Origin: Callorhinchus milii
Lineage: Eukaryota
Assembly: GCF_018977255.1 (NCBI RefSeq)
Contig: NW_024704742.1
Span: 62,870,001-62,934,000 of the forward strand
Direction of reading: 5' to 3'
Length of the DNA: 64,000 nucleotides
Shown here: piece by piece, positions 1 through 64,000 of the stretch
Layout of the letters: each line of letters starts with the position of its first letter
Position numbering within the stretch: position 1 is the first letter of the stretch
The notes under the pieces: generated by a model
Database searches by the model: none
Seen by the model: only the letters and a program-made list of their open reading frames with translations
Told to the model about the DNA's origin: nothing
Made by a program: the position numbers and the translations under genes

Positions 1-329
1 AATAATATAATAATAATTAACCTCAGATTTGATATAGCTGTCACAGGGATGTCTAAAACACTTAACAGGATTCATCTGTACAGTTAAAGGTAATGGCACT
101 ATGTTGTGTGGGTGAACACAATGTGTCTATTTTTCTTCTTTTCATGTATGTATCCTCAAGGCGGGGGAGACGATTGGGATCTTCTTGGAGCTCAGATGCC
201 CCCAAGGTGACATTCTTGGCCACATGTCAGAATGTCAGAAGTGACCCAACCCTTGATGGTGATTTCTGAAGTCCGGTTTCTGAGCCAAGTAGGTTTGCAG
301 TATTCTAAGGTATTGCTGATGGCAGACCA

Positions 330-480
330 GGAACACTGCTCAGCAGTAGGACTTGGAGATGGTCACTTGGAGCAGGGATTCTTCCAACCCAGCTCCTGTC
401 AATCCTGAAAACCAAAGCCCTAATGGATAGGACAGCTCTAGCCGAACAAGCAGAGGGAAGCTTGCCAGAAAGTGCTTTTA
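330..480 (-). repeat. Old interspersed repeat (unnamed family A), copy 1
   Basis: The reverse complement aligns by eye with 50013-50165 (agcactttctggcaag...ccattagg...atccctgctc...tctccaagtccta.tgctgag). Confidence 0.6.
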
Positions 481-591
481 ATGGCGAATTATGCAGTTTT
501 AGCTAGGTAAACTTCAACAGTACACCAATGCACACTCTGGGGTTCCCAAGCCTTGGCTTTTGCCAATCTGTGCCAAATAATCTATGGAATC

Positions 592-700
592 AGGTAAATA
601 GGGAGTGAGTGTGCAATCCATTCCGGACACAGGGAAATGTCCATCTGTACATGGATACTCTTAAGCATGGCAATGGGTTTCCACATGTGTCAGATACCTG
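592..700 (+). repeat. Old interspersed repeat (unnamed family B, possibly a SINE)
   Basis: gtgtgca..ccattcc.ga...ggaaat.tccat..gta...ttaagcatg...ggg.ttccacatg is shared with the reverse complement of 49692-49845. It is partly shared with 2915-2965, 31034-31145 and 61355-61465. Confidence 0.55.
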
Positions 701-900
701 CTTAACCAAAATATCCTTAGATTTCTGGTGATAATCTAATATAACAAGTTCAATGTGACAATATGAAGAAAGTTAAGTAATTAATGCCAGTACATCTTGA
801 CTTTCTATGCAGTAAGAACAAATGCATTCAGAAATGATTGTCAGGGCAACACCTTTAACATAGCTTCTTTATATCAGTACATAAACTGCAACAGAGTAAT

Positions 901-1320
901 TACAACAACAACTTGCACTTACATAGTTTCCTCCATTCAACAATGCTTTCCAGAACTTTGGCAAAGAAGGACAAGTTGGAAATGGGATGATAGTGTGCAA
1001 GATTAGAGGGATCAAGGTTGGGATTTTTGAGGAAAAGTCTGAATACAGCGGTTTTCAAGGGGAGTGGAATAGAGCCTGAGGAGAGAGACTGGTTGACCGT
1101 GTCAGCCATCAGTAGGGAGAGAAGGGGGAGTTGAGTGACCAGCAGTTGGGTGGGGAGGGGGTTTAGGCAGCAGGTGGTTCTTCATGCAGAAGATGCACCA
1201 TCTTCATGCAGGTGATGGTGGTTGAGAGGGAGGAGGGAGAAATGGAGGCAAAGGAGTGTAAGGAGGTAGGAGTGGCAGGAGCTGTAGCAGAGGGGGAAGG
1301 TGAGGTGGACAGTGACATGT
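901..1320 (-). mobile_element. L2 LINE ORF2 fragment (pre-RT region) joined to an L2-type 3' tail
   Basis: Translates as PLPLKTAVFRLFLKNPNLDPSNLAHYHPISNLSFFAKVLE (L2 'KTA..P.LKK..LDP..L.NYRPISNL.F..KVLE'). It ends in ctatgtaagtgcaagttgttgttg. Confidence 0.85.
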
Positions 1321-1479
1321 GGGCTGAGGATACATGGAAAGCCTCATTTGCACATGGAAAGCCACATTTAAAGGACAATTTTATATAGATGATTTGAAAT
1401 GCAAGAAACACAAACGTTAAGGCATTAGGCAACCAAAGTAGAATTAAAATGAGGTAACAAATGACATCCTCTCTCTCTG

Positions 1480-2597
1480 TGACTAGAGCTCCATCTGCCT
1501 CCTTGTTCTCCCAGACCTCGCTGCCGCAATCAATCATGCCATCCTTATCAACCGCCTCTCCTCCCTCATCTGCCTTAGTGGAACTGGAATCACATGGTTT
1601 TAGTCCTAGTTAACAAACTGCCAACAATATATCTTGGCAAATGGTTTTTCGTCCTGCCCCCGCCCGGTCACTTGCGGGCCATTCCAAGGCTCCATCCTTG
1701 GCTCCCATTTTTCTTCATCTAATGGCAATGTCATCTGCAGACATGAGGTCAATTTCCACATTCAAGCCGTTGACACCCATATCTACTTCTCCGTCTCCAA
1801 CTGTGACTCCCAGTCTGCTGAAATCTTGTCAGCTTGCTTCACGGACATCAAGGCCTGGCTGAGCAAAAACTTCCTGCAGATGAACGTCAGCAATACAGAA
1901 GCCATACTCTTTGGCTCCTGTCAACATCTTCTCTCCTGCAGATCTGAACTCCTCAACTTCCCCGGGCTCCGCATCAGAGTGCACAATTTAGGCATTGGGT
2001 TCGATCTGCAGCTTTCCTTTCTACCCCATATCTGTTCCCTGACCAAGGCTGCTTGTTTCCACCTTGGTCACGTTGCCTGCCTCCATCCGTACCTTACAAC
2101 CAACGCAGATAAAACCCTTGTCCACTCTTTCGTCATTTCCCAGTTAGACTATTCCAATGCTCTTCTCGTTGGGCTCCCCAGCTCCACATACACAAACTTC
2201 AACTAATTCAAACTCTGATGCCCGGATACTCACCTACACAAAACTCTGTATTCTCATCATACCAGTCCTTGCCAGGTTGCTCTGGCTCCCAATTAAGGAA
2301 TGGATCGATTTCAAGATCCTCAAACTTGTTTTCAAATCTCTGGCCTCCTATTCATCCCTCATTCCCTCCGCTCCACCATCAGTGGCTGTGCCTTCAGGCA
2401 CTACTGTGCAAATCTCTGGAGCTCTCTCCCTCAATCCCTCCACCCCCACTTTCAAATCCCGCCTAAAGATCCTGCTTTTTGTTCATGCTTGCGGTCACCT
2501 CTCTGCTCCCTCACCCCCTGGCTCAGCGTCAGACTCCGCCACTGTCAAATGTTCCGGGATGCTTCCTCATTATATAAATGCACATTGTTGTTGTTAA
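1480..2597 (+). mobile_element. L2 LINE, decayed RT C-terminal half plus 3' end
   Basis: Contains GPFQGSILG, decayed YADD (QAVDTHIY), DIKAWLSKNFLQMN, LVHSFVISQLDYSNALLVGLP and WLPIKEWIDFKIL. The tail is tatataaatgcacattgttgttgtt. Confidence 0.92.
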
Positions 2598-2864
2598 AAG
2601 AATTAGATGTGTCTATCGTGCTGCTGATAGAGTGGCAGTTGTGAAGTATGTTTGCAGAACTAATTTAATCTTGTGTCAAATGCTTCTACCCAATTACTGT
2701 GGTGACCATTAAGACTGGTGTCAAATTTACCAATCTCGTCTGTTCCATCCAATACCTGTTCAATTGGTTTATGCACAGTTCCAGCTCTATGCCTTGTTAC
2801 AGTTCCTTTAAAGGAACCCTGCTATTATCATGAAACTGCTCTTGGCACTCATTCTGTCTGGTGA

Positions 2865-3310
2865 AGAACAACAATTTACATTTATATAACGCCTTTCACG
2901 TTGGCTCAAAGTGTGTGAGTGAGTGTGCATTCCATTCCAGACCCAAGGAAGTGTTCAAATCTGACTGGGAGTCCAAGCTGGGGGAACTGAGGAGGGTGGG
3001 TGGAGAGGGGAAGGTGACACTCAGTGTAATTGAAAAGACAGGTAAACAATAACTTGCATTTATATAGAACTTTTCCTGCAGGATAGCATCTCAGAGTTCA
3101 GACTTTAAAAGTGAGGAGGGAGGAACTCCAGAATGTAGTTACAGTGAGTAGGGGCAGAATGGCTGAAAGCTCGCCAATTGATGGTGGGATAGGGTGCATT
3201 GGGGGACGTGTCTGTGGAGCAGAGGATCAGTCAGACGATTGGATTGCAGGAGGTTGCAGAGGTAGGGAGGAACAAGACTGTGCAGGGATTTGAATGCAAA
3301 TAATTGGAAA
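2865..3310 (-). mobile_element. Decayed L2 3' fragments
   Basis: Has aacaacttgcatttatatag tails and an AFKSLHSLVPPYLCNLL motif. Confidence 0.7.
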
Positions 3311-3479
3311 GTCACTTTACTTGTGTGACAAATATATACCAATGTATAGGAAAGTGATTAAGGTGATTTGAGGCAATATATGTCATTGCAATATTTATTT
3401 TTGATTTGTTTTATCATTAATACTTTTCAACCAATTTGTTCCAATGTCTACTCTCCTAAAGACATTTTACCCTTCTTTT

Positions 3480-3625
3480 CCAGTCTCCTGGAGAATGGTT
3501 CCTCAGGCACTAGTTGACCTCTGGTACTTTGCCCAAGTGTTTGTTTCTCATGTGTGAATCATGATATTAAGCAACAACAGACTGCTTGAAAGCAAGGACG
3601 TTGAAGCTGTACCTAATCCTGTGCA
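3480..3625 (-). mobile_element. AmnSINE2-like ancient SINE remnant
   Basis: ggtactttgcccaagtg...tcatgtgtga...cctaatcctgt resembles the AmnSINE2-type body as recalled from memory; not aligned. Confidence 0.4.
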
Positions 3626-3744
3626 TAATAATAATCCTTGCATTTGATATAGCCTCCTTTCATATCGAGAGGATATCTCAATAGAATTCAAAGGATTTTA
3701 CTGTAAAATATAGGGAGTGTGTAGAGGTTAGCTCAGCTGGCGGT

Positions 3745-4000
3745 GTCAGCCTGGATGACTTGTTGCACTCTTACCTCTGAATCAGATGTTTTTGAGTTTA
3801 AGTTCTACTTTGGGACGTTGAACTCATATAATCTCGACTGGTATTCCAATACATTGCTGGGGCGTGCTGCAGTGTTCAGAGGTGATATCCTGTGGATGAC
3901 ACATTAAATCAGGATTGCATCTACCTGTTCGTGTAAACATTGAAAACCCCATGACACCATTTGCAAAAAGAAAGGAGTCTCTCCCGGTCTCTTGACCAAT
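3745..4000 (+). mobile_element. Deu-domain SINE (SacSINE1/AmnSINE1-like)
   Basis: The tRNA-like head (gcactcttacctctgaatcaga..g.gttcaag) is followed by the Deu domain (gtgctgca.tgt.agaggtg...ggatga.acattaaa...acctgttc...ccatg.cac). Confidence 0.8.
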
Positions 4001-4522
4001 AATTCATCTGAAAGTATAAAAAAAAACTGGGCTTTCAACTGACCGTAGAATCTTTTTTTTTAAAATGTTAGAATTTAAAGCAAAACCGTTTTGATTCATT
4101 CCGTGAGACTCCTGTAAAATGATTACAATTATTGATGCCAAAACGGGCATGGCAGTTGGAAAAACATTTGAGATTGGGGTCTTGACTGGAAAAAGCATCC
4201 CAAGACATAAATAATAACAGTAATGATAATAACAATTCTTACATTTGATGCATTGCCTTTCATATCAGGAGAATGTATTTCACGTCAGGAGTGCATTTCC
4301 TGCAGGGAGCCTTGTGTATCTCAAACCGATCTGAACCCCTTTGCAACTGAGTTCTTATAGGTCACAGGCATGACATATGTGGAGTTTTCTTAACTAGATG
4401 AATGTTACCTCGAGACACTTCCAGAAGTACCTTTCTCAGTAGGAAGCGTCAGTCACGCTAATGACTGCTTTTCCATCCCCAATTTTTTCAAGGAAAATCA
4501 ACATGATTCTTTTCTATTACAG

Positions 4523-4758
4523 GAACATAAGAACATAAGAAATAGGAGCAGGAGTAGGCAATTCGGCCCCTCGAGCCTGCCCCACCATTTAATAAGATGA
4601 CGGCTGATCTTCTAACCTAATTCCATTTACCTGCCCTATCTCCATATAATAATAATAATCATAATCCTTGCATTTGATATAGCGCTTTTCACGTCTTCTC
4701 GATGTCTCAAAGTCATATCCCTTAATCTCATTAGTTTTTAAAAATCTATCAATCTCAG
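4523..4758 (-). mobile_element. CR1 3' end interrupted by a SINE tail (4648-4713)
   Basis: gaacataagaacataagaaataggagcaggagtaggc is the CR1 terminus. The TSD CATAT lies at 4643-4647 and 4714-4718. Confidence 0.85.
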
Positions 4759-5955
4759 GAAGGAATGTGGCCTAACATTTTGCAAGGAACGAATGTGGTT
4801 AACATCAGTCCAAGACCAGCTTTGGCGGCAGCTCAGCTCACTCTGTGTACAATGCGGTACTGAAGACTTGGACTACTGTCATTCAACCCATTCTTGCTAC
4901 GATATGCTGAATATTCCCTGAAGAAGGGTGATGTGAAAAGGATTGATATTCTCTTGACAGCACCTAACATGCATGGAATAAAATTGCATTGCTATTGAAC
5001 TGACACACGCTCATTAATTCTGGGTGAAAGTATTAATCTACAATAGATAAAGGTTAGGGCTCAGTAATAATTTTAAAATGGTGGTTCAAACCTCAATCTA
5101 TGCTGAAGTTTAAATGTCATGTTGCACAGGTAAAGGTTAGTATTAGCAAGTCAGATTTAAAGAATCATTCTCGTTTTACTGTGCTACTCTGATGTAAACG
5201 GAGCAAACTGTTAATCACTGAAGAAGGAAAAATATTGAAAATGTTAAATTATTCAATTCAAATTGAAAATATCTGCAGCTATAGTATCTCTTTTCATTGA
5301 CCTTTCCCAAGACTGTTAAAATGCACAATAAAAGCAAAGTATAAATCATTAAAAAATTCCTGCAATAATTACTTCTGCTTTTCTAACCTATAAGTTGCAC
5401 TTCAGGCTCTGTATGATTGTAAATCTCTGGCTTGCTAGCTTTTTAATGTAAAGGCTTAACCTGAGATAGCCTCTTGGCAAAGTACATAATTACTAATACA
5501 ATGGGTGGTGAAAAAGCAGGAGGTTTCATCTTCATTGTTGGTTCTTCATCTTGCCCCAATCCACTCTGAAGGTTAGTGATCAATAATCATTCAGAAAGGC
5601 CATCGAGGGAAGCATTCAGCATGGCTTAGACAATTCCCCTAAGTATTGGAGATTATCAACCCATGCCTTATGTTTTTCGCAGTCTCCACAGGTCAGAAAT
5701 GGAACATGATACAGAGGTATCAAAAGAAGACCTGGTAGAGCACTTCAAGGGCAGTACCAGTACTACATCAACAACAACTTGAATTTATATAGCACACTTC
5801 ACATGGGATGGGATCCCCAGCTGCTGTACTACACAGGAAGTGTCAAACATTCAGCTTCCAGTGCTGGTGAGTTGGTTTCCTCTGCTAAAAAAACATCCAG
5901 CTTCAAAAGCATCTTGATCCTATGATGGGAAGACAGAACAATGAGTATTCTGGAA

Positions 5956-6266
5956 GGATTCCTGTGGCTCAGTGGTTAGAGCACTTGCCTTGCAAGCGAG
6001 ACAACTGGGTTCAATTCCAGGCAGGACGAAACCTTAGGCAAGTTTCCTTACTCCACACACCTAATAATAATCCCTCCAAAACAAAACAAAAATAAATTGG
6101 TCATTTTCAATCCATGACTGTTTGTGGGACACTGCTGTATGCAATGGCTGCCACATTTTGCCCACATATATACAGTCAAATCACTTTACAGTATATTCTG
6201 TGAAGCGCTTTGAGATGTTGAGAAGACGTGAAAAGCGCTATATCAAATGCAAGGATTATTATTATT
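5956..6266 (+). mobile_element. tRNA-Ala-derived SINE, short subfamily, full length
   Basis: Has an A box (tggctcagtgg), anticodon loop TTGCAA, B box (gttcaattcc), accttaggcaagtttcc body and tail gcgctatatcaaatgcaagg(att)n. Confidence 0.9.
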
Positions 6267-6764
6267 AATATAAGGATGAGATCAAATGGGCTGAAAGGCC
6301 TCTCCGCTTGACTGGCTCCTGAATTATTATGGAGATAGCATGTTAGAATAAGGAAAGAGAAGCTACCCCATTCTAACATGCTGACTCAATAATAATTGGT
6401 TGCGCTTGAGGTAAATAAATCATTTATTGATTCTCTAAATACAGTCTTGCTCCAAAACATCAGTTTTTCTGCAAAGGGCAACATCAATTAATATATTAAT
6501 TTCTTTTGTGAGATGTTTCGCCAACAAAATATACAGTTAATTCACTTTACAGTATATTCTGTGAAGCACTTTGAGACATCTCAACAATGTGATAAGGCGC
6601 TATATCAAATGCAAGGATTATTATTATTATTTCATATCTTCCAAATCTAATTCCACAGAGTTGCTTCAAAACCCCAACATCACTATGAAAGAGAAAAACG
6701 AAGATGGTGAAGATGGTAACAAAGTGGCTGAACAGGAGAGATGCAATGCAACCCCTTTGTACAG

Positions 6765-7135
6765 GTGCCAGCCTAGCTCAGTTGGTGGTACTCTTTCTTC
6801 TGAGTCAGATGGTTGTGGGTTCAAATCCCCAAATCCCCAAAGCGGGATTTGATGCTAATGCTATGCTAGGGGAGCGCTCGGATGAGATGTTAAATTGAGG
6901 ACCTGTCTAACTGTTCAGGTGGATATAAAAGATCCCATGGCACTATTTGAAAATTGAAGGGAGTTTCTCCTAGTGTTCTGGCCAACCATCCCTGAGATAA
7001 AATTGATCATTCACTTCATGGTTTGCACGTTCCTGTGCACAAACTGGTAGCTGTATTTCACAGTTAAATTCACAGTTAAAACCTTACGAAGTGCATTAAG
7101 ACATTTTGACTAGGTTAAAGATGCTGTATGAAATC
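6765..7135 (+). mobile_element. Deu-domain SINE
   Basis: ctgagtcagatggttgtgggttcaaatcc head; ggatgagatgttaaattgagg...gttcaggtggatataaaagatcccatggcactatttgaa. Confidence 0.85.
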
Positions 7136-7696
7136 CAAAGGATGCATTATTTAAAAATAGTGCTGCTGAAATCTTTGCAGGAATTCTCATCTTCACCAGG
7201 ATTCTAAGCAGCACAATCTCTGCATAGAACCATATATGTTTGAGATACTTCAATTCACTTTACAGTATGTTCTGTGAAATACTTTGAGAAGTCTCAATGA
7301 AGTGATAAGGCGCTATATCAAATTCAAAGATTAATCAATTCATTAATGCTTCAAATCAGTCTGGTCTTTCAGTCAGCATGTCCTGAAACATGTTACCAGA
7401 TAAAATGGACCACACTGATATTGTTAGTGACACTGTGAAGTCTGATTTTATCCACACCGTACACTGTCAGAACAACATTGGGCTATCCTGTACAATTAGA
7501 CTGGACACAATGCCCCAAGACGTCTCTGCAATGAATCTGTTCACCACCAGTCAGAAGCTGGAAAGTGGTAACCCTTGTTCTCTCGTGCTACCGGGTTGTC
7601 ACTCAGAGCTCCCTTGACTCCTCTGAAGACCAAGCTATATGGTATCAAACCAGCATCCAGGTCCTCAGTGTTCAGAGGATCCTTTGAGTGATAGGT

Positions 7697-7950
7697 TCAA
7701 TCCCCATCAGGGCCAAACCTTGGGCAAGTTTCCCTACTCCACACGCCTGATAATAGACCCTCAAGAAAAATAATAATAATTAGGTCACTCAATCCACGAC
7801 TGTTTGTGGGACACTGCTGTGCGCAATTGGCTGCCCCATTTCACCCACAAATATAATCAATTCACTTTACAGTATATTCTGTGAAGCGTTTTGAAACATC
7901 TAGGATATGTGAAAAGCTCTATATCAAATGCAAAGATTATTATTATTATT
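7697..7950 (+). mobile_element. tRNA-Ala SINE, short subfamily, 5'-truncated
   Basis: Same body and tail as 5956-6266. Confidence 0.85.
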
Positions 7951-8996
7951 TTATCATATAACGTAACACATATTGAACTGAGTAATATTGTAAAAAAAGT
8001 AATACTTCACAACCACTCCATTTATATGGGAAGTCGTAGAATGAGAAAATTACAGCACATAAGGAGGAATTGGCTCACCATGTTTAGTTGGTGCTGCCTC
8101 CTCCACTGAAGCTATCTAAACCTATCCTGATTCACTGAGCTTTCCCTGTACACTCTAATATTATTTCTCTCCAAATGCTCATCCAATTCCCTTTCAAACA
8201 TTAATCTTGGCTTTATTTGCGGCAAAGCATCCCATGTTCTGATAAACCATCTGCATGAAAAAACTTGTCTAGCTCCCTTCTTTACACGTCCAGTGACAAT
8301 CCTGATCTTATATCCCCCTATTGTGGTTCCTAACCCACATTATGATTTGAGCTCATAATCTCAACTAGGAGACTAATTCAGTGCTGGCAACATTCTACTG
8401 TAGAAGATGATGTCATTCCGATGAGCTGTTTACTGTCTACCTATTTATTTGTGGAAATTCAAGATCCCATGATAATATGACATGATTATTCTTTCTTACC
8501 TTATTTTACCTACATGCCTCAATCCCTCCACCCACCCCTTTTTTCCCCATCTTCAGATTGCATTTGAAGACCTTCCTCTTCTAAATTGTCTGCGGTCACC
8601 TCCCCTTTCTCCGTAGCTTGCTGCCAAAATATACCATTATTCAGTGCTCCAAGATGCTACCCTGTGTGAAGGGTGCTATAAAAATGCAAGTTGTTGTTGT
8701 TAACTACCAGTGGAAACTTTTTGTTATTGAGAAGGAGGTTCCCTGTGCACCTTAGAGGGACTCTACTTACTTCCATGATGTTTGACACCTGGATCCAGTC
8801 TGATCTACCTGATTCGCAAAATATCAGAGTGATGGCTGGATACTGTGCACACTCATTCATATTGTGCTTTGCTGGGATGGCAACTCTAGATTGATTACTG
8901 TTAGTAAGCACCCAATAAAGTGAGGGGAAAAAATGAAACAATTTTTTAAATTCTTGCATTTAACAATGATCAGTAACATCAGTAACAGTTTTATGT

Positions 8997-9305
8997 GGAG
9001 TTCTGTAGAGTAATGGTTAGCACGCTTGTATTCCAAGTGAAACCCAGGTTCAATTTCAAGGCAGGGCGAAACCTTAGGCACGTTTTCTTACTCCACACAC
9101 TTATGTTTACCTAGCAGAATGTAGAAACCCAGTTATTAGTCAATTGACAGATCACTTTCCGGGTGCAATAATCCCTCCATTCATTCCACAACTGTTGTGG
9201 GACACTACTGTGCACAATTTTCTACCACATTTCACCCACAAAACACACAATCAATTCACTTTTCAATATATTTTGTAAAGTGCTTTGAGATGTCCTATTT
9301 TATGA
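8997..9305 (+). mobile_element. tRNA-Ala SINE, long subfamily
   Basis: The head is followed by the tgtttacctagcag...aaccc.gtt.ttagtcaattg segment. Confidence 0.85.
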
Positions 9306-9579
9306 TAAATGAACAGGGAAACTAGACACTTCAAATCCTTCAGTTAATTTAGTCCCTGTATATTTTGCTTATTGCATTCAATCAATGATTATTGATCGGG
9401 AGATGTTGAAATCACTCTTTTCTGTACTAAGGTGCTTTGCACTTATATCCAAGGTCATTTTCTTGCTCCATTTTGCTTGTGCATTTTGACCTGTTGGCAA
9501 GATCCTCTAGAATTACTGAATGAGCACCTTTGATTTCAGGAACTTGAGGCTGATAGGCAAAATTAAATTAATAGGGGTC

Positions 9580-10075
9580 GGCCTTGCCTCGCAAGAGGAC
9601 CTGGGTTCGATTCCTGAGCAGGGCGAACCTTAGGCAAGTTTCCTTACACCACACGCCTCTGTTTACCTGGCAATAAGTGGGAACCTGGTTGTTATTTGAC
9701 TGGCAGATCGCTTTTCTGGGGTTAATAATCCTTTTAAAAAAATAATAATTTGGTCACTCAATCCACGACTGTTTGTGGGACACTGCTGGGCCCAATTGGC
9801 TGCCGAGTTTTGCCCACAAAATAACCATAAAAATAATAATGATCTTTGCATTTGGTATAGTGCCTTATCACATTGTTGAGACGTCTCAAAGCGCTTCACA
9901 GGATATGCTGTAAATTGAATTAACTGTATATTTTCTGGATCAAATATGGCAGACAATTGCGCACAGCAGTGTCACAATATACAGTCAATTCACTTTACAG
10001 TATATTCTGTGAAGGGTTTTGAGACGTCTCGAAGATGTGAAGAAGCGCTATATCAAATGTAACGATTATTATTGT
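9580..10075 (+). mobile_element. tRNA-Ala SINE (long) with an antiparallel SINE 3' part nested at ~9826-9972
   Basis: The host sequence cccacaaaata|tacagtcaattc is split by a reverse-strand tail and body, with an acaa(a)ata duplication. Confidence 0.85.
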
Positions 10076-10459
10076 ATAAGTTTGCTTTCAACAAAAATTA
10101 TTCAAGAAAATGCCTTGTGGGAGATATTTGAAATTCAGGTTTATTTCCTGAGCAGTCCTCAGAACCAACTCTAGTGCTCAGCAGAGAGCTGCTCAAGCTG
10201 AACAATATCCTTTCCATTCCTGGCCTAGGAGCAGCTGAGGCAAGAAACTTCAATACTAGGTACTGTTGTGTACACTGTAATGCTCCCAGGCCTGGTTGCA
10301 TCCTGATCATCACACTGGCAAAAAAGGATGCTGATTTGCATTCCTGCATATGGATCTGCATGCTGATAGATCCCATATGTTTAACAGCTTCCTGCAACGA
10401 CTGAAGATGTGCAAGAACGGATCTCCTTGCAAGATGAGAAACCTGAAATGAGAAACCTA

Positions 10460-10745
10460 CTAAAACCTGCTCCACTTGCCCCACTTCATTTCCCAGAACT
10501 AAATCCAGCACTGCTTTCTTCCTCGTTGGGCTGGAAACATGCTGATCCAGAAGGTTCTCCTGCACACATTTCAGGAATTCCTCCCCTTCCTTGCCCTTTA
10601 CATTATGTGTTTCCCCGTCTATGTTAGGATAATTGAAATGCCCCATTATCACTACTCTATTGGTTTTGTATCTCCGAAATCTGCTTGCAGATTTGCTCAT
10701 CTATCTCCTTCTCACTATTTGGAGGTCTATAGTAAACACCTAAAA
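10460..10745 (-). mobile_element. CR1 LINE ORF2 endonuclease fragment
   Basis: VVIMGHFNYPNID...EEFLKCVQENLLDQHVSSPTRKKAVLDLVLGNE matches the CR1 APE motifs GDFNYP and PTR..A.LDLVL.NE. Confidence 0.9.
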
Positions 10746-11032
10746 GTTCTTCTGAGGATTTCTGTAACTGACTGAATATGTGTAGGTGAACATCACAACA
10801 TGGAATATTTTGTTCAAAAGGGGATAATATTTACAATATTTGCTAATGTGGTTGTTTGCCTATAAGTACATCATCACTACTGTAAAATGTAAATACATTG
10901 GAGCACTCTTAGACATTTTAAAGTGATGAAATGCTCTATCAAATGCAAGAAATATTATTATTACCATAATAATATTATTATTATCTCCCCTTCCCTCCCT
11001 CACTCCATCTCCTCTTCTCTCCCTCCATCTCC

Positions 11033-12050
11033 CGCTTCGGGTTCTCTACAGTGGTGCTGGGTCTCAGAGAGCAGAACACTGTGCCATTGGGAGTGATTAT
11101 CAGAGTTACAGTGGGAGCTGGGATCACAGGAATAATCGCTCTGATCACCCTCATCTCCATCTTCTGACACTCAGCCAAGAGAGAAAAGGCCGTTTGACAT
11201 TCGAAGAGTGATATCCGCATCCAAATTGTTCCCAATGCCCAAATGTCTCCAAATCACAGAGGAGAGGATACCATCAGTCAATGGCTGGGAAAAGCGGATG
11301 TCCCAGGATGTCACAGACAGAGAACCATGAGATGTTTGAGGAAGACTTACTACACGCGCCTCTGTTTACCTAGCAGTAAATAGAAACCTGATTGTTAGTC
11401 GATTCCCGGATTGCTTTCCCGGGGGTAATAATCCCTCCAAAAAAATAATAAAAATAAATATAATAATAATTTGGTCACTCAATCCACGACTGTTTATGGG
11501 ACACTCATGGGCGTAATTGTCTGCCGCGTTTCTCCCAAAAACAGTCAATTCACTTTACAGTATATTCTTTGAGACATTTAGAAGACGTGATAAGGCGCAA
11601 TATCAAATGCAGGAATTATTAAGACTATGATTGTCTGAAGATGAAGGACCCCACAAATGGATGCTACAATGTGCACTTGGGCAAGGAAAGTGGTAGGTCA
11701 ACGTGGAATGGGTTCCTGGAGTACATCCCTTCCCCTCGGGGGGTCTTCGAAGCACCCTCAGCTTGACATGAAGGGCGGATGTACATCTCTGAGACGCCAT
11801 CTGAACATCTCCAAGCCTCACTAAACTCAGGGACTCCTAGAGTGAGGCTATGCCATAGACCCTATCTACAGCCACACGGCCTTCGTTCCAGCCCAGTTCA
11901 GCTGTGAGTATGTCACTCTTTCTGCATATGAGAGTGCAGAGGGCTGGGAGGAACATTCAGTTAGGTCCTTGCAACTCTGCTATCCATCCTCAAAAGCACT
12001 TATTGTATTATTGTTGAGCAACTCAACAGGGAATGCAAACACATGTGTGA
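11033..12050 (+). pseudogene. KIRREL: Processed pseudogene fragment of a KIRREL/NEPH-family Ig-superfamily receptor (end of Ig5, TM and whole cytoplasmic tail)
   Basis: Manual translation from 11033 gives RFGFSTVVLGLREQNTVPLGVIIRVTVGAGITGIIALITLISIF*HSAKREKAV*HSKSDIRIQIV. A frameshift leads to SMAGKSGCPRMSQTENHEMFEED, then a SINE, then DYDCLKMKDPTNGCYNVH (KDPTNGCYNV at 11644-11673), then AIDPIYSHTAFVPAQF, ending QQGMQTHV* (stop 12048-12050). KDPTNGYYxV and terminal MQTHV are KIRREL hallmarks. There are no introns, several in-frame TGA and frameshifts. Confidence 0.9.
11349..11620 (+). mobile_element. tRNA-Ala SINE (long, 5'-truncated) inserted in the KIRREL pseudogene
   Basis: SINE body and tail are present. 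The TSD AAGACT lies at 11342-11347 and 11621-11626, and the KIRREL frame (EED-YD) rejoins when the SINE is removed. Confidence 0.9.
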
Positions 12051-12089
12051 GAGAGACACCGTATCTCTATCTTTCCCCTGCTCCCCCCA

Positions 12090-12140
12090 CTCAATGTTGT
12101 GATGAAGTGCTATATCAAATGCAAGGATTATTATTGTTAT
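12090..12140 (+). mobile_element. L2/SINE-type 3' terminal tail capping the KIRREL retrocopy
   Basis: ctcaatgttgtgatgaagtgctatatcaaatgcaaggattattattgttat matches the SINE tail consensus in this window. Confidence 0.8.
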
Positions 12141-12547
12141 AAGCGCTCATTTCCTTTTGTGTTTTGTTATGAAACTTGTTCTATTTGCAAAGTAGCACAT
12201 TTTTATTTTGAAATTCCCCTTAAAGTGCAAAAAATAGCAAACAACAAACCAAACTATTTCACTTTCAATATTTTTTCATATTTCCTTTTGTGAACCTCAA
12301 AGCAGTCTGCAAATATCACAAATTGGCTCCCAAAGGATACTGAAACATTGGAGAGCTTTAGAGAAGAGTAACAAGGATGCATCTCTTATTTAGGGCTTTA
12401 AGCTTTTAGAATATTCTGTACTTGTTCTCACATAAAAAGACTGGAAGCAAAAATATTTCATGTGTTTAAAATGATGGGAAGTATAGTTAAATGTAGATAT
12501 AAACAGGCTTTTGGAATGACACTGTGAGAGCAGAACCAGTACAGATT

Positions 12548-12850
12548 TTAGCTTGGCTTAGTTAATACTCTTGCTCGTGGTCCAGAATGTTATGAGTTCA
12601 ACTTTACATTCAAATCTGAGCTCACTGTCTAGACTGATGCTCTGGGGAGTGTTGCCTTGTCAGAGATGCTGTCTTTTTGAAGAAACATTAAACTAAGGTA
12701 CCATCTTAAGGTACCATCTAAGGTACCGTCTGTTCTTCAGGTGGATGTTAATGATCCCATTCTACTATTTGAAAAAAGAGAAGAGAGCTTCTCCTGAGTG
12801 TCCAGGCAAACAATCCTAAATATTAATCAACTTGTTGCTTTTGGTGGGAC
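12548..12850 (+). mobile_element. Deu-domain SINE with an internal (taaggtaccatc)x3 tandem duplication
   Basis: Deu motifs are present; the 12-13 bp unit is repeated at ~12695-12731. Confidence 0.75.
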
Positions 12851-13069
12851 CTCGCGAAAAAAAAAACACTTGAGATGTTTTCATGCAATAATCCTGAAAC
12901 TTCTTTCTGGAGAGCGCAGATATAAAAAATGTAAAAAGCCTCAAGCAGAGAGAGACATAGATTTCCAAATTAATGTGTCTGCGGAAGAGACACCATAAAA
13001 AAGCAAATGATCTTTCTACAAAATGGATAACAATGTGCTTGGAATTATTTTTTGAGGATGTAATAATAA

Positions 13070-13530
13070 TAATTTTGCAATTTAATAACATCTTTCTGCT
13101 CAGGAAAGTGTCTCAAAGTGCTTCACATGATTCAATGTAGTGATTGTATGATTTTCAGGGCCTTGGGACGTCCTGCCGACGTGAAAGGCACAATACAAAT
13201 GTAATCTTTACATTGTTTTGTAGGCTAACTGCTGTAGCCAATTTGCAGAGCAATGTCTTATAGACAGCCATGAAGTGAATGATCAATTTTACTTTGGGGA
13301 ATTTGTTTGACAGGGCACCAGGAGATACTCCCTTCTCTTTTCAAATTGTGCCAGGAGATATTTAACATCTACCTGAATAGCAGATGGGACCTGGATTTAA
13401 CATCTCATCTGAAGGATGGCACCTTCAATCAGCAATATTCCCTCAGCAAGCATTCTACTGAGGTGTTCAAAGTCTCAGTGTGGGGCTTGAACTCATAACC
13501 TTCTGAAACAGACTAAGCCAGGGTTACACA
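13070..13530 (-). mobile_element. Deu-domain SINE (interrupted by an L2 tail)
   Basis: Reverse Deu motifs tttaacatctcatctgaaggatggcacc and cttgaactcataaccttctga. Confidence 0.7.
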
Positions 13531-14274
13531 CATGTAGGACAAGTTGCAGACTGAAGTGATTGAATACCACAATACCACAATGGTATCCTTGTTGCTCAGA
13601 ATGGGGGAGTAGGAGAGGAAATATAAGTGAAACCTGTATGTTCTTAATCTGGCGCTGTGCTTGAATATCTTTGGAGTTCAGGAAGCTTTGTGTCTGGAAG
13701 GAATGGATCAATAATCTTTTCTTATTCTGTCAATTTTTTTTATGTTCTGATCCTCCTGTAAAGAACCTACATTTAGTTGTAAAATATTCACCTTGTTGGG
13801 ACATGAGTCCTACAGATTGGCCTTGAGTATTTGATACAATCTGCACTCATTTTGTGTTTGGACAGAATCGTAATAACTGTTTTCGCTACACTTTTATTTC
13901 TGTTATCTCAAACCTGAAATAAATCACTTATTTTAACAATTTAAAACTGCATAAAGAATTACAATGTTTCACAAATAGGCATTGCTTTTTAAATATCATT
14001 ATCCAACATGATAATACTGTGCTTCTTAGCTTTCTTCCTCTGTTCCATTAATCAGTGGCTACATACATAATTTAAGGACATTAAAATTCATTGAAATCAT
14101 GAAACGAGACGATGACACTTTGGATAAAATGCAATCCCATTTAACTAACAATCATAAATCATCTCAGGGTTATATTACAAATCAAATTCATTTCATTACA
14201 AATAAAAACTACATACAAAATCACTTAACCTTCAGACTGACGATAGATTGTCATCTTTCCTGTTCTCTTGCTAC

Positions 14275-14613
14275 TTTCATTATTATATCCCTTCATGCCT
14301 TGGCACCTACTTACCTGTCTGGCCTGTTTACGCCCCAATCCACTACCCTTTGCCTCTGCTTCACTGGCTCCGGCCTCCTGCTTGTCCCTCGTATGCTCCG
14401 TTACACCATCGGTGGCCACACTTTCAGCCACAGCGCCGCGAAACTCTGCAACACTCTTCCTCTATCCCACTGCCTTGCCCCTTCCTTTCCCATCTTCAGG
14501 TCCCGCCTGAAAACCTTCCTTTTTGACAGTCACTTACCCCCGGCTCAGAATTGTGCTCTGGAATGCTACCCCTGTGTGAGAGGTGCTATATAAATGCAAG
14601 TTTTTTGTTGTTG
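14275..14613 (+). mobile_element. L2 3' end
   Basis: SLHALAPTYLSGL...TIGGHTFSHSAAKLCNTLP...FRSRLKTFLF, with tail tatataaatgcaagtt. Confidence 0.88.
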
Positions 14614-14694
14614 TATCACATTATTTTCATTTCACTTTCCTTACTCTTTCGGCATTACCTCTGTGAAACTCTTTGAGACATTATTCTACATGAA

Positions 14695-15810
14695 AATCAT
14701 AGAATCATAGAATTTTACAGCACAGAAGGATGCCATTCGGCTCATCGTGCCTGTGCCAGCCCTTTGAAAAAGCAATCAGCTCTTCTCATTCTTACCCCAT
14801 AACCCTGCAAATCTTTCCGCTTAAGGAAAAAATTGCCTTTGAAAGCTATTATTGAATCTGCTTCCACCACCCTTTCATTCCAGACCATAACAACTCTCTG
14901 GGTAAAAAAAATTATCCTTGTCTTCCCTCTGGTTCTTTTGCCAATTATCTTGAATTTGTGTCCTCTGGTTATCAACTCACTGCCCAGACAAAACAGTTTC
15001 TCCCTCTATAGTCTATCCAAACCCTTCATAATTTTGAACACCTCTATTAAATTTTCTTTCAACCTTCTCTACTCTAAGGAGAACAATCCCAAGCTCTCTA
15101 GTCTCTCCATATAATGGTAGTGCCTCATCTCTGGTATCATTCTGTAAATCTCCCTTACACCCTCTCCAAGGCCCTGATATCCTTCCTAAAATGTGGTGCC
15201 CAGAATTGGACATAATACTCCAACTGAGGCCTAACCAATGATTTGTAAAGTTTCAACATAACTTCCTTGCTCTTAAACTCTATTTCTCTATTTGTAAGCC
15301 CAAGGATTCCATGGTTTTTTTAAACACTTTGTCAACTTGTCAATAAATCCAGAGATTTGTGTATGTGAACCCCCAGATCTCTCAGCTCCTGCCCCCTTTT
15401 AAAATTGTACCATATATCTTATAATGCCTCTCCTCATTCCTCCTCCCAAAATACATCACTTCATACTTCTCTGCATTAAATTCCATCTGCCATGTGTCTG
15501 CTCATTTCACCAGCCTGTCTATGTCCTCCTGCAGTTTGTTACTACCCTTACTAACTATTTAATACATTTCCAAGTTTTGTGTCATCTGAGAACTTTAAAA
15601 CTTTGCTCTCTATACCCTAGTCCAGGTCACTAATATATATTAAAAAGAGCATTGGTCCTCACACCAATCCCCAGGGACACCACTGTATACCTTCCTCTAG
15701 TATGAAAAACAACCGTTCACCACTACCCTCTGCTTTCTGTCTCCCGGGAATTTGGATTAATCCCATGGGCTTCAATTTTGCTAACAAGTCGATTATGTGG
15801 CACTTTAACA
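14695..15810 (-). mobile_element. CR1 LINE 3' portion (decayed RT)
   Basis: (aatcatag)n terminus; TRGHKFKI...FFTQRVVMVWN...VVEADSIIAFK; CR1 RT motifs upstream. Confidence 0.92.
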
Positions 15811-16654
15811 AGTGATAAATAAATCACTAGATAAATAATATTTATTTTTATTAATTTTTAGTCCCACTGACCATTTTCTAATTATAATTATCCTTGTATT
15901 TGATATGGCTCCTTATCATGCAGTCCAGATGTCTCAAAGTGCTTCACAAGATGTTACTGTGAAGTGTAGTGACTCTGTATTGTAATGTGAACAAGTTAGC
16001 CTTTTTGAACGCAGTCATGTCCCACACACAACCATGAAGTGAAAGACCAAAACTTGTTAGTTAATAATCCTCATAGTTGATGCAGTGCTCATAGAGTAGA
16101 GCATCTCAACGTGCTTCACAGATCATTTCTGCCAACTGTTGTGACTGAATTTGTCAAAAAAAATTATAAAAGATTTAATGTTAGAATTCTCCCAAACGCA
16201 TCCCCTTCTTGTTCATTCGGGAAATTGCAGTTGGTTAGACTTGTATCTGGCTCAGGTATCAGTTTCTGCCCTCTGCTGCCAGACCATCCTCTTTTTCATG
16301 GCTCTTCTCTGGTTGTTTAAGCGCCAGGTTTAAACCAGTTCAGTGAGTTTTCCTTTGGGTGCCATACTTTGCGTGCAGCAGTAATTTTAGAAGCAGTAGA
16401 TCCAAAATTATAATTTAGTGGTTTGGCAGCAAACAAACTTGGTTCATGCCAAAAGTGTTTATATGTTTGCAAGTCAAATATCATAGAATTATACAGCACA
16501 GAAGGATGCTATTTGGGCCATCGTGTCTGTGCAAATATAGGGTACAGTTTCTTTATACTTCTTTTGTTTCCATCTTCTTTCACAGCTGCTCAGTGTCTGC
16601 AATCTCTTTCTTGTTATGTGCTTTTATGTGTTTTTATGTTACAGTAGATACTAC

Positions 16655-16766
16655 TAATAATAATAATTCTTGCATTTGATATAGCACTGTATCATACCAT
16701 TGAGATGTCTCAAAGTGCTTCACAGAATATACTGTAAAGTGAATTGACTGTATATTTTGTGGGCGA
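16655..16766 (-). mobile_element. tRNA-Ala SINE 3' fragment
   Basis: Matches the tail consensus. Confidence 0.8.
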
Positions 16767-17167
16767 GATGCATAAAAGTAAGTAAATACACTTCTTGACA
16801 TGTATAAATCCAAAGTGCTGTGAAAGCAAAGGAAGTTAATTAGCTTTTGAAATATAAACATCCATTTAACACTTTGAGTGTAACCCTACATCAGAACTTT
16901 GTTAAGGGAAATAAAACGTTGAAAGAAAATAGGACATTCAGACCATAAAACCACAGCCCACACAAACTCCCTCTATAATGGGCACTATTCTCAAATACTT
17001 TTATGATCTTGCCTCATCTTACCTCTGCAATCTCTTGCGTTCCTACTAAATTGATTTGCATCCCATGCTCACTCCATCCCAGTCATTGGCAGTAAGGCAA
17101 GCACCCTCTTCAACTCTCTTTTGAAATTCATAGAATACACAGCAGCACACAACATCTTCTAAACCCT

Positions 17168-17560
17168 GCTATCAGCTTGATACAGTTATCAGCATCCTTA
17201 CTTCTACATCAGAAGGTTGTGGGTTCAAGTTCTATGTCGGGACATGATTTCACAGTTTAGGATGACACTCCACTACCGTAATAGGGGAATGTGGCATTGT
17301 TGGAGGTGTTGCCTTTCTGAGATTGCTTTAAAAACAAGGTTTATTTTTCCAACAGATGTTGAAGATTTGATACAATACAAAATCAAAAAGAGAAGGAACT
17401 TTCTCCTGGTATCCTTGTCAACAATCCTCCTGATTAATTAACCATTCATCCCATGGCTGTTTGTGGGACCTCTGGCTGTCAAATTTGCCTACAAAACCAG
17501 TTATTATAATCAACTTTAATTACTGTAAAATGCTTTCCAGCGTGATAAGGTTCAGTAAAC
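17168..17560 (+). mobile_element. Deu-domain SINE
   Basis: tcagaaggttgtgggttcaagt head plus Deu motifs. Confidence 0.75.
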
Positions 17561-18014
17561 TGCAATCTCTTTCTCCCTTTTTCATTTTTCATTTGTATTC
17601 ACTGCCAGTTCACTGTATAATTTATGGTGCTCTTTAGTTTTGCTGAAGCAGGTATAGAAATGTACCATTTCTGATATATCTTCTGATGTTGAACCCATAG
17701 ATGCAGAGCTGAAAGAATTGTTTTACCCCTTCAGCGCATGTGAATACAAATCCCTTCTTTTGCTAACAGAAAACAATTAACTCAAAATCTGATACACACA
17801 TCCTGCCACCAGTCTTTCACCACTACCTTGTCCTTCAGGTGAGATGTTAAACCAAGGTCCATTCTCTCTGTTCAGGTGGAGATTAAAGATTGCATGGCAT
17901 TTTCCAAAATGAGAGGGCTGTTTCTCCCAGTGCAAATAAAATTGTTCATTCACTTCAAGGTTGTTTGTGGAACATTGTTGTGCACAAATTGGCCTTCAAA
18001 ATAGTACAGGTAAA

Positions 18015-18945
18015 CAAAATGTAAAATACTGCAGATGCTGGAAATCTGAAACAAAAACACAAGTCGTTGTCAACACTCAGCAGGTCAGGCAGCATCTATG
18101 GAGAAAGGAAAGTGAGTCAACCTTTCAGGTCAATGACCTTTCGTCAGAACTGGGGCATGTTGAGAGGGAGAGGTTTTTAAGGGCTAACAGAGAGAGGGGA
18201 AGCAGGACAAGGAAGATGAAAGCAAAAATGGGGTAGAGGACAGGGGATGATGGATTAACAAAGTGTTAGTGATGCAAAAAAGGGGGGATTGCAACAAAAC
18301 AGGGGAATAGAGGTATTAATAATGCAAAAAAGTGGGGGGAAACATTGCTACAAAATAGGCAGACCAGAGAGAGAAAAGGTGTGTCTGGGACCCAGATGAT
18401 GTGGCAATGGTCACAGAAGAGGGTGAGGGGGAAGGTGAGGCCAGAGGGTTGTAAGGTCCCTAGCAGATAGATGAGGTGCTGTTCCTTGAGCTCATTGCAA
18501 CAGTGTAGGAGACCATGGCTGGCGAGGTTAGAGTGTGAGTGAGAGGGAGAGTTGAAGTGCCAAGAAACCAGAAGCTCAGGGTTGTGCTTGCAACCAGAAT
18601 GGAGGTGTTCAGCAAATTGCTTACCAATCTGCTTTTCGTCTTCCCAATGTGGAAGAGACCACATCGTGAGCAGCAAATGCAGTAAACTACATTGGTGGTA
18701 GCACACGTAAATCACTGTCTCACTTGAAAACTGAATTTGGGACTCTGGACAGTGGTATGGGAGGAGATGAAAGGGCAGGTATTGCATCTCCTGCGCTGGC
18801 ATGGAAAGGTGCCGGGGAAGGAAAGCAACTGTTGGTGGCGATGGAGGAATGAACCAGGGAGACACGGAGGGAACGGTCCCTTTGGAATGCTGAGAGGGGA
18901 GGGGAGGGAAAGATATGTTTAGTGGTTGGATCACGCTGGAGTTTC
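18015..18945 (-). mobile_element. Penelope-like retroelement 3' part (GIY-YIG region plus 3' terminal repeat)
   Basis: LQRDPTTKHIFPSPPLSAFQRDRSLRVSLVHS and IGKQFAEHLHS...VSWHFNSPSHSHS...KEQHLIYLLGTLQPSGL. The terminus is gatgctgcctgacctgctgagt...atttccagcatctgcagt. Confidence 0.9.
18114..18152 (-). ncRNA. Minimal hammerhead ribozyme-like motif in the Penelope terminal repeat (probably mutated)
   Basis: The minus strand reads CAGTT CTGACGA A AGGTC ATT GACCT GAAA GGTT GACTC: CUGAnGA core, 5-bp stem II, GAAA, and a short GUU/GAC stem I. Confidence 0.65.
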
Positions 18946-19089
18946 ACGCCTTCCCCCTCTTCCTAGAATCGTGTTAGGGATCCCCTAGTCCTCGCCATCC
19001 ACCCCCCCAGCTTCAACATCCAACAAATAATTCTCTGCCATTTGTGGCACCTCTATCGTGATCCAATCACTAAATATATCTTTCCCTCT
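18946..19089 (+). mobile_element. Inverted Penelope segment
   Basis: RDPLVLAIHPPSFNIQQIILCHLWHLYRDPITKYIFPS overlaps the start of the minus-strand piece. Confidence 0.8.
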
Positions 19090-19099
19090 GTGACTCCAT

Positions 19100-19830
19100 A
19101 TCAGGGTGGGGGGGTGGCCGTAAGCATGACAGAAGGGGAAGATTTTTAGGTGGGACTTGAAACAGGGAGAGAGGGAGCAAGGCAGAGGTATTGAGGGAGA
19201 GCGTTCCACAGTTTCAGGGCATAGTGGTTGAAAGTGCGACCTCCAATGGTGTGAGGGACGAGCAGAAGGCTGGTGTCAGTCGAGCAGAGGCAGGGAGGTG
19301 AGGCAGGGAGGTGCCAAAGAGTGAAGGAATTTGAACATGAGTGTGAGGATCCTGAAGTCGGTCCGTTCAGTGATGGGGGGCCAGTGGAGCCTGGCCAGAA
19401 CTGGTGAGATGCGGGTATGGAGTTTGGTCCGGATCAGTATGTGGGCAGCAGAGTTCTGAATGAGCTGGATCTTTTGAATAGTGGAGCTGGGGAGACCGGT
19501 GAGCAGTGTGTTTCTGGTGCAGTCGGAGGTGGGCAATGTGATGGAGATGGAAGAAGGCACTCGTGTTCAGGGATCAGATGTGTGGAAGGTTAAGGAGTTT
19601 AAATCCGCAGGCATGAACACGTTGACAGGAGCCAAGGAGTATGGCTTCCATCTTGTCCACATTCAGCTGCAGGAAGTTGCACTCATCCAGACTCTGATGT
19701 CTGCCAGACAAGCTGATAGAACATCAGCAGACCTGGAGTTGGTAATGGAGGAGGCAAAATAGATTTGTGCGTCATTCACATAAATGTGGAATGTGGCAGG
19801 AGCCACGGCAGAGGGAGAAGGTGGTTTGAA
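19100..19830 (-). mobile_element. L2 LINE 3' portion
   Basis: YVNDAQIY, CLADIRVWMS and IQLIQNSAAHILIRTK...ISPVLARLHWPPI. Confidence 0.9.
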
Positions 19831-20006
19831 TGGTCTGGGTGGGGTAGAAGGGGACAATAGGGGGTGTTGGGAGAGGACAATGCAGCCAAGCATATGTTTT
19901 CAATCTTTGAGGTAAAGAAGTGTAGGTAAGTAGTTAAGAAATGAAAGTGGTGCCACCATCCAAACTACCATAATTTCTTTCTAGTGTTTGGGAAAAAAAC
20001 AGTAAA

Positions 20007-20887
20007 AATAATAATCTTTGTATTTGATATAGCACCTTACAACATCTTCGAGGCATCCCAAAGCGCTTCACAGAAAATACTGGAAAGTATTTTCCAGCTG
20101 CAACCCCCAGGCACCTGATATTCTGTCAGCTTGTCTGTCGGACATCAAGAGCTGGATGAGCGCAAATTTCCTGTAGTTAAATGTCAACAAGATGGAAGCC
20201 ATACTCTTTGGCTCCTGTTGAATTCTTCTGTCCCACGGTTCCGACCTCCTCAACCTACGCGACCTGTCCTTAAAACTCTCCGAACCCGTGTGCAACTTAG
20301 GCATCAGGTTCAATCCCCAGTAATCCTTCCACCCCCACATCTGGTCCCTGACCAGCACCGCTTTCCTCCATCTCCACCACATTGCCCGTCCCCGACAATA
20401 CCTCACCCCCAAAAGCTGCCAAAACCCTTGTCCATGCCGTTGTCACCTCTTAGCTGGACTACTCTTATGCCCTCCTCACCGGTCTCCCCTCCTCCACTAG
20501 ACCTTCTGCTTCGACCGTGCCTAAGGTCACCTTCTCCCTCCGCCTGGTTCAGCCTCAGGCTCCACCATTGTTAAGTGCTCTGAGATGAAGCCCAGCGTGA
20601 AAGTGAATTGACTGCATATTTTGTGGGCAAAATGCAGCAGCCATTTGTGCCCAGTAGTGTCCCACAAATAGTCGTGGATTGATTGACCAATTTATAATTT
20701 TTTTAAGGCATTTTTACCCCCGGAAAAGCAATCCACCGATCGACTAACAACAGGGTTCCAACTTACTGCTGGGTAAACAGAGATATGCGGAGTAAAGAAA
20801 CCTGCCCAACATTTTGCCCTGTCGAGAAATGATCACAGGTCTCTCGCTTGCAAGGCGAGTGCTCTAACCACTAAGCTACAGGACTCC
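20007..20887 (-). mobile_element. tRNA-Ala SINE (long) interrupted by a + strand L2 fragment (~20089-20598)
   Basis: Two SINE halves flank L2-like sequence (gacatcaagagctggatgagcgcaaatttcct). GAAAGT is duplicated at 20083-20088 and 20599-20604. Confidence 0.85.
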
Positions 20888-21404
20888 ACAGCAGCAAGAA
20901 AATTAATGGCTACTGTTACTTTAACAGGCAAATTGCAGACCAGTTGGAATCACCAAGGAACTCTTTAAATCTGGAGCAGCATTATTACATAGCTCAGTAA
21001 TTACTTCCCTGGTGATTCCAGGCCTTTTGATGGACTACATCTCCATTAAAACAAAGTTACATTTGATTTGTACAGCTTTTATGTGGGTTACCCTACTCCT
21101 TAGTGCCCCCCACACGTATGCCTGCAACTCCTGCATCCTTCAGACAATCTGACATCTGCCACATCTTGTTATAGAGACAACATTGGTTGCTTTAAAATGT
21201 GGTCTGTGCCATTTCAAAGTACAGAAAATGTGATTGGTTGTAGCTCAAAATAACTAGCTTGATGGGTGCTTTATATCAACAGTCGTAGCCATTAGATGTG
21301 TGTTATACCTAAGCACTTATATGTGAGGTACATTAATAACACAGAATGACTTATTCACCAGATGGCCATATTGCTTTTGATAGTTTTTGAATGAAACATT
21401 CTCT

Positions 21405-21612
21405 TTTCTAATAATGCCACGGGATCTTTAACAATCACTTAAGCATACAGACGTGTTTAACGTCTCATTTGAAGGCCAGCAACTACAACAATGTAGTGGA
21501 CCCCGAGCACTGTGTTGGAGTTTCAACTTAGACTATATGAGTTCAAAGTCGCAAATTGTACCTTCAGCCCACAACCTTCAGACTCGGAGGTGAAAGTGAT
21601 ACCACCTGAGCC
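21405..21612 (-). mobile_element. Deu-domain SINE
   Basis: gccacgggatcttt...tttaacgtctcatttgaagg...cccacaaccttcagactc. Confidence 0.75.
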
Positions 21613-21759
21613 AGGTAGATGTGTGTAGCTTGTGATTATTTCAGAACTTATAGCATTGGAGGAGTTCTGTTGTTGAACTATAATATATGAATACACAATT
21701 GGAAGTGCATATTGTCCAAGTGTTTTCATGTACCATCCCACTGATTATGATCTCTAGTG

Positions 21760-22070
21760 TTCACTGGTTGAGCATTGCAATAACATCTTGTGGCATTATC
21801 ACAGGAGTACACTTCCTCTACATTTCCCTCCAAGTCAGGTGCCATAATGACTTGGACATTTATCTCCACTTTTTCATCTTTGCTGTGTCAAATCCTGGAA
21901 CTGCCTACCTAACAACAGTTTACATTCGTATAGCATTTGTAGTTCCTTGGAGCATTGAAATATCTATTATGGGATCACCATCACCACAGGACTACAGTGA
22001 CAAAGGTCACTTTTTCAGGACAACTAGCAATGGCCAGTGTGTGCCAGGCCAACCACATCCAGAGAATCAG
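21760..22070 (+). mobile_element. Ancient LINE 3' end remnant
   Basis: ccctccaagtca...tgacttgga.at.tatc...tcaaatcctggaact.cctacctaac...ccacatcc resembles a chondrichthyan LINE terminus recalled from memory. Confidence 0.5.
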
Positions 22071-23349
22071 ATGCAGACTGAATCTGCATTTCTGTTTGTT
22101 TCAAATAGTAAAGTTAGACGAATGTTATGCGGTTCAGTCATTCAGTCCAATGGAATTGCAGTTGACCCAAAGCCATCAAATTTAATGGTAGGACTGGAGA
22201 TTTTCATTCCTTTGCAACATCCCCACTTTTATGACTACCTGAAAGATCAATAAATATTTAATTCTGCATTTCTAACCCCAGTATGATTCATCTAAACTAA
22301 CCTATAAATCCTAACGGTAAAGCTTTCTAACTCTAACTTTAACAACTTTATGAAAGTTCTGAAGGTTGATATTTACAGCTTTCCATTACAATATTTCCTC
22401 ATGGTAACTCAATAGGATCTTACTGTAAGGATTTTTATGTAAGGATGAGTACACTCCAAATTTCACTGTAATTTGACCCAGCTAGTCAGTGCCAAGGTTT
22501 TTTCTCCATATGAGCCTCCACCCTTCCTCATACTCTTTCCCAACCCCTTTATTCTTTTCAAGATTTCTCATGACTGACTTTCCTGACTTACCTTAACCTC
22601 AATTCCAGGCATGCTACAATCAACACTTCAATCCCCACCCCTCCACCCAGTAGTATTCTAGATCTACTTGTGATGAGATTTCTCTTATTGAATTTTCTAT
22701 GCATTTCCCTTTGGATTTATTTTGGTTCAGTTGGGTGTTCAACAGGTGGGTAGAGTAATTACTGCACATAAGAAGTAATTAACAACTGGGACAGGATAAC
22801 AAAATGAGAGGATGAGGCCAGGATGCTGGGTTCACTTAAGAACAACAGCTTGCTACTGTAATGGGAGGAAAGTAGGTGGGGTTCCTGGAAGGATGAGGTC
22901 AAATGGGCTAAAGGACTCTTTTCAACCAAACCTCTCTTGTAATCTTGTGATCATGCTTAAGAAAACCCAAACCAAACAATTGAGTGTTCCATGTATGTAT
23001 GGAAATTTCTTTTTGGATATGTTTATGCTGTAAATCAGATGCAAAGTTTTACTTTGACCGAGATCTTTGAACAAGAACGTTAATTAACATTGAAAAACAT
23101 GACCAACCTAGTCAGTGAATCATTAAAGCTATTGATCACCCAGATGTCACCCACAAAATATATGTTCAATTCACTTTACAGTATATTCTGTGAAGTGCTT
23201 TGAGACATTTCGAAGATGTGTTAAGGCGCTATATCAAATGCGAGGATTATTATTATTATTATGTCTCCCTAACTTCATTACAATGGATGGGTCTGTAATC
23301 CATGACATTGATTAGAGGAATATCATCTTAACTGGAAATCTGTTCAAGT

Positions 23350-23710
23350 TAAGATGATGTTGTGCTGGGGATTGTTGTCCAGGACACTAGGAAAATCTCC
23401 TTTCCCTTTTCAAGTAATTGCATGGATCTTTTACATCCATTCGAACACACACCTTGGTTTAACGTCATCTCAAAGACGCATCTCCAACAATGTAGCATTC
23501 CCCAACACCACAATGAAGTATCTGCCTAGTCGGGAGAATTGTTGTCCAGGACATAAGGAGAAAGTCCCTTCTCATTTCGAATAACTCAATGATATCTTTC
23601 ATTTGTACCTGAACAGGCAAATGGGAAATCAGTTTAACGTCTTGTCCGATGGATGAACGCTAACAATGCAGTGCTTCTTTGATATTGCACTGACATGTCA
23701 GCTAGACTCA
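23350..23710 (-). mobile_element. Two adjacent decayed Deu-SINE pieces
   Basis: Repeated catggatcttttacatcca / gtttaacgtc motifs. Confidence 0.65.
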
Positions 23711-24356
23711 ACTGCAGTGCCTGGGGGAACTAATAGCTGTGTAAAAGCAACATAGACACCCTTTCACGGACGCTCTCTTAAACCTAAAACATAAACAACT
23801 TGTAATTATGTTTTGCTAAAAACAGCACATTGCTTATTAAAATCTACATACTGCAGATTCCAAAATCATGTTACTGATGATTAATTTTCCTTATTTGCTG
23901 TTAACTGTGAGGATATATGTGAGAAAATAAAACTGTGATATTTTCAACTTATGTTTGCCTCAAAGTGCACCCGTTTGATTTCATAAATATGCTAAATTAG
24001 AATTTGATACAAATTAATTCAATCTATTAATACATTAGGAACAAATTCACTGAAAGATATTTTAATGAACAGCATTAAGCAAACAAATAATATTCTTCCT
24101 GGAATTAATGTCATTTTCAGGTTTACAATTAACCAATTTGCCCGCCTATTATTGTTTTCTTTGATGAGGTTAAAAGAGGAGAGTTACACATATGGAGTTA
24201 TATGCAGTGCTATGACAAAGAAACACACCATTCATCCCTAAACCTAGCCCCCTCTCCTCCTATTCCTCTCTCCTACACTTCTCTATTCCATTCTCCCTTA
24301 TAAATGGATCATGTTTTCTCCTAAATACATTCAAGTTATTTATAATAAGAAGAAAT

Positions 24357-24725
24357 ATAATTCTTGCATTTCATATAATCCTTATCACATCATTGAGACG
24401 TCTCAAAGAGCTTCACAGAATATACTGTAAAGTGAATTGACTGTGTATTTTGTGGGCAAAACCTGGCGGGCAATTGTGCACAGCAGTGTCCCATAAACAG
24501 TCATGTGACCAAATGACCAAATTATTATTATTTATTGATGAAGGGATTATCACCCCCGGAAAAGCGATCCGCCAATCAACTATCAACCGGGTTCCTACTT
24601 ACTGCTAGGTAAACAGAGGTGTGTGGAGTAAGGAAAATTACCCAACGTTTCGCCCTGCCTGGGAATCGAACCCGGGTTCTCTCACTTGTGTGGCAAACAC
24701 GCTAACCACTATACTCTAGGACTCC
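24357..24725 (-). mobile_element. tRNA-Ala SINE, long subfamily, full length
   Basis: Complete from the tail to the ggactcc head. Confidence 0.92.
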
Positions 24726-26309
24726 ACTTCAACCATAGATTCTGACAGTGAGTTACACATTCTCACCAACCTTTGAATGAAGCCATTATTCCTAAACTCC
24801 CTATTAGATCTGTTCCTGATTATCGTATATTTATACCCTCTAGTTTTAGCTTTGTTTGTAATGTCCCATATGTGTCTAGGGGAGTGGTGGAGGGGGGTAG
24901 TAATATTTAAAATGTGTGTATAGTGATATTGTATCCAACATTTTGTTGATAAATTATTTCCAAAAATGCGCTGGAGCTTGTGAATTCAGACCTCTGGAAC
25001 AAATCTTTCAAGATTCAAGTTTTGATATAATCCTGCTTGCCATTATTGCAGATTATGTGTCAGCCTGGCTCATTTGGTAGCACTCTCACTTCTGACTCAA
25101 AGGCAAATGTATTACCAACTGACACCTAAATGGGAATTCCAACAAGTTTTCGTATTAAGGAATCCAATTAACAAATACTGCAAAATAAACCCAAATATAT
25201 TTCTTCTGGCTTCATTTCTGATTTTTGTTAATATTGCAGATTTTCCTCAGATGCATGTATTGTATCTCATAAAAAATAAAAACAGCAACCTTTTTTTGGG
25301 TGGGTAGTAGAGTAGTATAAAACACATTTTATTCATCATATAATATTTATTTGAGGAAGTATTTGGGGATTTTGTAGATTTTCAACGCAATTTTTTTCTT
25401 TGCTTTCAGCTAAAGATTTAAGGCTGTTTGTAACAATATCTCTGCCTGAAGAATAGAAGAAGTCTTTCATATGTTTCTTATTCTGAGCACAGGAAAAATA
25501 ATTCAAAAAAAGGACTTTTCCTCAGGAAGAATTGTGGCGTAATACTGCAGTTTATGAAACATGCAGGTATAGTATGATTAAATCAAACTCATATTCTTCT
25601 TCATGATGTTTTGCCGAAAATAATGAAACATTTCCACATAGGCTGGATCTATTTTTCTTTTTCTTTTATACAATGCGAGAATTCTGTGTTTCAAGAACTG
25701 TACCATTATTTTAGTACTGTACCGTAGTTTGCTGTTTGTAACTGACCTCATTATATTGCACAGGAAGGCATTGCAAATACAAGGCAGAATTCAATGGTTA
25801 AATTAATATTAGCTCTTCATAATAGAATGGGGGCATTTATTTCTGATTCAGAGAAATATGAATTTTAATGAGCTCTGCAGGAATTTGCCGTACGTGCATT
25901 TAGATTGAACAACGGAATATCCACTTCCTAGATAAGGAAAGAGAAGGTACAATAAAATAAAATGTACATGTATATACCGCTTTTCATGTTGGAGGACGTC
26001 TGAATGGGCTGAAAATAGCACGTTGGTAAATAGGTAAATGGGACTGAAAGGATTGTTTGTAAAAGAGCCAACAAGGACAGAATGGGTTGAATGGGCTTCT
26101 TTTGTGATGTAAATTTCTATGGTTCTATGGCTGACACCCAAATTGTATGAGGAAAACAAGTCTTTTGAGCCTATAATTTGTATATGAATGTGCATTAATA
26201 TTACTAATAATAACAATTTATTATTTTCTTAACACAACAAAGTGATAAGCACCAAATTAAATGCAAGGATTATTATATAATCCCTGCTATATTATTATAT
26301 AAAAATCTT

Positions 26310-26820
26310 GCATTTTTAATACAGTACCATTCATGTTTAGTAGATGTCTTAAAGTGCTTCACATGATTCATTATACAGTATGGTGACTATGCAATTTGTA
26401 CATAAATGTAGTTTAGGAGTCAATTTCCAAAGAATGGTGTCATTATCACATCCCCAAAAATTGCAATCCAAACAGGCTTCGATTAGTACCTTAAGATATC
26501 TTGAAAGTCTTAACAGTAAACTCCCTTCTCTTTTCAAATAGTGCCATGGTATCTTTAATATCCACCTGAACAGGCCGCAGTTTAATGTCTCAACCGAAGC
26601 ATGGTGCCTCTGACAATGAAACACACTCCCAGCATTTCATTAGAGTATCAGCTTAGACATTATAATAATAATAATAATCCTTACATTTGATATAGCAGTT
26701 TTTCACGTCTTTTAGGCATCTCAAAGCGCTTATTATAAGTTGAAGTCCCGATGTGGGGCGTGAATCCACAATCTCTGGCTCAGAGGCAAGAGTGCTACCA
26801 CTGAGCCAACTGACACACAG
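26310..26820 (-). mobile_element. Deu-domain SINE with a SINE tail inserted at ~26665-26730
   Basis: Deu motifs are present; attataa flanks the inserted tail on both sides. Confidence 0.7.
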
Positions 26821-28634
26821 CTCTACTATCTACATTTTTCCAATCCTTTCCCCCGAATGCATTGCAATAGGAATGGTTGCTAGTGAAAGGAGCCATGGAA
26901 GAGGAGATTGGATACCTATAACACACCACTTAAACATGAAGTTGCTTTGACTTGAGTGCTTCTCTCTTTCTCTCGCATACACTTGCTCTTTAGGTACTAG
27001 TTGCAAAGTAAGTTCTTGCTCTTTTCCAAGTAGTTTGCATATAATTGATGTAGGTTGCTATTGTGCATAAAGCAGAAGTTGTGGTTGAATTGGTTCCCTT
27101 GCTCAGTGAATCAGAAGTGGAGACTGGTGAAACTCGAAGTATATACAGAGTTTAGGTTAATGTCAGTATGGCATGTCATATGCTTTTCTGGTTGCTGACT
27201 TGTTTTCTGTGCATTTATGAACAGTATTTGTGTTATCTAAATTTGTTCAGTCTACTGTCTAAACTCAGCAATGAAAAAGTGTAATGGTTGAGTCAAGCAT
27301 GTGTCTGTAAGATCTTCAGTTATGTGTAATGTTGATGTACAGAAAAGAATCCGCACAACTGGAAATCCTCAATCAGATGTGGAACTCTCAGTAGTTTGGT
27401 AAAGCGTGCTGGCCAGGTACATGACTGACCAAAAAAATCTAGAATTTATACATGAGCAGCCAAATTCCCTGAAAATCCCAAGTTATAAATAAATATAATA
27501 CAATGCAAATTTACATTTGCAGAACAATTTTCACATTGGAAGGATTTTCAAATTACTTAAAGTTCCTGACTTGGCACCCGATTTGGGGGTGGGAGCCAAG
27601 AGGGATGGGGAGGAAAAAATGGCCGAAAGTGTGGTCAAAGAGGTTGGTCTTGAGATGGACCTTGAGGGAACCTTGATGAGGGGAGCCAGTTGGAGTTAGA
27701 CCGGAATGGAGTTCCAGTGAATGAGGACAGAAAATCTTATAGATTTGAGTAAATGTCTCTAACAAAGCAGTTGTACTAACCAAAACCTCTGATGACACAT
27801 CTTGCAGTGTAATTCTCAACACAGCAACTATAGATGGGTTTACACCAGGCATATTTTGTTAGGTTTGCACATCCTCTTGTTCTATGGATCACTGACAGAT
27901 GTTTAAAACTTACTCATCTTCTACACCAAGCTCCTGAGCAACATTCCAGCCTCACCTTGATTGATGCTTTTAGCATACCCTGGCAGCTATTCCATGCCCT
28001 CACTATGCTAAGTGTTGTCCCAGATGATCACTCCAGGCTCCAGGTAAAACTGACTAGATCTCCAGGCAGATGCTCCAAGCCCTCTATAATACTGACCCTC
28101 TTCCTATGATGGATGATCCAGGTCACAGCTGATGCTTTTTACCTGGACTGACTCTAATCCCAAAGCAAACTTTTTTCTGACAGACTATTATTTTCTGGCA
28201 GGATGATGCCAACACTGATATTGCAGGAGATGAATAAAATAGTTCAAAGTTTTGCTAGTGTGAATAGAAGATACCAATGATCTTGTGTAGTTTTGCTGTG
28301 AAGCAACAGAACTAAGTTTCCAAAAGGCATAACTCATCTTTTTCTATTCTTTGCTTGACTCATTTGGGTCAGGTTTTTGTGAGGCAGAAAATGCAGGAAA
28401 TCTGAATTATAATATTTTCCTTTCCTCTGTTCCATAATACCTTTCTGCTGGACTTGCATGTCAGTTTCTCTCCTACAAAATGTGCAAGCAGTTTCATTAA
28501 AAAACTGAAGACATTTACAGCACTCACTTAGAAAAGGTATTTGGACCTAAACCGATGACCAAACTTGGGAATTAAATGTCTCAACAACTTTGCTTCCAGT
28601 GTTTAGGACTGAACAATTTGATATTACACACCCC

Positions 28635-28872
28635 TGTCAATTGGCAGATCATTTTCTTGGGATAATAATCCTTTAAAAAATAAATCAATAAATGATTATA
28701 ATAATTTGGTCTCTCAATCCACAACAGTTTATGGGACACTGCTGTGCACAATTACACATGTTTCGCCCACAAAATATACAGTTAATTCACTTTATAGTAT
28801 ATTCTGTCAAGCACTTTGAGACGTCTCAATGACATGATAAGGCACTATATCAAATGCAAGGATTACTATTAT
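28635..28872 (+). mobile_element. tRNA-Ala SINE 3' half
   Basis: Matches the body and tail consensus. Confidence 0.85.
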
Positions 28873-30409
28873 TCACCAGCTATGAGATCAGCATAGTGCA
28901 GCATTCTCTATAACAGGCATCACTCGCTTTCTACAATCAACCATTTAGGAAAAACAATGTTCAGGGGTAGGATTTGGATTTGCTTTGTCGAGTTGTTTTG
29001 CCCTTGACATTTGATGAGGTTGCTCTACCTCCATTATAATAAAAAAAAATCCTTGCATTTGATATAGTGCCTTATCATGTCTTCAATTTACTCCACAGGT
29101 ATCAAAATTTCAAATCAGCGAAGTAATGTAAATGAACAATAAAATGCAGATAGAAAGCTGTTCTCGAGGAATGTCACATTTTCTAGAGCTAGCAAAGATC
29201 CCACATTAGATTCTTATTGGGATCTGTTTTCTGCTCCTAGTGAAATGTAGAGTTAATGTGTGTACAATTGGCAATGATAAAGAAACATAGCAGATATTGT
29301 GATGAGTAAAAGTTATTCTTTGTACTTTCGGATATACCATGGTCGCAGAACAAAAGAGCATGGGTTCAGGGTGGCTAATAGCAATTTCAGGACAGACAGT
29401 ATGGAGTACAAGGGTAATTAACAGGCTCACCAGGAAAGGTGGTTCAGACCATAATGTTGGATGTATTTATTAAACAGCTTGGTGCTGTAATGAGAGGATG
29501 GTAGGCTGGGTATTCTGGAAAGATGAGATCAAATAGACCACAAGAACCTTCTTCATCCAAACTTCTACTATGAACAAAATTCTCATTGTCCATAGTAAAG
29601 CCGTCTGCATTGCTTATCAACAGGACACAGCAAGATTGATTGGCTTTCACGTGCAAGACTGGGCTCCTACAGATATTATGTGGGTTTAGCAGGAGCTGTT
29701 ACATAGCAACAGTGTTTGTTACCAAAAAAGGGCCAATAGAAAAAGACAAAAATCACAATTGTGCATCTGGATTATAAAAGTATAGATGTTACAATGATAA
29801 TTTTTTGACTGCAATACACTGATGCACCAAACAGCACACTGTGCCAAATAAATGTTTTCCTAAAAGACAGGTGGTTTGTCAGTATCAGTAATATAGATGA
29901 CAGCAATTTATATGCAGATATAATTTACATTTATATTAGCAAATAAAGTCAATTGCATTTTTTTTTAGTGTCACACATTCATGTTTATTGTGCATGTACA
30001 TTGTTTTACACCCAAGGATGCAGTAAGAAGATAAAGGCACTATAATTCTAATATTTAGCCACAAATGCCATAAATGCCATGAGATGATCAATCATTTTAC
30101 ATAGAGATCGAAGAGTGAAAAATGTATTCTCTGTGAATAATTATTACACTTAGTCTTTTACGAAATGGTGGACGTTGAATTTGAGTTGATAAATACCGAC
30201 TGACTCTGAGCAACATTCCTCCCCCCCTCCCTCCCACCTTCAGCACAATGGTTTGATCCCAAAGCATCTGTTCTAAAATGTTTGTCCACTATCTTAGATT
30301 GCTACCTAGCAGTGGTGAAGCGAAAACACTTGGCATGGACCCCAGAGGCAGGATCTGAGGTCGGCTCCACAGGACACTGGTTGAGTTCAGCTGGTATCCT
30401 ACAATAACA

Positions 30410-30690
30410 ATGACAACAACAACTTGCATTTGTATAGCACCCTTTACGTGTGGCAGTGTCTTGGAGCACTTAACAGTGTCAGAGCCTGACGCCGAGCTGG
30501 GTGGAGGGAGGAGGTGACTATAAGCATGGTATAAGATGGAAATTGTCAGTCATGATCTAAAAGAAGAGGAGGAGGGGGCAAGACAGAGGGATTGGGGCGA
30601 GAGTTCCAAAGCTTCAGAGCAGTGGTTGAAAACAAGGCTGGTGATGGTAGAGCGGAGTAGATGAGGGACAAGCAGGAGCCTGGAGCCAGC
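30410..30690 (-). mobile_element. L2 3' end
   Basis: caacaacttgcatttgtatagcacc tail; FSTTALKLWNS. Confidence 0.75.
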
Positions 30691-31142
30691 CTAAGTAACA
30701 CAAATATGATCACAAGATCGTAAGATTGTTTTGGATGAAGAAGGCCCTTTGACCCATTTGAACTCATCCTTCCAGAACACCCACCATACAGTCACAGCAT
30801 CAAGTTCTACATGATCTGGAACTCGAAAATCCTTGGCCCCATTAATTGTACCAGAGGAGTATTTGTGCCTTGTTACTAGCAAGTGAAAATAACAGTAGAG
30901 AAAATGATGCACAGGAATCACAGACAAGTTGAACTTTTAAATAGCTAAATTTGTTTATAATGAAATCTAGCTGCTGACTTCAATTTTGTTTCACTTTAAG
31001 ATATTTAGCCATGTACCTGTCATCTCACCTTGCTTAAAGAAACCAGACTGAGAATTCTACATATCCATAGTTCCTACATATGGAAATTTCCCTATGTCCG
31101 GAATGGAATGTAAAGTTTCTCCCGAGAGGGACGCACACTGCT

Positions 31143-31407
31143 TAGAATCATAGAACTATGCAGCACATAAGGAGGCCATTCGGTCCATCGTGCCCGTGCC
31201 AGCTCTTGAAAGAGTTATCCAAGTTAATCCCACTCACCCCCACCCATAGCCTTGCAAATTTGTCCTCCCCAAATATCTATCCACTTCTCCCTTGAAAGTT
31301 GTTATGGAATCTGCTTCCACCACTCTTTCAGGCAGAGCATTCCAGATCTGAACAACTCGCTGTGTGAAAACAATTCTGCTCATCTCCCCTCTGGTTCTTT
31401 TGACAAC
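31143..31407 (-). mobile_element. CR1 3' end
   Basis: tagaatcatagaa...cagcaca.aaggaggccattcgg terminus. Confidence 0.85.
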
Positions 31408-31733
31408 GATTCTGAGTACTGGAACACAATTAGTAGAATGGTTCTTAGGAAGAAGGATATGGAGTTGATCGGAGTTGATTGTTAAAGAGCTTACCTAATT
31501 CCAGAGACTATTAAGCACAACTTGGCAAGAGGCAGAGATTGGGGACTCCACAGTGTGGATTGGGGTACTGTTGGAGTCTAACCAGCTAAAACCACATAGC
31601 TCATGGTTATTATTATTGTTATTAATATTATTATTATGCCACTATTCTGGTGGGAAGAAAATAGATTTCCTTGTCCCGATCAACCCTTCTTTCTAAGAAC
31701 AATTCTAATAATGGTGTTCCAGCCCTCAGAATC
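31408..31733. mobile_element. Putative non-autonomous DNA element with ~55-bp terminal inverted repeats
   Basis: The left end gattctgagtactggaacacaattagtagaatggttcttaggaagaagg matches the reverse complement of the right end, gattctgagggctggaacaccattattagaattgttcttagaaagaagg. Confidence 0.6.
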
Positions 31734-33184
31734 ATGCCACCACATCTACTGACACTGCACTTCCTTTAGTAAGTGTTTTGAGGCACATTGTACTCATGAA
31801 TTTAACATAATTTAATAATTTGTACAGGAAGCAGGTTAACAGAGGATTTGAAGTGTCAGGCTCACTTGAATTGTGTTTCCCTGATGCCAGGGAAGGAGAC
31901 AGAAGTACTCACTTTCCATACTGCTGAAACCATTCCCAACTCAGCTCAGCCCCATGGGACATCAGTTAATTAGTAACAGGCACCAATTTCTGAATGTGGC
32001 CATGGCAGGAAAAGAGAACTTAAGATCTATTCTTTGCATTTCCTGGCTTCTCGTATATCTTTGATTCCACTGATTGTGCCACACACTCATTCACGCACCT
32101 GCCAAGACTGTGCACATCTGTTGTAACAGGAAGATTCCTATAATATTCAGCTGGTCTATGCAGCCAGGACTGTAACAGATTTGGGTACAACTTAGTCCTG
32201 GTGCTTTCTTTTTCCTTTACAAGTGTTATATTGGATCAGTTAAGAACGCTCTCATCGCAGGTTTAGAATGCTGTGCCTGAAAGAGTGGTGGAAGCAGATT
32301 CGATTACAACTTTCAAGAAAGAAGTGGATAGATATTTGGGGAGGACAAATTTGCATGGGCTTCAAGCCCCATATCACGATTTGAGTTAATAATCCAGCCT
32401 GACATATCTGTGCAACATAGGAGGAGTGTTAGCTTAACAGAGAGACTGTCTTTCAGAAGAGATGTTGAACCAAGATCCCTGCTGTCTGTTTAGTAGACCA
32501 TATAGATTTTATAATGCCATTTGTAAAAGAGAAGGGTGTTTCTCCCAGTCACCTGACTAACAAGTCACCAGGTTCAATGGCCATTGGTCATAGTATTCAA
32601 CCAACAAGGCTGAGAGGCCTGGGAGTTTTTAATACAGTAGATCACCTTGTCTTCACACATTATGACTATCCTCATTCCCATCTACATCTACAGTAGGCAA
32701 GCTGCAGAGATATTGATAATATTTTGCATTTGCACATATGTCCACAGTATCCAGGATTGTGATTTTAATGGAGTGGATCTAAAGCAACAGTACAAGAGTA
32801 GGTACAAGATTAGACAGAAAGAGAAATACATATAGTTAGAGGACCAGGGATAGAAGGATACATTCATGGAGAGGAAGAGAAAAATGCACATACGAAAACA
32901 GAGACACACACACACACACAAACACACACAGTTAAAGAGTCAAACACACATATACAGTGAGATAAGAGCACACATATACACACACAATTGAAAACAGTGA
33001 GAAAGATGGAGACATATATGGACATAAACCCATTATCCATACTGTTTTCATATCCGCAATCAGATCAGTCCCAATTAGTGCTGATCTGAATTCTTTACTG
33101 AGCGACTTTTCCTCCTCTGGAAGTTTCACTTACCATTCCGATTGAAACAGCACTCCTCACTTATAAATTGTTATTGTGTTCTGT

Positions 33185-33498
33185 TAATAATAACATTTAG
33201 TATTTTATATAGCAACTTATTACATCTTTGAGACACCTCAAAGCGCTTCACAGAACTAACAATACATTTTGTGAACAAAACGTGGCAGCCAATTTAGCAC
33301 AGCAGTGTCCCACAAACAGTGTGGATTGATTGATTGATTAATTATCCCCAGAAAAGCGATCTGCCAATTGACTAACAACCAGGTTCTTATTTACTACTAG
33401 GTAAACACAGGCGTGTGGAGTAAGGAAACTTGCCTAACGGTTTACCCTGTCCGTGAATTGAACCCAGGTGCTCTCGCTTGTGAAGCGAGTGCTCTAAC
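33185..33498 (-). mobile_element. tRNA-Ala SINE (long)
   Basis: Matches the consensus. Confidence 0.85.
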
Positions 33499-33499
33499 T

Positions 33500-34492
33500 A
33501 ATATCTCACATCCATTCCCTGATCAGGACCCCCTTCCTCCACCTCTGCCAAATTTCCCGCCTCCAACCGTACCTTAATCCAAATACAACTAAAACCCTCG
33601 TGCATGCGTTTGTCACCTCCTCTCTGGATTACTCAAATGCACTCCTCGCTACCTCCCCAGCTCCACTATTCAAAATATCCAGCTCAATCAGAACTCTGCT
33701 GCCCACATACTGACCCGGACCAAACTCCGTACCCACATCTCATGGAGTCCTGTAGCTCAGTCGTTAAAGCACTCACCTTGCAAGTGAGATACCTGGGTTC
33801 AATTCCAGGCAGGGCAAAACCTTGGACAAGTTTCCTTACCCCACACGCCTAATAATAATCCCTCCAAAAAACAAAAACAATGATAAATTGGTCATTTTCA
33901 ATCCACGACTGTTTGTGGGACACTGCTGTGCGCAATTGGCTGCCACGTTTCGGCCACAAATATACGCTCAATTCACTTTACAGCATATCCTGTGAAGTGC
34001 TTTGAGATGTCTACAAGACGTGAAAAGCGCGATATCACATGCAAGGACTCTTATTATTATTATCTCACCAGTTCTGGCCAGGCTCCACTGGCTCCCCAAC
34101 ACCGAATATATCGACTTCAAGATCCTCACTTTCGTGTTCAAATCCCTTCCCTCTCTGGCACCTCCCTACCTCTCTAACTCCCCAAACCACCTGTCGGCGC
34201 CTCCGTTCAACTGGCACCAACCTCCTGCTTTGTCCCTCGCAACCTCCGCCCCATCATTGGAGGTTACACTCTCAGGCACTACATCCCGAAGCTCTGGAAC
34301 ACTCTCCCTGAATCTCCCCGCCTTGCTCCCTCTCTCCTCTTTTTCAAGAACCCCCCTGAAAAACTTGCTTTTCGACTGTGCGTACGGTTACCTCCCCCAC
34401 TCCCCCGACTCGGAGTCAGACTCTGCAACTGTTAAGTACCCTGAGATGCTAGCCTGAGTGGAGGGAGCTGTATAATTGCAGGTTGTTGTTAT
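33500..34492 (+). mobile_element. L2 3' portion interrupted by a full-length short-subfamily SINE (33744-34061)
   Basis: ISPVLARLHWLP..IDFKILTFVFKSL. The TSD ATCTCA lies at 33737-33742 and 34062-34067. Confidence 0.9.
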
Positions 34493-34552
34493 TGCTAAGG
34501 GTGTCCACATATGCTACAGGACTCCACAACTCCACTAAGTTAACCCAAATTT

Positions 34553-34778
34553 ATGGTGATGAATTCAACCTGGATGTAGATTTATTTTATTTATTTAGCA
34601 TTTTAGAGCATCCAGAATTTAACAAATTGTTGAATTCAATCTTAACTGTGAAATCAGTTTTCTGTTCTTAAAAGGAACTCTAAATTTAAGACTGAATTCA
34701 ACAATTTGTCAAATTCCGGGCTATCTAAAATGCCACATAAATAGAAGAAATCTAGAGGTAGGTAGAATTTCTCACCAT
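34553..34778. repeat. Long imperfect inverted repeat (93-bp arms, 40-bp spacer); MITE-like
   Basis: Arm 34553-34645 aligns without gaps to the reverse complement of 34686-34778 (e.g. gcattttaga, gaattt.acaaattgttgaattca.tcttaa). Confidence 0.8.
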
Positions 34779-37700
34779 TGGCGTCTTACTCTTCACAGCA
34801 CTATGTAGCAATTATACTACATTTTAATCCAATTTCATCCCAGATAAATCTTGCATGTGATGGATAATCACAGTTTTGTTTCAACCCCAGAAACAAGATC
34901 AAAAAGACACTTAATGCAAGATATATATTTGAGCCCTGAGTATCACATATGACTCAATGCAAAAAAGCAATCTCGTAGAGTTTAACTGCATTTTCACACA
35001 ACTCTAGCAGATGATGCTTTCACAAAGTATCAGACTGTAGCATCCTGTGAAGTTGCTGTCAAAAATTCATGGTGTTAAATGTTTACACCCAGATTGAAGC
35101 CAGGAAAAGACTGAGACTATTATTCCCCACAAAATAACCCTGCGTCATGTCGTGTTCCAAAAACAGTTGAAAAACAAAGGATGTAAAATAGTTGTTTTCT
35201 TATTGAAGAATGCTTGGACTAATAGAACATTAGAGCACAGTTTGTAACATCTCCCGCAAGGGAAGGACTCTTAATCATTACCCTATTGGCATAAGGAGTT
35301 AAATCACACACCAAGTAAAAATCATGAAGTTTAATTTACCTCAGCCCAAACAAGCAGCTCAAACTCCCCTTTGCTTCGGAAACACAGTGCTGAGCAGATA
35401 CAAAACCTTAAATATCCACAGGCCTCAACTTCCATTACTTATTTACACAGAGGGTAATCAACGAGTGGAAAGGTGGTTGAGTACACGTCACTAGTGATTC
35501 TGTGATGGGGGCGTGACAGTGTGCATTTTCAGATTGGATAGGCCGAAGGACCTTTTACTTCCAAACAAATCTTGTGATCTTGGCTGTATCTAATTGACTC
35601 TATCAGTATCCTGAAGTCTCAGGTTTCAAAAATTGTAGATGATTTTGTAAAGAAGATTGCTTTTTTTTATACAGTTCCTTACATTGTTTTGTAGCACGTT
35701 AGCTGAGCTCAGGACATCACAGGAAGAGTTCAGGGAGGGAGATCAGAAGAAATGGTTTCACACACAGTGACAGGAGCAAATAAATACTTTGCCACAAGTG
35801 TCAATTTCAGCTAAAACTAAGACCACAACAACATTTAAAAGGAAATTGAATACGTATTTCATACGTATAAGAAACAATATAAAGGGTGTGGAGAAACAGA
35901 AGGGAATTGGGATTAGAATATTTAGCTTCAGTGAAGGAGCTGGTTCAGTGGCCTGAATAACCTCCTTCTGGGCTGTAATATCTGATTCTCCAGACAATTT
36001 CTAATCAGAGGATTCCTCTACCTTATATTACCATCAATGTGAATATGTAGAACCAATCTTTAATCACAACTTCTGAATAAGTGTAACCCGACTCTGCTAG
36101 TACTATCCTTTGTAGGATTATTATCACCAGCTTCTGCATGTTATCAAAAGATATGATGAAGCAATCACTGACAGGTCCCGCTGGATTGACATTTTCACTG
36201 AAGGATAGATTTTATCATGGAAACTCTGTTCACATGTCTAAATGACAACTATTCCCAATTGCAACTGAGGCATAAAGTGACTGCAAATGCACTGAGACAT
36301 GTTCGCAGCCATCAATGCAATGAAATTCTCCTTTGAGCTTTTGTTGACCAAAATGTTTTACTCACTGCAGTTCTACAATGAATTTTCAATGATACAAAGT
36401 TTTCAACCGAAGGAAAACTTACTATCAAATGTTTACTCCAAAACACAGGAATATAAATAGCAAAGTATCACTGCATTAAAAACAGACAAGTGTTTGGAAA
36501 AATAACATTAAATTGGTTCTCATAGAATTATTACAAGTTGAAGATTTATTAATGTCCTTTACTTTTAACACACAGCACTGACATATTAGTTGAGTTACTT
36601 TTCAGAAAAGGAAAAACCATAACATAAAGACCATTAAATTATTTGAGTGCTAGAAAAATGCTTTCAAAACTCTTGTGCGCATCTGCAGAATGGTGTCCAT
36701 AAACATAAAATAGTGAACAAAATAGATGGCTAAAAAAAGTCCAGAACCACAGAAGATTTCATCAATTGTATATTTCATGCCACACATTCTAATCTTGTTG
36801 CATTTTTTACTTTTCCCATAGAAAAGCTTCTTCTGCCTTCACATGCAGAAAGTAGCTTCCTTTAACCAAAACAGTAAGAAATAGAAGGAAATTCTAGTCT
36901 CAGAATATCTACTATTACTGATCACATAAAATCCTTGCATTTGATATAATGCCTTATCAGATTGTTGAGACGTCTGAAAGCGCTTCAAAGTATTTGCTGT
37001 AAAGTGAACTGACTGTTTATTTTGTGGCGAAACATGGCAGACAATTGCGCACAGTAGTGTCCCCAAACATTGTAAACGATTGTAAAATAGATTTCTGCAC
37101 AGACAAACTAATTCTTCTCTTCCTCACTATCTGGTAAGGAAGCAGCTGCTGTTCAGAAAACACTTCTGACCTAGCACACAATAGAAAGATTGTGCAGCTT
37201 ATTGTTCAATTTCTCTGCTTCAACTTATTTTCCAGAGAAGTAGTTCCCTAGGGTTGGCATTGGCTGTCAGTGACATTTTCATTTTCGGCACACTCTTATC
37301 TCTAAAAAGCCTAACTTGGAATAATTGGCTAGTTAGCGTAAATTGCTGAATTGGAGGCAGTTTTTGTCATGGCAGTTGTAATTCTGCAGGGAAGTCAATT
37401 CCAACAGCTCAAGCTCATTTTCATAGTGCATTTGATTACCTCTATCCATATTGCATGAACTCAGACAAAGCTAGTCAGTTTCCCCAGTGTCCAGCATTTT
37501 AATTCTGACCCTCTGAAAACGTATGTGTCGACCTTCAATTTCTACACAACCAAGTATTTCAGAATAAGCACCAATCACACATATTGTGAGAGGTTAGAGT
37601 GGATCTAAAGAGTTTCCTTTTGCATTTGCAAAATGTACAAATATTATCGATGAGCCTGGGGCAATTTTGTTTTGCTAAACCTGTTTCCCAAATACTGTTG

Positions 37701-37849
37701 CTGCGCATTTGTAAATTATACTTGAATGTTAGATTTATAATGAAGTTTCATAATTATACTATAATATTAGTATAGAAGTATAATATTTGCAATTTAAAAT
37801 TTAACTGGAGTTATTATTTTAGTGCATAGTTGCAAATATTTTATAGCTA

Positions 37850-37950
37850 TGAGTGGGATTAACATTACATTGCTCTTCTCAAAGAGCCGGCACAGACTCG
37901 ATGGGCCGAATAGCCTCTTTTTGTGCTGTATGATTCTATGATTCTATGAC
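37850..37950 (+). mobile_element. CR1 3' terminus with (attctatg)n tail
   Basis: aagagccggcacagactcgatgggccgaatagcctc...tgtgctgtatgattctatgattctatga. Confidence 0.85.
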
Positions 37951-39545
37951 TGAGCATCTACAGCCTTCTGGGGTTCCATAAATTCACTACCCTCAAGGGT
38001 GAAGAAATGTTTCCTCAACTCTGTTCTAAAAAGGCTGACCCTTAATTTTAAGACTGTGACCGCTGGTTATAGATTCTCCTACCAGGGGAAACAATCCCTC
38101 AGTGTCTACTTTATCCAGCCCTTTAAGAATCTTATATGTTTCAATAAGATCTCCCCTTATTCTTCTGTACTCCAGAGAATATAGCCCTAGTTTATTCAGG
38201 CTATCCTCATAGGTCAGTCCCCTCATCCCAGGAACTACCTAGTGAATTTACGCAGCACCCCCTCTAGGGCAAGTATGTCCTTTTTTAAATAAGGAGACCA
38301 AAACTGCACACAATACTCTAGGTGCGGTCTCACCAAGGCCCTATACAGTTGCAGCAAGACTTCCCTACTCTTGTACCTTTTGCAATGAACGCTAACATGC
38401 TTCGCCTTCTTAGTTGCTTGCTGAACCTGCAATCTAACTTTTTGAGACTGGTGTACAAGGACACCCAAATCCCTCTGAACACTAACGCTATCTAATATCT
38501 CCCCCTCTAGAAAATAATCTGTTTTAATAATAATAATAATCCTTGCATTTGATATCGCGCTTTTCACGTCGGGAGGACGTCCCAAAGCGCTTCACAGAAC
38601 ACACTGTAAAGTGAATTGACTGTATATTTGTGGGCAAACGCGGCAGCCAATTGCGCACAGCAATGTCTCACAAACAGTCGTAGATTGAACATGACCAATT
38701 TATTATTGTTTTTGGTTTTGGAGGGATTATTATTAGGCTCTGTGTGGAGTAAGGAAACTTGCCCAAGGTTTTGCCCTCTGCCTGGAATTGAACTCGGGTC
38801 TCTCACTTGCAAAGCGAGTGCTCTAACCACTGAGCTACAGGACTCCAATTTTTTCTATTTTTTCTACCTAGGTGAATAACTTCACACGTCCCCACATTAA
38901 ATTCCATCTGCCACCTACTCGCCCACTCCCCGAGCCTATCTATATCCGTTGTGATCTTTTTGCATCATCCTCAGAGCTTACTCTCCCACCTAGTTTAGTA
39001 TCATCCGCGAATTTAGATACGTTACATTCAATGTCCGCGTCTAGATCATTGACGTAAATTGTAAATAGCTGAGGCCCAAGCACTGATCCTTGTGGCACTC
39101 CACTAGTCACATCCTGCCAATTCGAGAATGACCCATTTATCCCTACTCTTGGTTTTCTACCCATTAGCCACTCTTCAATCCATGTTCATATGTTACCATT
39201 AATCCCGTGGGCCTTAACCTTGTACAATAGCCTTTTGTGTGGCACTTTGTCAAATGCCTTCTTACAATCTAAATATACTACATCTACTGGTTCCCTCCTA
39301 TCTAACCTGCTAGATACATCTTCAAAAAACTCTAAAACATTAGTTGAGCATGACTTCCCTTTTGTAAAGCCATGTTGACTCTGCCTAATCTTTTTATGGT
39401 CTTCCAGGAATCCCATAACGGCATCCTTAATTAAGAACTCCCTACCACTGATGTCAGACTAACTGGTCTATAATTCCCCATCTTTTCTCTCCCACCCTTC
39501 TTAAATAGTGGTGTTACGTTTGCAATCTTCCAATCAATGGGAATC
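37951..39545 (-). mobile_element. CR1 RT segment lacking its 3' terminus, interrupted by a SINE
   Basis: DWKIANVTPLFKKG..NYRPVSLTSVVG; QHGFTKGKSC; VYLDCKKAFDKVPH; SGVPQGSVLGP; SKFADDTKLGG; LVRPHLEYCVQFWSP. Confidence 0.95.
38526..38846 (-). mobile_element. tRNA-Ala SINE, short subfamily, full length
   Basis: Head ggagtcctgtagctcagtggttagagcactcgctttgcaag; inserted in the CR1. Confidence 0.92.
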
Positions 39546-40310
39546 ATTCTATGACAAGCGAACAGTCCAGGCCATATCAGTGAACTTGTTGCATTAAGCA
39601 AAATAAATAGACTGACCCTGAAACTGATCAGAAACCAACAATGTTTCATCAATTTAATGGATTTGGATTATTTCCCATTTGTCTCTCATTAAAAAAACCT
39701 TCATTGCCAACAATCAGGGACACACAGGGATCTAAAACAGCATTCAAACAGCATTGCTTCATTGTGAAACCTGAAACTGCATGACATTAACTCCTGGAAT
39801 TGCTTTTTGACAAGATTTACTTTCGGAGGTGGCTTCCCACGAGTCATTGAGATGTGTGTAACTACTTCTCAAATCTCAGCTGTGGCAGGTGCCAACTGTA
39901 CTTGTTTACTCAGCAATGAAAGCAGTTGACCATGTAGGCTATTGTTTTAACATTGATGCAGGTCAAGTCAAAAAGTTGTAAAATACCACGAGATCACAAA
40001 ATCAGAAGATTGGTTGGGATGAACATGGTCTTTTGGGCCATCGGATCTCATCTCTCTAGAATAACCACGCTACTGTCCTCTCACCACAGCATCAAGTGCT
40101 TTTGAAATGAATCCAGCATCCTGGTCTAAGCCACCCTTCCTAGTAAGAACCACCATAGTTGAAAAGGTAATATTTTCTCATTAGTGTCTGACAATTCTAA
40201 GACGAAGGATAATCTGACAATCTTAAGGAAAGAATGAGTTAATGTTGGAGTAAGGTTTGGATTAAACCACCTGCTCAGTGTGCAGAGCAAAAAATCTTGT
40301 GCTATATACA

Positions 40311-41004
40311 ATAATAATCCTTGCAGTTGATATAGCGCCTTATCACATCGTTGACACATTTAAAAGTGCTTCACAGAATATACTGTAAAGTGAATTGACT
40401 GTATATTTTGTGGACGAAACGCAGCAGCCAATTGCATACAGCAGGGTCCCACAAACAGTTGTGGATTGAGTGACCAAATTATTATTTTTTGGGGGAGGGA
40501 TTATTACCCTGGATTCCTGTAGCTCAGTGGTTAGAGCACTTGCCTCGCAAGCTAGAGACCTGGGTTCGATTCCTGGCAGTGTGAAACCTTGGTCAGGTTT
40601 CCTTACTCCACACGCCTGACGATAATCCCTCAAGAAAAAAACACTAATAAATTGGTCACTTCAATCCATGACAGTTTGTTCCCACAATTGCTGTGCGCAA
40701 TTGGCTGTTGCGTTTCACCCACAAATATACAGTCAATTCACTTTACAGTATATTCTGTGAAGCGCTTTGCGACATCTAGAAGACGTGAAAAGCGCTATAT
40801 CAAACACAAGGTTTATTATTATATTATTATTATCCCCAGAAAGCAATCCGCCAATCAACTAGCAACCAGGTTCCTACTTACTGTGAGGTAAACAGAGGTG
40901 TGTGGAGTCAGGAATCTTGCCTAAAGTTTCGCACTGCCCGGGAATCAAACCCAGGTCCTCTCGCTTGAGAGGCATGTGCGCTAACCACTACGCTACAAGA
41001 TTCC
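40311..41004 (-). mobile_element. Long-subfamily SINE with an antiparallel short-subfamily SINE (40511-40833, +) nested inside
   Basis: The host sequence ggagggattattaccc|..gaaagc.atccgcc is split by a complete + strand copy. Confidence 0.9.
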
Positions 41005-42324
41005 ATGGTTGAAGGGAAGGAACATAAGTGCAAGGAATGATACTGAACTTGTATGGAGCACATTTCTGGTCCCACGTGTAGCAATGCCTATAATTTTTAT
41101 CACCGTGTTTCAGAAGGAAAGTCATGTTGTTACAACTGATACAACAACAATAACTAGAATTAGGCACCTGAGTTGTGAGATGAGGCCACGGGAAGTGGAA
41201 ATGTTCACATTGGAGAAGGGAAAGTTCCAGGAAGATCCTATTGAGATGATATTTTTCTTTTCAATCTCAACATTCTGCCTTTCACAACGTTAAAAATGTC
41301 AGTTGGATTAACTCTCAAAATGTATCTCTTTCGAAAGTAGAGAACAAACCAACTTCCTCAACCAGTGAAACTTACTGATATCTGGAATTATCTTGGTTGC
41401 TTATTGCATATCTTCTCAAAGAGGGCAGTGATAGCTTTTTCAAAATGACATGACCAGAACTGCACAAAGTATTGAGGATAAAGCTGTGTAGTGCTATTTA
41501 ATAAGCCCTTTTGATGTTTCTTCTATCTGTTTCATAATCCCACTCTGAAAGTTTCCATATTGTGAGGATGTATGGTTGATACCTGGAGGCTAAAAGGACA
41601 CTTTCTCAACCACTTACAGGATTAATGTGCTAGCTTCGATAGACTGGAAATGATAAGATGGAATATTTCAAGGTATTAAGGAATGTGAAATATTAAAATT
41701 AATCATTGCCCTGCCAAGTGCAAATTTATCTGAAATAATTCCTGGATTTCTGGAGGATAAGAGCTAAACCATCTTAAGAAAGTCAGGGTTAATTCTAACT
41801 TTAGACTAATCCGGTTCACTCAGACAATGTTGTATTATGCAAGTCAATTTTTGAATATTGTCATTAACCACAAATGCACAAACAACCTGAAGTGGAGTAA
41901 TAAAGTGGTTTATGTGCATTGTCTCAAGGTGAAGTTAATTACTTTGAGCTGAGACACTTGGCTATTCTGGGCAGGTTTTATCACTGATGGTAACCATGGC
42001 GATAGACTTTGAAAGAGCAAGTAGTTAGAAATAGAACTTGTGGAATTGATTTATTTTGGAGTGCTTGAGTGACAGGTTGGACCATTCTGTCGCTCTTACT
42101 TTTCTTAGAGAAAAGAAAGTATTGGAGAGAGTTTTAAGATACTTTCTCCAACTTATTTTTGCAATTTCTTCTCCTCTCTCGCTCTTTTGCACACTCTGCG
42201 CTTTCTGCACAATTTCTCAATGAATTTCTTGTTTTAGAAATTCTGGTGAAGACTCCTCCTAGTGTTTGGACAAATGGCATATTCTACATGTTACTCCCGT
42301 TCTCCCAGAGACAGCCTGGTGCAG

Positions 42325-42565
42325 TGTCAGCACTCTCACCTTTGAGTCAGAAGGTTGTGGGTTCAAGCCCCACATCAGGGCTTGGAGTCACGTAGTCTAA
42401 GTTGACATTCCACTGCAGTACTGGGGGTCTGCTACATTGTCAGAGGTGCCGTCCTTTGGATGAGACATTGAAGCGAGGTCACATCTGCCTGTTCAGGTGG
42501 ATGCTAAAGATCCTATGGCACTATTCAAAAAGAGATTGGAGTTTCTCCTGGTATCCTGGCACTAC
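42325..42565 (+). mobile_element. Deu-domain SINE
   Basis: Well-preserved head and Deu domain. Confidence 0.88.
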
Positions 42566-42769
42566 ATCAAATGCAACAATTATTATAATGTCCAGCAGTA
42601 TTCAGTGGTGCAACATGCATGAAAGAGTTTTATTAAATTTCAAAAGAGAAAGTCAAAATTGATGAGGTGAAATTTGTAGCATTTTATGATGTGTTCAATG
42701 TGATCATTATTTCTCACATACGTATTCGCTCCCATCAGCCCCTCCACACCTCAGGCACCGATAGGACCA

Positions 42770-43028
42770 CCATCCATAGATACACACCACACCTTACTAA
42801 GTCAGTCTGGACGGAACCTTGGCATTTTGTTTCACCCTCAACTATCCTTTCTACCCCACATCCGTGCCATGAACCGTTTTGCCTTCGCCCACACCGCAGG
42901 CCACCAAAACTCTCATACATGCAATCATAATATCCACCCCCAGCTCGGGTCCAAACACTGATTGTCCAGCAGTTTGGGATGTTCTCCTGACATGAAAGTT
43001 GCTATACAAATGTAATTGTGTTGTTATT
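42770..43028 (+). mobile_element. L2 fragment with 3' tail
   Basis: cctttctaccccacatccgtgcc...tatacaaatgtaattgtgttgtt. Confidence 0.7.
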
Positions 43029-43194
43029 ATCCTATGTTGAAATCATTATGAAATGCTGCAGATTTCAACTTGTGAATTTTGGCTGTGAACTTTTATAACT
43101 TGAAACTATCTTTCTCTTTCAGATTCTGATTGACTGATTGTATATTTCTCGTCTTCTCTATATTGTTTAGATTTCCAACATTCAGAAATTTTAT

Positions 43195-43545
43195 TTGCCT
43201 CAGTTAATAGTACTTTCACCCCTGGGTAAGAAAGTTATGGATTCAATCCCCTGTTCACAACTTGGGTTCACAATCTAGGCTGAACCTTCAGTGCTGTGCT
43301 GGGGAAATTTGCATTGTCAGAGATGCCATCCTTCAGATGAGTCAGTAAAACTAAAATTCTGTCTGTCTACTTTGTTAGGTTTTAAAGTCTTCAGACTATT
43401 TGAATTGAGAAGTGATTTTCTCCTGGTTTTCTGGCCAAGAATTGCCCAGATAAAATTAATCATTCACTTCATAGACTTTCATGTGTACAAATTGACTACC
43501 TTGTTGCCTGCAAATGCCGAGTCAGTGCCCTTCAAAACAAGTTTA
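43195..43545 (+). mobile_element. Deu-domain SINE (old)
   Basis: Deu motifs are present. Confidence 0.7.
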
Positions 43546-44227
43546 GAATATTTTGTACAAGTTTACCTTTATTATTCTAGTGATCATCCTTACTGTATGG
43601 TTTCCTGTTACTGAATCACCGATCAGTAGACATAATAGTCTCTCGCTTTGACCCTGTCAAATCATAATTTTGAAAACCTCTATTAAATTCCTATGATCAA
43701 ATGTAAAATGCTTCTCATTCGACTGCAGATAGAGACTCTGCAAACTTTGCTATAGAACGTTTACACTCTTCTCTTTCATCTTTCAAGAAATAAGGAAAGA
43801 AGCAGGCATGCTTGACAGTATCACATTAGCTCAATTCGGTAGTGTCAGTGCTTCTCTGACTAACACCTGTCAGGTGGTGCTAGTCCCACTGGATGGATAG
43901 CTGCACTATGAGAGGACCGAGCCTGATCAGAATCCTCAGCCCAGATTGCGGAAGGGGCTTGTTCAGAAATGCCAGAATTTCTTGGAAAAGAAGAGAAAAA
44001 CAATTATCAGTGTTTGAAAATCATATCCACTGAATTAGAATCCAAGCTGGCAACACCCAGAAGCTTTCAGCGGGTTTGACTACCACCATTACACAGTGGT
44101 TATTGGGTTAATTTTACCTAATTCCTTAAATTATCACTTAAATAATTATTCAAAACTAGTTTTAACATTATTCCTTAAATAATAATCCTTACATTTGATA
44201 AGTGCTTGTTAAGGTGTCTCCCGATTC

Positions 44228-44310
44228 ACCTTATTCTTTCATTACCTGTATCTGCCTGAATCAATGCTACCAACTGAGTCAGGCAGATACGGATAAGAAA
44301 ATAATAAGGT
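44228..44310. repeat. 83-nt hairpin (36-bp arms, 11-nt loop)
   Basis: accttattctttcattacctgtatctgcctgaatca versus the reverse complement of the right arm, accttattattttcttatccgtatctgcctgactca: 30/36 identical. Confidence 0.8.
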
Positions 44311-46429
44311 AAAAAAGGAACAGAAGAATGTTTCTTGAAATACTACACTTTTGAGTGCCAGATTGCTGAACAAAAAATAAAAATTGTCCCAATTTTTGTA
44401 AAACGTTTCAGTTTCAGAGGATAGACAATCCAGAATTCAGTAAGCACAGGGTGGTGGAACAAGGAACTACGAAGAGTTTTTTAAAAAGTATCGAAATAAG
44501 TTCCTGTCACCTAAAATGATTCAGGGTTATTAGATTTAAAGAGATTCATCAAAGGAATCTTGAGGGAAATAGACTGAATGGTCTGAAATTGTTACTGTTT
44601 TGCAATGATGTGTACTTATGTGTAATCAGTTATCTCAAATTANTTTTTCTATTAATATCACTGGTCCAATAGGTACTTAATATAATCAACAGCTTCTGAC
44701 CAAAACTATAGTTACATCTTGTGATGCATTTTAGTACAAAGAATGTCTATGAATTAGCAAGCTTCAAGCTGGAGGATAACATTGCAGCTATCATTTCTAT
44801 TTAAGTTTGATATGTGCCATAGATTTTGCAGAAACATACAATTTTTTTGTAATGCAGAAGGAGATTATCCGACATATTATACCTGTGCTGGCTCTCTGAA
44901 AGTGCTATCCATTTAAAACAACTCACCTACCATTTTATTCATACCCTTCTATTTTATCTTTTTCAGGAAAAAGTTAGTGATTTGCAGCAAAATGATCACT
45001 CTTGCACTTTGGATCTGAAATTCTCTAAATCCTAATCACTTGTTGGTGAGTTTGGCTCAGCTGAAAGCACTCTTACCTCAAACTCAAGTAGGCCTGGGTT
45101 TACATCCCAGTTTTGGACTTGAGCTTGTGGTCCAAGGTGACCCTCCAATACAATACTATATATTCAATGGTGCTGTCTTTCTGTTAGATTAGATGGTAAG
45201 ATGAAGTTCAAGTGGGAACCCATTGCGCATTACATGGAAAAGAGAAATGTTTGACCTAATGTCCTGGCCATCAATCCTCCGAATTTATTCACCATTCACC
45301 TTACTGATAAATATGGTTGTCTCACATGCCTACAGTAAACATCCACAGCATAAGATCACAAGATTGGGATGAAGAAGGTCTTTCATCCCATTTTAATTAA
45401 TTAGTCAATACTCGCATTAAATAATTGAAAAACAACAATAAATTGCATTTATATAGTGCCTTTCATGTAGGGAGGACATCCCATATGTGTTTTGTTATTC
45501 CTTAACTTCTATTAAACCAACTTCTTAGTAAGTGAAACATTGAAATATCAAGACTGGTGTTAGCAATTACAACTCACAATTGTCTTATATCAATCACTCA
45601 GCGACACATGTGATTCTTTATACATAAGTACATTTCAACACACATTTGTTTAAAGGTCCTGTCTGCCTGTTCAGCTGCACATTAAAGATGCTTTGGCACT
45701 ACTCGAAAAGAGAAGGGAGTTTCTCTCAGTGTCCTGGCCAACAATTTTATTCCCCAGATAAAATTGTTCATTTACGTATGAAATGGTTGTTTGGGGATCA
45801 TTGTTTTGTGCAAGTTGGATATCATGTTACCCTACAAATAATACTGCTCTATATTACCTTATTTTACAGTAAATCATGGGAAATGTTTTGACATGTCCTG
45901 TTAACAGGCTATGAAAGGCATTTTATCAAATGCAAGGATTATTTTTTTTTAAAAATTCCTTCTCCTTATGTACGGTATATTCATATGCCCTCCTCGCTGG
46001 TTTCGCCAGTTCCACAATAGACAAAATTCAATGAATTCAGAAATCCGCTACCCAGATATTAACCCGCACAAAACTCCGGACCTCCATCACACCAGTCCTT
46101 GCCAGGTTCCACTGGCTCCGAATGGATTGATTTCAAGATCCTCTCACTCGTTTTCAAATCCATCAACTGGAATTTGAATTGGAGTCTTTATCGGGCAGCA
46201 ATTGGCCAAGTCAGTTGGGCAGATGCTGGCCTCATAGCTTCAGTGAAGTAGCTTGGCTAGAGGGACAGCTGGTTATGGAGCCCATGTTTTGAGCTGAAAT
46301 CCTACAAAGGCCTTTACTTTGTTCAGCTTAGACTATGAGCTAATGTTTTAAACCCACATAAACCAAAACTGAGATTGCTACTATTTAAGCTACTATTTAA
46401 GCCAATCTCATATCTGAAAACCAGTAAAG

Positions 46430-46760
46430 TCCAATTAGCTCAGTTGTTAGAGCACTTGCCTCACAATTGAAAGGACCTGGGATCGATTTCCGGGCAGGGT
46501 GAAACATTGGGCAAGTTTCCTTACTCCACACGTCTCTGTTTACCTAGCAGTAAGGAGGAACCCGGTTGGTAGTCGATTGGTGGATCACTTTTCTGTGGGT
46601 AATAATCCCTTCAAAAATAAATAATAATAATTTGGTTACTCATTCCATGACTGTTTGTGGGACATTGCTGTGCGCAATTGGCTACTGGATTTCACCTACA
46701 GAAATACACCATCAATTCACTTTACAATATATTCTGTGAAGTGCTTTGAGATGTCTCGAA
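46430..46760 (+). mobile_element. tRNA-Ala SINE (long)
   Basis: Matches the consensus. Confidence 0.88.
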
Positions 46761-46769
46761 GATAAAAAT

Positions 46770-47226
46770 GATAATAATCCTTGCATTTGATATAGCGCTT
46801 TTCACATCTTCTAGACTCTCAAAGTGCTTAACAGAATATACTGTAAAGTGAATTGACTGTATATTAGTGGACGAAATGCGGCAGCCAAATTGCACACAGC
46901 AGTATCCCACAAACAGTCGTGCATTGGAGCGACCAATTTATTATTGTTTCTTTTAAGAACATTCGAACATAAGAATTAGGAGCAGGAGTAGGCCATTCAG
47001 GCCCTCGAGCCTGCCCCGCCATTCGATAAGATCATGGCTGATCTTATGACCTAACTCTAATTACCTGCCCTATCCCCATATCCCCTAATGCCTCTGTTTT
47101 TTCTTGAGGTATTACTATTAGGTGTGTGGAGTAAGGAAACTTGCCCAAGGTTTCGCCCTACCAGAACTCGAACCCAGGTCTCTCGCTTGAGAGGCGAGTG
47201 CTCTAACGACTGAGCTACAGGACTCC
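46770..47226 (-). mobile_element. tRNA-Ala SINE (short) interrupted by a CR1 3' end (46955-47094)
   Basis: The CR1 terminus gaacataagaattaggagcaggagtaggcc lies inside the SINE, with tgttt(c/t)tt flanking both sides. Confidence 0.88.
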
Positions 47227-47349
47227 ACTTTGATAAGGAACTATATCGAATCCAAGGATTATTATTATTATGACTCAACTGAATTCATTCATGGAGTTGG
47301 AATTTTATCCCTTATTTTTTCCTAATGAATGTCAACAAGACATTGTTGG

Positions 47350-48138
47350 TGCCTCCACACCTCAGGTACTGGCAAGTTCACCATCTAAGGATGCACACAC
47401 CACCTCACTGAGCCAGTCTGGAGCCTTGGCATCTTGTTTGACACTCAACTGTCCTTTCTACGCCACATCCATGTCATAACCTGCTCTGCCTTCCCCCACC
47501 CCTGCAACATCACCTGGCTCCGCCACTGTTTCTCATCAAGCCACTGAAACCCTCATCCACGCATTTATCTAGGCTCGACCTCGCCAACTCCCTGCTTGTT
47601 GTCCTTTCCAACTCTTCCCTCACAAGCTGCAGATCATCCAGAACTCTGCAACTTGTGTCCTCTCACTCACCAGGCTCCGTGACCCTATCACCCCCATCCT
47701 CACCCGTCTCCACTGGCTCCTCATCCTGCAGAGGATAGAGTTCATCCTCACCTTCAAGGCCCTCTACCGGCTTGCTCCTTGCTACCACTGTGACCTGCTA
47801 AACCCCTATCACCTGCTGTCTACTCCATCCATTCAGCAGGCTTTGGCCTGCTTCACATCCCCCACCATGGCCGCCCCACCATCAGCGTTCAGACCTTCAG
47901 CCTCTCTGTCTCCACCCTTTGGAACACCATCCCACATTCCCTTTGCTTTACTCCCTCCCTTGCCTCCTTCAAGGAATGTCTCAAGACCTTCCTCTTCTGC
48001 TGCGCATTCGACCATCCTCCTACCTCTACCCTCCTCGCTCTCCAACCCCCTGATTCCAATCCCCAGCTCGGGTCCAAATCCCTGACCGTCCAACCGATGT
48101 GAAAGACGTTATACAAATGTAATTTGTTGTTGTTATTA
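47350..48138 (+). mobile_element. L2 3' portion
   Basis: gcagatcatccagaactctgc...ccccatcctcacccgtctccactggctc; tail tatacaaatgtaatttgttgttg. Confidence 0.88.
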
Positions 48139-50012
48139 TTAGGAACAGTAGCACTTTATTTGAGGACAATGTATTACCAATTGATCTTTACATAAAATGT
48201 TCTCACTGTCAGATTACTATTAATGATTTGTTTCACGGAGTGGCTACAAACAATAATACGGGCCTGCCTTCCATTTGTTTTGTTTTACTGGACTTGGAAG
48301 GGAAATTACCAGATGATGAATCTAATGTATGCTATCCCTAAAATCCAGTTAATCGGAATAATATGTTATTCAGTTATTGGATATCTGTAGCTTGCAGCTT
48401 TCATTATTGATCTAACAAATGAACAATATTTGCATTTGATGCATTACCTTATCACATCTCGGAGTGCTTCCTGCAATGAGTTACTTTGAAGTTGAGTGGC
48501 TGTTGTTATGTTGACAAATCTAGTAATTAATTTGTACCAGTAATATCCTACAAATAGCAATGAGATTAATGGTCAGATTTATTTGTGTTCTCTGTAAATG
48601 AATTGATGAATATTTGCCAATAGATTTTTGTTTTTCCTGGTAGTCTATCCAACACTCCTCCAGATAAATTCAATCATTTACTTCATGGTTGTTTGTGGAA
48701 CTTTGCTATAGGCAAATTAACTGGCAGGTTTGCCTATAAATACACAGTCACTACACTTGATGTGAATCTCATATAATGATTTGAGATGATTCAATTACAG
48801 GATAAGGCATAGTCACTACACTTGATGATAAATCCCCTATAGTGATTTGAGATAATTTGATGATGTGATAAGGTACTTTGTCAACTTATATGTATTCCAC
48901 CCACATGGAAATTTATCTGTGACTGTAAGCTGTATCCTACGTGAAATGTGCAATATCAGTACACATTGTCATCAATAGGATGTGTTCACACAATACAATT
49001 TACATTTATACAACACTTAAGGTGAACACAGAAGCCAATTTGTACGTTGGAAGGACATCTCGAAGTGCTAAATACTGCTGATGGGCACCTGAGCTAGGAT
49101 GGAAGAAGAAGGGTGAGGAAGTGGAAAGATGATCAAAAACGCAGTCAAAGAGGTATGTCTTGAGACAGACTTTGAATAAGGTGAGGGAAGAGGCGAGTTG
49201 GACGGACTTTAGGATGGAGTTGAGGGTAGGTATTTTCTAGGTTACATTTGCATCAAAATCCCATCTGGGCAGATGGACCTGTCACAACCCAGTAGGCTCT
49301 CCTTTTGATTGTTAGACGTAACTGGTGCTGTGTTAGCCATTAGTTTTCAGTGTAACTCGGTTGGCTGGAGGTGGTGGTTGGTGAAATGAAAGCATTTATT
49401 TTGCAGGGTGACAATTATTTAATTAAATTCTACAGAGAGCAGTGCACTAAAACAGTTTTACAAGCTAATAAAAAGCCGAGTTGAACATTACTAATAACAT
49501 TAAGAGCCCAGGGGAAGATGAACAATGGTAGTCTGAGCTGAGAATTCTAATGTTCACATGGCATTACTGAACTTTTTGCTGAATCAAAATACTTGTCACT
49601 ACTTTTGCCAATGATTATTTTTTGCTATTTTATACCTGGGAAGTTCCACAATAATAGGTTACTGTTTTTTTTTGGGTGGAGGGTGGGGTCGACCGGATGC
49701 CTGAGCCATGTGGAAAGCCCTCTTCATGCTTAAAAGATTCTAAACCAGAATGAGAGTTCCCCACATATGCATGCCACCTACAAATGGAAATTCCCATATC
49801 TGGAATGGAATGTGCACACATTGGAGAATCGTATCTTGCTTAGCAAATTTCAGAGTATTAGGCAAAGATTGGCAAGAGCCAAGGCTGTGTGTGTGCATTG
49901 GGGTATACAGCACCTTGGGACGTTCTCCCGACGTGAAAGGCACTATACAAGTGTAATTTTGTGTTGCATTGTATCTGATGGAGTTAATCAGTTAAAACTG
50001 TATAGTTTGTTA

Positions 50013-50165
50013 TTGAGAGCACTTTCTGGCAAGTTTCACACTATTTGTCCAGCTAGGGCCACCCAGCCCATTAGGTCTTTAGCTTGCAGGGTTAAAAGGA
50101 ACTGAGTGGGAAAAATCCCTGCTCCCAGTGACGGGTCTGCCTCTCCAAGTCCTAGTGCTGAGAAA
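50013..50165 (+). repeat. Old interspersed repeat (unnamed family A), copy 2
   Basis: Matches the reverse complement of 330-480. Confidence 0.6.
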
Positions 50166-50619
50166 GGCTGGCTGCGCTGTCTTTAGCTGTGCCCTGGAGG
50201 TTATTGTTTATAGCACAATTAAATAGATTGAAATTGTACACATACAAATTTATAAAACAATTATGCCACAGACATTTTTTTTTAATATCTTACTGATCTA
50301 CTGGTAAGTGCATTCCTAGAAATATGTGGGCCAGCTATGGTTGAATTCTTTACATGTGCTATTTCTACATTTAGTCAAAGAACTGATAGAAATACGAGAC
50401 CTGATAGAAATATGAGCTCTCATCTCATTCAGCTCATATAAATGTTTTATTAGTTCCTGGTACAAGCTGGCGTAGAAATTCAACATGGTTCTGGATTTAC
50501 TCTATTTTCTTACCATTTCATTGTCAGAATTTGGCAAATTCCCAAATGCAGCCTTTTAAGAACTGTAAAGGAACAGTATAAAAATAAGACTGAAAACAAT
50601 TAAATTTAGTATTGTTAGA

Positions 50620-53412
50620 ATTGGCAGCGATGCCTCCAGGAGTGAGGTCGGCAGGAGCTGGCAGGTAACAGCAAGGCCAAGGTCCTGGGGCTGAGGACCA
50701 ACAGGTAGTGATAGGCAGGGCCAAGGTCTCACTGATTGAGTGGTGAGCGCCGGCCATTACTGGGTTCAGGTGGAGCCGCCATTTCACAATTTCCTGCCTA
50801 AACCCCCGCGTGACGTCACTTCTGCCCACCAGGTTTGAATCCCAGGAACCAGGTCCATTGCTATCTCCTTCGCCTTCTCTGTCTTTTCCCTGCAGGCTGC
50901 TCAGCGTTATCTTCCAGGTTGGGCAACCTGGTCGATAACACAATGAGCGTCTTACCTCTTCTCCTCCCTCTTTGCCACCTCTACCCCTACAGTCTCCATG
51001 CCTGTGGGCTGACCATACCCCACTAACCGCCTGCCTTAATTCTTGGTGTCCACATCTTGGCTGCCGCTGCTGACCCAAGCTGCTTTTCTCCCAAAATACT
51101 CCCTGTAACTCTCCCACTCCATCCTCCTCTCTCTTCATCTGCTTTGAGCCTGGGAATCCTCCATCGGGCTCACTGTGGCACTTTCCGTTGGCTGTCCAGC
51201 AGCAGCCACACTGACTGCCCCATTCCCCACTATCACCGCAAGCTCCACCAACCCAAACCCCAGAGGACAATCTCTCCTCCCTCATCCACATTTCCACCCT
51301 CCCTGCCAATCCTCCCACTACACTCTCCTGTCTCACACATTCCTCAGCCAACTGTCCCCTCTGCATCAGCCTACAAAATGTCCACTCCCTTTCAAACTCG
51401 GCTCTCACCATCAACGATATCATCATTGATGAAAATGTTGATATCCTGGCACGCAATAAAACCTGGATCAGCCCAGGCAACACCTTCCCTCTGACTGAGG
51501 CCACACCACCTGGCAATACCTTCCACCATACCTCACGTCCTAACCCCACTTGCTCTATCCCCCTTCTCCACCGGCTCATTCCCCTCATCTGAGCATCTTA
51601 CTCCCTACCATCCCTTCAATCTTTCCCTCAAAATTCTCCTGATTTATAATCCCTCACTTTCATCTTTGACATGTCTTCCCTTCTAGCTTCCCTCTGCCTC
51701 TGTTCTGAATGCCTCCTCATCCTAGGTATCTTCAACTTACACTTCACCACCTCTTGCTCTATCTCTACCAACTTCTCCTCTCTCCTTTCCTCTCACAACC
51801 ACTCTCCACATTTACTTTGCCACCCAAGTTCATGGCCACCCACTCGACCTGGTGATTACCCGGGGCCTCGGTGTCTCATACCTCACAATTACCGATAAAG
51901 CCATCTCAGAACACCATTTAATCTCCCTTGACACCTCAATCCCTCTCAACACTACTATCCAATCCACCTCCATCTCCAACCACCCCTGGAAAAGAATCTC
52001 TCTGCATCCCTCTTTGCTACCCTGAAGTCATCTGAACTCCTCTCCTTCTGGCCTACCTTCCGCACTGACTTATTCTCCTCGGTAACTCTCCTCCACAATT
52101 CCCTCTCCACCATTCTCGATGCCCTTGCCCCCCCCCAACATCTCCCAAACCACTTCTACTCATATAACTCACCCTGGTACACAAGCCACCTTCAATCACT
52201 CAAGGGTCAGGTGTGTGCCGTTGAATGCACGTGGCTCAAATCAGCAAATCTAGCTGGACCACATAAAAACTTACTACTCTGCCCTCACCTCTGCTAAATC
52301 GTCCTTCTATTCCAAGATAATCTTGGAGGTCAAGGACAATGCCAGGCTCCTCTTCTCTACTACCAAACGGCTCCTCAGTCCACCCTCTCATACCTTGCCC
52401 ATCCTCTCCTCCAACTGCGATGAGATGCTGCATTTCCTCAAGACCAAAATTGAGGGAATCAGTTCAGCTGCATTCACCCTCCCAACCATCAGCCCCTCCC
52501 CGTCTCTCCCTCACACTACCGCCCCTACCCATCCTTCCCACCTTCGAACCTGTCTCTCCCTCCTCTCTCACCACCACTATACCCTACGTAAAGGCCACCA
52601 CCTGTTCCCTTGATCCCATCCCTACCCATCTCCTTACCTTTCAGCTCCACCTTCACTCCCCTTCACTCTCAGACCTCATCAACCTCTCCCTATTAACTGG
52701 CACTATTCTCACACCCCTAAAACAGCTGTCATCATCCTTATCCTAAAAAACAATCTCTGGACCTTTCTCCCCCATATCTGTGCCATGATCTGCTCTGCCT
52801 TCCCCAACCTCCACAACTTTGCCTGACTTCGCCAAAACCCTCATACACGCTTTCATTACATCCAGGCTGACTGTGTCAAAGCCTTACTTTTTGGTCTTCC
52901 CAACTCTTCCCTCCACAAGCTACAGGTCATCCAGAACTCTGCAGCTCGTGTCCTCTCCTGCACCAGACTCTGTGACCCCCATCACACCACCCACTCCCGG
53001 CTCCACTCCACCCCATCCCTCAGAGGATCAAGTTCAAAACCCTCGTCCTTACCTTCAAGGCCCTCCATGGCCTTGCCCTCTCCTATCTCTCTGACCTGCT
53101 AACCCCTTAACAACCTGTCCACTCCCTCCAATTAGCAGGCTCCAGCGGTCGGACCTTCAGCCTCTCTGCTCCCATCTTCTGGAACTCCATCTCACATTTT
53201 CTTTGCCTTGCTCCCTCCCTTGCCTCCTTCAAGGCACAATTCAAGACCCTCCTCTTCGACTGTGCCTTCGGCCACCCTTCTACACTTTTAGACCAGCACC
53301 CTTCTTGATCCCAAGCCCCAGCAACCTCAGGTCCTAATCCCTGACTGTTCAGTGCCTTGGGACATCCTCTTAACGTGAAAGGCATTTTACAAATCTAATT
53401 TTGTATTGTATA
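50620..53412 (+). mobile_element. Long L2 element with putative 5' region, decayed endonuclease, RT core deleted, and 3' tail
   Basis: APE-like INDIIIDENVDIL...TWISP...LTEATPPGNTFHH, LILGIFNLH and HGHPLDLV, then CSLDPIPT and KTAVI. At ~52760 it jumps to FLPHI..., LIHAFITSRL. The tail is gtgaaaggcattttacaaatctaattttgtattgta. Confidence 0.85.
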
Positions 53413-53414
53413 TT

Positions 53415-53740
53415 AATAATCCTTACATTCGATATACTGCCTCAGCATGTTATCCAGATGTCTTTAGGCACCTAACACAGGATCTATTGTAAAGTGCAGT
53501 AACTGCATATTTGTAGGCGAATGCCACAACCAATTCGCTCACAAACAACCATGAAGGGAATGATCAATCTTGCATGGTGGACTCTTGGCCAGAATATTAG
53601 GAGAAACTCACTTCTTTTTCCAAATAGTGCCATAGGATTTTAAAGTTTCACCTGAACAGACAGATAGAACCTCAGTTTCACATCAACGCAGCACTCCCTC
53701 AGTTCGGCATTGGATTGTCAGCTGAGATTATGAGCTGTAG
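53415..53740 (-). mobile_element. Deu-domain SINE
   Basis: aatagtgccataggatttt...cacctgaacagacagat...gcagcactccctcag. Confidence 0.75.
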
Positions 53741-54177
53741 TAAATCTACACTGAGGTGGAATTTTCCTCCAATTAACTTTAAATTTATAATCCCATTTTC
53801 TAGATGCGCCCATTAGCCTATGCTCAGTTAGTTAACATCGTTCAATCATAAAATTTAAATTTGTGCAGAATTGCAGAAACTTCTTCAATTTAGTCTTAAT
53901 TTGGAATTTTGGAATCTAAACATGACACTTCATTCTGTACCTACGGTCTTTTGTACTCGTGCATTCAATATGCTCACACCTTCTGTGGAGAGAGATGCTT
54001 TCTGGCTTCATTTTTAGTCCGTTTTTTAATTAAAAAATGTTGCTCTTGTTCTTTAACTCTTCACCAGAGTAAGGAGTTATTCTCAGACATGTTACACAAC
54101 CCAATCTTGGTGTAAATTTCCTCTATTTATGTAGCATTTCAGGGCATCCTGAGCTTTTCTATTATTATTATTATTAC

Positions 54178-54389
54178 AATAATCCCTCCAAAAACCAAAA
54201 ACAATAATAAATTGGTCATTTTCAATCTACGATTGTTTGTGGGATATTGCTGTGCGCAATTGGCTGCCGCGTTCGCCCACAAATATACAGTCAATTCACT
54301 TTACAGTGTGTTCTGTGAAGCGCTTTGGGACATCCTCCCGACGTGAAAAGTGCTATATCAAATGCAAGGATTATTATTATTATTATTAT
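54178..54389 (+). mobile_element. tRNA-Ala SINE (short) 3' half
   Basis: Matches the consensus, with a long (att)n tail. Confidence 0.88.
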
Positions 54390-55411
54390 TGCTTTCTTAA
54401 AAGAAACTTACCAAAAACTGACTTAAAAAATTCCAAGTAGTCTGGGACATGGTATGAATAGAATAAACGTAAACCCAGATGGAATTTCTCCCCAAAGGAG
54501 AGCTCAGGTTGTTGATTGAGTGTGGAGATAAATTTGGATTTCAGTAGGGTGATAGCACCGGTAGATACATTGATACCAGGGAAGAACCAATACCAGTTAT
54601 GTACGTGGACATCTACAGCTTGAAAGTTACAATAATCTGACATTTGATACACTTGATATCCACACCTTCCATATCAGGAAGGCGTCTTAAAGTGCTTCAC
54701 AGGATTTCTTGTAAGTCGTAATGATTGTATATTTTGTAGGTGAATGTGGCAACCAATTTGTGCATAGCAAGTGACATTTTGTGCAAATCCAGTAACATTA
54801 GATCCTGCTGTGCTTTGAACATTTTATTTGTTGATGGGCTTAGTGTTATGGTAGAAAAACTCATCTTGCTGCATGAATATCTTTTTTGTAACTGTGATAC
54901 TTGTATTATTCTCAGCACGCCTGGGCTGAACACCTAGAGAACCTCTGCTCAGGCAAGCAAGCAATCTCCTTAGACCTGCTAGAGTCTGACCGTTTGCACA
55001 TTTCATTGTTTCCCTAACTTGTACCACATGAGCCATTTGTTGTTTGCTGACGATTTTGCATTTAATGTGAGAAACATGGTATTCTCCATTAAAACACATC
55101 AAAAGGACATCATGTTTCCAAATGTTTTAATAAACATTGCAGACTAACACAAATTGTTTTTCAGCAGTCTAAATAATGCTTTAGGATAAAGCTCTCCAGT
55201 AGCCTTAAGTTTCTGCACTTCCTGCAAAAAGTGCATGTTTTAATCATTTTCGCCCTCATTCTTCAGTGAAAATGTGTTTAAAAAAACCTAAATTGTTTTG
55301 CTGGCACTTGACTGTTCAATTGCTTTACCATAATCCTAATGGAGGACCTCAGTCACCAAAAGTAACTTAATTACAAACAATTCATCGCATTGCTTTGAGA
55401 TCTGAAGTGAA

Positions 55412-55765
55412 AAATAATAATAAACCTTACATTTGATATAGTGCCTTGAAATAGCACTATCCCACAACAGCTGTGGATTGAGTTACCAAATTATTATTTT
55501 TTAAAGAGTTTATTACCCCTGGAAAAATGATCTGCCAATCGACTAACAACCGGGTTCCTACATACTGCTAAGTAAAAAGAGGTGTGTGAAGTAAGGAAAT
55601 TTTCTAATGTTTTGCCCTGCCTGGGAATCAAACCCAGGTCTTCTTGCACTTGAGGCAAGTGCTCTAAGCTACAGGTTCCTACTTACTGCTGGGTAAATAG
55701 AGGATGTGGAGTAAGGAAACTTGCCTAAGGTTTCACCCTGCCCGGTATTTGAACTCGAATCCTCT
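55412..55765 (-). mobile_element. tRNA-Ala SINE (long) with duplicated head-side segment
   Basis: The ggttcctac.tactgct...gtaaggaaa...ccctgcc block occurs twice. Confidence 0.8.
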
Positions 55766-56947
55766 CCTGGATTTGATTGATGGAGGAGCCATGGTCTTCA
55801 GATGAGAGTTAAATTGAGGACCTGTCTGCCTGTTCATACTGATGCTAATGATCCCAAGGCACTGTTTTAAAAGGCGGTGTGTTCTGACCAAAAACCTCCA
55901 GTTAAATTAGTCGTTCTGTGTTTGACTATTTGTGGAACATTAGTTAGTGCATTTGCCTACAAATACACTATTGCTACATTTGACTGTAATTCTCTGTAAA
56001 GTGCTTTGAGGTGTTTTGAAGTTATGGCAACTATTATAAATACAACAATATAGAAATGCAGGATAGCATCTCGGAGCGCTGCATAGTGGCAGGGTTGGAT
56101 GCTAAGCAAAGGAGAAGAGAGAGTGGGAGATGACCATAGATTAGGTCAAAGAGGTAGGTTCTAAAGTGGGATTTAAAAATAGATAAAGAGGGGGCCAGGC
56201 AGAAGGATTAAGGTAGCGAATTTCAGTGGTCAGGAGCGATAACAGGATTTTTATTATAATATAAAAGCTCAGGAACCTACTGAATTTGGGCTATACCAGA
56301 ATTCCCTCTATGTGGCCCATGTTTGGATTCTCTCTATATAGCGCAATACATTTTAGTGTGTTCTGATGTTTCAAAATATTTCACAAAACAGGATATAGGT
56401 AGCCTCAATGTGACCGAGAACCTAAGTAAGTAAGAGAAAGATTCCTGGGGAGGCATAAAGAAATCAGATAGAAAGCTTAGAAGATCTCAACCATCACAAT
56501 CTCACAGATAAAATTGATTATTAACTTCATGGCTCTTTGTGGAAAATTACTGTCAGCAAACTGGTTGCTGTGTTTTGCCTACAAATTATTGTGTAGACAT
56601 AGAAATGCAGGCTGTATTTAAGAATTTTTCAATTCAGGACAATCAAATATGCTAAGTTAAAAGAGTTCTTGACCCAAATGGAATTTCCTTTCTCTACTCT
56701 GGAAACTGAAACCTGCTAATTGAACACATTGTTTAAAAATTCAGTTATGTTTCTCCATACTTTAAAAAAAGCAATAATAAAAGCAGGCACCAACTCATAA
56801 TTGAGGAATAACCATAAACAAATGTGTTTTACTTCCATTCGTCGGTGAATGACCAACAAATCTTCTTGAAGGCATCAGCTTCGTCTTGAGTGCTAGCTCA
56901 CTCTAACCTGAATTTCTAGCTCTTTGCTCTTGTACCCTGTTATATTA

Positions 56948-57235
56948 TTAATAATAATAATAATCCTTGCATTTGATATAGTGCCTTATCACATCGTTGA
57001 GACGTCTCAAAGCACTTTGTAGAAAAGAGTGCAAAGTGAATTTACTGTATATTTTGTAGATGAAACATGACAGTCAATTGCATACAGCAGTGTCCCACAA
57101 ACAGTCGTAGATTGAGTGACCACAATTTTTTTTCTTTTTGGAAGGATTATTACCCCAGTGATGCACCAATCAACTAACAACCTTGTTCGTTCTTACTGCT
57201 AGGTAAAACAAATGCATGTTGAATAGGGAAACATC
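56948..57235 (-). mobile_element. tRNA-Ala SINE (long), 5'-truncated
   Basis: Matches the consensus. Confidence 0.85.
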
Positions 57236-57714
57236 TTGGGAATCGTGTATAAATAGTGATATAATGAAACGTAACCATGCTTGCCTGACTTCAGGTTATC
57301 TTTAATGAGCTGCTGATGGATCCTCAAGTCTGAACTGTTAGAATTGTTCTAACTATCATGGAAATTACAGCACGGCAGGAGGCCACTTTGCCCATTCATT
57401 CCAAGCTGCTAAATCACTTTCTGCTGATCATCATTAGATGGTTACTGCAGGCAAGTGAGAATTTACTTTATCTTCTCTTCCACAGCAAGAAAAAAATCGG
57501 TGTTTGTTAGTCTTTGATGCATTTGACACAAACCTAGATATATACATGATGGGGGAAGGGATTATGAGTAAAGGAATGGGTGGAATCTTGTATAAGAGTA
57601 TGAATACTGGCACAGACTGGTTGGGCCATGTGGCCAGCTTGTATTCTTTGTAATCATTTGCACATCCTTTCTAAATCTTTGTAAAACGCCATCCTAGGCT
57701 CGATGAGCCAAAAC

Positions 57715-58175
57715 AAAACAACAACAACAAGATTAGTTTACAACATTTAAGACCCAAGCTGGGGTCAGGGGGGGAGAAGGGAGGGGAGGGGAAGGGGGGT
57801 GGCTGATGACATGGTTGAAGAGGAGACTCTTGAGGCGGGACTCAAAGGAGGCTAAGGGGGTGGGGGCGTGGTGAGGCGGAGTGATTGGGGGATGGAATTC
57901 CAGAGGTTGGGGCAGAGTGGCTGAAGGCTCTCCCACCAATGGTGGGGTTGGTGGGTCGGAGGGAGCGGGCGGGTTGGTAGGGGGTTAGGAGGTCGCAGAG
58001 GAAGGGTGGGGGCGAAGCCATGGAGGGCTTTGTAGGGGACGACCAGGATCTTGAACTAGATCCTCTGAAGGATAGGGAACCAATGGAGTCGGGCGAGAAT
58101 GAGGGAGATGGGGTCACGGAGTTTGGTGTGGGAGAGGACATGGGCTGCAGAGTTCTGGATTATCTGCAGCCTGTG
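57715..58175 (-). mobile_element. L2 3' portion
   Basis: FLCDLLTPYQPARSLR...TIGGRAFSHSAP; FESRLKSLLF. Confidence 0.88.
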
Positions 58176-58224
58176 AAGGCCTCATCTTATGATGTAATTT
58201 GACATAGTGTGTATCAACATAACT

Positions 58225-58620
58225 GATTTGGTAGAAGTTTCACTTCTGAGTCAGAAGGTTGTGGGTTCAAGCCAACTTCAGGATTCTGAACTGATACAGT
58301 CTCGGATGACAGTCCAACACATTGTTGGGATGTGAGCATTGTTGGAGATGCCAGCCTTTGGATGAAACATTAAACTGAGCTCCCATCTGCCTGTTCAGGT
58401 GGATGTTAAATATCCAATTTGAAAAGAGAAGGGAGTTTCTCCCATTGTCCTAGCCAACAATCCTGCAGATAAAGTTGATCATGGCTGTTTGTGGGACACT
58501 GCTGAGGGCAAATTGACTGCAGCGTTTGCCTACAAAATATACAGCCACTACACTGTACAGTAAATTTTGTGAAGCACTTAGAGATGTCTGACAACATGAT
58601 ATCAAATACAAGGATTGTTA
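58225..58620 (+). mobile_element. Deu-domain SINE, near full length
   Basis: Head, Deu domain and a 3' half shared with the tRNA-Ala SINE. Confidence 0.88.
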
Positions 58621-60292
58621 TAATAATTTATCTGATTCTATGACTACCTGAGGTTACGCCAAGCCTGCTTTTAAATGGCCATCTTTTCAGCCAGCTTAAG
58701 TACCTCACAGTAAAACAGTGTTTCCTGGTTTTAAAAAACATTACTCCCAATACAGTTTCATGCACTAACTTCATCAATCAATGAACTCTTGCAATGTTCT
58801 TAACTTTCTGCATAATGAGTTCCACTAAGTATCTCGGCACTGAACGTTGATTGGGCTCAAATATTCTTTGCAAACCCAACCCTGAGAAACAAGGCACTAA
58901 GCAAGTCTGGAAGCGAAACAGAAGATTGATACTTGCCCTAAGATCTCTTGAAAATGATGTTGAACACCTTATACATCAAATTAGAGATTTTCTATCGCTG
59001 ATGAGAGTGATATTGATAAGCATTACTTTCTCTGCATCGAACATCTGTTTTTTGTCCTCTTTTCGCCATGGAATCTTTTCTCAGGGTCACTCACCTTTTC
59101 ATTATATGCATGAGCACCATAATTATTCCACCTGCAGTATTTCTATTTAAATCTGTAATTGTATTGACGAGACAGTCTCATTGCTCTACTGGCAAATATT
59201 ATTTCTAAATGATAAATCAATTTACTGGCGATTGCTTATTGCAAAACATGGAGCTTTAAATGGCACAAAATACTGACTAATTAAAAGCCACATACAAATG
59301 TTATGAATAATTACCTTCTCTGTTTTGTATGAAGGCAAATGTCACATGTAAGACACTGAAAGTAATTTGTTCTATCTTACCATTAAAGCAAGTTAATCAT
59401 TCAAGAAGTATTGGCAGTAAGTGAGGGAAGTAATTCTTTTTTTATGGACATTAAGGCTGTTCGCGGTAATTCTGAGCAAATAGCAAAGATTCAGTTTGTC
59501 CAGGTTCTTGGGATGCCCTCCCGACATGAAAAGCACTATACTAATGTAATTTTGTTGTTGTTGATTCACATAATTAGCGAATGATAAACACAGAAGAAGG
59601 CTTATTCACATCATGCCCTGAATTCCACCCAGTCTTGCAATCTGTCACATCATTATATCTTAGCATTTAAGATTTTGCAGAATGTCTTAATTTAGAAACT
59701 TTTTTTAAGTAATGCAAAATTGGCTTCCAAAACAGGACCAAATTTAAGCATTTTCAACAACTGTGATCTTAAATTTTAAGTCGAAGAATGTTGGCTTACT
59801 AGCTAAGACAAATGGAATTTGTGGCCTGTCAAGTTGACCATGGAATTTTAATCCACATGAGCCATTGAGTCCAATCGTTTTCTCCCCTGGCCATTTAATA
59901 TGCTTCCTTTGCAAGCATTTACCTAATCCCTTTTTGAAAGAATTGATGGGCTCTGCTTCAACAATGGACAGTGAGCTTCCTCCTTTCTGAATTCCTGTGC
60001 AGTAAATTACTGCAGAGGATAAACCGAGCCACCAAATCAAAGCATTTTTTTTTGTAACAACTTGGAACAATTTTTTTAAAAAAGGATAGTGACTTGTATC
60101 TGCTAATGTGGGTTGGTTCCTCGTTGTGGAAAATGATATCAGCTCACAGAAAGAGGATTTCACATTTCTCATTTCATGGAATGATAAAACACTTCTACAG
60201 TTTTTTTTAGTAAACAAGGGATGGAAGAGTGTACTCAGCATCATAATTAGAACAACAATGAATCCCCACAGTACTGCGCTGGGCCCTAAGAG

Positions 60293-60650
60293 TAATAATA
60301 ATAATCTTTACATTTAATATAGCACCTTATTACATCATTGAAATGTCTCGAAGAGCTTCAGAGGATATACTGTAAAGTGAATTGACTATATATTTTGTGG
60401 GCGAAACGCAGCAGCCAATTGTGTACAGCAGTGTCCCACAAACAGTCGTGGATTGAGTGACCAAATTATGTTTTATTTGTTTACTTTTTGACCCCCGGAA
60501 AGTGATCTGTCAATTGACTAGTACCAGGTTCCGACCTACTGCTAGGTAAGCAGAGGCGTATGGATTAAGAAAACTTGTTCTGCCTGGGAATTGATCCCTG
60601 GTCTTTTCGCTTGAGAGATGAGTACTCTAACCAATACGCTACAGGACTCC
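60293..60650 (-). mobile_element. tRNA-Ala SINE (long), full length, followed by a + strand 3' half at 60670-60811
   Basis: Matches the consensus. Confidence 0.9.
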
Positions 60651-62569
60651 ACAGCATTTTGGAGCCATAACATTGCTGTGCGCAATTGGCTGCCGCATTT
60701 CACTCACAAAATATACAGTCAATTCAGTTTGGAGTATATTCTGTGAAGCGCTTTAAGAGGTTTCAAAGATGTGATAAGGTGCTATAAAAAATGCAAGGAT
60801 TATTATTATTATGAGTACTGTGGCAGCATGGTGTAAGGTCACTGAATGATTCAATACAATCCTTCAGACCAAAGCAATTTGGCATGATATTAATGCAGGC
60901 AGTGGTTGAGGGGAGGCAGGAATTACTCCTCCAATTTCAGCAGAGAGGTAGGTACATTTCAGCATCCCGTTTGCTGGTGCCTTTGACAACACAGAATGAC
61001 GTTTCAGCCCAGCTAAATTTAGGATATTGGCTTAAGTGATACGGTATCTTGCAAGACAGCACTGAAGCGCTGATCCTAGAATAACTGGATCGCATTATTA
61101 CTGAGCAGGAATCCAAGCTGGCAGCAATCGTTACTGAAGCATCTGAGTGAAATCATGAGTTCCAAGATCTCAGGAAGGAATGAGCTAGAGAAGGAGGCAA
61201 TGCAATGAGTTTTGATAATGCCACAATGCGAATGCAGGTGGGCTTTAAACAAGAGTAGCAATAATCATAGTAAAATAAAGACAGGAAACATTGTCTTTAA
61301 GATAAAACATTTTTTAACAGCTGTCGCCTTGATATTGCCATACTTAACAGTTTCCAAGCCAGACTGAGACTTCCATATATGCTTACCACCTACTCATGAA
61401 AATTTCCTTGTGGCAGGAATTGAACGCACGCTCTCTTGTTGGAGGGACGCACCCTGTTTACCTAGTTCTGGAAATTATTAAGTGCAGATTCTCAAGAGGG
61501 TTAGAGAGTATAAACCAGAGACTGCCTAGTAGCTTGCCATGTTGTCAGTTGTCTTGTTGTAATAAATGTAACACTGTCGATTAACTCAAAATAAATGGGC
61601 TGTAGATTGACCCAGGGACATTGTCAGACATCAGTGAGATGAGGTTTTATTATAGAATGTATCATGTATATTCAATGACTGATAACCTTAGTAGGTGATG
61701 CATGATTTGGCATTGCAGCTAAGTTCCTATAGAGACAGCTCCCTGACTCTTTGAAGCCCTGCAGTGACACAGTGCTGTTGTGTGGATACATATTACTCCT
61801 TGGATTTTGTAAAATCAATGAATCTGGAAGACCGCATAATTGAACGTCTATCTTCCTGTAAACAGTATGTCAGATTAATCACTCTCTGGTCACTGGAAGG
61901 AGCCTGTGGTAACAATGTCCATAGTTACAGTTTCCTTCACAGCTATAGTTATTTTAATTGCTGTGAATGAGAGTAACATTCAACATATGATTGGTGTCAA
62001 TGAGAATTTCTTTGACATAGAATATAGACACAGCTGCTTTATCAAGGCTGAATATTTTGTTTTTGCAGCTTGCAAATCATTTGGAAAGTACAATTGCTGC
62101 TCCGTATTCTCCGATCACCATTCAGTATTAATACTTATAATGAGACTGCAACACATCCTCACATCCCAATCTCTTCTTGACCTCACTATTCTCTCTCCCA
62201 TTCGTGCTTCTCTGCCCATAGGAGAGAAGAGAGTAAAACTGAGAGGTTTTGCATTTTATTCTCTGTTATTTTATTGTATTGCATATATATTTATCCTAAA
62301 TATATATGTATATATATATTTCTGAGATGCTACCCCATTGTGAAGGGTGCTGTATGAATACAAGTTGTTGTATCTTTTATATTCTGTGTTCTATATTATC
62401 TTACCTTAAGTAGATCATAAATTAAAGTATGATTGGAAAATGAAACTGATGAAGTAGTCATTATTACCACCTTCTCTACACAAGGAACAAAATCCAGGTT
62501 TGTGAATTGTCTGTTCTGAGGCACTTTGGACTTGTTGAATTTACCTAACAGAAAGCAGAGCACACTGCG

Positions 62570-63510
62570 ACAACAACAACAACAAAGTTACATTTCTCTA
62601 GTGCCTTTTACATTGGGAGGACATCCCAAGGCTCTGGACAATCAGTGTTTCGGACCTGAGCTGTCCAGATTGGGGAGGGTGGAGGGCACGGGGGAAAGAG
62701 GGTGACCAAAGAGGAGGGTCTTGAGATGTGTCTTGAAGGAGGCAAGGGAGGGGGCAAGGTGGAGGGATGGCGGGATGGAGTTCCAGATGGTGAGGAGCAG
62801 AGTGGCTGAAGACGGGGTAGTGAAGCAGGCTGGAGCCCGCTGAACAGAGGGAGCAGGCAGGTTGGTAGGGGGTTAGGAGGTAGCAGAGGTAGAGGGGAGC
62901 AAGACCATGGAGGGCTTTGAAAGTGATGACCAGGATCTTGAACTGTATCCTCTGTGTGATGGGAAGCCAGTGGAGTCTGGCAAGGATGGGGGTGATAGGG
63001 TCCATGGAGCCTGGTGCAGGATAGGACACGGGCTGCAGAGTTCTGGATGATCGAAAATCTACAGAGAGAGGAGTTAGGGAAGCCAACAAGCAGTGAGTTT
63101 GCTTAGTCGAGCCTGGATGTTATGAATGCATGTATGAGGGTCTTGGGGCCTGTGGTGTGAGACAGTGGCGGAGCCAGGCGATGTTGAGGAGGTGGGGGAA
63201 GGCAGAGTGGGTCATGGCACAGATGTGGGGTAGAAAGGACGGTTGAGGTCAAGGTCTGGACTGGCTCATGAGGTGGAGTGTGCAACCATGGATGGTGATG
63301 TTGTCAGTGTTGAGGTGCTGACGGGAGCCAATCAGGAGAGCCTCGGTCTTGTTGGCGTTCAGCTGTAGAAAGTTAGCCCTTATCCAGGACTTGATGTCTG
63401 ACAGACATTCTGTCAGGACAGCAGTGGTCCTGGAGTGGAGGCAAAGAGATAGAGATGGGTGTCATCCGCACACACGTGGAATTTGACCCCATGTCTGCAG
63501 ATGATGTCAC
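62570..63510 (-). mobile_element. L2 3' portion
   Basis: KTLIHAFITSRLD; PITPILARLHWLPITQRIQFKILVITFKALHGLAPLYL. Confidence 0.92.
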
Positions 63511-63514
63511 CAAG

Positions 63515-63787
63515 AGCCTTCAGCCTCTCAGCCCCGAGGCTCTGGAACTCCATCCCCCAGTGCCTTCGCCGCTTCCTCCCTTTCCTCCTTCAAGGCCAGT
63601 CTCAGGACCTTTCTCTTTGACCGTGCCTTCAGCTCCCCTCTTGACTCTCTACCCCCTCTTCGCTCCCTCCCTTCCCTCCCCTCACCCTGACCATTTCCCC
63701 CTTGCTCGGGTCCTGACCCAACTGTCGAGCGCCTTGGAACATCCTCCCGACGTGAAAGGCGCTCTATAAATGAAATCTTGTTGTTGT
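63515..63787 (+). mobile_element. L2 3' end, head-to-head with the previous copy
   Basis: gccttcagcc...ctctggaactcc...gacgtgaaaggcgctctataaatgaaatcttgttgttg. Confidence 0.85.
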
Positions 63788-64000
63788 GCTGTGTGAGTTG
63801 ATCCCAGCTGTTGTATAAAACCAGCAATGGATTTTTAACCATTTCATTTTCATTGATGAAAAAGTGAACACAGATCAATCAATAGATGTACCAAGACTGT
63901 TGAGCAAGAGGCCATAGGTTTAGAGATGTAAAAGGCAATTTCAGGACAGACACTGGGATATAATTAACAACTGGAACAGGTCGCCAGGAAAGACATTTAA

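Follow-up and report, generated by a model that had tools for sequence, protein, structure and literature searches.

A decayed, 5'-truncated and intronless retrocopy of the KIRREL2/kirrel3l gene occupies positions 11030-12050 of a 64,000-nt stretch of Callorhinchus milii DNA, hereafter the window, as delimited by tblastn with protein P0001 and by frame-aware alignment. The retrocopy and the features that surround it are described here on the plus strand, in a window that is rich in LINE fragments and SINEs with a tRNA-Ala head. Upstream lies the 3' end of an older, 5'-truncated SINE (tail A; 10860-10963, with an approximate 5' limit), which is ~25% diverged from the window consensus and closes in an (ATT)n/(AAT)n tract at 10954-10984 whose sequence contains a short internal inverted repeat that folds into a hairpin. 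This tract is followed by a C/T-rich stretch (10985-11029; 94% pyrimidine), which may be host flank or 5' extra nucleotides, and the KIRREL alignment begins at 11030. A SINE that was inserted later within the retrocopy spans 11347-11620, between the two copies of a target duplication of 5-6 nt (AAGAC at 11342-11346 and 11621-11625). Past the stop codon, 39 nt without a repeat match in the window (12051-12089), presumably the start of the 3'UTR, lead to a SINE tail stub (tail B; 12090-12140), in which the L2/SINE stem-loop is represented by its loop and 3' arm, together with the conserved core and (ATT)3. Farther downstream, a non-repeat, U-rich stretch that has no self-match in the window (12141-12228) may represent further 3'UTR, and the A-rich tract behind it (12229-12254; 18 A, 6 C, 1 G and 1 T) is a candidate for a decayed poly(A) or an internal A-rich priming site.

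The KIRREL2 copy is a processed pseudogene

A protein search with 11039-11344 as the query identified P0001 (495 aa, E 3e-23), the relatives of which carry the names KIRREL2 or kirrel3-like (kirrel3l); a 60-residue query taken from the pseudogene gave no match. Among 123 proteins, P0001 is the closest to the copy, with 271 summed bits versus 103 for the runner-up. By tblastn, residues 244-495 of P0001 match 11030-12047, and the copy therefore begins at residue 244 and contains the end of the last Ig domain, the transmembrane helix and the cytoplasmic tail, which ends in ...QGMQTHV before the TGA stop codon at 12048-12050. The frame-aware alignment showed identity to P0001 at 149 of 243 residues and revealed six in-frame stops and at least three frameshifts in the reading frame, with a fourth flagged frameshift being an artefact of excising the internal SINE.

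We used isoforms of KIRREL2 orthologues to mark splice sites across the copied region. Indels in 7 of 14 isoform pairs mark three junctions, located before the transmembrane helix, after the transmembrane helix and before DPTNG, and the retrocopy spans all three of these splice sites without a gap. In human KIRREL3, the corresponding region is described as split over exons 12-17 (PMC4269076). Searches with the 123 proteins found no match to further Ig-domain or KIRREL exons in the window outside of 10900-12200. Because splice sites are crossed, other KIRREL exons are absent from the window and the frame is broken by stops and frameshifts, we conclude that the copy is processed, 5'-truncated and dead, which confirms the original prediction that it is a retrocopy. 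By the sequence features testable here, the KIRREL copy at 11030-12050 is thus a processed pseudogene, and an unprocessed duplicate gene was ruled out on the basis of the crossed splice sites and the lack of other exons in the window.

At sites that are conserved between P0001 and outgroups, the pseudogene has accumulated 29 changes among 214 non-degenerate positions (13.6%; 95% interval, 9.3-18.9%). The internal SINE at 11347-11620 interrupts EED|YDCLK and is off its consensus at 16 of 142 positions, in keeping with insertion later than the retrocopy. Within 11285-11346, the pseudogene residues MAGKS...SQTEN are nearer to P0005, a protein of the shark Heptranchias, than to P0001, and nine pseudogene sites agree with the outgroups against P0001; the P0001 lineage may have changed after the copy arose, or P0001 may be mis-modelled at 11285-11346. 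In four whole-genome runs matched to 11623-12500, no contig of the parent was recognisable at 80% likeness. No RNA run was among the listed runs that match the locus, which has no bearing on expression.

A half-hairpin SINE tail lies 39 nt past the stop codon

SINE homology begins at 12090 (CTCAATG...), 39 nt past the stop codon, and ends at ~12140 on the same strand as the retrocopy, which bears out the earlier placement of a same-strand tail about 40 nt past the KIRREL stop. That tail had been called SINE/L2-type, and its SINE half holds: tail B ends in the SINE form ATCAAATGCAAGG-ATT, whereas the L2 ends of the window have the form ATAAATGCAAG-TTG. Tail B also shares its conserved core and (ATT)n end with the tRNA-headed SINEs of the window. 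We ruled out that the C/T tract and the tail together constitute an L2 3' end, because the tail is of SINE form and 12045-12100 is unmatched among window L2 ends. Relative to the window consensus, tail B has 4 mismatches in 44 positions (95% interval, 2.5-21.7%), or 6 in 50 by an alternative hand count. The decay of tail B does not differ from that of the pseudogene (4/44 versus 29/214, p 0.62; p 1.0 with the count of 6/50), which indicates that their ages are compatible and that dating cannot separate one event from two.

The L2 and SINE ends of the window have in common a lower stem, an internal loop, an upper stem and a 5-nt loop. A hairpin at this place is the centroid structure for four of six folded ends, three of which adopt exactly this register. 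In an alignment of 17 rows, 87.7% of cells are paired, compared to 30-58% in slid controls, and 7 of the 13 pairs have changed on both sides, although the pairing score is favoured by deriving the structure from the same aligned sequences. The first base of tail B is the one just before the loop, so that of the hairpin it holds the loop and the 3' arm, with the whole 5' arm absent. No compensating fold with the upstream 39 nt was found, and the 90 nt past the stop codon fold no better than shuffles (z +1.09).

Retrotransposition by L2 elements is reported to depend on the stem-loop. For zebrafish L2s, deleting, swapping or disrupting the stem-loop is reported to abolish retrotransposition (PMC4176376), and for eel UnaL2 both the stem-loop and the terminal repeat are described as necessary (PMC1636434). 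Cell assays also indicate that an intact L2 3' tail suffices to mobilise foreign RNA in trans (PMC1636434). The substrate of a stringent L2 is a complete 3' stem-loop plus the terminal repeat, and tail B does not provide this combination; a UTR with just this half of the hairpin could not have supplied the proposed licence. Instead, the half hairpin is the appearance of a truncated cDNA, whether one that integrated alone or one that was template-switched.

We also compared the locus to contigs assembled from sequencing runs. About 26,000 contigs per whole-genome run match tail B, and many of the tail-bearing contigs likewise lose their match at 12090. The comparison covered 4 of the 24 listed runs (4 of the 7 that match) over 11623-12500 at 80% likeness, and in all four the first 38 nt of tail B were joined to the retrocopy. 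No joint that skips tail B occurred in these four runs; the contigs break within the tail, and none bridges it. Among the matches listed, small bumps in depth were apparent at 11773-11802, 11983-12042, 12193-12222, 12283-12342 and 12433-12492, and a 22-nt joint connected 12139 to 12309 in three of the four runs; both are uninterpretable, because chance matches are expected with ~26,000 tail-bearing contigs. For runs X2-X5, many contigs at 12090-12143 contain tail-behind-tail joints (back 35-53 nt), and tandem SINE tails thus exist elsewhere in the genome.

The 5' flank and the likeness of the two tails

ATT repeats had been proposed to bound both ends of the unit. The (ATT)n of the older SINE does extend to 10984, but the C/T tract of 45-47 nt (10985-11031) parts it from the first KIRREL codon. 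None of the preceding KIRREL2 residues is encoded within the C/T tract, and the possibility that this tract and a second one at 12062-12089 are a target duplication was ruled out by comparison to shuffles (p 0.34 and 0.85). Both ends of the unit finish in TATTATT[A/G]TTAT. The original prediction interpreted such flanking repeats as the result of microhomology-primed insertion, an interpretation that is weakened by the ATT repeat being the only shared flank and by the target preference of SINEs in the window. Using 36 of the 37 tails as anchors, we found that no SINE (0/36) had landed within 100 nt behind an earlier tail and that three (3/36) had landed after an ATT tract, versus a background of 3%. 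The SINEs of the window thus show no preference for landing behind older tails, and the ATT tract at the 5' end cannot be read as a mark of tail priming. A comparison of flanks found no target duplication around the stub or the whole unit beyond the ATT repeats, in a weak test that scored 3 of 18 truncated copies at 6 or more versus 20 of 400 random pairs. A short target duplication would often have been lost, given ~14% decay in each of its copies.

Tail A is more decayed than tail B, with 17 mismatches to the window consensus in 69 aligned nt versus 4 in 44 (p 0.048). Nevertheless, the two tails are 88% identical over 41 nt (10923-10963 and 12099-12139), and they are the only 2 of the 37 tails that contain TGATGAA. 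Tail B is the nearest to tail A of 36 tails, but several other tails are as close or closer to tail B. The two have three non-consensus bases in common, as do 4 of 231 pairs drawn from the 22 of 37 tails in the longer register; one of these bases is attributable to CpG decay, and tail A also shares three with an unrelated copy at 16685. The likeness of tails A and B may be due to chance, subfamily, gene conversion or long duplication, and TGATGAAG may be the mark of a SINE tail subfamily.

An A-rich tract downstream is a candidate poly(A) remnant

The absence of a poly(A), which was central to the original prediction, is doubtful in light of the A-rich tract on the sense strand at 12229-12254, where 18 A occur in 26 nt. 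The tract follows the stop codon after 179 nt, the last 89 nt of which separate it from the tail. Nine such tracts occur within 128 kb (both strands of the window). The rarity of the tract hinges on the tract length chosen: a match to it was found in 2-9% of 400-nt segments at lengths of 20-40 and in 14% by segment score, compared to 22-33% at short lengths of 12-15 (33% at 12 nt). We found no target duplication after the tract, and neither AATAAA nor ATTAAA is well spaced before it. An A tract that is broken mainly by C resembles a decayed poly(A). These sequence features provide modest evidence that 12229-12254 is a candidate decayed poly(A), or an internal A-rich priming site. Among the signs that the original prediction named as counting against it, a downstream poly(A) has its candidate in this tract, and a target duplication around the tail alone was not recognisable.

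Tail stubs insert alone elsewhere in the window

Among the 37 SINE tails of the window, 9 are stubs of 60 nt or less, and stand-alone stubs break 27-60 nt from the end. Two of the other stubs, at 4648-4713 and 26665-26730, carry their own target duplications (5 nt at 4683 and 7 nt at 26696), which shows that stubs insert alone and upholds the earlier caveat that tail-only insertions are common here. The target duplications of SINEs in the window measure 5-9 nt. The tail-only stub at 4648-4713, with its 5-nt target duplication, resides in an element that we take to be a CR1-type 3' fragment.

At the density of the window, the probability that a same-strand, tail-only stub falls within 50, 100 or 500 nt of a given point is 0.3%, 0.6% or 3%, respectively, and the corresponding values for any tail copy are 1.4%, 2.8% and 13%. 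By our own estimate, the adjacency of retrocopy and stub would favour a single event only about twofold. A switch of template would not be expected to fall right behind the stop codon, whereas a poly(A)-primed copy that is tracked by its protein always seems to end there. Similarly, the homology seems to end near the tail because protein homology must stop at the stop codon.

A reverse transcriptase can act in trans. The earlier observation that no L1 is evident in the window consequently carries little weight, all the more so given the many retrocopies of cartilaginous fishes. Of 14 window ORFs searched against Pfam, one gave a match, to a LINE endonuclease. This match, to the endonuclease-RT domain PF14529 (E 3e-4), lies in 10098-10700, a stop-free LINE fragment of 200 codons just upstream of the retrocopy and on the opposite strand.

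Origin of the retrocopy-stub unit

We consider it probable that the locus results from two ordinary events, the formation of a processed pseudogene and the separate arrival of a stub, which lies in its UTR or was carried along with it. Here and below, the ranking of explanations reflects our own weighing rather than a computation. By this account, a spliced KIRREL2 mRNA would have been reverse-transcribed in trans by an enzyme that may have been an L1/Tx1-type or other relaxed reverse transcriptase, with priming probably at a poly(A) or an A-rich site around 12229-12254. The cDNA would then have inserted with a 5' truncation within the last Ig exon and decayed by ~14% on its own branch. For the stub, an L2 partner would have copied SINE RNA until reverse transcription halted at the hairpin loop, and the resulting 50-nt stub would have integrated 39 nt past the stop codon, either here after retroposition or earlier in the parent UTR, from which it would have been passively carried. 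In this scheme, 12141-12228 would be UTR and the A tract a poly(A) remnant.

Several lines of evidence favour a separate insertion: stubs are frequent (9/37), two of them have target duplications of their own, and the retrocopy had already received one later SINE with a target duplication. An ordinary retrocopy is further favoured by the uncommon A-rich tract that follows the tail on the sense strand after 89 nt, and by the lack of a whole-unit target duplication beyond the ATT repeats. Elephant shark has ~520,000 copies of these SINE families according to their published description (PMC5499810), and a survey of cartilaginous fishes in a 2026 preprint gives a total of 14,081 retrocopies (10.64898/2026.06.26.734816), which also speaks for the ordinary reading. 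Against a separate stub, one located so near the stop codon on the same strand is rare by chance (0.3-1.4% within 50 nt), a second same-strand tail lies near the 5' end, the weak test detected no target duplication framing the stub, and the decay of the stub gives no sign that it is younger than the pseudogene. The A tract, in turn, has neither a target duplication nor a well-spaced AATAAA, and its rarity depends on length. A further argument against the ordinary reading is that chondrichthyan L1s are reported only as fragments (PMC5203782); the accessible part of PMC9004415 gives nothing on chimaera L1. The stringency of CR1-type elements is thought to limit the retrocopies of birds (PMC5470649; PMC3747384), and the preprint links non-mammalian retrocopies to CR1 or Tx1 content (10.64898/2026.06.26.734816).

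Alternatively, the unit could be one insertion by a stringent L2, either through a switch from SINE RNA to mRNA at the loop or through RNA annealed to a genomic SINE tail, which on the whole we regard as unlikely. In the former route, L2 ORF2p would have started on a SINE RNA at a target rich in AT and read through the 3' repeats and the 3' arm of the hairpin; at the loop it would have jumped to KIRREL2 mRNA, ~39 nt past its stop codon, and then copied ~750 nt, with the C/T tract representing 5' extra nucleotides added during joining. The shared strand and close spacing (chance of 0.3-1.4%), the compatible ages of tail and pseudogene, the TATTATT[A/G]TTAT finish at both ends and a junction at the hairpin loop, a plausible pause site, are all consistent with such a switch. 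Precedents are described in U6-L2 and U6-Mon-1 chimeras of platypus and lizard (PMC4476161), and 5' extra nucleotides are reported for about half of zebrafish ZfL2-2 inserts (PMC4245944). However, a switch could fall anywhere along the mRNA, and a position just past the stop codon is predicted anyway by a hidden UTR. Stand-alone stubs also have comparable break points, at 27-60 nt from the end, the downstream sequence contains an A-rich tract, and the shared flank consists of ATT repeat only, in a window where SINE targeting of ATT tracts is weak. Thus, the template switch that was included in the original prediction retains the U6 precedent and compatible ages on its side but is opposed by the candidate poly(A) downstream and the lack of a whole-unit target duplication, and we view it as possible, a live minority reading that is rather unlikely.

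The likeness of the tails raises the idea that most of tail B arose from tail A by a long duplication. This would have been a homology-primed or tailless insertion, in which a broken genomic SINE tail served as the annealing site for mRNA or cDNA and ~41 nt of target were left on each side; later gene conversion between the neighbours would have a similar outcome. The 88% identity over 41 nt, the position of tail B as nearest to tail A among 36, the TGATGAA limited to these 2 of 37 tails and the three shared non-consensus bases (seen in 4/231 pairs) fit this idea, and internal priming based on complementarity is documented for tailless retropseudogenes (PMC5322556). We nonetheless judge it improbable: one of the shared bases is CpG decay, tail A shares three with the copy at 16685 too, several other tails resemble tail B as much as tail A does or more, tail A is more decayed than tail B (p 0.048), and target duplications of SINEs in the window are only 5-9 nt. 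Least probable, and in our view very improbable, is the licence suggested in the original prediction, by which L2 ORF2p would have recognised a SINE tail in the parent 3'UTR and, through it, accepted the entire mRNA for retroposition. The orientation of the tail fits, and mobilisation of foreign RNA in trans by an intact L2 3' tail (PMC1636434) lends the licence some support, but the stub consists of loop and 3' arm and is without the 5' arm of both stems, the 90 nt past the stop codon fold like shuffles (z +1.09), and deletion of the stem-loop or disruption of the stem is reported to abolish L2 retrotransposition (PMC4176376). The licence would also need the 5' arm to have been lost cleanly at a later time. 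Taken together, these results partly support the interpretation of tail-licensed retroposition: the retrocopy with its adjacent tail is real, the licence model fails the structural test, and the ordinary explanation is more likely.

Relation to known systems

Like the processed pseudogenes of vertebrates, the KIRREL2 copy is intronless and 5'-truncated, ends at the C-terminus, contains stops and frameshifts and was later invaded by a SINE. It differs from them in the lack of a clear poly(A) or target duplication, in the SINE stub 39 nt past the stop codon and in a host lineage in which only fragmentary L1 is reported. The SINEs of the window appear to be of the CmiSINE/SacSINE1-CM type, judging from the published description of CmiSINEs (SINE2-1_CM and SINE2B-1_CM) and SacSINE1-CM as families with a tRNA-Ala head and a 3' tail shared with L2-2_CM, copy numbers of ~303,000 and 218,000 and mean divergences of 12.6%, 17.2% and 22.4% (PMC5499810). 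The main SINE and LINE of elephant shark are also reported to have their 3' end in common (PMC1845163). Similarly, the stub matches the 3' end of the tRNA-Ala-headed SINEs of the window, its tail is common to the window L2 ends, and its divergence of ~9-12% fits the mean of 12.6% given for SINE2-1_CM (PMC5499810); unlike the full elements, only the last 50 nt are present here.

As in U6-L2 chimeras, a short L2-type 3' end is immediately preceded by a 5'-truncated, same-strand copy of a cellular RNA. The template-switch chimeras U6-L2 and U6-Mon-1/AnolisSINE2 are described from platypus and lizard (Doucet et al., 2015; PMC4476161), with target duplications of 1-9 bp in 72.5% of 40 platypus cases. 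In contrast, the cellular RNA here is a spliced mRNA rather than an snRNA, and no target duplication is recognisable; the mechanism of U6-L2 or U6-Mon-1 chimeras would apply to the locus only under the single-event reading, which is unproven. The locus may also resemble tailless retropseudogenes (Noll et al., 2015; PMC5322556) in a retroposition without terminal poly(A) and in the potential for priming by complementarity between RNA and target, but tailless retropseudogenes are described for therian L1, where target duplications are clear and priming is A-rich; these features are not demonstrated here. Our search, which was thin on subscription literature, listed no paper that describes an mRNA retrocopy joined to an L2-SINE tail.

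Under the ordinary explanation that we favour, the locus is one more dead retrocopy in a SINE-dense genome and matters little, apart from the caution that a retrocopy appears to end at any repeat just past its stop codon. If the single event were true, template switching by L2/SINE elements would extend from U6 snRNA to spliced mRNAs and would provide a tail-dependent, poly(A)-independent route to retrocopies of protein genes in a genome with about half a million SINEs and little L1. It would also predict a genome-wide excess of retrocopies that end in half-hairpin SINE stubs. Because L2 and CR1 are stringent, it would bear on the question of which enzymes make retrocopies in cartilaginous fishes and other L1-poor vertebrates. 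A single locus is insufficient to establish such a route.

Other features of the window

At 18050-18160 on the minus strand, a CTGACGA...GAAAG motif with a short hairpin between its parts resembles what we take to be the minimal hammerhead of Penelope-type repeats. A hammerhead pattern that requires GAAAC had one match in the window, which is at chance level, and 18050-18160 falls outside of that pattern; an Rfam search of the window at gathering thresholds returned no ribozymes. Upstream of the retrocopy, 9576-10075 contains three SINE pieces that are nested in alternating orientation and form a 98-nt inverted repeat (9835-9932 with 9976-10073, 83%). Downstream, a unit of 12-13 nt is repeated three times in tandem at 12693-12731 inside an old repeat. 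Finally, a long, decayed L2 extends over 50500-53420 on the plus strand, with several open stretches of 120-155 codons and a 3' tail near 53390.

What the first reader, a model, noticed from the sequence alone, without database searches (positions are those of the whole stretch)
11033..12050. Hidden processed pseudogene of a KIRREL/NEPH receptor, absent from the ORF track
Seen in the sequence: in order, the end of an Ig domain (RFGFSTVVLGLREQ), a TM helix (VPLGVII.VTVGAGITGIIALITLISIF), SKSDIRIQIV, KDPTNGCYNV and a terminal QQGMQTHV*. Established knowledge: KDPTNGYYxV and the PDZ-binding THV end mark the KIRREL (NEPH) family, and this region is split over several exons in vertebrate KIRREL genes. 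Here it is contiguous, which indicates a retrocopy. The in-frame TGAs at 11165 and 11195 sit where Arg (CGA) is plausible, consistent with CpG decay. Inference from recalled sequences: SKSDIRxQIV and the acidic stretch before KDPTNG look closer to fish kirrel2/kirrel3-like paralogues than to KIRREL1. The copy may therefore record an expressed, poorly annotated chondrichthyan paralogue.
Basis: partly seen in the sequence, partly recalled or inferred. Interest (0 to 1): 0.8.

Follow-up and report, generated by a model that had tools for sequence, protein, structure and literature searches.

The report
Dead spliced copy of KIRREL2 gene
This is an old, broken, intron-less copy of the end of the mRNA for the kidney and brain adhesion receptor KIRREL2 in a cartilaginous-fish genome; it is an ordinary gene fossil, useful mainly because it points to a probably living parent gene that this genome assembly lacks.

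Summary
Confirmed, and mostly ordinary. Window 11033-12050 is a 5'-truncated processed pseudogene. It aligns to residues 244-495 of P0003, an unnamed KIRREL protein (144 of 245 codons identical; five stops, three frameshifts). It runs unbroken across all four intron positions mapped in this genome's KIRREL3. A SINE with a 6-nt target duplication (11348-11620) entered later. Trees join the copy to P0003 (100/100) inside KIRREL2/kirrel3l, next to the shark Heptranchias; that orthology is likely but not statistically firm. No intron-bearing parent was found in the assembly, nor KIRREL1. One DNA run of the species holds a second contig with P0003's residue, apparently laid in pieces that break at predicted exon joints. 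So the parent probably exists unassembled. One correction: the stop at 11165 replaces Cys, not Arg. How the copy was primed is open: a 50-nt SINE tail 40 nt after the stop (template-switch chimera) or an A-rich tract at 12229 (decayed poly(A)). Earlier scan notes hold no KIRREL finding.

The parts
11033..11075 (+). Last part of the Ig5 exon; the copy begins mid-exon (5' truncation)
   Evidence: Aligns from P0003 residue 244/245. The homologous KIRREL3 exon is 199 nt and ends in phase 1. No upstream ectodomain match in the window at E<0.05 with four queries.
11076..11182 (+). Transmembrane exon remnant, joined to the Ig5 exon without an intron; TGA at 11165 in place of Cys289
11183..11283 (+). 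Juxtamembrane exon remnant (SKSDIRIQIV); TGA at 11195 in place of Arg300; frameshift near 11271. The right border is approximate because the alignment is poor there.
   Evidence: a second contig in run X3 laid on 11182-11253
11284..11646 (+). Acidic-stretch exon remnant, interrupted by the SINE
11348..11620 (+). 5'-truncated copy of an abundant SINE, inserted after the retrocopy formed; target duplication AAGACT at 11342-11347 and 11621-11626
   Evidence: 279-nt gap against P0003; 70-82% matches to many window copies; 25 of 269 columns differ from the consensus of 31 local matches. It lies inside an exon, not at an intron position.
11647..12050 (+). Last exon remnant, DPTNGCYNV to MQTHV*; stops at 11822, 11843 and 12015; frameshifts near 11764 and 11996
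   Evidence: KIRREL3's last exon starts at the same DPTNG in phase 0
12051..12089 (+). Probable start of the 3' UTR (inferred; parent UTR not available)
   Evidence: no repeat match in the window or the genome
12090..12140 (+). About 50-nt 3' tail of the same SINE family, same strand, ending in (TTA)n; lacks the 5' arm of the tail's stem-loop. Either the priming end of a chimera or an independent insertion.
12229..12255 (+). A-rich tract (18 of 27 A), possibly a decayed poly(A) tail
   Evidence: 12 such places in the window. The genome search of 12141-12720 listed repeat matches only from about 12457 on.
10899..11032 (+). 5' flank: another SINE tail with (TTA)n, then a C/T-rich tract up to the junction; not KIRREL-derived

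Best explanation
A spliced mRNA of the KIRREL2 (NEPH3/kirrel3l) gene was reverse-transcribed in the germ line by a LINE-encoded enzyme (enzyme inferred). The cDNA stopped early inside the Ig5 exon and was inserted on contig C1, with no other KIRREL exons in the 64-kb window (shown). Without promoter, signal peptide or ectodomain it was dead on arrival (inferred). It then decayed, gaining five stops and three frameshifts, and later received a SINE (shown). It makes no protein. The intron-bearing parent, best represented by P0003, very probably still exists in the species but is missing from this assembly, as KIRREL1 is (absence shown within the limits of the search; existence inferred from one run). 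Component odds: KIRREL-derived >0.99; processed copy 0.93; KIRREL2 lineage 0.88; parent present but unassembled 0.8.
For: Collinear alignment to P0003 244-495, 144 of 245 codons identical. Four GT-AG introns mapped in the KIRREL3 locus C25:200109-204153(-); all four positions are contiguous in the window. Window+P0003 100/100, sister to Heptranchias kirrel3l 90/85. Without P0003 the copy still joins Heptranchias, 93/91. Descent from the assembled KIRREL3 is rejected, p-AU 1e-109. Diagnostic columns in the copied part: 9 of 23 KIRREL2-type, 2 of 40 KIRREL3-type, 3 of 27 KIRREL1-type. Decay reaches conserved columns: only 39 of 55 are kept. Searches of the genome with P0003, P0007, P0008, P0098 and P0109 found only C25 and the window as KIRREL-like loci. 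In run X3 a second contig (depth 6.99, beside 10.6 and 7.2 for the copy itself) differs at 11215, 11218 and 11219: two synonymous changes, and one giving P0003's DIRVQ. Its piece spans 11182-11253. Depth arithmetic implies further pieces ending near 11182 and 11073, the predicted exon joints. Genes in GC-rich regions, nephrin among them, have been falsely reported missing in chicken (PMC5470226, passages).
Against: The parent's own exon-intron map was not seen; introns were mapped on a paralogue, and the third joint lies in a poorly aligned stretch. No convincing target duplication or poly(A) signal for the whole copy. On the copied columns the AU test does not reject placing window+P0003 with KIRREL3 (p 0.107) or KIRREL1 (p 0.371). 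On all P0003 columns it rejects KIRREL3 (0.025) but not KIRREL1 (0.068). In P0003's ectodomain the diagnostic columns are mixed: 5 of 13 K2, 4 of 28 K3, 6 of 11 K1, and the ectodomain-only tree is weak, 57/74. The X3 evidence is one contig in one run plus arithmetic on binned depths. The V is also the state shared by the KIRREL2 orthologues shown. Extra depth in two bins stays unexplained. The genome searches score only the best candidates (42 of 42, 63 of 63, 58 of 95, 61 of 94, 60 of 100).
Confidence: 0.75

Rival explanations
1. Orphan retrocopy: a processed copy whose parent was lost in this species. P0003 would come from a related species, and the second X3 contig would be another dead copy or an allele.
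For: No parent in five protein and two DNA searches of the assembly. P0003 is the derived one at 15 of 53 polarised differences.
Against: KIRREL1 is also absent from the assembly, which points to gaps. The X3 contig's three visible differences are two synonymous changes and one matching P0003, and its pieces appear to break at exon joints. That fits a constrained, intron-bearing gene better than an allele.
Confidence: 0.12
2. The parent is a fourth KIRREL lineage (an extra ohnologue) or a very divergent KIRREL1, not the KIRREL2 orthologue.
For: Long stem (0.79 changes per column). AU tests leave a basal or KIRREL1-side position unrejected. Mixed diagnostic columns in P0003's ectodomain.
Against: The top-scoring relatives of P0003 are nearly all named kirrel3-like or KIRREL2. 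The full-length tree puts it in that group at 94/98. 13 of 23 KIRREL2-diagnostic columns are matched in the copied part, against 2 of 45 and 4 of 30.
Confidence: 0.08
3. DNA-level duplicate or decayed remnant of a gene that had already lost these introns, or a once-functional retrogene.
For: The parent's introns were not observed. No clear poly(A) or target duplication.
Against: The copy starts mid-exon with no upstream exons in the window. The only intact KIRREL in the assembly keeps all four introns. The X3 pieces appear to break at the joints.
Confidence: 0.05
4. How it was primed, option A (odds given a retrocopy): a template-switch chimera. A stringent LINE enzyme began on a SINE RNA, copied about 50 nt of its tail, and jumped to the KIRREL2 mRNA 40 nt after the stop codon.
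For: A same-strand tail-only fragment sits 40 nt after the stop. The chance of any same-strand tail within 100-200 nt of a random point is about 0.03-0.05, and of a short one about 0.005-0.009 (chosen after the fact). The fragment starts inside the tail's stem-loop, so it is not a whole cis-signal carried by the parent. Platypus U6-L2 and U6-Mon-1 chimeras have this anatomy: a 5'-truncated RNA upstream of a short L2 piece, with 1-9 bp duplications (PMC4476161, section 10 read).
Against: Short tail fragments are common here, 9 of 41. Three same-strand tails lie within 1.2 kb, so local density is high. No target duplication was found except an AT-rich (TTA)n match. An A-rich tract further on suggests the copy continues.
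Confidence: 0.35
5. How it was primed, option B (odds given a retrocopy): ordinary poly(A)-primed copying ending at 12229-12255. The SINE tail at 12090-12140 would be an independent insertion, or one already in the parent's UTR.
For: A-rich tract, 18 of 27 A; chance within 400 nt about 0.07. No repeat match was listed for 12141-12456. The same SINE family demonstrably inserted into this copy once.
Against: No exact AATAAA or ATTAAA just upstream. No target duplication. Processed pseudogenes are said to be rare where stringent LINEs dominate (PMC4476161). Whether a relaxed L1-type element was active here was not tested.
Confidence: 0.4

Closest known systems
Processed pseudogenes (retrocopies) of vertebrates, e.g. 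the 472 described in coelacanth (PMC4641402, passages)
   Same: Intron-less, 5'-truncated, disabled copy of the 3' part of an mRNA.
   Different: No clear poly(A) or target duplication survives. The parent was not found in the assembly, so parent-based pipelines would probably miss it (inference).
KIRREL2 / NEPH3 / kirrel3l; nearest named relative of P0003 is Heptranchias perlo kirrel3l (P0008, 50%)
   Same: Ig5 end, TM helix, SKSDIR motif, acidic stretch, DPTNG motif and C-terminal THV (THV is the PDZ-binding end of KIRREL3 in PMC4269076, passage).
   Different: The window copy is non-coding and has no ectodomain. The P0003 lineage has a shortened, faster-evolving tail: 45% identity to Heptranchias over TM and tail, against 52-56% for three bony-fish orthologues.
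U6-L2 / U6-Mon-1 template-switch chimeras of platypus and lizard (PMC4476161, section 10 read)
   Same: 5'-truncated cellular RNA copy directly upstream of a short same-strand SINE/LINE 3' tail ending in a simple repeat.
   Different: The cargo here is a spliced protein-coding mRNA. It is a single case, and an independent insertion is not excluded.
Genes falsely missing from assemblies, such as chicken NPHS1 (PMC5470226, passages); KIRREL2 and NPHS1 were listed as missing in birds (PMC4290089, passages)
   Same: A KIRREL2-type gene is absent from the assembly while other data suggest that it exists.
   Different: Here the clue is a retrocopy. The GC content of the parent locus was not measured.

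Membership tests
Processed pseudogene | Exons joined without introns at the parent's intron positions | tested here: met
   4 of 4 intron positions of the paralogue KIRREL3 (C25) are contiguous in the window. Tested on the paralogue, not the parent; the third joint is approximate.
Processed pseudogene | Disabling mutations and decay | tested here: met
   5 stops, 3 frameshifts, SINE insertion; 16 of 55 conserved columns changed.
Processed pseudogene | 5' truncation with 3' end retained | tested here: met
   Starts mid-Ig5 exon and ends at the native stop; no upstream exons in the window.
Processed pseudogene | Poly(A) remnant | tested here: inconclusive
   A-rich tract at 12229-12255; 12 such places in 64 kb.
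Processed pseudogene | Target-site duplication around the whole copy | tested here: inconclusive
   Only SINE-tail and low-complexity matches of 9 nt or more between the flanks; the ends are old and uncertain.
Processed pseudogene | Intron-bearing parent at another locus | tested here: inconclusive
   Not found in the assembly; indirect sign in one DNA run.
Functional KIRREL/NEPH receptor | Five Ig domains and an open reading frame | tested here: not met
   Only about 15 ectodomain residues and a broken frame. Filed as derived from KIRREL, not as a receptor.
KIRREL-derived sequence | Best hits in the family; TM, DPTNG motif and terminal THV in order | tested here: met
KIRREL2/kirrel3l orthologue group | Groups with KIRREL2/kirrel3l in trees and shares its diagnostic residues | tested here: met
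   Best trees; 9 of 23 against 2 of 40 and 3 of 27 diagnostic columns.
KIRREL2/kirrel3l orthologue group | Alternative placements statistically rejected | tested here: inconclusive
   p-AU 0.107 and 0.371 on the copied columns; 0.025 and 0.068 on all P0003 columns.
KIRREL2/kirrel3l orthologue group | Parent next to NPHS1 (recalled) | not testable with these tools
   Parent locus not assembled; no nephrin sequence came up.
Template-switch chimera with a SINE/LINE tail | Short same-strand LINE/SINE 3' end directly after the RNA copy | tested here: met
   12090-12140, 40 nt after the stop.
Template-switch chimera with a SINE/LINE tail | One short target duplication enclosing both parts, and RNA similarity ending at the tail | tested here: inconclusive
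   No distinctive duplication; parent UTR unavailable.

The most novel reading that the evidence does not exclude
A spliced protein-coding mRNA (KIRREL2) was retroposed by a stringent, tail-recognising LINE through template switching from a SINE RNA. This would be a route to gene retrocopies in genomes dominated by L2/CR1-type elements. The copy would also be the only assembled trace of a fast-evolving KIRREL2 in this lineage, keeping ancestral residues at 15 sites where P0003 has since changed.
Probability: 0.3. Interest if true: 0.5.

Novelty: new member of a known kind. Interest (0 to 1): 0.27.

Why it matters
As a single pseudogene it matters little. It has three practical uses. It warns that KIRREL2 (and KIRREL1) should not be scored as lost in this lineage on the basis of this assembly. 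It records that the KIRREL2 mRNA reached a germ-line reverse transcriptase, and it preserves an older state of a fast-changing cytoplasmic tail (15 sites where the copy matches outgroups and P0003 does not). If the SINE tail is the priming end, it would extend template-switch chimeras from small RNAs to a protein-coding mRNA in a cartilaginous fish, which can be tested once the parent's 3' UTR is known.

Tried and rejected
Searches that found nothing.
- Word-based protein search with the first 105 codons: 0 of 88 candidates passed.
- Pfam and PDB on the decayed pieces: nothing significant.
- The weak second hit at C10:17249121 (E 0.068) showed no KIRREL motif in the three + frames that I translated; treated as noise.
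- P0004 and P0006 are repeat-driven false hits.
- The structure-atlas look-up was not obtained, so it contributes nothing.
- No nephrin sequence came up to use as a control for the missing region.
- No host gene was detected: Pfam on 82 of the 94 open frames of 85 codons or more found only retroelement domains in 2. Short exons would be missed.

Readings considered and rejected.
- The pyrimidine tract plus CAG near 11051 as a splice acceptor: rejected, because homology to P0003 runs through it.
- The insert at 11348-11620 as an intron: rejected; it is a SINE with a target duplication and lies inside an exon.
- C25 as the parent: rejected; it is KIRREL3 (94% to frog KIRREL3-type P0007 in Ig5; p-AU 1e-109).

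Expression. No RNA holder was listed. Three runs guessed to be RNA gave no cover of the unique parts at 80% likeness. The tissues are unknown, so this says nothing about expression of the copy or the parent. I laid 4 of the 13 listed runs; the SINE swamped the joint and loose-end tables.

Literature. 'kirrel'+'Callorhinchus' gave 2 papers (listing only, not opened, neither title on this subject). Retrocopy searches gave 6, 3 and 5 papers. No title or passage that I saw describes this copy. Subscription papers and supplements were not seen, so an annotation table could list it.

Full report
Observation. The window is G000:C1:62870001-62934000 of a 991.5-Mb assembly. Earlier scan notes call this genome elephant shark; I did not check that. 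Its KIRREL3 groups with shark and ray sequences at 96/96. A profile search of the first 105 codons against 1.84 billion proteins gave 5 hits. Two more are KIRREL3-type proteins of a bird and a frog, and two are repeat-driven false hits. P0003 has Ig domains, a TM helix, KDPTNGYYNV and QQRMQTHV. Its top relatives are nearly all named kirrel3-like or KIRREL2, led by the shark Heptranchias at 50% (120 of 824 hits listed).

Anatomy. A frameshift-aware alignment covers P0003 244-495 on window 11030-12047, with 144 of 245 codons identical. Stops lie at 11165 (Cys289), 11195 (Arg300), 11822, 11843 (Arg427) and 12015; frameshifts near 11271, 11764 and 11996; and there is one 279-nt gap. The gap is a 5'-truncated SINE (11348-11620) plus one copy of the duplication AAGACT. 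It differs from the consensus of 31 local matches at 25 of 269 columns. The copy begins in the middle of the Ig5 exon. Four ectodomain queries found nothing in the window better than E 0.05.

Intron test. The only intact KIRREL found in the assembly is at C25:200109-214717(-) and is KIRREL3. Over the copied interval it has four GT-AG introns: Ig5|TM (phase 1), TM|juxtamembrane (phase 1), juxtamembrane|acidic (phase 0) and acidic|DPTNG (phase 0). Projected through the alignment they fall at 11075|11076, 11182|11183, about 11283|11284 and 11646|11647, and each is contiguous in the window. This is the main evidence for a processed copy. It rests on the paralogue's introns; that KIRREL paralogues share intron positions is recalled knowledge.

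Which gene. In a 26-row tree of the copied columns the window joins P0003 at 100/100, and both join Heptranchias kirrel3l at 90/85, on the KIRREL2/kirrel3l side (81/81). Without P0003 the copy still joins Heptranchias (93/91, long branch). Identity of the copy is 60% to P0003, 38% to Heptranchias, 28-35% to other KIRREL2/kirrel3l rows, 24-25% to KIRREL3 and 25-28% to KIRREL1. Group-diagnostic columns favour KIRREL2: 9 of 23, against 2 of 40 and 3 of 27. Results against firmness follow. On 19 of the 26 rows, AU tests do not reject window+P0003 with KIRREL3 (p 0.107) or KIRREL1 (0.371), though they reject window+C25 (1e-109). With all P0003 columns (18 rows) the group is 94/98, KIRREL3 is rejected (0.025) and KIRREL1 is not (0.068). 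P0003's ectodomain alone is weakly placed (57/74), and its diagnostic columns are mixed. Rows were picked by me from the 120 listed; KIRREL1 has only three.

Where the parent is. DNA searches with both unique parts found only the window. Protein searches with P0003, P0007, P0008, P0098 and P0109 found only C25, the window and weak generic Ig hits (in three of them only 58-61 of 94-100 candidates were scored). So both KIRREL2 and KIRREL1 appear to be missing, which suggests assembly gaps. Five runs of organism A hold the stretch. I laid 4 of the 13 listed runs at 80% likeness. In X3 the copy itself is covered by contigs of depth 10.6 and 7.2. A second contig of depth 6.99 differs at 11215, 11218 and 11219, two synonymous changes and one that turns DIRIQ into P0003's DIRVQ; by the distances reported, its piece spans 11182-11253. 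If the extra depth in neighbouring bins has the same value, it implies a piece of about 11134-11182 and one ending near 11073. These ends match the first two predicted exon joints, as exons of an intron-bearing parent would. This is one contig plus arithmetic on bin means; extra depth in two bins remains unexplained, and an allele or a second dead copy is not excluded. Chicken nephrin was recovered from RNA after being reported lost, and such genes cluster in GC-rich regions (PMC5470226, passages). KIRREL2 was on the same list of 'missing' bird genes (PMC4290089, passages).

Decay and age. At columns conserved in at least 90% of KIRREL2 rows the copy keeps 39 of 55; elsewhere 105 of 193. A crude neutral simulation gives 74% and 65% protein identity at 14% and 19% nucleotide difference, so the copy's own drift is roughly 15% (8 replicates, assumed codon use). 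That is older than the inserted SINE (9%). Of 53 polarisable differences, the copy is ancestral at 15 and P0003 at 38, so the parent lineage also changed after the copy was made. The aligned codons hold 14 CpG against 58 TpG and 69 CpA. No absolute age is claimed.

How it was primed. Two features compete. A 50-nt tail of the same SINE family lies on the same strand 40 nt after the stop; it starts inside the stem-loop that complete tails form. This resembles platypus U6-L2/Mon-1 chimeras, where a 5'-truncated RNA precedes a short L2 piece and processed pseudogenes are otherwise rare (PMC4476161, passages and section 10). Stringent LINE/SINE tail sharing is reviewed in PMC3747384 (passages). But 9 of 41 tails in the window are short, three same-strand tails lie within 1.2 kb, and the after-the-fact chance is 0.5-5%. 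An A-rich tract at 12229-12255 could be a decayed poly(A), with a chance of about 7%, and 12141-12456 had no repeat match listed. No distinctive target duplication supports either end. I put poly(A) priming at 0.4, chimera at 0.35 and unresolved other routes at 0.25. Earlier notes on this genome report both a one-off 7SK-CR1 chimera and a pseudogene that merely abuts an unrelated insert (unchecked).

Verdict. A new member of a known kind: an old processed pseudogene of the KIRREL2 lineage. Retrocopies are common enough in non-mammalian vertebrates (472 in coelacanth, PMC4641402, passages) that this one would not surprise a specialist. Also read as passages: PMC3022923 and PMC4269076. Other papers were seen as search listings only; no supplements were read. 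Interest 0.27.

Noticed in passing
G000 as a whole: KIRREL1 was not found in the assembly with shark/ray and coelacanth queries; only KIRREL3 is assembled.
   Followed up: partly
protein P0003 (UPI0003D7F2D9): The likely parent has a shortened, fast-evolving cytoplasmic tail (45% to Heptranchias over TM and tail, against 52-56% for bony-fish orthologues) and mixed paralogue-diagnostic residues in its ectodomain.
   Followed up: partly
G000:C25:207108-207200 (-), in L018: A near-identical second copy of the end of a KIRREL3 Ig exon lies in the intron just downstream of that exon; tandem duplication or assembly artefact.
   Followed up: no
L021:4463-6427 (-), G000:C11:5341463-5343427: A 654-codon open frame of tandem Ig domains; it resembles the large last exon of an MXRA5/IGSF10-type gene (name recalled, not from a call).
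   Followed up: no
window 10101-10700 (-) and 39189-39458 (-): LINE remnants: an endonuclease-like piece (PF14529, E 2.9e-4, below cut-off) and a reverse-transcriptase piece (PF00078, E 1.8e-8).
   Followed up: no
window 14480-14620, 34300-34500, 47980-48130 (+), 62540-62700 (-): LINE-like 3' ends whose terminal motif resembles the SINE tail but ends in (TTG)n rather than (TTA)n; the partner LINE of the SINE was not identified.
   Followed up: partly
window 11191 and 11877: Single-letter differences between the assembly and run X3's contigs of the copy, probably polymorphisms.
   Followed up: no
window 12693-12731: Three tandem copies of a 12-13-nt unit inside another repeat family that starts near 12550.
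   Followed up: no
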